Source of the DNA: Armatimonadia bacterium
GTDB taxonomy: Bacteria > Armatimonadota > Zipacnadia > Zipacnadales > UBA11051
DNA length: 36,159 nucleotides
Direction: 5' to 3'
NCBI GenBank assembly: GCA_039683575.1
Contig: JBDKRC010000255.1
Coordinates: 1-36,159, forward strand
Every line of letters begins with the position of its first letter. Positions within the stretch are counted from its first letter, which is position 1. The notes below the pieces were generated by a model. It saw only the letters and a list, made by a program, of their open reading frames with translations, did not search any database and had not been told where the DNA came from. A program made the translations under genes and the position numbers. Below are positions 1 through 36,159 of this stretch, piece after piece.

Positions 1-789
1 CAGTATGGCGCGGATCAGCGGCTCCGGCCAACCGAAGAAGGCCCCGACGATGATCTTCACGACAATGAACACCAGCAGGAAGGCCGTGCCGCAGCGGGGA
101 TGCAGGGCGCTGTAGAGCAGCGAGTTCTGCAACGTAACCGGCTTGCCGTCTTCATAGCAGTTGATCGTGGCGTGCTCGGCGCCATGGTACTGAAACAACC
201 GGCGAATGTCGGGCAGCAGCGAGATGACGCCGATGTAGCTGCCGATGATCACAAGCCGCACGAGGCCCTCGATGAGGTTATTGCAGATCCCCTGCCAGAC
301 GGTCCCCAGCGTTGCCGGAGCGGGCAGCCAGCCAACGATCAGAGTCGGCAGAATCATGAACAGGCCCACGCCAATGAGCATTGAGGGCAGGAGTGCAAGC
401 CAGATGGCCCAGCCCATGTCCTGCTGCTTCTTCGGTGTCTTGGGCTTGCGGCGCTTCTTGCCGTCATCAAGCACGCTCGGTACAACCTCAGCAGCCGCGG
501 CTTCCTCAGCCTGCTTCTGCTCAAGCTGCATTTGCTCATCAACGAGCACATTGAACGAAAACATCAGCGAGCGAATGCCCAGGGTCAGTGTGTCCACCAG
601 GGCGACATTCCCGCGCACGAGTGGCCATTTCGCCCACTTGTAGCGGTGGGTGAAGTCCTGGATCTCCTGGCGGATGACCGCAACGACGCCATCTTTGCGC
701 TGCACTGCGGCGGCCCAAGCATCGGTGCCCCGCATCATGACGCCTTCCATGATGGCCTGCCCGCCGTAGAAATGCTTTTCTTCAGGCAT
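1..789 (-). CDS. DUF1385 (YqhQ-like) membrane protein, 3' end truncated by window start
   Basis: Read manually because it is absent from the ORF track. ATG at 789 gives MPEEKHFYGGQAIMEGVMMRG; later FQYHGAEH and LHPRCGTAF motifs typical of DUF1385; open to position 1. This family commonly lies downstream of rpmE. Confidence 0.9.
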   Translation of the reverse strand, partial: MPEEKHFYGGQAIMEGVMMRGTDAWAAAVQRKDGVVAVIRQEIQDFTHRYKWAKWPLVRGNVALVDTLTLGIRSLMFSFNVLVDEQMQLEQKQAEEAAAAEVVPSVLDDGKKRRKPKTPKKQQDMGWAIWLALLPSMLIGVGLFMILPTLIVGWLPAPATLGTVWQGICNNLIEGLVRLVIIGSYIGVISLLPDIRRLFQYHGAEHATINCYEDGKPVTLQNSLLYSALHPRCGTAFLLVFIVVKIIVGAFFGWPEPLIRAIL

Positions 790-805
790 GATGTTGTCCA
801 GTGGC

Positions 806-836
806 GACAACCCAGGCCGGGCTGGCCTGGGTTGTC
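806..836. terminator. Perfect 13-bp intercistronic hairpin between rpmE and DUF1385
   Basis: GACAACCCAGGCC-gggct-GGCCTGGGTTGTC. No U-tract, so a weak terminator or mRNA-stabilising stem. Confidence 0.5.
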
Positions 837-861
837 TGATGAGCTTCAACTGAGGGGGGCG

Positions 862-1083
862 TTACTTCTTCTGGCCGTAGCGCTCCTGAAGCTGGTAGCG
901 CTTGATGAAGCGCTCCACGCGACCCTCGGTGTCCATGATCTTCTGCGTGCCGGTATAGAAGGGGTGGCACTTGCTGCAGATTTCAACGCGGAGTTCGGGC
1001 TTGACCGAATGCGTCTGGAAGGTCTCGCCGCAAGCGCAAGTCACCTTGCACTCCTGGTAATTCGGGTGGATGCCTGCCTTCAT
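862..1083 (-). CDS. rpmE: 50S ribosomal protein L31, zinc-binding type
   Basis: MKAGIHPNY...VTCACG...[12 protein letters not shown]; CxC and CxxC ligands intact. GGGAG upstream of ATG 1083. Confidence 0.97.
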
Positions 1084-1165
1084 TGTCTTCAACTCCCGCT
1101 ATGGATGCCAGGCGGCGGCAACAGCCGCGAGCCCGTGCTTATCTATCGGTTGCAAACAGGTGGAT

Positions 1166-1194
1166 ATTATACCAGTTTTCGGCCCCGCAGGCAA
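1166..1194 (-). promoter_or_regulatory. Sigma70-type promoter for rpmE
   Basis: TTGCCT (1194-1189), 17-nt spacer, TATAAT (1171-1166), with extended TGn. Confidence 0.8.
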
Positions 1195-1275
1195 CCGCAA
1201 AAGCGCGGCCACGCCCCTCGCGGGGATCGACAGATCCCCTTCCCACCAGCACTGCGCGAACTGCCCTGGGGGCAA

Positions 1276-3738
1276 TCAGAGGTTGCTTCGCGATTTCGTG
1301 GCTGTTGGCTTGGCGGCAGCTTTCAGCTTGGCCGTCGCGGCAGGCGCCTTGGGCGCTGGCTTGTAGAAGGCCACGTAGCCGCCGGTTAGCTCCGCCGTGC
1401 CGAGGGTGCCCCCGAGGTTGGACAGCAGCATCAGCTTGCCGTTCTGGTTCACGGCCACGCCAATGTGCTGGTTGCGTCGCGGGCCATACGTGAAGGGCCA
1501 GACAAGAATGTCGCCCGGGCGAGCGAGGCCGTCCTTGCGGGCCACATAGCCCCGCTCAGGCAGCCGGTTCAGCCACATCGCGGCATCGCCCAGACCCCAC
1601 CCCAACGCCTCGCGCATCGTGCGGGCGCAGCGGTTCGGGGCATGGGTAACCCTCGCCGTGGCGAGCTTCTCAACTGCCTGCCCGATCTCGTTGTCGCGAG
1701 GATAGGTCAGTACGAGGTTGCCGAAGATGCCCGTGGTCATGCCCGAGGTGAAGCTCTCGCGCCACTTATGCAGTCGCGACAGCCGCATCGAGTTAACAGG
1801 GTTCTGCTTGGCCGCAGAGGCCTGCGCGTCCATCTCGCCAAGACGCAGCACTCCGACGTACTCGTCATCCTTGACCTGTCCGGCGTTGTCCTGGGCAGGC
1901 CCCAGTTCAGGCGGAATGATGGGGAAGAGGTCATACGCCGCCCTGCTTGTCTGGGCTGAAGCGACTTCCTCCACGGCGGGTGCCAGCGGATCGGCCTCAT
2001 CAATTTCTGTCAACGGGGCTGCCAGTACCAGCCACTCCAGGGAGGCATAGGTATCATCCGGGCAGTAGCCCTCACGGGCCACGACAATCATCTCAACGCG
2101 CGCCAACCCAGTCTCAACGACGGGCTCAACACTATTGATGAACCCCTCGAGCGTCACGCCAGGGTAGCTGTCGAAGCTGACGCGCACCGGCGCGCCCTTG
2201 GGGAAGTTCGCCACATCTTTCGGATCGATGTCGCTGTAGACACGGGCCCACTCGCGGTTCGCAACCTCCAAAAGCGGCTGGCCGGGCTTGACCTGAGCGC
2301 CTGGCGCGGCGATCTGGCGAACCACGAGACCGTCACCGGGCGCCGACTGGTCGATCCAGCGAGGGTCGGCCAGGCGCTTGACTTCCTGCGGCACCGACGG
2401 GATCTCAGATTGAGACTGCAAGGCGAAGCGGGGAGAATCCGAGCGCGGTAGCCGCCGCAGTTCCGGGCGCGGGCGTCGCGTCGGTGACGGGAAAGACTCC
2501 GCCACACGCGGTGTAGCTGCCCGGCGCACGTAAGCCGGAGCTTCCGCGGCACGTCGCGGACTCGGCGCAACCGCCGCCTGATGCGCGGGCTGGCGTACCA
2601 CGGCCTCGGCCCGCGCGGCCAATGTCGCCGCGCTCGAGCGCGCCTGGCTTACTTGCTCGTCAAGCTGGTCCTGCAGCGCGGCTACACGCTCTGTGGCCAT
2701 CTCGCGGGCATGAACGGCCTCTGAGCGCTTGCGTTGCAGATCCTGCACTTCGTCACTGAGCGAGGAGACCTTGGCCTGCGCAGACTCGTACACGTTACGC
2801 GCGAGCACGCCCTGGTTGTACAGGCGCTCACGCGCGGCGGCGTCGTCCTTGGCTGCAGCCAGGTCTTCTTGCGCCCCGTCCAATTGCTTGTCAACCCGCG
2901 CCAGTGACTGCGTCAACTCGCTAACGCGGTCATGGGCCTCTGAGAGTTCGTTGGTAAGCCGCGTGACGCTGCGTACCGATGAGGATTGTACGGCTTTGCG
3001 TTCGGCTGACGGCGCTGGGGGCAGTGCGGCGAGCCCATTGGCTGGTGCCAGTGCCGAATGCGGAGCCTGGGCAGTGAGATCAGCGCGCGGCGCGGGACCA
3101 AGTGTGGCCTGCGGGGCGACTGCAACCCTACGTGGGGCCGGACGGATGCCCAGCAGGCGCTGGATGGCCGTCGGCTTCGGAAAGTCAGCGGGGGGCAAAG
3201 GCGGAAGGCCAGCCTGCCGCGGCGCGATGACGAACGGACCGTTGGCAAAGCGCGACATGGCGCTCTCGCCGATTTTGAGGTCCGACAGAATGCCGAGATC
3301 ATACAGCCGCACGAGCGGCTGCCCGGCGCGCGTCAGACCGTCGCCACTATACAGGTACTCGACGACGCCCGCGGCCTGCGCCCGGATGACATAGAAAGCG
3401 GTGCGGCGCATGGCCTGCTCGGGATCGATGCGTCCCTTGCCAACCTCAACCCGCCCCACCGGCATCCGCGACAGGGACTTCGGCTCGGGCAGCGCAACCA
3501 GGGCGTGGGATGGCTTCTGCCGTGCCTCGACCGGCACAGGGCGCTTGGCCCTGGCAGAGCTGCCCCAGGCCTCGGGGAGTTCGTCGGCAAAGGGTGAAGG
3601 GGTGACCGCAGGCGTAGCGGGCGGCAGAGCCGCCTGCAGGGGTGCAAGACACAGTAGAGTGATTGCCAGCGCAGGCAGCAGAAAGCGCCCGAGCGTGACG
3701 CGCGTTTGGTTCTTCATGTTGTTCTTCATATAAGACAA
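1276..3738 (-). CDS. Secreted HlyD/membrane-fusion-protein-like protein with C-terminal CHAP/NlpC-P60-like domain
   Basis: Signal peptide (..LLCLAPLQA); split lipoyl-like motifs (IRAQAAGVV..RAGQPLVRL and SAPGDGLVV..VKPGQPLLEV); coiled coil with RERLYNQGVLAR; beta-barrel-like segment (GAPVRVSFDSYPG..EGFI); C-terminal NRCART..PGDILVW..QHIGV. Exact start uncertain (TTG 3738 or nearby ATGs). Confidence 0.75.
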   Translation of the reverse strand: MSYMKNNMKNQTRVTLGRFLLPALAITLLCLAPLQAALPPATPAVTPSPFADELPEAWGSSARAKRPVPVEARQKPSHALVALPEPKSLSRMPVGRVEVGKGRIDPEQAMRRTAFYVIRAQAAGVVEYLYSGDGLTRAGQPLVRLYDLGILSDLKIGESAMSRFANGPFVIAPRQAGLPPLPPADFPKPTAIQRLLGIRPAPRRVAVAPQATLGPAPRADLTAQAPHSALAPANGLAALPPAPSAERKAVQSSSVRSVTRLTNELSEAHDRVSELTQSLARVDKQLDGAQEDLAAAKDDAAARERLYNQGVLARNVYESAQAKVSSLSDEVQDLQRKRSEAVHAREMATERVAALQDQLDEQVSQARSSAATLAARAEAVVRQPAHQAAVAPSPRRAAEAPAYVRRAATPRVAESFPSPTRRPRPELRRLPRSDSPRFALQSQSEIPSVPQEVKRLADPRWIDQSAPGDGLVVRQIAAPGAQVKPGQPLLEVANREWARVYSDIDPKDVANFPKGAPVRVSFDSYPGVTLEGFINSVEPVVETGLARVEMIVVAREGYCPDDTYASLEWLVLAAPLTEIDEADPLAPAVEEVASAQTSRAAYDLFPIIPPELGPAQDNAGQVKDDEYVGVLRLGEMDAQASAAKQNPVNSMRLSRLHKWRESFTSGMTTGIFGNLVLTYPRDNEIGQAVEKLATARVTHAPNRCARTMREALGWGLGDAAMWLNRLPERGYVARKDGLARPGDILVWPFTYGPRRNQHIGVAVNQNGKLMLLSNLGGTLGTAELTGGYVAFYKPAPKAPAATAKLKAAAKPTATKSRSNL

Positions 3739-3753
3739 ACCAGCGACTAAAAT

Positions 3754-3801
3754 GGTTCGGAGTTGGGCACGTTTTGAGGCGATAGGTTCCCGCCCCGAAC
3801 C
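3754..3801 (-). terminator. Imperfect hairpin downstream of the isomerase gene
   Basis: Minus strand GGTTCGGGGCGGGAAC...GTGCCCAACTCCGAACC followed by ATTTT. Confidence 0.35.
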
Positions 3802-3811
3802 GTACGGCAGC

Positions 3812-4645
3812 CTACCACATGCCCAGTTCCCGCATTGTGCGCTTCAGGTAATCCAGATCGCGTTGGCCGGCTACGCTTGGGTCACCGAGGCCACAGTACT
3901 CGCAGCAAACATGCCCCTGGTAGCCCGAATCGCGCACTGCGCGCAGGATCCGGTAGTAGTCCAGATGGCCGTTGTCGAGCATATAGGAGTAGTCAGTACC
4001 GCCGCCTGCGAGCCGCCGGCAGTTCTTGGCATGGACGTAACCAAGCCGACCGGTGAGCATTTCAACCGCCGAAACGGCGTCTTCGGCATGCGGTGTACCA
4101 TACATATTGCCTGCGTCAAGGTTCGCTGTCAATAGCTGGCTGCCCACTGCGTCGAGAATTCGCAGGGTCGAGGCAGCGGTATCGTGCAGTGCGTGCATGT
4201 GTATCTCATAAGAACATGTCATATTAAGGCTCTCAAGTTCCCGCATGACCTGCTTGAAAGCCTCCGCAGCCCGCTCGTAGTGAACGTCAGTGGCCACCTG
4301 AGAGCCGCTCTGAGACCGGTCTTCGCCCCAAAGCGCGCCCACGCCCGAATTGATCTTCTCGACCCCCAGGTCCTTGAGGTGGGGGAGACCGGCCAGGAGC
4401 TTGTCCAGCGACGCCTGCGCCGCGTCACGATCGTCCTGAATGACGTCAGCGCTCCAGGCCGCCACGGGGGCCGTGACGCCGTACTTGGCCATGGTATCGC
4501 CAATCCATGACTTAGCCTCAGCGAGGTCCTGATCGCGGAAGTGGCACGGACAGAGCTCAATACCTTCCCAGCCGTGCTCCCGGGCCTTGCGGCAGGCCCG
4601 TTCGAAGTCGTAGCCGCGGTACGTATAGGCATTCATGAGGATCAT
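3812..4645 (-). CDS. Sugar phosphate isomerase/epimerase (xylose-isomerase-like TIM barrel)
   Basis: GWEGIEL, YEIH, LDAGN, YVHAKN and CEY metal-ligand pattern. GGAGG 7 nt before ATG 4645, so the longer ORF-track start is unlikely. Confidence 0.85.
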   Translation of the reverse strand: MILMNAYTYRGYDFERACRKAREHGWEGIELCPCHFRDQDLAEAKSWIGDTMAKYGVTAPVAAWSADVIQDDRDAAQASLDKLLAGLPHLKDLGVEKINSGVGALWGEDRSQSGSQVATDVHYERAAEAFKQVMRELESLNMTCSYEIHMHALHDTAASTLRILDAVGSQLLTANLDAGNMYGTPHAEDAVSAVEMLTGRLGYVHAKNCRRLAGGGTDYSYMLDNGHLDYYRILRAVRDSGYQGHVCCEYCGLGDPSVAGQRDLDYLKRTMRELGMW

Positions 4646-4786
4646 AATGTCGCCTCCGGGGTTAAGAGCGTCAGGGCGTCTGCTTCGATTTGCAGTGACA
4701 GGGGACCTTCTTGAAGGGTCACTGCCGGAGTATGGGGAAGCTATGGTCTTGACGGGGATGGGGGACACCACAGGAGGATTTGTGAC

Positions 4787-7270
4787 ATGCGTTGGCTTCT
4801 TGCAGCATTACTCATCACGGTACTAACCGCTGGCTTTGCGGCAGCGGACCTCGCTGTAGTTCAGGACGGGCAGGCGAAGGCTCAGATAGTCATCGCCTCA
4901 GCGGCCCCCGAAGCCGTCGAGGCCGCCGAAGCCCTGCAGAAGTACTTCCGGGCCATGAGCGGCGCAGAACTCGGGCTGGTGCCCACCGAGCAGCAACCCG
5001 CTCAGTTCAAACGCCCCGCTGGCCCCGCAGTAATCGTGGCCGCCCCCGAGTACCTCAACGCGCTGGGGCTCCCTGCCGCCACCGCCCTTCTCGCGAAGGT
5101 CCGGGACGATGGCTTCATGATCTGGTCCGATGGCAGCCAGACCGTCGTAATCAGCGCCAAGAAGCCCACAGCCCTGGTCTTCGCCGCCTATGAGCTCCTG
5201 CAGAAGCTGGGTTGCCGCTGGTTCTTCCCTGGCGAACTGGGCGAGGAGATACCGCAACTGAAGACCATCCGCCTCAGCGCCCTCGCCGAGGTTCAGAACC
5301 CCGGCATGGTTGACCGCAACATGTGGTATGCCTACGGCGGCCGCCCCGACTGGCAGAAGAACGGCTACCTGCTCTGGCGCAAGCAAAACCGCATGGGCGG
5401 CCTTGGTTTCAGCGCCGGGCACAATCTCGCGCGGATCGTCCCGCCCAGCCTCTATGCAACCCACCCGGAGTACTTCCCCCTGCAGGGCGGCAAGCGCGTG
5501 AACCCCACCGAGAGCAACAACTGGCAGCCCTGCACGAGTAACCCCGAAGTCATTGCGCTGGCCGTGGCGGCCGCTGACGCGTATTTCAAGGAGAACCCTG
5601 ACGCCTCGAGCTTCTCGCTCTCGCCCAACGACGGCTACGGCTGGTGCGAGTGTGACAACTGCAAGGCCCAGGACCCGGCCGACCAGCGCCAGCAGCGCAA
5701 CCAGTACAAGGGCCGCCGCACCCTTCTCTTCGTCAACGCCGTTGCCCGGCAGATCGCCCCGAAGCATCCCGGTAAGTACCTGGCCTGGTACGCTTACGCC
5801 GGAACGGTCGAGCCTCCCACCGACGTACGGGCCGAGCCGAACGTTCTCACCTCATTGGCCCACTACGGCTACTGCGGCTGCAATGTGCATCCCATGGCCG
5901 ACCCGAACTGCCCGCTGAACGTGAAGTTCATGGGCATCATGGACGGCTGGAGCAAGCAGGCCGACAAGCTGATGATTCGCGAGTACTGGAGCATGCTGTG
6001 CCCCGAAGAGGACGCCATGGGCCGGATAGCCACGGCGTACGCCCTGGCCGAGGACATTCCACTGCTGGTCAAGCGGGGCTTCATCGGCGCGAGCGCCGAG
6101 AGCGAGCCGGAATGTGGTTCCTCCGCGCTCAATTTCTACCTCGCCGCCAAGTTCATGTGGAATTCCGAGCAGTCGCTTGAACCGATTCTGGCAGACTACT
6201 ACCAGGGCATGTACGGCCCAGCCGCCAAACCCATGCGCGACTTCTTCGAGGGGATCGTGGGGAAATGCCGCGAGCGCAACCACCGCGGGAATTTCTTCAC
6301 CGACGAGGAGTACCCGGCGATGGCCGCCGAGATTGAGAAGATCGCGCCCCTTGCCGCCACCGACAAGCAGCGCGGGCGCATCAAGATGACGCAGGACTTC
6401 GTGAAGTATACGACGCTCTTGCACCAGTACAATCTCAAGCCGACCAAGGCGTTGCGTGAGGAGATCGACGCCTTCGTCGCCGAGGTTGAGCGCCAGCAGC
6501 TATTCACCATGGACACGGTGATGCACAAGGCGACCTTCAGCAAGCGCAGCAGCGCCGCGGCAATCAAGGAAGCCGAGAAGCTGGCGGTCAAACCAACTCG
6601 TCTCGCCGTACCGGAAGCCCAACTCCTGCCGAAGCTCGCTCAGGCCGCCCCGACAGCGCGCGGCAAGCACGTCTTTGCCCTGTTGGTAGCACCAGGGGAG
6701 GGTCTGGAGGCCACCGTTGCCGTCCGCCGCCTGGGACGCTACACCGTCCCGACCGCATGGGCGCTGGTCGGCCCCGACGCGAAGCTCCTCCAGCAGGGAG
6801 AGGCCACGATTGAGGAGCCGACGGTAATCTCCTTGCCGCAGGCGCAGCCGGGCACCTACACCATCGTGGTAGACAGTGGCCAGAATGCCTGCCGGGTTAC
6901 CGCCAAGAACCGCGGCCTCTCGCTTGTGGGTCAGCAGTTCGACCTGCTCGGCGGGCAGCCCGTTCAGTATGTCTACGTCCCGGCCGGCACAAAGAGCTTC
7001 AGCGTGCGCCTTGAGACCGGCGCGCCTGGTGAAACAGGAATGCTGGTAGTGCTGGATCCGTCCGGAGCCAAGGTAGCGGAGGGCGACACCACGCAGACGG
7101 GCCTCGTCGAACTCAAGGTCACAGTCCCAGACGGCATGGCCGGCAAGCTCTGGCAGATCCAGATTGCTCCGGCCCCGACGGGCGTCATGGAAGACCTGAA
7201 ACTGAGCCTCGGTGAGGGCCTCGCACCCTACATAGCCGTCGAGCCCGCCAGATTGCTAATCTCCGAGTAA
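4787..7270 (+). CDS. Secreted DUF4838-type protein (glycoside-hydrolase-related) with C-terminal beta-sandwich extension
   Basis: AGGAGGA RBS; signal peptide; GH67/GH20-like N-domain (AAEALQKYFRAMSG, LGCRWFFPG); HPEYFPL, QPCTSNPEV, SLSPNDG..WCECDNC and YAY motifs. Confidence 0.8.
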   Translation: MRWLLAALLITVLTAGFAAADLAVVQDGQAKAQIVIASAAPEAVEAAEALQKYFRAMSGAELGLVPTEQQPAQFKRPAGPAVIVAAPEYLNALGLPAATALLAKVRDDGFMIWSDGSQTVVISAKKPTALVFAAYELLQKLGCRWFFPGELGEEIPQLKTIRLSALAEVQNPGMVDRNMWYAYGGRPDWQKNGYLLWRKQNRMGGLGFSAGHNLARIVPPSLYATHPEYFPLQGGKRVNPTESNNWQPCTSNPEVIALAVAAADAYFKENPDASSFSLSPNDGYGWCECDNCKAQDPADQRQQRNQYKGRRTLLFVNAVARQIAPKHPGKYLAWYAYAGTVEPPTDVRAEPNVLTSLAHYGYCGCNVHPMADPNCPLNVKFMGIMDGWSKQADKLMIREYWSMLCPEEDAMGRIATAYALAEDIPLLVKRGFIGASAESEPECGSSALNFYLAAKFMWNSEQSLEPILADYYQGMYGPAAKPMRDFFEGIVGKCRERNHRGNFFTDEEYPAMAAEIEKIAPLAATDKQRGRIKMTQDFVKYTTLLHQYNLKPTKALREEIDAFVAEVERQQLFTMDTVMHKATFSKRSSAAAIKEAEKLAVKPTRLAVPEAQLLPKLAQAAPTARGKHVFALLVAPGEGLEATVAVRRLGRYTVPTAWALVGPDAKLLQQGEATIEEPTVISLPQAQPGTYTIVVDSGQNACRVTAKNRGLSLVGQQFDLLGGQPVQYVYVPAGTKSFSVRLETGAPGETGMLVVLDPSGAKVAEGDTTQTGLVELKVTVPDGMAGKLWQIQIAPAPTGVMEDLKLSLGEGLAPYIAVEPARLLISE

Positions 7271-7283
7271 CCTGCGCCTAACG

Positions 7284-7332
7284 GTAGGAGCGGTCCCCTG
7301 ACCGCGATTTCGGCTGTCAGGCCCGCTCCTAC
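7284..7332. repeat. Inverted pair of GTAG REP-like elements between convergent genes
   Basis: GTAGGAGCGGTC-ccct-GACCGC at 7284-7305; GTAGGAGCGG (7284-7293) is the exact reverse complement of 7323-7332. Confidence 0.65.
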
Positions 7333-7874
7333 CCTCCCCAGCGCTCCGGCCACTTCTCCCGGTACTCCTCGGCCAGCAGCCCCATGACGATCAGGTCCTG
7401 GTACCTGCCGTGCCTGAAGATGGCCTCACGCCGCCGTCCCTCGTGCACAAATCCCACCTTCTCGTAGCAGCGGATGGCGCGGGCGTTCTCCGCAAACACA
7501 TCCAGCTGAATACGGTGCAGGTTGCATTGGGTGAACCCGAAGCCGCAAAGCGTAAGCATCGCGTCGGTTCCATAGCCGCCGTTCCAGTACTCCTTGTCCC
7601 CGATACTGATCCCCAGACTCGCCCAGCCGTCGAGGTGGTTGATGGAAACGAGACCACATGAGCCGATGAGTTTGCCATCGTGGGTCTCGATTGCCATGTG
7701 TAGTTCCTTGAGCGGATCGTGTTCCTTCTCCAGCCAGTGCCGCTCATCGCGCAGCGAGATCGGAAACCGCATCCCAAGGTACTTGGTCACCTCGGGATCA
7801 TTCATCCACCGGTGCAGTGCTTCGAGGTCCGTTTCCTCCAGCGCCCGTAGCGCGACCTTATCGCCTCTGATCAT
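7329..7874 (-). CDS. GNAT N-acetyltransferase, RimJ/RimL/SpeG-like
   Basis: VALRALEETDL, YWNGGYGTDAM, NLHRIQLDV..NARAIRCYEKVGF..EGRRRE; AGGAG RBS. Confidence 0.92.
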   Translation of the reverse strand: MIRGDKVALRALEETDLEALHRWMNDPEVTKYLGMRFPISLRDERHWLEKEHDPLKELHMAIETHDGKLIGSCGLVSINHLDGWASLGISIGDKEYWNGGYGTDAMLTLCGFGFTQCNLHRIQLDVFAENARAIRCYEKVGFVHEGRRREAIFRHGRYQDLIVMGLLAEEYREKWPERWGG

Positions 7875-7948
7875 GACATTGCTCCTGTGCGCAGGTTAAC
7901 ACCCCTATAGCGTGAGGCCCCTTCGGCCCTAAACGGCTCAGAAAAGTA

Positions 7949-7977
7949 TTGACCAATCGAACATTATTGTATATACA
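7949..7977 (+). promoter_or_regulatory. Putative promoter with overlapping palindromic operator
   Basis: TTGACC (7949-7954), 17 nt, TATACA (7972-7977); perfect palindrome TGTATATACA at 7968-7977 in an AT-rich divergent spacer. Confidence 0.45.
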
Positions 7978-8017
7978 GATGTCATTGAACGCTAAGAATA
8001 GACTGTGAGGTGGCATC

Positions 8018-8593
8018 ATGAGCCAGACCAAGCGCATCGAGACAGCCGAACAGCTTTTCGCGGTGATGGGTGACCTGCGTCGGATGCGGATTCTGGAGAT
8101 CCTCACCGAACGCCAGGCGTCGGCCAAGGAGCTTGCCACGCTGATTCAGGAGTCGCCGCAGACCACGCACTACCATACCAAGCTGCTTGAGAAGGCCGGC
8201 CTGATCGAAATCGTGGAGAAGCGGGAGGTGCGGGGAGCGCTGGAGAAGTTCTACCGCGCGGTGGCAGACCGTTTTGAAGTGGTGGATTCAGTGGGGAAGG
8301 GACTGTCGGAGCCGGGGATCTGGGTGGAGACGCTGCGAAACTTCCTTGACCTTGGTCGCTATGGAGACGAGGAAGACGGGGAGGGTGTGCGTGTGGTGAA
8401 CATGCTCGCCATCCGAACCGATCCTGCGCGCCTGGCGGAGTTCGAGAAGCGGCTGGGCGAGTTGATCCAGGAGTTCCAGGCGCTGGAGGAGCAAACCGGG
8501 CCGCGCTTTGGGTTTGTCCAGGCGCTCTTCCCGATCTCAGACGACGCCCCGCTGCCCGAGCGCCCGGAGGTCTTCTCGCAGTCGCCTGAATAG
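8018..8593 (+). CDS. ArsR-like winged-helix transcriptional regulator
   Basis: RRMRILEIL..ASAKELA..PQTTHYHTKLLEKAGLIEIVEKREVRGALEKFYRAVA; GAGG RBS. Confidence 0.88.
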   Translation: MSQTKRIETAEQLFAVMGDLRRMRILEILTERQASAKELATLIQESPQTTHYHTKLLEKAGLIEIVEKREVRGALEKFYRAVADRFEVVDSVGKGLSEPGIWVETLRNFLDLGRYGDEEDGEGVRVVNMLAIRTDPARLAEFEKRLGELIQEFQALEEQTGPRFGFVQALFPISDDAPLPERPEVFSQSPE

Positions 8594-8603
8594 GTACGCG
8601 GCG

Positions 8604-9137
8604 CTACTGCCGCCGGCTGGCCACCCAGCAGTCTATTCGCCCCGTCTGCCATTCGGCATTGAGGCGGATATCGTCAGCGCCGGCCAGTCCGCCCGGCTCC
8701 GAAGGTGGGGGAGGGGAGGCCGCGGGGACGATCTCCCACCAGCACTTGCAGTCATGGTTGTGCTCGTGGTGGACCACAAACCCCGCCTCACGCAGCACGG
8801 GCTCGATCCAGCCCATGCAGTGCTCACAATAGTCATGGTAATTCGCCTGCCCGTGGGCCTTGAGCAGCCCCTGTGACGGGCAGGCGTACATGTCTATGCG
8901 GAAGGCATCGGGCGTGCGGACCGAGGTGTAACCCGCCTCCTCCTCGGCCAGCGTATGGCCCCAGTACTCCTCCATCCCATCGAAGCCGTTGGGAATTATG
9001 AGTTCCCGCGCGTGAAGCTGCGAATCCTGCGAGATGCACTCTTCCCAGTAAGCCCGAAGCCCTTCCTCGCCCTGAGTGCGGCGCAGGTACTCAAACGTCC
9101 AGTCGTAGATCAGTATGAACTCAGCGCAGCCGATCAT
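8604..9137 (-). CDS. Hypothetical Cys-rich protein, V4R/ATC-hydrolase-like fold (paralog B)
   Basis: GEEGLRAYW, CPS, YCEHC and distal C; 4-nt overlap with the upstream paralog. Confidence 0.7.
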   Translation of the reverse strand: MIGCAEFILIYDWTFEYLRRTQGEEGLRAYWEECISQDSQLHARELIIPNGFDGMEEYWGHTLAEEEAGYTSVRTPDAFRIDMYACPSQGLLKAHGQANYHDYCEHCMGWIEPVLREAGFVVHHEHNHDCKCWWEIVPAASPPPPSEPGGLAGADDIRLNAEWQTGRIDCWVASRRQ

Positions 9138-9556
9138 GAGCGGTCACCCCGGGTAAACACCTGCCGACACGTTCCCCTGCCGCCCTCGACCTTCACTCCA
9201 ATCCCCGCCGGTTCGCAGAACGCCGCCGACACATGGGTGCAGTGCTCGCAGTACAGCGGCATGATCTCGCGCCCGTGCGCGCGCAGGTGCTTGATTGCCG
9301 GGCAAGTGTGAACGGTCAAGACCAACGCCTCCTCCGCAAGCTCCAGCGACACCTTCGCCCCCGGCTCCTCGGCGTAGAAGCTCTCCCAATAGTCCCGCAG
9401 GGCAGGCAGGCCGCCTTCTTTCAGCCGCTCTGTCAGGGGGGCATAGTGCTGCCGCCCGAGCGCCCGCCAGTACTCCCGCAGACCGCCCTCCCCGCAGCGT
9501 TCGAGCATCCACCGGAAGGTGGCATTGATGGCGAAATAGAAGTCCGGCGCAGCCAT
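9134..9556 (-). CDS. Hypothetical Cys-rich protein, V4R/ATC-hydrolase-like fold (paralog A)
   Basis: GEGGLREYW, CPA, YCEHC and distal C; AAGGAGG RBS. Confidence 0.7.
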   Translation of the reverse strand: MAAPDFYFAINATFRWMLERCGEGGLREYWRALGRQHYAPLTERLKEGGLPALRDYWESFYAEEPGAKVSLELAEEALVLTVHTCPAIKHLRAHGREIMPLYCEHCTHVSAAFCEPAGIGVKVEGGRGTCRQVFTRGDRS

Positions 9557-9565
9557 GGGGCCTCC

Positions 9566-10828
9566 TTACGCAACGCTCCCGGTCAGACTAACCTTCTCGC
9601 AGTTCACCTGCTTGACTGTCTCGGCCATCGTGCCCGCAGGATCGGTGAACACGCACCCGCTCACCGCCACCCTGTCGCAGTCAGTGAGGCTGATTGCCAC
9701 GCCACGGGTATTGCGGAAGCTGCACCCGCTGATGCTCAGCCCGGTGCAGGCCTCGGCGGTGATGGCCCCCTCACAATTCTCCGCCACGATGCCACTGATC
9801 GCGCATCCGTCAACCTGCCGCAACTCAATCCCGCCCGGCGTCACGCCGTAGTCCGGGTTGTTATCCAGAATAGTCGCATTGATTGCGATATGCTCGCAAT
9901 TCTCGGCCACGATATTGCGCCTGTGTCCTGACACATGCGTGTTGTTGCCGAGTACGATCCCACGTGCGTAGCGGCACAGGATGTTAACTTCCTGGCTGCT
10001 GATCAGGTTGCCGCTGACCGTCAGCAGGCCCACTTTCAGCATATTCTGCGCATTGATCCCCTCGAGCCGCACATTGGCCCCATCCGGCGTCGGTGTGGCC
10101 TGAATGGTATTGCCGCAGATGGCGCCCTCGCGGATCCCGATAGGCCCCGCGATGAACCACACATCGCCCGCCGGCCCGGTCTCATCGTCAGGATCGCGGT
10201 TGTACTCGATGTCGTTGCCCACAATCTGGACGTTCCTGACATTGCCCTCGACGATCTTGATCCCGCCGCGGAAGTTGTAGCTGATGTGACAGCCGTGGAT
10301 GTTGATCTGGTGCAGGTTCACATCATCGAGGAAGACGCCGATGCCGTAGTTGTGGTACACATGACAGTCCGCGATGATGATGTTGCGGTTGTGGTTCGGG
10401 ATGTGAATGCCATGCAGGCACTCGCGGACAGTCACCCGCGAGATGATAGCCATGTACGTGTGCTCGAGCCGGATACCGTCACCTCCGGCGCTGCTGCCCA
10501 CGATCTCAATGTCCGACACGAGCGGCATCAACTCCGCAGCACCCACCTCCGGGGTCAGTTCCTCCGGGCTGGCGCTGCCTTTGTGGGTCCCGATGATGTG
10601 CAGCGCGGGCTCGTCGGAATAGTTCAGAAGCCGCGCACCGGCAGACCGGATGAAGGTCTGCTTCCGCTGGTCCAGGCGCACCTTCAGGCCAGTCCCGAGG
10701 CGATAGTCGCCCTGCGGGAAGAAGACGATCCCGTGAGTCTCGTCCAGCGCGCGTTGGATCGCCGGGCTGTCATCGGCCTCCCCGTCGCCGATGGCGCCGA
10801 AGTCTTTGACGTTGATGTAGTTTTCCAT
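9566..10828 (-). CDS. Right-handed parallel beta-helix protein (pectate-lyase superfamily)
   Basis: INVKDFGAIGDGEADDSPAIQRALD..FFPQGDY start, then repeated I..C/N.I..N..G beta-helix units; no signal peptide; AGGAG RBS. Confidence 0.85.
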   Translation of the reverse strand: MENYINVKDFGAIGDGEADDSPAIQRALDETHGIVFFPQGDYRLGTGLKVRLDQRKQTFIRSAGARLLNYSDEPALHIIGTHKGSASPEELTPEVGAAELMPLVSDIEIVGSSAGGDGIRLEHTYMAIISRVTVRECLHGIHIPNHNRNIIIADCHVYHNYGIGVFLDDVNLHQINIHGCHISYNFRGGIKIVEGNVRNVQIVGNDIEYNRDPDDETGPAGDVWFIAGPIGIREGAICGNTIQATPTPDGANVRLEGINAQNMLKVGLLTVSGNLISSQEVNILCRYARGIVLGNNTHVSGHRRNIVAENCEHIAINATILDNNPDYGVTPGGIELRQVDGCAISGIVAENCEGAITAEACTGLSISGCSFRNTRGVAISLTDCDRVAVSGCVFTDPAGTMAETVKQVNCEKVSLTGSVA

Positions 10829-10852
10829 GGTGTTCTCCTGCAGTTGTGGGTA

Positions 10853-13800
10853 TCAGAACCCTACCGTGACCGTCGCAGGGGTGAAGCTCGCACTGGCGGT
10901 GGCCCCACTGCAGACATCCCGCACGGTGAGCTTCCACGTCCCCTGCACGTCGTTCAGAGCCATCAGGAAGCTGCCAGCGACGGGCTTGCTGCCGAGGATG
11001 AGGTTGCGGGCGTAGTCGCGATATTCCTTGCCGTCCGGCCCCGTCACCGTCAGCCGCACGACCTGCTTACGGTTGTCATTGCCATTCTTCAGGCTGACAT
11101 TGTAGCGCACTACCCCTCCAGCCTTCTGCAAAGGCTCTGCAAGCGTGAGTTGCGGTGCCGCGAGCGGCTCGGGCGACAGGCAGTACACTCGCGCCTGCTG
11201 GCCCTCAAACGTCGTCTTCACTTCCTGGCGCTTGCCCAGCGCTTCGCCCTTCCGCATGTCATAGACATACCAGTTCACTGGCAGCTTTACCGTCGCCAGT
11301 TCGTCCTTGTCCCCGGGTCCGCGCTGCAGTCCCAGATAGATCAGGTCCCAGGCCCGATTCCGTGTCACTTCCACATTCGCAGCCTGCCCCGAGGCAAACT
11401 GCACTGGGTACTGGGGCTTCACGCCCGCGCCGCCCACAATCGCGAGCAGGATGGCCCGGATCTGCTTCTCGCCGGGGCTGTGGAACGTCCGCTCGCTCTC
11501 ATACGGCCGCAGGTCAGCGTTCAGGTACCACGCCTGCCCTTTGCCGACCTTGTTCTGCAGCAGAGCCGGTGCCTTCGATGCACCAGCCGAAGTCGCGCCA
11601 GCGGTTGCCCCCGCGGCTGTGATCGCCTCTGCTGCGCTCAGCTTCACCTCCGGGGCCTCCGCGCCCGGCACGGTGACATTCAGCCCGAGCGTTGTGTCCG
11701 GCTGCCCGCCCCGCTGCAGCCCGAACAGGCTGTCCAGCATCCCCGGCGACTGCTTGCGGCATAGCCCGTCCAGCACCCCGACGTTGTAGTCGGCGATAAC
11801 CGTCCCGCCATTCTTGACGAAAGTCCCCAACTCCGCCTTTTCCTTCGCCGTAATGGCGAAGGACTCGGGCAGAATGACCACCTTATACCGCTCAAAGTCG
11901 TTCTTCGGGTTGTTGAGCAGCCCGCTCTCGATCTGCTCGGTCGCCACGAAGTTGTACTGCAGCCCGCAGTCTTCCAGCAGCTTCACCCACACGTCGCGCA
12001 CGTCTTTGTGCTCTTCCTCTTTCGAGAGCAGTTGCGCCCCATTGATGGCCGCCTGGCTGTAATGTATGGCTATGCCATCATGCTGCCACGAGCCCGCGCG
12101 GACCTGATCCCAGATACCCTTCCGGAACTCCTCGCACAGCGCCAGAGTATCCCGGCCGGACTCGCTGAAAGTGAAGTCGTTGTAGTAGAAGATCGAGGTC
12201 GTCCACGCGCTGACGCTCTGCGTGTCATGCAGCAGACACCAGAACATGTTGTACTCAATCTGCCGCCCCGCCTGCCAGTAGCCCGCGTAGTACGGCGTCT
12301 GCTGCACGCCGGTATACGGCGCGAAGGAGCGCCGCATCTCGTTCGACCAGCCCGTATTGTAGGCATGGTAGTAGTTGAAGCCCCTGGACATCTTCCACCA
12401 GTCCATGCCGTTGCCGGCCCGCGGCTCCTGGGTGCCCGAGAGCCCCGCCCGCGCCGCCGGGTCAACCTTCTTCAGGTTCTGCTCGACCTCAGCACAGAAT
12501 CCCGCCATCGTGTCGTTCATGAACTCCCGGAACTCCGCCCAACCAGCCGCGTTGTCACGGGCCTTGGCCTCATCGAGCGTCAGCGGCATGACCTCGTCCC
12601 AGGTCGGGTAAGTGGTGTCCCAGGCCTTGTTGAGCGCCTCGACCGACGCGTAGCGCTTCTTCAGCCACTCCCGGAAGTCCGCCAAACTGCGCGGGTCGAA
12701 GTCGAAGTCATAGTACCGCGTATAGTGCGTCAGGCTCATCTCGTCGCCCATGCAGTAGTCGTACGGACTCCCGAGCGCGAGGTCGTCCTTCGCTACCTGT
12801 TCCATGCGCGCCATGACCTTCGCCCGCCACTCGCGGTCCGCCAGCGACGGCGTGCGGACCAGGTACTGCTTGTCCTTGGTCTGTTGGTACTTGGCCGACT
12901 TGCCGGCGAAGTCTTTCTCCATGAAGTCCGCGACATCTTTGCCCATGTTCCCGAGCAGGCCCAGATGCGCGTAGTTGATGTTGTGCCACAGGTTCTCCCA
13001 CGTCTTCCCGTTACCGGTCTCGACGCTGCCACCGAAGGCAATATCAACCAATGCCTCAACCCGCGGCGCGAGGTGCTCGTTCAGGTACTCCGACCGCCAG
13101 GGGAAGATCCCATTCCAACTCGTCAGCTTGAATCGTTCCCAGTCGCGCGGCGCCACACACAGCACCTTCGCATACGCCACATCGGTCTGCCCCTGCGGCC
13201 CTGCCGCAACGACCTGCCACTGCAGTCCCTGCGACCGCAGTTCCTGCGGATTGGCCGTGAAGGTCTGTTCCTCCAACCCACCCAACGGCCGCGTCTCCTG
13301 CCACAGCAGTCGCCCATGCGTGTCAGTCAACTTGGCGCTCAGCGAGTACCCGGCCTGCAGCGGCGCCAGCCCGTCCAGCGCCACCGTGAGCTTCAGCGGC
13401 TCCGTCGGGGCAAACGCCACATCATATAGCTGCCCCTTCCGGTCCGCCCGCGTGCCCATGACTGTCGTCTTCTCAGGCGTCAGTGCCTTCACCGCCAGCG
13501 GTGCCGTCGTCTGCACATAGGTCTGCGCCCACGCCACATGCGCCCCGGCTGGATTGCTGACGATCACATTCACCGTGTTCAGCCCTGCCGGCAGCGTGGC
13601 CGGCACGGGTATCCGCACCTCGGCCTCCTCGCCGTGTCGCGCCACTTCGGCGCCCGGTAGTGCTTCCCCCCACCGGTTGCGGAAGTCCGCCATGACCTTC
13701 AGTTCGCCTGCGGGCGCCTTCAGACGCAGCAGCACCTCCGCCTTCTCACCATACCGGTGCTCTCTGAGAGGCTCAAGCGATACCAAATCCACTCCCGTAT

Positions 13801-16264
13801 CCCGCTTCGCCGCCCACGCCGACAGCCGCGCCAGCAGCGCATAGTATGGCTCCCAGTACTCCCAGGTCATGTTCTTGTAGTCATCGCGCAGGAACGCGCC
13901 ACGGTACGAGAAGATGGGGATCAGCCCGGCGTAGCCCCGGTACGACATCGCATGGGTCAGCGTGTCATACGTCAGCACCGCCGTCCGCCCCTCGCCGAGC
14001 TTGTTGGTCACCAAGAGCGGCTTCCCGTCCTCCCACGTCGCCAGGACCTGCCCGGTGGGCTCGGAGGTATAAGACATGCGCCGCGTAGGAGGCAGGATAT
14101 CCCACGGCAGCCCCGCCGTCAGTGGCGAGGCCTCCGTCGGCAGCCACTTGCTGTAGGCCCACATGCTGCGATCCTTGGCCACGCCCAGGATCGGCGCCAG
14201 CTCTTCGCCGTCTTTCACGCCATCCGGCTCAATGGCAATCAACCCCGCCCCCGCCTTGACCTGCTCCATCAGCGCCGCCCGCGTCTCGGGCTTGAAGTGC
14301 GTGTTCCAGTTGAACCCCGAAATGATGAACAGGTCGTACTTGTTGGCCTTCAGATAGTCCAGCAGGCGCTTGTTGGCCTGTTCCGGCGTCGAAATCGAGC
14401 GGTCTCCGCAGTACAGTTCCTCGTCCCAGAACATGGTCCGGAACTTCACATACGTCAGGTCCATCTGCAGCCGCTGCTTGAGCTCGATTACCTCGCGGGC
14501 CACAAAGTCATCGCACAGCACAATCGCCTTGATAGGCCCACCTGCCAGCGGATTCCCCCACGGGACGTGCGGTGTCACCACCTCATCGCTCAGGTCATGG
14601 CGCGGCAGCGCCACCTTCTCCTCCGCGCCCAGCCCGACGCGCTCTTCGAGCGGCTTGCGGGTGTATGCGATCTGCCCGCCGCCCCGGCTGAAGGGCCGCT
14701 CGAAGTCATCCAGCACCCTCCCGGCGCGGCTGAGCTGCACGTTCACCACGTACGACCCCGCGGCCAGCGCGCCCAGAGCCCCCGACGTCTCGCCAGGCTT
14801 GGCCCCTGTAACCTCAAACCCCGCTACTGGCCGCCAATCCCCCTGCGGCAATGACCGGAAGCGAATGTTGGCCTGCACCGGCGCAGAGGCCGGATTGGCC
14901 AGTTGCACCCGCACCGTCACCTTCGTGGGCTCGGCGTCGTTGTCAAAGCTGATGCTGCCGATGGCCTCGCCCACGACCCCATCCACCCGCGCCTGCCCCG
15001 CAAAGGGCAGCAGCGTGACATCTGTCTCGAAAGACTGCCCGGCCTTCAGCGGCATCCGGTTGTAGCGCCACTCGTGCGTGGCAGTCGGGCTCCCGACCCC
15101 TGCCCAGTGGTACACGCAGTTCAGGTACTTGAAGTCCATCGTCGCGGCCAGTCCCGCCTTCTCGCTGCAGACCGCCGTCCAGCCCCGGGCCAGGTTGTAA
15201 TGCCACACATCGCTCTGCTTCGGGGCCTTGCCGGGCTCGAACACGAACTCCTTCACGCCCTCCTCGGTGGGCGTGTAGTACCGGTTGGTCTGCCCCGGCA
15301 CCCCCAGGAAGTTGTGGCCCCACAGTCCGTACGTGTAGTCGGTCTGCGAAGACGGCTCATTCTGCAGCTTGTAATGCACCCGCACCACCGCGCTGTCGCG
15401 GCTGATCTCGACGCGCTTGGTGAGCGTGGTGAAGCTCATCATCCCGCCCGCCCCCGTCACCGACAGCTCCACCCACGCGGTCTTGTCGTCTCCGCCCATG
15501 CGGTAGCTGTAGGGCCGCTCGGCGAACATGTATGGCGGCGCCCAGAGCTGGTCCCGCAGCAGTCCATACCCCGCCCCCCCCGACCCCACCAACTCCGCTT
15601 GCGCGGGCTTATACAGCAAGCTCCGGCACATCCCGCCGCTCAGCGGGCCGAACACCAGCCGGATCACTGAGTTCTCCAGGATGACATCCGGCTTGCCGTC
15701 CTTGTCCACGTCAACCTCACGCGCCGAAGGCTTGGCATCGTTAACAAGGGGGATGGTGATCTCCGGCGGTCCCTGCTTGGTGGCCACCGAGCCAAACAGC
15801 TCTATCTCGCCAATCGACAGCAGCCCCGAGGTGTTGAAGACCAGCCGGAGCTTGTCGGTTGTGGTAGTGAAGTCTTTGACTTCCAGCTTGAAGTTGCTTT
15901 CCTGGGTCGGCCCCCAGAACCCCGTGCCGGTGCCCAGATCGCGGTAGTTGCCAAACTCCAGCGCCTGCACCGTCCACTTCGCCAGCTTGTAGTTGTTATT
16001 GGGCCGCGAGACGTGCACGGCCACCCCGGTCACCTGTGACGCCTGCGCCAGGTCCAGATCGAGCGTGATCGTCCCGCCGGCATAGATCACGCGTTTGGTG
16101 GTGACGCCGTCAGCCAGGTCGCGCCCGGTCTTGTCCGTCCAGTCGGCGCTCAGGTACCTGCTGTCTGTGCGGTAGCCCCACCCGTCCAGCTTGGCCGCGC
16201 CCTGTGCGAAAGCCGGACTGAGCAGTACAGCAATAAGGAACACCCCGAGAATGATCTGGCGCAC
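10853..16264 (-). CDS. Giant secreted multidomain GH42/beta-galactosidase-like protein (~1800 aa)
   Basis: AGGAGG then GTG at 16264; signal peptide; FREWLKKRYASVEALNKAWDT GH42-like motif; GDE; trimerisation-like domain (YKVVILP..FVKNGGTVIAD); discoidin-like N-terminus; Ig-like C-terminus. Confidence 0.75.
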   Translation of the reverse strand: MRQIILGVFLIAVLLSPAFAQGAAKLDGWGYRTDSRYLSADWTDKTGRDLADGVTTKRVIYAGGTITLDLDLAQASQVTGVAVHVSRPNNNYKLAKWTVQALEFGNYRDLGTGTGFWGPTQESNFKLEVKDFTTTTDKLRLVFNTSGLLSIGEIELFGSVATKQGPPEITIPLVNDAKPSAREVDVDKDGKPDVILENSVIRLVFGPLSGGMCRSLLYKPAQAELVGSGGAGYGLLRDQLWAPPYMFAERPYSYRMGGDDKTAWVELSVTGAGGMMSFTTLTKRVEISRDSAVVRVHYKLQNEPSSQTDYTYGLWGHNFLGVPGQTNRYYTPTEEGVKEFVFEPGKAPKQSDVWHYNLARGWTAVCSEKAGLAATMDFKYLNCVYHWAGVGSPTATHEWRYNRMPLKAGQSFETDVTLLPFAGQARVDGVVGEAIGSISFDNDAEPTKVTVRVQLANPASAPVQANIRFRSLPQGDWRPVAGFEVTGAKPGETSGALGALAAGSYVVNVQLSRAGRVLDDFERPFSRGGGQIAYTRKPLEERVGLGAEEKVALPRHDLSDEVVTPHVPWGNPLAGGPIKAIVLCDDFVAREVIELKQRLQMDLTYVKFRTMFWDEELYCGDRSISTPEQANKRLLDYLKANKYDLFIISGFNWNTHFKPETRAALMEQVKAGAGLIAIEPDGVKDGEELAPILGVAKDRSMWAYSKWLPTEASPLTAGLPWDILPPTRRMSYTSEPTGQVLATWEDGKPLLVTNKLGEGRTAVLTYDTLTHAMSYRGYAGLIPIFSYRGAFLRDDYKNMTWEYWEPYYALLARLSAWAAKRDTGVDLVSLEPLREHRYGEKAEVLLRLKAPAGELKVMADFRNRWGEALPGAEVARHGEEAEVRIPVPATLPAGLNTVNVIVSNPAGAHVAWAQTYVQTTAPLAVKALTPEKTTVMGTRADRKGQLYDVAFAPTEPLKLTVALDGLAPLQAGYSLSAKLTDTHGRLLWQETRPLGGLEEQTFTANPQELRSQGLQWQVVAAGPQGQTDVAYAKVLCVAPRDWERFKLTSWNGIFPWRSEYLNEHLAPRVEALVDIAFGGSVETGNGKTWENLWHNINYAHLGLLGNMGKDVADFMEKDFAGKSAKYQQTKDKQYLVRTPSLADREWRAKVMARMEQVAKDDLALGSPYDYCMGDEMSLTHYTRYYDFDFDPRSLADFREWLKKRYASVEALNKAWDTTYPTWDEVMPLTLDEAKARDNAAGWAEFREFMNDTMAGFCAEVEQNLKKVDPAARAGLSGTQEPRAGNGMDWWKMSRGFNYYHAYNTGWSNEMRRSFAPYTGVQQTPYYAGYWQAGRQIEYNMFWCLLHDTQSVSAWTTSIFYYNDFTFSESGRDTLALCEEFRKGIWDQVRAGSWQHDGIAIHYSQAAINGAQLLSKEEEHKDVRDVWVKLLEDCGLQYNFVATEQIESGLLNNPKNDFERYKVVILPESFAITAKEKAELGTFVKNGGTVIADYNVGVLDGLCRKQSPGMLDSLFGLQRGGQPDTTLGLNVTVPGAEAPEVKLSAAEAITAAGATAGATSAGASKAPALLQNKVGKGQAWYLNADLRPYESERTFHSPGEKQIRAILLAIVGGAGVKPQYPVQFASGQAANVEVTRNRAWDLIYLGLQRGPGDKDELATVKLPVNWYVYDMRKGEALGKRQEVKTTFEGQQARVYCLSPEPLAAPQLTLAEPLQKAGGVVRYNVSLKNGNDNRKQVVRLTVTGPDGKEYRDYARNLILGSKPVAGSFLMALNDVQGTWKLTVRDVCSGATASASFTPATVTVGF

Positions 16265-16354
16265 GATGAGCCTCCTGAAGCAGTAAGGGCGGCATAGCTT
16301 ACGCAGGCGAATATTGCTCCAGGTCACGCCCAATCACCTTCTCTTGCCTTCCCG

Positions 16355-16383
16355 TTGCGCCAGTTGTCTGCCTGTGCTATGAT
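16355..16383 (+). promoter_or_regulatory. Sigma70-type promoter of the riboflavin operon
   Basis: TTGCGC (16355-16360), 17 nt, TATGAT (16378-16383), with extended TGn. Confidence 0.7.
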
Positions 16384-16430
16384 TCATGTCTCACAAGGGC
16401 CGTAACCGTGCGCGGGAGGCCGTTGCCCAC

Positions 16431-16817
16431 ATGAACTACGTTCATCTAGTAGTACTGGCCTGTATCGCCATGGCGATAGTCATCGGGATCGTCTATCAGT
16501 CCCTCGCCTACGCACGCGGCCGCCTGCTCATTTCGCGACGTCAATTCGTATTGCGGCTGATCAACGGCCTGCTACTGCTCGCCACCATCGCCCTGATCTT
16601 CTATGTGCCGTTCCTGATGCAGCGAGCGCCTGACGTCCGCCTGTTACTGGCCTACTGGGGTATTCTCACGCTGCTGCCGCTAATCGTGGTCGTTCTGGCC
16701 TTTCTGGACCTGCGAGAGCTTTCCAGGACTCGACACCGCCACCAGGCGGAACTGTACCGCAATCTCGCTAACCTGGAGCAGGAACTGCGCTCCAAGGAGA
16801 CTGGGCCCCGCTCATGA
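16431..16817 (+). CDS. Small hypothetical membrane protein (about 3 TM helices, C-terminal coiled coil)
   Basis: Three hydrophobic stretches; GGAGG upstream of ATG 16431; ATGA overlap with ribD. The alternative ATG 16386 is too close to the -10 box. Confidence 0.7.
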   Translation: MNYVHLVVLACIAMAIVIGIVYQSLAYARGRLLISRRQFVLRLINGLLLLATIALIFYVPFLMQRAPDVRLLLAYWGILTLLPLIVVVLAFLDLRELSRTRHRHQAELYRNLANLEQELRSKETGPRS

Positions 16818-17944
16818 ACCCGCGGTACCTTCAGCGCGCGGTTGAACTGGCCACCCGTGGTCTGGGCCGCACTGCCCCGAACCCACCTGTCGGCGCGGTC
16901 ATAGTCAACACCGCTGGCGAAATCGTCGGCGAGGGCTTCCATCCCCGCGCCGGCGAGCCACATGCCGAGGCCCTGGCACTGCGCGCCGCCGGTGATGCCG
17001 CCGCAGGGGCTGACCTGTACTGCACGCTGGAGCCTTGCTGCCATCATGGCCGCACCCCGCCCTGCACCGAAGCGATCATCGCCGCCGGCATCCGGCGGGT
17101 CTGCTACGCCATGCAGGACCCCGACCCGCGTTGCGCCGGAGGTGGGGCAGAGGCCCTGCGCGCCGCCGGCCTCGAGGTCTCGGGTCCGCATGTTGACGAG
17201 ACGGTAACCGAACTCTACGAGCCTTATCTGAAGCACAAACAGACGGGCCTGCCCTTTGTCACCCTCAAGCTGGCCTGCAGCCTCGATGGCAAGGTAGCGA
17301 CCCGCACCGGTGATTCCCGCTGGATCACCTGCGAAGCCTCTCGCGCCCTCGTCCACCGCTGGCGTGACCAGAGCGACGCCATTATGGTCGGCATCGGCAC
17401 AGTTCTGGCCGACGACCCCCGCCTCACGGTTCGCTTGGCCGAAGACGCGCCCTCTTCTGCAAGGCGGGGGCTCGTACCCCGCGGGGACCGCCAGCCCCTG
17501 CGGGTGGTCGTGGACAGCACCGCCAGGACCTCTCCGGAGGCTCAGGTCGTGACCGGTCCAGGGCAGTGCCTCATCGCCGCCTCGGCTTCGGCTGACCGCG
17601 CCCGCGTGGCCGCTCTCGAAGCCGCAGGCGCGCAGGTTGCGCTCCTGCCGTCCGATGACGCGGGCGTGGATCTGACGGCTTTGCTCGACTACCTGGGCCA
17701 GCGAGACATCATGGCCCTCTTCGTCGAGGGTGGCCCGACCCTGGCCGGAGCACTAATCAAGCGCAGCCTGATCGACAAGTACCGCTTCTTCTACGCGCCG
17801 CGCATTCTCGGCGCCGAAGCGCTGTCCGCCTGTGGTACGTTAGGGCTCGACACCGTCTCCGAAGCACAGGCGCTACGCCTCGCGGGGGTGCAGCAACTCG
17901 ACCAGGACGCACTCATAACGGCATATCCATGTTCACAGGACTAG
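16814..17944 (+). CDS. ribD: Riboflavin biosynthesis deaminase/reductase
   Basis: PNPPVGAV, HAE, TLEPCCHHGRTPPC, SLDGK, DDPRLTVR, VEGG. Confidence 0.97.
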   Translation: MNPRYLQRAVELATRGLGRTAPNPPVGAVIVNTAGEIVGEGFHPRAGEPHAEALALRAAGDAAAGADLYCTLEPCCHHGRTPPCTEAIIAAGIRRVCYAMQDPDPRCAGGGAEALRAAGLEVSGPHVDETVTELYEPYLKHKQTGLPFVTLKLACSLDGKVATRTGDSRWITCEASRALVHRWRDQSDAIMVGIGTVLADDPRLTVRLAEDAPSSARRGLVPRGDRQPLRVVVDSTARTSPEAQVVTGPGQCLIAASASADRARVAALEAAGAQVALLPSDDAGVDLTALLDYLGQRDIMALFVEGGPTLAGALIKRSLIDKYRFFYAPRILGAEALSACGTLGLDTVSEAQALRLAGVQQLDQDALITAYPCSQD

Positions 17945-18561
17945 TCGCGGAAATCGGCCATCTCACCAGCGCTCGCCCTGCCAGTACGGGGCGGAACCTG
18001 GTCGTGCACGCCCCTGTGCTCGCCGCGCAAGCCGCGTTGGGCGACAGCATCGCGATCAACGGCATCTGCCTGACCGTTACCAGCCTCACCGGCGACAGCT
18101 ACACCTGTCACGCCGGTGTTGAGACTCTGTCTCGCACCACCGCCGGCGACTGGCAGCCGGGCCTGGCGGTCAATCTCGAACCAGCCCTGCGCGTCGGAGA
18201 CCATCTCGGCGGGCATTTCGTCCAGGGCCACGTGGACTGCGTTGGCGCCTGCACCGGTCGCCGCACCGTCGGCGAGAGCGTCCTGTTCGACTTCACTTTG
18301 CCTCCCGAGCAGGCAACCTATCTCGTCGAAAAGGGCAGCGTCGCCATCGACGGCATCAGCCTGACTGTCACCCGCGCCGGCGACAGCGACTTCGGCGTTG
18401 CCATCATCCCGCATACCCTGGCCGAGACCACTCTGGCTGACCTGGCCCCCGGCCGCAAGGTCAATATCGAAGTAGACATTCTCTCAAAGTACGTCCGCCG
18501 CGCCATGGGGCTCGAGCCAAGGGGCATCACCCCCGAGTTCCTCGCCCAGCACGGCTTCTAA
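17929..18561 (+). CDS. ribE: Riboflavin synthase (alpha chain)
   Basis: MFTGL start, GDSIAINGICLTV, GGHFVQGHVD, KGSVAIDGISLTV. Confidence 0.97.
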   Translation: MFTGLVAEIGHLTSARPASTGRNLVVHAPVLAAQAALGDSIAINGICLTVTSLTGDSYTCHAGVETLSRTTAGDWQPGLAVNLEPALRVGDHLGGHFVQGHVDCVGACTGRRTVGESVLFDFTLPPEQATYLVEKGSVAIDGISLTVTRAGDSDFGVAIIPHTLAETTLADLAPGRKVNIEVDILSKYVRRAMGLEPRGITPEFLAQHGF

Positions 18562-18573
18562 GCCTCTCTGGAG

Positions 18574-18608
18574 GGGCCGAATGCGCAGTCGCATCGCGCA
18601 TCCGGCCC
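18574..18608 (+). other. Intercistronic hairpin between ribE and ribBA
   Basis: GGGCCG-a-ATGCGC...GCGCAT-c-CGGCCC. Confidence 0.45.
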
Positions 18609-18634
18609 GCTCTTGAGCGATAGCCATAATCATC

Positions 18635-19873
18635 ATGCAAACTGACTTCGATCAAATCATCCAGACTCTTCAATCCGGCGGCTTTGTCATCGTCCTCGAC
18701 GACGAAGACCCCTCCACCACCGGCGACCTCGTGCTGCCTGCCGGTGCGGCCACGCCCGAACGCCTGAATTTCATGATGCAGCAGGCGCGCGGCACCATGG
18801 TTGTCGCCATGACAGGCGAGCGCCTCGAAGCCCTCGACCTCGCTCCGCTCCCCGGCGACACCGATCAGGACCACGCGGCCCTGACCGTCCCCGTGGATGC
18901 CCGCTACGGTGGCGACGACAGCGCCGTCGGCAAGGCCGCCACCATCGCCGCGCTCATCAACCCGGAGACCCACCCGCGCGATCTCATCCGCCCCGGCCAT
19001 GTCTTCCCGGCCCGCGCCGTACCCGGTGGCGTCCTAGTCCGTGCCAGCCACACCGAGGCCGCCATCGACCTCATGCGCCTTGCCGGCCTCTACGAAGCGG
19101 GCGTCATCTCTCGGATTCTCACGGCCTCCGGCCAGGCTGCCAACCTTGAGGACCTGCAGAGCTTCGCTGCCGAGTATGACTTCCCGGTGCTCTCCATCGC
19201 CGACCTCATCCGCCTGCGCCGCCGCAGCGAACGCCTCGTGACCCGTCAGGCCCAGGCGCACCTGCCCACGGTCTTCGGCGACTTCGAGATCATGATCTAT
19301 ACCTCCGTCCTCGACGGCACCGACTACGTCGCCGTAGTCAAGGGCGATCCGGCCACCTGCGAGGCCCCGCTGGTCCGCGTCCACTCCGGCTGCGTGACCG
19401 GCGACATCCTCGGCTCAGCCAAGTGCGACTGCGGCTGGCAGCTCGCGGCCGCTCTCTCCAAGATCGAAGCCGAGGGCTGTGGCGTGGTAGTCTACATCGC
19501 TTCCCACGAGGGCCGAGGCATTGGTCTGGCGAACAAGATCAAGGCCTATCACCTGCAGGAGTGCGGTCTGGACACCGTAGAAGCCAACGAGGCCCTGGGC
19601 TTCCCGCCCGACCTGCGCGACTACGGCATGGGCGCCCAGGTCCTGGCCGACCTCGGCGTCACCAAGATGCGTCTGATGACCAACAATCCCAAGAAGTTCA
19701 CCGCCCTGACCGGCCACGGGCTGCAGGTTGTCGAGCGCGTACCGCTGGAGGGCCCGGCAAACGTCCACAATTTGCGTTACATGCTCACCAAACGCGACCG
19801 CATGGGGCATCTGCTGGAGGCCTGTGAGCTGAATGCTGAGGAACCAGAGCAGGAGAAAGGCGAAGCAGATTAG
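18635..19873 (+). CDS. ribBA: RibBA fusion: degenerate DHBP synthase domain plus apparently intact GTP cyclohydrolase II
   Basis: The C-half has RVHSGC..GD..S.KCDCG, EGRGIGL.NK.KAY, D.RDYG and MTNNP.K. The N-half keeps RPGHVFP and HTE but lacks RENEGD. Confidence 0.92.
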   Translation: MQTDFDQIIQTLQSGGFVIVLDDEDPSTTGDLVLPAGAATPERLNFMMQQARGTMVVAMTGERLEALDLAPLPGDTDQDHAALTVPVDARYGGDDSAVGKAATIAALINPETHPRDLIRPGHVFPARAVPGGVLVRASHTEAAIDLMRLAGLYEAGVISRILTASGQAANLEDLQSFAAEYDFPVLSIADLIRLRRRSERLVTRQAQAHLPTVFGDFEIMIYTSVLDGTDYVAVVKGDPATCEAPLVRVHSGCVTGDILGSAKCDCGWQLAAALSKIEAEGCGVVVYIASHEGRGIGLANKIKAYHLQECGLDTVEANEALGFPPDLRDYGMGAQVLADLGVTKMRLMTNNPKKFTALTGHGLQVVERVPLEGPANVHNLRYMLTKRDRMGHLLEACELNAEEPEQEKGEAD

Positions 19874-19945
19874 CTTCCCTCGCAGACACAACAACATCAC
19901 CTTCGCCGGACACAACACCCCCGGCACAAGCTTGAGGAGATCAAC

Positions 19946-20407
19946 ATGGCCAACTACGAGGGCAATTTCGACGCCACCGGACTGAAGTTCGCGATCGTCA
20001 CGAGCCGGTTCAATGACTTCATCACGCGCCGCCTGCTTGACGGCGCCCATGACGCAATCGTCCGCCACGGCGGCGATCTGGCGAACGTGGACAACCTCTG
20101 GGTCCCCGGTGCCTTCGAGATCCCACTCGTCGCCAAGAAGCTTGCCGAAACCGGCAAGTATGACGCCGTCATCTGCATCGGCGCCGTCATTCGCGGTGGC
20201 ACTGCCCACTTCGACTTCGTCGCGGGCGAGTGCGCCAAGGGCATCGGTCAGGCCAGTTTGCAGACCGGTGTGCCGATCATCTTCGGCGTCGTGACCACTG
20301 ACACCATCGAGCAGGCTATCGAGCGCGCCGGCGTCAAGCTCTCGAACCGTGGCGCCGAAGCTGCGGTAAGCGCCATAGAGATGGCGAATCTCCTCAAGTC
20401 GCTCTGA
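19946..20407 (+). CDS. ribH: 6,7-dimethyl-8-ribityllumazine synthase
   Basis: [47 protein letters not shown]. Confidence 0.97.
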
Positions 20408-20413
20408 GGCTGT

Positions 20414-20448
20414 CCGACTGACAACTGAGAACTGGAAACTGAGGACTG
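20414..20448. repeat. Five tandem imperfect heptamers NNNACTG
   Basis: CCGACTG ACAACTG AGAACTG GAAACTG AGGACTG. Confidence 0.75.
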
Positions 20449-20450
20449 AC

Positions 20451-21584
20451 ATGACCAGACCATCAATGAGCCCGGGTTTGCTGCTGCTACTCGCCGCCGT
20501 TTTTGGCATCGTCGGCGGCCTCGCTGGCGGCTATATCATGCTCCAGCGCCGACCGCCGCTACCGCCCACCACTCAGCCCCAGGTCGTGTGCCCGCCCTCA
20601 CGGCTTGAGGTCTCAAACGACAGCAACGCCATCGTGAACGCCGTGAAGAAGGCGGGTGACTCGGTCGTCAAGGTCATCGCTGCCCAGGCCGCCCCGCCTA
20701 ACATCATGGACTACCTCTTCGGCGGCGGCGGCGACCAGCAACCCCAGGTCGCTATCGGCTCCGGCTTCATCTTCAACTATGAAGGCCGCCAGCTAGTGCT
20801 GACCAACGCCCACGTCGCAGACGGCGCCCGGCAGTTGGTGGTCAAGCTGGTGGATGGCCGCGAGATCCAGGGGCGCCTCGCAGGCGGGGATCCTGCCTCA
20901 GACATCGCTGCCATCGAGCTCGTCAATCCCCCGGCCAACCTCAAGAGCGCCACTCTCGGCGACAGCGACGCCCTGCAGGTTGGCGAGTGGGTCATCGCTA
21001 TCGGCAATCCCTACGACTACGAGCACACCGTCACCGTTGGCGTCGTCAGCGCCATGGGCTACCGCGCCGTCGGGCGGGACCGCTTCCAGAACGTGATCCA
21101 GACCGATGCCGCCATCAACAGCGGCAACAGCGGCGGGCCGCTCGTCAACGTGGCCGGTGAGGTAGTCGGCATCAACTACCGCATCTTCTCGCCCACGGGC
21201 TCTACAGTGGGCATCGGCTTTGCCATCCCGATCAACTCCGCCAAGCGCATGCTGTACTTCCTGTCCAATGGCGGCCCCTGGATCGGTGAGGGCGACGTCG
21301 TCACCAACAATGTTGGGCTGGCCCGCTATCTGGGCCTCTCCACCCAGAAGGGCGTCCTGGTCGTTGACCCCGTCCACGGCGGCCCGGCGCAGAAGGCTGG
21401 CCTCCGTCCCCGCGACGTGGTCCTGAGGGTGGGCAACACTGACATTGGCGGGAGCGACCAGTTCCGCGATGAGCTACTCAAGCACAAGATCGGCGAGACT
21501 GTGCTCCTGCTGGTCCAGCGCGGCGATCAGCAGTTCCAACTGCAGGTGGTGACCGGCCGCCATCCGGACTACCGAGCCAGATGA
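20451..21584 (+). CDS. htrA: HtrA/DegP-family serine protease with N-terminal TM anchor and one PDZ domain
   Basis: TNAHV, DIA and QTDAAINSGNSGGPL triad motifs; PDZ segment GPAQKAGLRPRDVVL. Confidence 0.92.
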   Translation: MTRPSMSPGLLLLLAAVFGIVGGLAGGYIMLQRRPPLPPTTQPQVVCPPSRLEVSNDSNAIVNAVKKAGDSVVKVIAAQAAPPNIMDYLFGGGGDQQPQVAIGSGFIFNYEGRQLVLTNAHVADGARQLVVKLVDGREIQGRLAGGDPASDIAAIELVNPPANLKSATLGDSDALQVGEWVIAIGNPYDYEHTVTVGVVSAMGYRAVGRDRFQNVIQTDAAINSGNSGGPLVNVAGEVVGINYRIFSPTGSTVGIGFAIPINSAKRMLYFLSNGGPWIGEGDVVTNNVGLARYLGLSTQKGVLVVDPVHGGPAQKAGLRPRDVVLRVGNTDIGGSDQFRDELLKHKIGETVLLLVQRGDQQFQLQVVTGRHPDYRAR

Positions 21585-21642
21585 TCTGCGCCCGCCAGTA
21601 GCAGGGCAGTAGTCTCCGGGCAGGCCCTTTCCGATGAACGAC

Positions 21643-21680
21643 GAACCCTCCGGTAGTACCCACTACCGGAGGGTTCTTTA
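21643..21680 (+). terminator. Intrinsic-terminator-like hairpin after htrA
   Basis: Perfect 15-bp stem GAACCCTCCGGTAGT-accc-ACTACCGGAGGGTTC followed by TTTAT. Confidence 0.75.
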
Positions 21681-23608
21681 TGTGTGCCATGGCCATACCA
21701 GCCGAACTAACCACCGCCAGCGAGTGGTTCCAAGAGCATTTCACCCCCGCCGCACCCCCGCCCCTCTCCCTGAAGTTCGACGGCGAGCCCGCCAGCCGCG
21801 CCGACGGGGCCTGGTCTCGCACCGGCGACGTCTTCACCTGGACCCATCCCTCAGGCCTTGTCCTAACCGTTGAGACCAGGGCTCTCGAAGGCTTCCCCTC
21901 GGTAGAATGGCTCGTGCACGTCGAAAACACCGCCTCCGAGCCCTCCCCCGTGCTCTCAGAGCTTCTCCCCCTCGACTGCGACTTCACCGGCGTCACCGGC
22001 CACTGCGTCCTGCACTGGGCCAAGGGCAGCGACTGCCAGATTGACGACTTCGCTCCTTGCCAGGCCGCCTTCTACAATCACCCCACCCTCACCCTGCAGT
22101 CCACGGGCGGTCGCTCATCCCAGGAGGCGCTTCCCTTCTTCAACCTCCAGTGGGGCGAGCAGGGCCTCATCGGCGCCGTCGGCTGGAGCGGCTCGTGGAA
22201 GCTCGACTTCCTCCGAGGAAAGGACAGCGTGCGCATCCGCGGGGGCATGCCCCGCACGAACCTGCGCCTCAACCCCGGCGAGCGCATCCGGCTGCCCCGC
22301 ATGTTGCTGCTCTTCTGGCAGGGCGAGCGCCTCCATGGCCACAACCTCCTGCGGCAGCTAATACTGCAGTATCACACGCCACGCCCGCAGGGACAGCTCC
22401 TGCAAGCCCCCGTCTGCAACGCCGTCTGGGGTGAGAACACCGCAGAGCAACAGATCGCCAAAGCCCGCTGGTGGGTGGACAACGACCTCCCCCTGGAGTA
22501 CTTCTGGATCGATGCGGGATGGTATGGTGACGGGAGGTTCAACGAGGCCTCCACGGTGTTCAACAGCGAGTGGGGGCAGCACGTTGGCAACTGGTGGCCG
22601 AACAAGGGCCCGTACCCGAACGGTCTCAAGCCCGTGGGCGATGCCCTCCGCGAGATGGGCCTGGGCTTCGTACTCTGGGTCGAGCCGGAGCGCGTCTTCA
22701 AGGACACCTACTTCACGCGCGAACACCCCGAGTGGCTGCTGGGCCCCGTCGGCAACAACTATCTCTTCAACCTCGGCCTACCCGAGGCGCGGCAGGCCAT
22801 GACGGACTTGCTCTCCAGCCTCATCAGCGAGGCGGGTGTCACCTGCTACCGGCAGGACTTCAACATGGCCGCCACGCCCTTCTGGGAGGCCGCCGACGCC
22901 CCCGATCGCGTGGGCATGAGCGAGATCCGCCACATCGAGGGCCTCTACCAGATGTGGGATGACCTGCTGGCCCGGCACGAGGGCCTCATCATCGACAACT
23001 GCTCCAGCGGCGGCCGGCGGATCGACCTTGAGACCATCTCCCGCTCCATCCCCCTGTGGCGCAGCGACTACCAGTGCTTCCCCGGCTTCGATCCCGTGGG
23101 GATGCAGGGACAGACGCACGGCCTCTCGCTCTGGGTGCCGCTCTCCGGCGGCTGCTGCGACGATCCCGATGAGTACTCGTTCACCAGTGCGCTCAGCCCG
23201 GCGATGATCCTCACCACCAACATCTTCGAGCGCGATCCCGTGGATTTCGCCCCGCCGGACTGGCTCCGCGACATGATGCATCGCCACCGCAGGATTCGCT
23301 CATGCTTCTACGGCGACTTCTACCCGCTGGTCGGGTTCAGCCTGGACAACGAGGATTGGGCAGCCTGGCAGTTCGACCGCCCCGACCTGGGTGAAGGTGT
23401 GGTCATCGCCCTGCGACGCCCCCAGAGCTCGCTGTCCGCCATCACGGTGCAGCTACATGGTCTCGAGGCTCAGGCGCGCTATGAACTGCAGGAGCTGGGG
23501 GATGGGGGAGGGGTAATGCAGGTGTCGGGCGCCGATCTCGCGTCGGGGCTGAACATCGAGATATCCGAGCGCCCCGGCCAGACGGTCATCACATACCGCC
23601 GCCTGTAG
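21680..23608 (+). CDS. Alpha-galactosidase, GH36 family
   Basis: WIDAGW, LWVEPE, HPEWL, YRQDFN (nucleophile), NCSSGGRR, WRSD (acid/base). Start at 21680 or 21689. Confidence 0.88.
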   Translation: MCAMAIPAELTTASEWFQEHFTPAAPPPLSLKFDGEPASRADGAWSRTGDVFTWTHPSGLVLTVETRALEGFPSVEWLVHVENTASEPSPVLSELLPLDCDFTGVTGHCVLHWAKGSDCQIDDFAPCQAAFYNHPTLTLQSTGGRSSQEALPFFNLQWGEQGLIGAVGWSGSWKLDFLRGKDSVRIRGGMPRTNLRLNPGERIRLPRMLLLFWQGERLHGHNLLRQLILQYHTPRPQGQLLQAPVCNAVWGENTAEQQIAKARWWVDNDLPLEYFWIDAGWYGDGRFNEASTVFNSEWGQHVGNWWPNKGPYPNGLKPVGDALREMGLGFVLWVEPERVFKDTYFTREHPEWLLGPVGNNYLFNLGLPEARQAMTDLLSSLISEAGVTCYRQDFNMAATPFWEAADAPDRVGMSEIRHIEGLYQMWDDLLARHEGLIIDNCSSGGRRIDLETISRSIPLWRSDYQCFPGFDPVGMQGQTHGLSLWVPLSGGCCDDPDEYSFTSALSPAMILTTNIFERDPVDFAPPDWLRDMMHRHRRIRSCFYGDFYPLVGFSLDNEDWAAWQFDRPDLGEGVVIALRRPQSSLSAITVQLHGLEAQARYELQELGDGGGVMQVSGADLASGLNIEISERPGQTVITYRRL

Positions 23609-23686
23609 GCTCACATGGTAATCACGAATCACGAAGGCTCTGTCCCGGTCACGAGACAGAGCCTTCAAGTGCTTATTAGGTCGCGG

Positions 23687-23947
23687 TCAGCGCGGCTCGA
23701 CGAAGAGCCTGATCGCCGTCCGCTCGGAACCATCGATTTCCACATCCACGAACGCCGGATAGCAGACCAGATCGATGCCCGAGGGGGCGAGGAAACCGCG
23801 CGCAATCGCCAGCGATTTGATCGCCTGGTTCAGTGCGCCCGCGCCGATGGTTTGCACCTCGGCTTTGCCGCTCTCCCGGATGGTCCCGGCGAGTGCGCCT
23901 GCGACCTTGTTGGGGTCAGAGGATGACTTGACCTTGAGTACGTTCAA
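23687..23947 (-). CDS. spoVS: SpoVS-family protein
   Basis: VLKVKSSSDPNKVAGALAG..IGAGALNQAIK..ARGFLAPSGIDL..PAF..IDGSERTAI; TTG start. Confidence 0.95.
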   Translation of the reverse strand: MNVLKVKSSSDPNKVAGALAGTIRESGKAEVQTIGAGALNQAIKSLAIARGFLAPSGIDLVCYPAFVDVEIDGSERTAIRLFVEPR

Positions 23948-24114
23948 CTGTGCTGCCCCCTTAGGCTGCGATGGTGATCGCCTGGGCCGCGCCCACGTCC
24001 CAGAGCGTCATGAGTGATAATGTGGCTACAGATACGATGATGACTGGTAAAACGATGAGTGCCTTCGGCCGGGACTACAGAAGATGGGTGAGACTTAACC
24101 CCGCTTCACAGTTG

Positions 24115-24924
24115 TCAAACTTCAACCAGGTCCGGGTTGCGGTCTGATATACGTAAGGATACTCTTTGTATATCCTTTGCCCCTCCCTTGTCAAGATCAA
24201 CCTCAACAACTACCGCCGATAGGACGGCTTCTCCACCCTTGGGAACCTCAAACCGTGCCGGCATCCCAGTGACAAACTTCCGCACAACGGTATTCCGATC
24301 CACCCCAATCACGGTGTTGATCGGGCCGGTCATCCCGCAGTCGGTGATATACGCCGTTCCGCCATCGAGAACCCGCTCATCGCACGTGCCCACATGGGTA
24401 TGAGTGCCGATGACCGCCGTTACCCGGCCGTCGAGGTAGTACCCCAGCGCCTGCTTCTCACTCGTGGCCTCCGCATGGAAGTCCACTATGGTCACATCCG
24501 CCCCCTTCAGGCGCTCCAGTTCCGCATCTGCCGTCCGAAACGGGCAGTCGGCAGGCTCCATGAACACTCGCCCGATGAGGTTGATGACACCGATGCCCGC
24601 CCCATTGGGCGCCTCGAATATCGCACTGCCGCGGCCAGGGTTCCCTGGCGGGAAATTCGCCGGGCGCAGGATCTGCGGGTACATCTCCAGCATCGTCGCT
24701 GCTTCCTTGGGAGCATATACATGGTTGCCGGTCGTCAGCACATCCGCGCCGGCGGCCAGCAGCTCATCGGCAGTCTTGGGCGTCACGCCATACCCGGCCG
24801 CCGCATTCTCTCCATTGATGATGACGAACTCGCAGCCATACTTCTTGACGATCTCGGGCACGCCAATCGCCACGGCTCGCCGCCCCGGACGCCCCACCAC
24901 ATCGCCCACGAACAGGATCTTCAA
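24115..24924 (-). CDS. ymdB: YmdB-like metallophosphoesterase (TIGR00282)
   Basis: GDVVGRPGR, NGENAAAG, GNH, DFHAEATSEK, GTHTHV, TDCGMTG. Confidence 0.95.
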   Translation of the reverse strand: MKILFVGDVVGRPGRRAVAIGVPEIVKKYGCEFVIINGENAAAGYGVTPKTADELLAAGADVLTTGNHVYAPKEAATMLEMYPQILRPANFPPGNPGRGSAIFEAPNGAGIGVINLIGRVFMEPADCPFRTADAELERLKGADVTIVDFHAEATSEKQALGYYLDGRVTAVIGTHTHVGTCDERVLDGGTAYITDCGMTGPINTVIGVDRNTVVRKFVTGMPARFEVPKGGEAVLSAVVVEVDLDKGGAKDIQRVSLRISDRNPDLVEV

Positions 24925-24963
24925 CGCAAACGCCTCTTTCTATGGTGCAACCAGAAACCAAAA

Positions 24964-25025
24964 GGGACGGGCATCATTGCTGGCCGCCTGGTCAAAACCT
25001 GGTGCGATACAATGACACCCATCCC
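24964..25025 (-). other. Long stem-loop between rny and ymdB
   Basis: Minus strand GGGATGGGTGTCATTG...CAATGATGCCCGTCCC forms 16 bp with three G-U pairs, followed by TTTT. Confidence 0.6.
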
Positions 25026-25054
25026 CATCTAACCGTCCATATTCTTACCGCAGT

Positions 25055-25082
25055 GGGACGACTCTCCAGAGCCCGACCCTAC
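25055..25082 (-). repeat. Degenerate GTAG REP-like palindrome right after the rny stop
   Basis: Minus strand GTAGGGTCGGGCTCT-gg-AGAGTCGTCCC. Confidence 0.45.
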
Positions 25083-26639
25083 CTACTTCGCGTACTCCAC
25101 TGCCCGCGTCTCGCGAATTACCGTCACTCGGATCTGCCCCGGATAGTCCATCTCGCTCTCAATCCGCTCCACCATGCTCTTGGCGATCCTGTGTGCTGTC
25201 AGATCATCAATGCGGTCCGGCTTGACGATCACGCGCACCTCGCGCCCGGCCTGGATGGCGTACACCTTGTCCACGCCCTCGAAGCTGTGGGCGATGTTTT
25301 CGAGTTCCTCGAGCCGCTTGAGGTACTTCTCGAGCGTCTCACGCCGGGCCCCTGGCCGCGACGCCGAAATGGCATCCGCTGCCTGCACCAGCGCCGCTTC
25401 GAGCGAGGTGATCTCAATCTCCTCGTGGTGGGCCAGAATGGCCTCTACCACGACCTGGTGCTCGCCGCGATTCTGCGCAATGTCTGCACCGATCTGGGCG
25501 TGGGAGCCATCCCGCTCGAAGTCCACGGCTTTGCCGAGGTCATGAAGCATCCCGGCCCGCCGCGCCACGCCAACCCGTCCGCCGAGTTCCCCGGCCATCG
25601 CTCCGGCCAGATGGGAGACCTCGATTGAGTGCTTGAGCACATTCTGCCCGTAGCTCGTGCGGAAGTTCAGCCGGCCCAGCAGGCGCATGATCTCCGGGTG
25701 CAGCCCCGAAACGCCAGTCTCGAAGGTGGCCTTCTCGGCCGCCTCCTTCATCCGCTCCTCGACGTTCTCGCGTGCCTTCTCGACCATCTCTTCGATGCGG
25801 CCGGGATGGATGCGCCCGTCGGTGAGGAGCCCTTCGAGGGCCACTCGCGCCGTTTCGCGCCGTACCGGGTCAAACCCTGAGAGTACGACTGCTTCCGGCG
25901 TGTCGTCCACGATCAGGTCAATGCCCGTAAGCTGTTCGAAAGCCCGGATATTGCGCCCCTCGCGGCCGATGATGCGGCCCTTCATTTCGTCGTTGGGCAG
26001 TGGCACGACCGAGACGGTCGTCTCGGTGGTCTGTTCCACGGCGCAACGCTGGATTGCCTGTCCAATGATCCACGAGGCCTTGCGACGGGCTTCTTCGCGG
26101 GCTTCCCGCTCTGCCCGGTCAATCGTCTGCGCCGTCTGCGCGGCGATATCGGCCTCGACCTCTTTCAGCAGCACTTCCCGCGCTTCCTGGGTCGTCAGGT
26201 GCGCCACATTCTCCAGTTCCTCACGCCGCTGCTCGATAAGCTCGTTGGCTTCTTGTTCTTTGGTCTCAAGTCCCCGCTCGCGCTCTTCCAGCTTCTGGGT
26301 GTGCCGGTCGAGCTCCCCCTTCTTGCGCTCCAGCGCGTCCTCGCGCTCTTCCACGCGCTTCTTGGCCCGGTCAATCTCCGTCCTTACGGCCTTGTTCTCT
26401 TTTTCCACCTCGGCCCGCAGCCGGATCGATTCTTCCTTGGCCGCCAGCTTCACTTCGCGCCGCTCGGCCTCTACTACCTTCTCCGCTTCCGACCGCAGCC
26501 GCTCCGCCTCATCTAGTTTTGACTGAATTAGCAGGTGCGCCCGCGCCGACTTCGCCGCGAAATACAACCATGCCGTTACTGCCGCCGTGAGACTGAGAAT
26601 GATTACAACTATCTGTAAGGGTGAGGACAATAGGTCCAC
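25083..26639 (-). CDS. rny: Ribonuclease Y
   Basis: N-terminal TM, coiled coil, KH ([15 protein letters not shown]), HD (LHDLGKA), [23 protein letters not shown]. Confidence 0.97.
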
Positions 26640-26698
26640 CTCCGTGTTTGCCTCTATCTGAAAATCGACGTGCCGTTGCCGCGCCGCTCGGGAAAGAG

Positions 26699-27352
26699 CT
26701 ACTCGTCCTCAGAATCCCGCGCCGCCTCCAGCCCCTCCAGCGCTTCTGCGATGGCGTCACTGCCAAAACCGCGACGCGCCAGGAAGGCATATAGCCTGCC
26801 CCGTCGCTGCGGCCATGGCACCTTCTGCATCGTCGCCTCCCGCCGCTCGGCCAACTCCCGGGCCAGCTCGGTTTCGTTGAGCTCTTCGGTTTGCTGTGCC
26901 TGCAGCTTCTGGATCACGTCCTTGGGCACGCCCTCCTGGGCGAGCTTCCAGGCGATCCCCTGGGCTCCGAGCTTGCGCTGTGCTAGCGCCTGCCATCGCT
27001 GCTGTGCATACTGCTCGTCGTCAAGGTACTTGCGATCCGCCAGCCAGTTCAGCGTCTGCTCCACGGCCGTTTCGGGCAACCCTCGCGACGACAATCGTCG
27101 CCGCAGGTCCGCCCGTGTGAGCGCCCGTCTCCCGAGCGCCCGGACCGCCGCGGTGCGTGCTTCCTGCAGCGCCGCTGCCTGTCGAATCTCATCCTGCTGG
27201 TCTGGCAAGAGGCTCTGCCCGACCCTCAGGCCCGTCTGGTCAACAAATGCTTTGGGTAGATCCAGGACACATTGGCCATCCACAAAGATGGCCCGCCGCC
27301 CCCGCTTGCTACTCTCCACCGCTGTGATGATGTTTTCCCCGGTCACCCTCAC
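26699..27352 (-). CDS. recX: Regulatory protein RecX
   Basis: YLDDEQYA, G...[10 protein letters not shown] and [10 protein letters not shown]; directly downstream of recA. Confidence 0.88.
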
Positions 27353-27406
27353 CCCCTCCCGCGGCTGCCGGTGTCAGCACCATTGCTGTACACTAACATG
27401 CCATTA

Positions 27407-28465
27407 TTAAGATTCCGCTTCTTCCGTTGTTGTTCCGTCCGCGACGGGGACATTGCGCGCAGGAATGCCCGCCAGTTCCAGCACCTGCCGCTCGATCTCA
27501 GCCGCGATCTCGGGATTCTCCGTCAGGAACACGATTGCATTGTCACGGCCCTGGCCCATGCGATCCTCACCGTAGTTGAACCACGACCCGGACTTGGTGC
27601 AGACCCCACGGTTGATCGCTTCGTCCAGCAGGCACCCCTGCTTGGAGATTCCCAGACCATAGATGATGTCGAACTCGGTCTTCTTGAAGGGCGGCGCAAC
27701 CTTGTTCTTGGCAACCTTCACCGAGGTCTTGCTGCCAATGATGTCGGTCCCGGACTTCAGGCTTTCCGACTTGCGCAGCTCCAGCCGCACCGAGGACCAG
27801 AACTTCAGCGCCCGCCCACCTGGCGTCGTCTCCGGATTGCCGAACATGATACCGATCTTCTCGCGAATCTGGTTGATGAAGATGACGACCGTCTGGGTAT
27901 TGGCAACGGAGCCGCCGATCTTTCGCAGCGCCTGGCTCATTAGCCGCGCCTGCAGGCCCACGTGCGCGTCCCCCATGTCGCCCTGAAGCTCCGCCGCCGG
28001 CACCAGTGCCGCCACCGAGTCGATGACCAGCGCGTCAATGGCCCCGCTACGCACCAGCGTATCGGTAATCTCCAGCGCCTGCTCCCCGGTGTCCGGCTGC
28101 GAGACCAGCAGTTCGTCCAGATTGAGCCCCATTGTCTCGGCCAACTCGCGCGGGAAGGCATGTTCGGCGTCAATGAAGGCCACCGTGCCGCCCAACCGCT
28201 GCGCCTCGGCCAGCACGCTCAACGACAGCGTCGTCTTGCCGGAGCCCTCATTGCCATAGATCTCCACGATCCGTCCCCGGGGCAGGCCTCCGATTCCCAG
28301 CGCTATGTCCAGTGTCAGCGCGCCAGTCGGGATGGCCTCGATGGCCAGCTTGCTGGCGTTCTCACCCAGGCGCATGACCGCTCCGTCGCCGTGCTGCTTC
28401 TGGATCTGTAATAGCGCCAACTCGAGGGCTTTGCTCTTCTTGTCGTCCTGGGGAGGGGCTGCCAT
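27407..28465 (-). CDS. recA: Recombinase RecA
   Basis: [56 protein letters not shown] before ATG 28465; no intein. Confidence 0.98.
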
Positions 28466-28501
28466 GTAAAATGCCTCCAACTGTGGTATGTAAAAACTCG
28501 A

Positions 28502-29134
28502 TTATTCTTGCTGCCGGGCGTTCCCGGTCCCGTCGCCGTTTCCATTCCGCCGCGCCTGAAACAACCCCACTTCGGTATACACCGGCCCCTCGGCCTTCAG
28601 GTCGCTCCGGTAAAGCCCGAAAGCCTCGCACCAAAAGCTCTGCGAAGCGAACTCTTCCTCCCGCACCAGCGCCTCGCTCAGTAGCCCCAACCCCCGCTCC
28701 TGCTTCACTCGCCCGATGGTGCAGTGGGGGACGAAGGGCTTGCCGTTCGCCTCGAGCAGCAGCGCCTCATCTTCCAGCGCGTGGTGCAGCTTCCGCGCCA
28801 GCTTCCCAAGCTGCTCCTGCCCCTGTCCAACCCCAACCCAGACAGTCTGCGGGTGGGAAGCCTTCGGAAACGCTCCAACTCCCTGCAACTGCACCGCAAA
28901 CGGCTCGCATTCACGCGCGAGACGCTCTCCCACCGCCTTCAGGTCCCGGGCCATGGGCGCCGGCGTCGCCCCCAGAAACTTCAGCGTGAAGTGCAGGTTA
29001 TACGGCTCAACCCACTTCACCTTGACCCCTGACGCCTGCAAGCGCTCCTGCAGCGCCGCGACCTCCGCGACGATTGCCTCGGGCACTTTCACCGCAAAAA
29101 ACAGCCGCCAACTCTCTTCCGGATCCCAGGCCAC
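28502..29134 (-). CDS. thpR: RNA 2',3'-cyclic phosphodiesterase (2H family)
   Basis: RLFFAV; two HxT motifs (LHFTLKFLG, PHCTIGR). Confidence 0.93.
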   Translation of the reverse strand: MAWDPEESWRLFFAVKVPEAIVAEVAALQERLQASGVKVKWVEPYNLHFTLKFLGATPAPMARDLKAVGERLARECEPFAVQLQGVGAFPKASHPQTVWVGVGQGQEQLGKLARKLHHALEDEALLLEANGKPFVPHCTIGRVKQERGLGLLSEALVREEEFASQSFWCEAFGLYRSDLKAEGPVYTEVGLFQARRNGNGDGTGNARQQE

Positions 29135-29182
29135 AGTACCACCCCGTCAACGCGTAGTAACAGCTCTCTACGGTCACATCGC

Positions 29183-29208
29183 GTAGGTCGGTTCGTCCTC
29201 GAACCGAC
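29183..29208 (+). repeat. GTAG REP-like palindrome
   Basis: GTAG-GTCGGTTCG-tcct-CGAACCGAC. Confidence 0.65.
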
Positions 29209-29219
29209 ACCGGTTCCCT

Positions 29220-30464
29220 CTACAGCGTCCCCAAAATCCTCTTCCGCAGCATCCCCAACGCCATCTGCGACACCCGCTGCTTGAACTGCTCCCGCGTGCC
29301 AGGCCAAAGCTGCATCTGCACGATGGTATCGGTATCGTCGGCTACCGCCATATACACCAGCCCCACCGGCTTCTTATCGGTCCCTCCGGACGGCCCCGCA
29401 ATCCCGGTCGTCGCAATCGCGTAATCCGCCCCGGTCGCGTCCCGAGCCCCCTCAGCCATTGCCCGTGCGCATTCCTCGCTGACTGCCCCATGCTCGGCAA
29501 TGACTGCCGCCGGGACCTTCAGGAGATCGATCTTGGCTTCGTTCGCATACGTCACGAGCCCCGCCACGAAGTAGTCCGACGCGCCCGGCACGTCCGTGAG
29601 CTTGTTCGCAATCAGCCCGCCGGTGCAGCTCTCGGCCACCGCCAGCGTCTGCCCTCGCTCCCGCAGCAGCTTCCCCACCACACTCGCCATGGTGTCATCG
29701 TCCACCCCAAATACATGCGCGCCCAGAAGCTCCCGCATGCGCCGCTCAACCGGCTCGAACCGCGCCTTTGCGGTCGCCTCATCCGGGGCCTTCGTCGCCA
29801 TCCGCACCCTCACCAGCGCCGGAGACGCATACATGGCGATCGTCGGATCAGTCTGCTCATCAATGAGATCGCTCAGAACGTCGGCAACCTGCGACTCGCC
29901 GATATCCATGAGCAGCAGCGAGCGGGAATAGAGCTGGTTGATCTCTCCGAACTCGGCACGCAAGATGGGGAGGATGCTGCGCTCGGTCATCTCGCGCAGT
30001 TCCGTCGGGGGGCCGGGGGCCGCGAAGATCAGCCGGCCCTCGTGGCGCATGAAGACACCGGGGGCGGTGCCGCACACATTCTCCATGTGTTCGGCGCCCT
30101 CGGGGGCATCGGCCTGTTTGAGGTTACTATCAGCCAGGGGACGGTTGCGGGCGGCGAAGAACTCCCGCAGACGCTTCTCGGACTCCGGTACTCGCCGGAG
30201 TGGGCGCTGCGTAGCCGCTGCAATACCCTCACGGGTGAGGTCGTCCTCGGTCGGACCGAGGCCTCCCGTGATCATGATGATGTCCGCCCGGGACAGGGCG
30301 GTGACAAGCACTTCAGTCAGCCGTGCGAGATTGTCCCCTACCGTGTGCCGGTAGTGGACATCAACCCCCAAATCCGCCAGTTTTTGCGACAGGTATGAGG
30401 CATTGGTATCGACAATCTCGCCCAGCAGCAACTCCGTGCCAACTGAGATGATCTCCGCTTTCAA
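29220..30464 (-). CDS. cinA: Competence/damage-inducible protein CinA (MoCF-like domain plus PncC NMN deamidase)
   Basis: SVGTELLLGEIVDTN, TGGLGPTEDDLT, AESCTGG, GAVSEECA, TGIAGP; TTG start. Confidence 0.96.
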   Translation of the reverse strand: MKAEIISVGTELLLGEIVDTNASYLSQKLADLGVDVHYRHTVGDNLARLTEVLVTALSRADIIMITGGLGPTEDDLTREGIAAATQRPLRRVPESEKRLREFFAARNRPLADSNLKQADAPEGAEHMENVCGTAPGVFMRHEGRLIFAAPGPPTELREMTERSILPILRAEFGEINQLYSRSLLLMDIGESQVADVLSDLIDEQTDPTIAMYASPALVRVRMATKAPDEATAKARFEPVERRMRELLGAHVFGVDDDTMASVVGKLLRERGQTLAVAESCTGGLIANKLTDVPGASDYFVAGLVTYANEAKIDLLKVPAAVIAEHGAVSEECARAMAEGARDATGADYAIATTGIAGPSGGTDKKPVGLVYMAVADDTDTIVQMQLWPGTREQFKQRVSQMALGMLRKRILGTL

Positions 30465-30634
30465 GGGAAGTGTACTTTACCTGGTTCATTCGCTGTAGAG
30501 CGGCGGAGAAGTATCTCCCATCCGCCGTCAGCATTCTTCGGTAGCAACGCCAAAGGTGTCCGCAATCACCCCGCCGGCACACCTGTTCCTGGCCGGCTCG
30601 CGGAACCCTGAAGGCCGATTAACAACGTGAGGCA

Positions 30635-30663
30635 ATTGTAGTGGATGCAGGCCTTTCCGTCAA
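30635..30663 (-). promoter_or_regulatory. Sigma70-type promoter of the cinA-recA operon
   Basis: TTGACG (30663-30658), 17 nt, TACAAT (30640-30635). Confidence 0.75.
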
Positions 30664-32141
30664 GGTCGCCCGCCCTTCGCGGGACCACCAATGACTACCT
30701 CAACCCCCACCACCCGCACCGTCTCACCCTCGGCCGCCTTCACCTGCACTTCCGCCCGTTCACGCCCCTCCAACGCCTTCACCGGCACCCCAAACCTCAC
30801 CACTCCGCCCTCCCGCGCCTCGAGCACCCCTGCGACCCCATTCACCGTCACCGCCGGCGCCTTCGCCTCACCTTCCAGGGCCAACTCCAGCCCCACTTTC
30901 GCCCCCGCTTCGGGCGCAGGCCCCGTCGCGACCTCAAACCGAAGCTCTCTACCCTCAGCCGGCAGCGGCGCCTCGTACTTCTCCTTCGGCCCCACGATAT
31001 CCCGCCACGTCACCGCATGCCGCCTCGGCAGCCTCTCAAGCTCTCCCAGCGACCTCATCGCCCGCAGCGTCCGCAGATACTCATCCCGAGTCCATTCGCC
31101 CCCGCCGATGATGCTGCCGAAGTAGTTGAACAGGTACACCGCATCCGCCCCGCCCTCCAAAACCGTCGCCGCCGCCCCCCGCGCCTGCTCCGGCCGAACC
31201 GTCTGCAACTTCGTGCCCGGGACCGGGTTATGGTTGATCTCCAGCCCCCCCGCCAGCGTAACTCCCGTCCCTTCCAAAAGCCTCTTCCACTCCCCAATCG
31301 GCATGTCATACTCCAGCGTCGCCCACCGCGGTGTCACCACCACCAGGTCCGCCAGCCCGTCCTGCGCCCACTTCACCACCTCCAGCCCCCAGCCCGTCGC
31401 CACCTCCACCCGCGACGGCACCCGCACTCCCAGCTTCACCGCATGCCCGCGCCGCGCCGCCGTCTCCTCCACCAGCTTCCGCACCCCTCGCAGCCACTCC
31501 GTCAGCACCGCCGCCCCGGCCGCCTCCTGCCCCTCGCGAAACAGGTACGGCTCCCGCATGAAGTCCAGCTCTAACCCATCTATGTCATAACGCTCCAGCG
31601 TCTCCACAATCAGCTTGAAGTACATCTCCCGCACTTCCGCCTGCCCATAGTCCAGCCCCCGCGCAAAGTACCCAAAGTCTCCACCCAGGTGGTACTTCGC
31701 CTCCCGCCACAGCTCTCCATGAAACGGGTGGTTCAGATCGTCATTGAAGTGCACATCATTCATCCGCAGCGAAATCCACCCCGCCATCCCCTTCTCCCGC
31801 GCCCGCGCCACCATCCGCGCCGGATAGTCCACCCCCTGCGCGTCCAGTGCCCACATGCTATGCACCAGCCGCCGGTAACTCTCCCGCCCCGCCTCCGGCA
31901 TCCGCCGCAAATACTCCTGATCATCCCCACCCTCCGGCTCATACCCGTCCCAAAACGCCTCCCAGACCCCGCTACGGTAATTCGTCTTCCGCGCATTGGT
32001 ATTGCACAAAAGCACCTTCACCCCAGCCTCAGCCACCAAATCCACATACTCAGCCAGCATCTACCCCCCCTCCACCCCCGCCCGTATCTCATGGTTATAG
32101 AAGAAATCCGTACAATCCTCATTAAAGATAGGCCCCAGCAT
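30660..32141 (-). pseudogene. GHL10-like glycoside hydrolase interrupted by an in-frame TAG at 32061-32063
   Basis: ATG 32141 with AAGGGG RBS reads MLGPIFNEDCTDFF..VEGG, TAG, then MLAEYVD.. in the same frame; SLRMND and YDIDGLELDFMR motifs. The 466-aa downstream part may still be translated. Confidence 0.6.
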
Positions 32142-32182
32142 AGCATGCCCCTTTCCCAACCGTAATGCCGTCTCAAAAACGC

Positions 32183-32368
32183 GTAGGTGGGTGCGTCTCG
32201 CACCCACACCCTGTCCATAGTCGCGTAGCCCTGCCGTCAGGCCTAGTCGTAGGTACGCTTCAGCGACGTCTGCGTCGCAGGGCATCCCGCCCGCTCCGGC
32301 CGTTCGCCGGGACCGCGGGCATCCTTGCCCGCACGTCGTTGTCGCGGGCCCTGCGGAGTGACGCCTAC
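32183..32368. repeat. Cluster of REP-like palindromes
   Basis: GTAG-GTGGGTGCG-tct-CGCACCCAC (32183-32207); GCGACG-tctg-CGTCGC (32263-32278); GCGGGCA-tcct-TGCCCGC (32315-32332); further GTAG/CTAC-bounded remnants. Confidence 0.6.
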
Positions 32369-32396
32369 ACTCCGCCACTGCCCTTCCCGTCGCAAG

Positions 32397-33614
32397 CTAC
32401 TTCTCCACAGGGCGAAACCAAAGCCCCCGCGGCAGCTTCACTCGCCCGCCATTTAGCGCCTCCCGAACATCCATCGCCGGCCAGGGACAGCGCTCATGGG
32501 ACATGTACTGGTGCACCTTTTGGAGGTAGGTCCGCTGTTCGTCGCTCATTTTGCCTCGTGCCTGCGCGAGGTAAATCTGCCGGTATGCTTCCAGTATCCA
32601 GTTGTCGGATTTCATTCGCGCAAGTTGCTGTGCAGCCGCTTTGTTCGGGCCCCGCCAGGTGTCGCAGGCAGCTCCCATGAGGGTCGTCCAAGCCTTCTGC
32701 TCGGGCTTCTCACCCTTGGAGGCCCAGTATCTCACAATGTCCACAGCCTCAGCTTCATGATCATGGAGGACAAGTGCGGCCTCGCAGAACGCCTCCTCGA
32801 CGTCTGGTACCTCTGAACGGTACTTCGCCAGAAGCGTCCGAGCCTCTTTCGCCCGCCCTACCCGGCCGTGCACGAGGCACATCCCATAGAGATAATCCAG
32901 GGGCGCGTCACCGCGCTCCACGGCCTCCATGTATTCATCGGCGGCCTGCTCGTATCTCCGCATCCCTTCGCTGCCGACCGCTGCAAAATTGAGTAAACTA
33001 TAATCCTGCGGTCTCAGTCCCATCCACAGGGTTACACTGTTGTGGGCGTCCACATAGCGCTCTAAGCCCAGGTAGATCCAGGCCAACTCCTCGGCGACCC
33101 CGCGCAGCAGGTAATGGTCGGGCCGCGGCGCCTGTATCCCAACGGTCCATGCCGAACCAAACTCGCGGGCCGCCGCGTTCATATCCCAAAGCAACTCCGC
33201 TCGTAGCCCTCTGCAGATGTAGGGCGCTGCACTGCCTGGATAGTATTTCTCCACTTCGTCTGCGAGTTTGCTCAACTGCTCTGCTCGGCATGTGCCTCCG
33301 TAGTATTCGGCAAGCATCACGTAACTGCCGTAACGCAGCCTCCTTCCCCGGCTGAACAACTCCGACAAAAGCCGCGGACCTTCCATATCCTGAGCTCTCC
33401 AGAGCGCCGCCCCTAAAGCCTCCGTCGTCCACTGGCATGGAACCATACTGTGAGCGATTCGGTACCAGTAGGCGGCCCGACTGTACTCATGCTGCTTATA
33501 GCTCCACCTCCCCATCAGGGGTGGCACGGCGACCACTACTATCACAACCGCCAGCACCACAGGTATCACCCACCGCCGCGGCCTCTTCGCCTGACCTTCA
33601 ATCCCCTGAGACAT
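32397..33614 (-). CDS. Membrane-anchored TPR-like hypothetical protein
   Basis: GGGGGAG before ATG 33614; basic-then-hydrophobic anchor (RRWVIPVVLAVVIVVVAV); helical repeats (ELAWIYLGLERYVDA, MRRYEQAADEY, GRAKEARTLL). Confidence 0.65.
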   Translation of the reverse strand: MSQGIEGQAKRPRRWVIPVVLAVVIVVVAVPPLMGRWSYKQHEYSRAAYWYRIAHSMVPCQWTTEALGAALWRAQDMEGPRLLSELFSRGRRLRYGSYVMLAEYYGGTCRAEQLSKLADEVEKYYPGSAAPYICRGLRAELLWDMNAAAREFGSAWTVGIQAPRPDHYLLRGVAEELAWIYLGLERYVDAHNSVTLWMGLRPQDYSLLNFAAVGSEGMRRYEQAADEYMEAVERGDAPLDYLYGMCLVHGRVGRAKEARTLLAKYRSEVPDVEEAFCEAALVLHDHEAEAVDIVRYWASKGEKPEQKAWTTLMGAACDTWRGPNKAAAQQLARMKSDNWILEAYRQIYLAQARGKMSDEQRTYLQKVHQYMSHERCPWPAMDVREALNGGRVKLPRGLWFRPVEK

Positions 33615-33636
33615 GCTTACTCCCCCAATCTCTGAT

Positions 33637-36000
33637 TCAGTCTTCTCTCCTCCCCGTCCGCAAGAACCCCTCCCACCGCCTCCGATACTCCGCCTTCCAC
33701 TCCGCCACCGCCCCCTCATAGCTGTATTCCTCCGTCCCATCACGCACCCTCCCCTCCAGCACCAACTCCCGCGTCCCCACCGGCACCTCAACCTGCTCGC
33801 TCGCCTCACCCTCCCAGAACCACGGCACCCGCACCCAAATCCTCTCCGGCGCCTCCCGGAACTCCGTCGGCAGCGTCACTACCAGCCGCCCCTCTTCCGC
33901 CCGCACGGTCAGGCTCAGCGGCCCAAACTTCGACGGCGCCTCCTTGACCTCGATCACCTTCCCAGGCTGCACCCACTCCGGCGATACCGCCGACAGCAGC
34001 CACAGGTCCCGCCCCTGCTCGCGCACCAGCATGTTGCGCATCGCCTGGATCATCTTCGCCGCCGAGGTCCCCTGCGGGATCAGGTTGTGCACATGGCTGC
34101 AGTCCCGCGTGCCCCACGGAATCGTCCCGAACTCCCCGGTCATGTGGGTCGAGGACGTGTGCAGAAGCATGGCGTATAGCTCGCGCAGCGCCCACTGCTG
34201 GTCCTCCGCCGTCCCCTGCGCCAGCGCTGTCTGCGTCATGTTCGGCGTCTGCCAGTAGTGCAGGCCCGCCTGATCGTTGAAGCTAAACTCCTCACCGTGC
34301 CGATCCGTCGCCACCGGCAATATGAAGGCGAGCAGCCCCTCCACGTACTCTCCCCGCACTTTCTGAAGCGTGGCCGTCACCCGCTCATCAAACGGCTCAA
34401 ACAGCGGCTCCGGGTACACCAGCAGCAGATTGTCCCAGTCATTTCCGAGCGTAGTCCGCTCCAACCCCGGAGGGATGTACCCGCCGCTTTGCGCCGTCTG
34501 CCGCGCCAGAAGCCTCTCAAAGTTGCCTCTGAACCGCTCGTACTGCCCCTGAAACCGCCTCGCCTCCTCCTCATGGCCCATGGCCTCAGCCATCCGCACC
34601 GCGCACCGCAGCCCGATCAGCCCCCACATTGCCTGCCCGGTCTGCCGGCAGTCCTTCAGGTACGCGTCATCCGCAATGGTCGCCGGGGGCCACAGCCCCT
34701 CGGGGTCCTTCGCCACAACCTCCGCCTGCCACGCCATCCCCTTCACCACCGCCGGGTACACCTCGCGCAGAAACTCCTCATCCCGCGTCAACTCATAGTG
34801 CCGCGCAAACCCCCACAGGTTGTAGCCCCACATTTCCCACCACATCCCCGTAGGCCGCCCCTCGACCCTGAAAGCCCCATCCTCACTCTGCTGCCGCGCC
34901 AGGAACCGCAGCCCCTCGCGGCAAATGTCCAACTGCCCCATGAACTCGAGTGACGCCAGGATATCGTTGGTATTCCCGCCCGCGTACCAGCTGTGATACT
35001 GGAACTTGTTCACAGTAGGGAAGAGGTCGTCCCCCATCCGGTCGAAGCCCAGCAGGTTCACCATCGTATTGGCCAGCAGATAGTCCTGCAGCTTCTCCTC
35101 GGGAAAATGAAGCGTCGCCCGCTGTCTTACAAAACCATCCCAGAACGCCACCGTCTTCGCCAGCAGCGCCTCATAGTCCGCCTCCCGAATCAGCCGCGCC
35201 GCCTCCGAATCCGGCAACACCGGCACAATCGGGAGCTTGTACACAATCGCCTGACTCTCGCCCGGATGCAGGTGCAGGCAATGCCTCACCACCCCAACAG
35301 GCTCATCGGCTGAGACGGTGTGTGTCGGGTCCGGATTGCCCTCGATCTCCCCCGAGAAATACCGCCGCATCTGCAAGCCCGTATCCATCAAGGTGGCCGT
35401 CCGCGAGCAGGGAGTGGGGGAGAGGGGCACGAAGTAGACCACCCGCCCATCCCGCAGTACACCGTCCCCCTCAAGCGTGATCCTGACCTGCGTAGCCCCA
35501 AAATCCAGCCCCTCCAGCGCCCCGGCCGGCAGGCGGTCCCCCCGCTGGCCGAACCGGTAGTCTCCTCCGGAGGCATAGGCCATGTTGGACGGCGCTCGGA
35601 GCCGGCAGGCCGCAGAGACAAACGCCGCCCGCTCCTCCTGGCACACATTCTCCGTCGTAACCTTCACCAGATTCACCGGCTGGCCCGCCAGTGCCCCTCC
35701 CAGGTCCGCAGCGAACATCTGGTAGCTGTACCGCACTCCGTACCGCTCAAACGAAAACTCCACGACGGGCATAGAGCCCTCGTGGAGTGTCTTGATCCGG
35801 CAGTTCAGAGGCTCCGGCGGGTTGCCCGTAAACAGCATCAACTCGCCATAGCCAGTGAAAACATACCCTTCCGGCGTGACTTCGCTGCCGAGTGGAGCAT
35901 ACATCGCGCCGATCAGGTCGTTGGGGTGAGCATAGTATGAGAACGGCTGGTCCGGCGGGTCCATCACCTCGGGGTCAAGCATGCCATCGGGAATGATCAT
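33637..36000 (-). CDS. Six-hairpin (alpha/alpha)6 glycosidase-like protein
   Basis: LWGFARHYELTRDEEFLREVYPAVVKGMAW and GLRCAVRMAEAMG helices; GH95/GH65-like C-terminal strands (MLVREQGRDLWLLSAVSPEW..APSKFG); GAGGG RBS. Confidence 0.75.
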   Translation of the reverse strand: MIIPDGMLDPEVMDPPDQPFSYYAHPNDLIGAMYAPLGSEVTPEGYVFTGYGELMLFTGNPPEPLNCRIKTLHEGSMPVVEFSFERYGVRYSYQMFAADLGGALAGQPVNLVKVTTENVCQEERAAFVSAACRLRAPSNMAYASGGDYRFGQRGDRLPAGALEGLDFGATQVRITLEGDGVLRDGRVVYFVPLSPTPCSRTATLMDTGLQMRRYFSGEIEGNPDPTHTVSADEPVGVVRHCLHLHPGESQAIVYKLPIVPVLPDSEAARLIREADYEALLAKTVAFWDGFVRQRATLHFPEEKLQDYLLANTMVNLLGFDRMGDDLFPTVNKFQYHSWYAGGNTNDILASLEFMGQLDICREGLRFLARQQSEDGAFRVEGRPTGMWWEMWGYNLWGFARHYELTRDEEFLREVYPAVVKGMAWQAEVVAKDPEGLWPPATIADDAYLKDCRQTGQAMWGLIGLRCAVRMAEAMGHEEEARRFQGQYERFRGNFERLLARQTAQSGGYIPPGLERTTLGNDWDNLLLVYPEPLFEPFDERVTATLQKVRGEYVEGLLAFILPVATDRHGEEFSFNDQAGLHYWQTPNMTQTALAQGTAEDQQWALRELYAMLLHTSSTHMTGEFGTIPWGTRDCSHVHNLIPQGTSAAKMIQAMRNMLVREQGRDLWLLSAVSPEWVQPGKVIEVKEAPSKFGPLSLTVRAEEGRLVVTLPTEFREAPERIWVRVPWFWEGEASEQVEVPVGTRELVLEGRVRDGTEEYSYEGAVAEWKAEYRRRWEGFLRTGRRED

Positions 36001-36159
36001 GTCACCCTCGCAAAATGTGGTAGTGAACGGCGCAAAAAGACCCCCGAGTTGCGCAAACGAAGTTAACCAATGCTGATATTGGAAGATTTGAGATACAATA
36101 ACAGCGGGATGCTACCCATGTATCAAAACGAAGAACTTAACATCCCAGAGCAGCCCCTC

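Follow-up and report, generated by a model that had tools for sequence, protein, structure and literature searches.

A conserved fusion of a HlyD-type periplasmic adaptor core with a papain-fold Cys-His domain in a lineage of Armatimonadota

The window, the whole 36-kb contig of 36,159 nucleotides (C255) that was analysed, carries on its minus strand the gene whose features are collected in Table 1. An open reading frame with codons for Cys704 and His758 had been reported at this position in the earlier note and was found as described, and the alternative start at the ATG at 3717, which is the one used in the public gene call (P0002), would give a protein of 813 amino acids.

Table 1. Features of the adaptor–hydrolase gene and its product (positions in the window)
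Feature	Position	Strand	Remarks
Whole gene	1276..3738	-	820 codons + stop; 820 aa from TTG at 3738
Putative export signal, residues 8-36	3631..3717	-	basic n-region, hydrophobic core, LQA/A
N-terminal Pro/Ala-rich stretch, residues 37-87	3478..3630	-	poor conservation, low model confidence
Residues 88-170	3229..3477	-	strand 88-99, first lipoyl (barrel-sandwich) half, helix 149-166; structure model
First Pro/Ala/Arg-rich disordered linker, residues 171-252	2983..3228	-	pLDDT, Pro density, low conservation
Two-helix alpha-hairpin, residues 253-381	2596..2982	-	helices 253-308 and 314-381, pLDDT about 95
Hairpin tip, residues 301-320	2779..2838	-	alignment identity, motif counts
Second Pro/Arg-rich disordered linker, residues 382-444	2407..2595	-	pLDDT, Pro density
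Second lipoyl half and beta-barrel, residues 445-556	2071..2406	-	Pfam, EmrA 4tko sequence and fold matches
Connector, residues 557-666	1741..2070	-	model with helix 563-573, strands 584-593 and 618-635 and helices 637-664, plus an acidic stretch; no assigned fold
Papain-fold CHAP/NlpC-P60-like domain, residues 667-795	1354..1740	-	model, fold matches, conservation
Cys704, predicted nucleophile	1627..1629	-	N-terminus of helix 704-712; position computed from translation
His758, predicted general base	1465..1467	-	start of strand 758-765; position computed from translation
Asn774 (with Ser773), candidate third triad residue	1417..1419	-	just past strand 768-773; invariant
Ala/Lys/Pro-rich tail, residues 796-820	1279..1353	-	unconserved

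At the N-terminus basic residues lead into a hydrophobic stretch (residues 13–36) that is followed by LQA/A, and residues 12–29 are modelled as a helix; these elements, read by eye, agree with the signal peptide claimed for the protein in the earlier note. The hydrophobic segment is present in 52 of the 65 aligned family members, the remaining 13 resembling truncated gene calls. It is probably an export signal that is cleaved rather than retained as an anchor, judging by the Ala-x-Ala-type site that can be picked out by eye. In a fold search with the full model no match reaches into residues 557–666, where a membrane-proximal domain might have been sought, and EmrA itself is described as having no such domain in a review (PMC4446572).

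Residues ~88–556 are a three-domain HlyD-type periplasmic adaptor core of the EmrA/HlyD/MacA kind. Two Pfam families match residues 462–543 above their cut-offs (HlyD_D23 with 38 bits against 30, HlyD_3 with 39 bits against 22.2), which bears out the beta-barrel-like segment proposed previously, and they are found in 61 and all 65 of the family members, respectively. In the structure model the lipoyl domain is split into strands at 115–146 and 461–494 around the two helices of the hairpin, and G124, R144 and Y146 are invariant in the 65 aligned homologs. Foldseek with the full model gave EmrA as the best match (2.1e-9), followed by EmrAB-TolC, MacA, HlyD, ZneB and AcrA/MexA. The alignments with HlyD, EmrA and MacA begin at model residues 113–115 and cover 113–556 (115–556 for EmrA, PDB 4tko, which also matches in sequence with E 5e-4), and a TIGR01843 (type_I_hlyD) match covers residues 256–382. 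The model strands and helices together with the EmrA alignment thus confirm two lipoyl halves flanking a hairpin expanded by linkers. These linkers, of 60–80 residues each, have pLDDT below 50 at 173–182, 189–191 and 199–252 in the first, which is poorly conserved with many gaps in the alignment, and over 383–444 in the Pro-rich second. A hairpin mounted on two long Pro-rich linkers was found in none of the 10 other adaptors of the same genome.

The tip is the best-conserved part of the hairpin (identity 0.53 vs 0.2–0.3 elsewhere in it), with L306 present in 65/65 and G310 in 64/65 members. It reads A302-x3-L306-x6-A313, in register with the RLS motif of adaptors (R-x3-L-x6-S/T), but Arg at 302 occurs in none of the 65 sequences and Ser or Thr at 313 in only eight (Ala in 51). 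In MacA, AcrA and HlyD docking to TolC takes place through the RLS motif (PMC3391258). The review describes the motif as not universal among adaptors (PMC4446572), so that it is a frequent rather than a strictly defining feature, and by exact pattern it was found in just three of the 10 other adaptors of this genome. The tethered hairpin, the tip without the RLS Arg and Ser and the cleavable-looking signal argue against a classical sealed adaptor, and a rigid sealed funnel is disfavoured because flexible linkers lie on both sides of the hairpin. Beyond the barrel, the acidic linker of the earlier note corresponds to TEIDEADPLAPAVEEV at about residues 577–592.

Residues ~667–795 are a papain-fold CHAP/NlpC-type Cys-His domain, of the superfamily that we take to be Pfam clan Peptidase_CA, and its core is modelled with pLDDT above 90. 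In a wide fold search with VIA the best 46 of the 50 matches listed were all NlpC/P60, CHAP or related papain-like amidases. The best was 4xcm from T. thermophilus (rmsd 3.2 over 104 aligned residues), with a Z score of 9.6 that is just modestly higher than the background of 7–8 stated for VIA, and CwlO (9.2), LytE (9.1), Tae3 (8.8) and the CHAP domain of LysGH15 (8.0) were also matched. Foldseek on the C-domain returned nothing at E <= 0.001, its weak best rows being the same papain-like families. The CHAP/NlpC-like fold suggested for this region holds. The sequence itself is divergent. Pfam CHAP (PF05257) matches the 820-aa protein with 19 bits, below the cut-off of 26, and reaches E <= 0.01 in 49/65 members (best 7.1e-6); two relatives that consist of the C-domain standing alone exceed the cut-off (28.7 and 26.8 bits). 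NLPC_P60 (PF00877) has no match in the protein at E <= 1, and a sequence-profile search of the PDB gave NlpC/P60 chains at E 0.2–0.3 at best.

This domain is nevertheless the most conserved part of the protein (identity 0.75–0.88 over residues 701–780). Conservation of the catalytic pair among homologs had been set as a refutation test in the earlier note, and Cys704 and His758 proved invariant in 65/65 aligned homologs and in 25/25 of a wider set, as did Asp743, Ser773 and Asn774 in the same two alignments. The context of the pair (NRCARTMREALGWGLGDAAMW ... PGDILVWPF ... QHIGVAV) has the motif order of CHAP, namely a Cys helix, a GD-hydrophobic strand and an H-x-G strand, and His758 falls in register with the motif around the catalytic His both in NlpC/P60 chains and in a clear CHAP domain. 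From its position alone Asn774 is a candidate for the third residue of a triad, and the Cys704-His758(-Asn774) hydrolase looks catalytically intact. The best Foldseek row for the domain is the type VI effector Tae3 (E 5.5e-3), and Tse1/Tae1 is also among the fold matches, as would be expected if the protein were an antibacterial Tae-type amidase toxin exported against competitors. We regard this as very improbable, as housekeeping NlpC/P60 enzymes match equally well or better, the gene occurs as one copy per genome across the order, with a predicted Sec signal, and no conserved neighbour that could be an immunity protein was found in the 11 fused loci compared.

The fusion of adaptor and hydrolase is genuine and conserved, as a search for homologs showed. 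At E <= 0.001 76 proteins match, the full-length ones being 30–63% identical, and all four modules are present in 65/65 aligned members. Of 14 other genomes of the order, 10 carry the fusion at full length, and it turned up in none of the 186 further Armatimonadota genomes that were sampled. A species-level genome collection yielded 54 loci, 41 of them with the full-length fusion. An assembly chimera was rejected on the recurrence of the fusion in the order, at the loci and in the aligned members. The C-domain belongs to a small subfamily, for which 1.84 billion proteins yielded 59 representatives, and all 54 loci lie in Zipacnadia-type Armatimonadota MAGs or in MAGs with less specific labels, so that this CHAP subfamily has so far been found in this Armatimonadota lineage alone. 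Public records name the homologs ‘efflux RND transporter periplasmic adaptor subunit’, ‘HlyD family ...’ or hypothetical. The architecture had been noted as not known to be characterised, and we found no description of it in the literature searched.

The absence of a transporter partner from the window, reported in the earlier note, was confirmed and extends to every ortholog examined. Profile searches of the contig gave no match to the FtsX, MacB_PCD and OEP families, and tblastn found no homolog of MacB, ABC, OEP, RND or FtsE/X proteins in the window. None of 52 locus records has a pump gene beside the fused copy (41 fused loci with about 4-kb flanks), and in 10 wider ortholog loci, searched for MacB, ABC-permease, RND, OEP and FtsX homologs without success, the sole match was an ABC ATPase about 5 kb off (L031). 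The orphan position is not unique to the fused gene, since three of the 10 other HlyD-type genes of this genome also lie apart from any transporter or OEP gene, the other seven adjoining one (at least seven such loci). It is possible, though we consider it somewhat doubtful, that the protein is a general housekeeping autolysin unconnected to pumps, in which the adaptor serves as a spacer, a wall-binding or an oligomerisation device that sets periplasmic depth. The lack of linked pump genes would be in keeping with this, as would the lack of any neighbour common to the 11 fused loci, the housekeeping genes that adjoin the gene in the window (rpmE and DUF1385), its presence as a single copy in most genomes of the order, the loss of the RLS motif, the flexible linkers, and a genome with just two NLPC_P60 matches and no canonical CHAP match. 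Such an autolysin does not account for the retention of all three adaptor domains and a conserved hairpin tip in 65/65 members, nor for the recurrence of the standalone relatives at the end of pump operons (see below).

Another possibility is that a MacB/FtsEX-type (type VII) ABC transporter whose genes lie elsewhere controls the hydrolase, its ATP-driven motion travelling along the coiled coil or the adaptor body to free an auto-inhibited catalytic domain, as in PcsB, CwlO, RipC and EnvC. PcsB has the layout of a coiled-coil hairpin followed by a CHAP/NlpC-P60 domain and MacA-type adaptors bind MacB (PMC8277102); the fold matches include PcsB (Z 6.6), CwlO and the RipC-FtsEX complex (Z 5.0); and another contig of this genome (C307) encodes a MacB-like permease with an ABC ATPase and no adaptor match. 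However, a canonical ftsE-ftsX cluster on a contig other than C255 already has its own coiled-coil (CC_PcsB) plus M23 gene, followed by ctpA, the 820-aa protein has no CC_PcsB match, and an FtsX or MacB homolog lies near none of the loci examined. Control by such a transporter is therefore unlikely, and the division role offered as one option in the earlier note is less attractive, the ftsE-ftsX of this genome having its own coiled-coil plus M23 gene and ctpA.

The C-domain also occurs alone. The standalone relatives align with the fused protein just from about residue 676, so the connector helices are specific to the fused form, and in the tree they form a clade split from the fused one with 100/100 support; a lineage-specific C-domain family that includes a standalone clade is new here. 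At six of the 14 standalone loci an RND gene precedes the hydrolase gene on the same strand, the weak case being L084, where a 171-aa ORF has an RND-like match (4e-53) to the RND protein of L090. In four of the six the RND gene is itself immediately preceded by an adaptor gene, and before it an OEP homolog was confirmed in two loci, with an OEP-sized ORF at that place in a third. The RND-linked members are scattered across the standalone clade. Pfam confirmed the RND and HMBD identities (the HMBD protein at 100 bits), one standalone locus (L083) carries a heavy-metal P-type ATPase, and the RND operons linked to the clade are of the heavy-metal efflux type. The standalone clade is thus a second, independent link of the hydrolase family to tripartite pumps. 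It counts against a role at pumps, however, that the nearest relatives of the adaptor part of the fused protein are not those encoded in the RND operons, so the two pump links do not derive from one rearrangement. Because the standalone paralogs end OEP-adaptor-RND operons, the wall opening for a trans-envelope machine proposed in the earlier note gains indirect support.

The RND link of the standalone clade could have to do with metals and not with the wall. The C-domain might be an amidase or peptidase that acts on some other substrate in the periplasm (a thiol peptide, a gamma-glutamyl peptide or a protein linked to metals) and that the adaptor delivers to an efflux system. The heavy-metal clusters just described fit this, glutathionylspermidine amidase of the CHAP superfamily is among the fold matches (Z 5.6–5.7), and the family is too divergent for its substrate to be inferred from sequence. 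We think it improbable all the same. Of the best 40 fold matches all but those at ranks 12, 33 and 36 (other or unstated function) are enzymes that hydrolyse the wall or effectors directed at it, the non-wall amidases score lower, one relative has a match to bacterial SH3 before its C-domain that falls just below the cut-off (26.3 bits against 27), and metal genes are found beside none of the fused copies in 52 locus records.

The explanation that we prefer, and to which we give about even weight, is that the fused protein is an exported, adaptor-targeted peptidoglycan hydrolase that acts where pumps cross the wall. It would be exported to the envelope by the Sec pathway and would work through two modules, the adaptor body and the hydrolase. 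The adaptor module would be both address and scaffold, joining, perhaps as an oligomer, or docking next to the components of tripartite pumps that form the adaptor or the outer-membrane duct. The hydrolase would thereby be placed where the machine must pass the peptidoglycan and would there cut peptide stems or cross-links locally. As the fused gene is tied to no single pump operon, its product would therefore serve several pumps. A wider version, which we put forward only tentatively, is that this lineage has a dedicated wall-opening family for tripartite pumps, either fused to an orphan adaptor that suits any pump or encoded by the last gene of an OEP-adaptor-RND operon.

The fused protein and its sister clade in pump operons make a concrete, testable candidate for a wall-cutting enzyme dedicated to pumps. 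If the wider version is true, the family would give the first known example of a peptidoglycan hydrolase dedicated to efflux or type I-like machines, and it would bear on the open question of how wide pump assemblies pass the cell wall. If the pump link is wrong, the protein still shows a novel mount for an autolysin, an adaptor scaffold whose hairpin is tethered; its interest would then be moderate and limited to a single uncultivated lineage. The adaptor names in public records pass over the enzyme domain, and the pump role that they suggest finds no support in the gene context.

Among known systems the protein is closest in its body to EmrA, HlyD and MacA, with which it shares a hairpin-split lipoyl domain followed by a beta-barrel and among which its best PDB fold and sequence matches lie. 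It differs from them in the two long disordered Pro-rich linkers that carry the hairpin, in a tip that reads A-x3-L-x6-A rather than R-x3-L-x6-S, in a probable cleavable signal in place of an anchor, in the lack of partner genes nearby and in the extra C-terminal enzyme domain. With the CHAP and NlpC/P60 hydrolases (4xcm, CwlO, LytE, RipA/B and LysGH15) the C-domain shares the papain-like fold, a Cys at a helix N-terminus and a His on the following sheet (Z 8–9.6), although it is a narrow subfamily very divergent in sequence. PcsB of S. pneumoniae, CwlO of B. subtilis and RipC of M. tuberculosis likewise place a Cys-His domain of the wall-hydrolase type, whose activity is here a prediction, after a long helical hairpin, CwlO and RipC having the same coiled-coil hairpin plus CHAP/NlpC-P60 layout as PcsB; these hydrolases work on the outer side of the cytoplasmic membrane, as the fused protein is predicted to do. 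In the protein described here, by contrast, the helices sit inside a complete adaptor with lipoyl and barrel domains, and while those enzymes are governed by FtsEX, the FtsEX of this genome has a coiled-coil and M23 neighbour of its own. Hydrolases of the PcsB type partner a transporter superfamily that also uses MacA-type adaptors (PMC8277102), and neither in the text of that article that was searched nor elsewhere in the literature searched was a dedicated wall-cutting enzyme for tripartite efflux or type I systems described. The idea that a fusion or a shared operon delivers a hydrolase to a machine which must cross the wall is one that the proposed role has in common with FlgJ, EtgA, VirB1, TagX and MltE. 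To our knowledge no dedicated wall-cutting enzyme is known for tripartite pumps, and we know of no adaptor-based member in the group of enzymes that cut the wall for other trans-envelope machines, which comprises FlgJ for flagella, EtgA and VirB1 for type III and IV secretion and TagX and MltE for type VI and consists mostly of lytic transglycosylases or muramidases.

The reading frame that the earlier note had placed at 1276–3738 on the reverse strand is present and encodes 820 residues when read from a TTG codon (in a public gene call, P0002, the start is the ATG at 3717 and the product is 813 aa long); Cys704 (codon 1627–1629) and His758 (codon 1465–1467), the proposed catalytic pair, also lie at the positions and in the sequence context described for them. 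In Pfam, residues 462–543 match HlyD_D23 at 38 bits and HlyD_3 at 39 bits, above the respective cut-offs of 30 and 22.2, and residues 709–768 match CHAP with 19 bits, under the cut-off of 26. Sub-threshold adaptor matches include the NCBIfam model type_I_hlyD across the hairpin (256–382), and the only PDB sequence match of the fused protein is EmrA (E 5e-4). A full-length model (mean pLDDT 76) has the elements listed in the table. When it was submitted to Foldseek, EmrA came first (2.1e-9), followed by EmrAB-TolC, MacAB-TolC, HlyD, MacA, ZneB, AcrA and MexA; the adaptor assignment holds. On second-look alignment EmrA spans model residues 115–556 and HlyD and MacA span 113–495, other rows being generic helical hairpins; no fold row extends into 557–666 to indicate a membrane-proximal domain there. 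A hydrophobic N-terminal segment is found in 52 of 65 family members, commonly followed by an Ala-x-Ala-type site, and judged by eye the N-terminus looks like a cleavable Sec signal rather than an anchor. Working adaptors usually have an N-terminal anchor.

Features of the adaptor-hydrolase protein, its neighbourhood and related loci (C, contigs of the source genome; L, excised genomic loci)
Feature	Location	Strand	Remarks
Xylose-isomerase-like TIM-barrel gene	window, upstream of adaptor-hydrolase gene		
rpmE and DUF1385	window, downstream of adaptor-hydrolase gene		
Promoter-like site upstream of rpmE	window 1166–1194	-	10 of 12 matches, with TG
Helix	residues 12–29		full-length model
Pro/Ala stretch	between helix 12–29 and strand 88–99		full-length model, low confidence
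Strand	residues 88–99		full-length model
First lipoyl half	residues 115–146		full-length model
Helix	residues 149–166		full-length model
First disordered linker	residues 173–252		full-length model
Hairpin	helices 253–308 and 314–381		full-length model, pLDDT about 95
Second disordered linker	residues 383–444		full-length model
Second lipoyl half and barrel	residues 461–556		full-length model
Connector	residues 557–666		full-length model, hydrolase after
Orphan HlyD_3-bearing gene	C323 31778–33211		
Orphan HlyD_3-bearing gene	C297 9498–11294		
Orphan HlyD_3-bearing gene	C56 15462–16661		
Standalone paralog of C-domain	C267:10655–11260 (L002 1252–1857)	+	201 aa, signal peptide
Small secreted Cys-rich repeat protein	L083 2871–3191		between genes
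Small secreted Cys-rich repeat protein	L085 2782–3207		between genes
Small secreted Cys-rich repeat protein	L094 2796–3374		between genes
ftsE - ftsX (FtsX_ECD) - coiled-coil (CC_PcsB) + Peptidase_M23 - ctpA (S41/PDZ)	C3:13235–17573 (L042)		

The C-domain (residues 615–800) was modelled separately using the family alignment, giving a mean pLDDT of 83.8 with a core above 90, and in this model Cys704 sits at a helix N-terminus, His758 opens a strand and Asn774 lies just past the next strand. A Foldseek search of the PDB returned nothing at E <= 0.001, the best rows being Tae3, PlyPy, a P60 domain, RipA/B and CHAP domains. In an independent structural search of 48,161 chains all of the top 46 consecutive rows were NlpC/P60, CHAP or related papain-like amidases, led by 4xcm (Z 9.6, rmsd 3.2, 104 residues aligned) and including CwlO (Z 9.2), LytE (9.1), Tae3 (8.8), the LysGH15 CHAP domain (8.0) and, lower down, PcsB (6.6) and RipC in the FtsEX complex (5.0). 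As best Z values of 7–8 are common in this search even for models that have no true match, what counts is that the list is so uniform and that it agrees with the CHAP matches under cut-off and with the conserved Cys–His pair; together these uphold the papain-like CHAP/NlpC fold that had been claimed for the C-terminal region. The family profile reaches PDB entries only at E 0.2–0.3, these being NlpC/P60 chains aligned at the PGD and H-x-G motifs, and in a profile-sequence comparison the same motifs align with a clear CHAP domain (76.7 bits) of P0125, a distant relative. The ESM Atlas offered only generic adaptor look-alikes at 0.84, under its own trust level. A C39 or PCAT-type peptidase was rejected, as such folds score only Z 4.7–4.8, far under the wall hydrolases, and a Tae-like toxin, for all that Tae3 appears in both searches, is very improbable. 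Both parts of the fused protein fall in known superfamilies.

A search of 5.8 billion proteins gave 76 matches to the fused protein at E <= 0.001; full-length homologs share 30–63% identity with it and, where their source is named, come from Armatimonadota or Candidatus Zipacnadales, under public names such as ‘efflux RND transporter periplasmic adaptor subunit’, ‘HlyD family ...’ or ‘hypothetical’. The family alignment comprises the query and 64 of these matches (65 rows; 11 shorter or partial matches and the window's own copy were excluded), and all four modules are present in every row, with matches at E <= 0.01 to HlyD_3 in 65, HlyD_D23 in 61 and CHAP in 49 rows. Conservation of Cys704 and His758 among homologs, on which the earlier proposal depended, proved complete, both being invariant, as are Asp743, Gln765, Ser773, Asn774 and many Gly and Trp residues of the C-domain. 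Conservation peaks in the C-domain, where identity is 0.75–0.88 over 701–780 against 0.2–0.5 elsewhere. Of 201 genomes sampled to assess distribution in the phylum, the only other one in the same family has a near-full-length match, as have nine of 13 more in the order; four others in the class and the remaining 182 have none, showing only generic adaptor similarity (E 1e-6 to 1e-10), and in genus g6 neither fused nor standalone form was found in any of three genomes. An assembly chimera is ruled out, because 64 aligned homologs, drawn from many assemblies, share the architecture and the fusion recurs in 10 of 14 same-order genomes and at 41 loci.

Taken by itself the C-domain defines a narrow family. 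When the 186-residue C-region was run exhaustively with HMMER against 1.84 billion representatives, no more than 59 proteins reached E <= 0.001, made up of fused forms, standalone proteins of ~170–290 aa (matching from about residue 676) and a few distant large proteins. A taxonomic scan by pattern and tblastn, using one genome for each of 185,579 species, found 54 loci, all from Zipacnadia-type Armatimonadota MAGs or MAGs labelled less specifically; by ORF inspection 41 are fused, the other 13 being standalone or truncated at a contig end. The standalone paralog in the source genome is 53% identical to residues 677–795 and matches CHAP with 20.7 bits. In an unrooted ML tree of 57 C-domains (two rows with short HSPs dropped; distant outgroups on very long branches) all standalone forms group apart from the fused ones, with 100/100 support. 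P0125 (1120 aa) carries a tandem pair of CHAP domains, with Ser replacing the catalytic Cys in the first; Big_2, dockerin and cohesin domains follow, a layout that suggests a surface protein of cellulosome style.

Among the standalone genes (13 loci plus the copy in the source genome, n = 14), an RND gene lies upstream on the same strand in six (L083, L084, L085, L089, L090 and L094), L084 being a weak case in which a 171-aa ORF is RND-like (2.4e-7 to an RND protein of the source genome, 4e-53 to that of L090). The RND identity is given by ACR_tran matches of 661 and 733 bits and an intervening heavy-metal-binding twin-HMBD protein matches with 100 bits (Pfam); at L083 a heavy-metal P-type ATPase gene lies past the C-domain gene. 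Four of these loci have an adaptor gene directly upstream of the RND gene, and with upstream sequence added (L098–L101) the C-domain gene closes, or nearly closes, an OEP-adaptor-RND operon of heavy-metal type, the OEP homolog ahead of the adaptor being confirmed in two loci (L100 and L101) and represented in L098 by an OEP-sized ORF with no detected similarity. RND-linked members are dispersed within the standalone clade, and on the contig of the source-genome paralog homology queries found no RND or metal gene. The small secreted proteins of three loci bear two or three W-x-V-I-G-D-G-Y-V-P repeats and match no Pfam family; the motif also occurs at the N-terminus of the C-domain protein of L084 and of P0095, being sometimes fused ahead of the standalone C-domain. 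The only hint of a non-wall amidase linked to metal or thiol chemistry is the heavy-metal setting of the standalone clade, and we consider such a role improbable. Homologs of RND, HMBD and P-type ATPase proteins are absent from the flanks in all 52 fused-locus records; these comprise the 41 loci, the window and 10 more widely cut loci, several of the last repeating genes of the 41. Derivation of the fusion from an RND-operon adaptor was not supported, the operon adaptors being closer to other adaptors of the source genome; as they are not nearest to the fused adaptor part, the adaptor fusion and the operon linkage look like separate associations. This hydrolase family looks to be associated with tripartite systems twice, separately, once by adaptor fusion and once by pump-operon linkage.

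No transporter partner had been noticed in the window, and this holds: the 36-kb contig has no FtsX, MacB_PCD or OEP match and no tblastn match to MacB, ABC, OEP, RND or FtsE/X proteins of the source genome. The same queries against 10 ortholog loci (flanks up to ~9 kb) found nothing but an ABC ATPase ~5 kb away in L031, and clustering revealed no neighbour genes shared across 11 fused loci, the best non-self cluster (DUF1559/prepilin-like) covering three. The promoter-like site suggests that rpmE is probably independent of read-through from the adaptor-hydrolase gene. The rest of the window is rich in glycoside-hydrolase-like and beta-helix genes (DUF4838 at 4787–7270; beta-helix/NosD at 9566–10828), and an ORF of 1826 aa at 10853–16333 on the reverse strand has GH42 beta-galactosidase-like and DUF7408 matches. 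A transporter or OEP gene adjoins seven of the 10 other HlyD-type genes of the genome (on C157, C330, C347, C123, C245, C24 and C54). The assumption that the fused protein is the sole orphan adaptor of the genome proved wrong, since the genes on C323, C297 and C56 likewise have no transporter among the neighbours scanned; their neighbours are sugar epimerases, a cytidylate-kinase-like gene with GH123, and thioredoxin. Contig C307 (1361–3557, L043) encodes a MacB-like permease (MacB_PCD + FtsX, 454 aa) and an ABC ATPase, with no adaptor match on the contig; the permease is preceded by three large ORFs (612–695 aa), two of which were scanned and had no Pfam match.

We regard as the likeliest reading, with about even confidence, a predicted exported, adaptor-targeted hydrolase that would cut peptidoglycan at tripartite pumps or outer-membrane ducts. 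The fused protein would be exported, its adaptor module would target or scaffold it at the pumps or their outer-membrane ducts, and the Cys-His domain would cut peptidoglycan peptides locally. We favour this because of the fold family of the enzyme and its intact, invariant catalytic residues, and because a complete adaptor with a conserved tip has been kept and there are two independent genomic links to pumps. The same two modules could be read as a plain autolysin mounted on an adaptor-like spacer, which is rather unlikely. Control of the hydrolase by an ABC transporter of MacB/FtsEX type, as with PcsB, CwlO and RipC, is weakened by the canonical ftsE-ftsX-(CC_PcsB + M23)-ctpA cluster of the source genome; given that cluster, replacement of the FtsEX partner was set aside as the main reading and is kept as a minor, quite unlikely rival. 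A complex prediction that placed the hairpin (250–384) on the C-domain (615–800), in the style of the PcsB clamp, scored 0.00 and 0.12, the mark being 0.32, and weighs neither for nor against such docking. The case goes beyond the routine in that a narrow, lineage-specific hydrolase family is doubly linked to tripartite pumps. In the literature searched, PMC8277102 included, no account was met of an adaptor joined to a CHAP/NlpC-type domain.

The hairpin invites comparison with known adaptors. The RLS motif (R-x3-L-x6-S) at the hairpin tip has been shown to mediate TolC binding (PMC3391258) and, according to a review (PMC4446572), is not universal. Three adaptors of the source genome (on C157, C330 and C24) have the exact motif, whereas in register the fused family has Arg in none, Leu in all and Ser or Thr in eight of 65 rows; despite this departure the tip is the most conserved part of the family's hairpin. 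The other HlyD-type genes of the genome are long (399–774 aa), and three sequences examined have long Pro-free helical stretches; among all 11 genes only the fused protein has Pro-rich linkers flanking the hairpin. The unusually long pump adaptors include those at C157 16204–18081 (625 aa), C330 2007–3905 (632 aa) and C24 233–2557 (774 aa), the last with an HMBD-like Cys motif near its C-terminus, and their very long Pro-free helices suggest long hairpins and perhaps a wide periplasm. A weaker inference concerns reach: by sequence reading the helical stretches of the MacA-like adaptors of this genome (C157 and C330) appear to be ~300 residues, and the hairpin of the fused protein has ~60 residues per helix on tethers of 60–80 residues, with which it could in principle reach a distance similar to that of the MacA-like adaptors.
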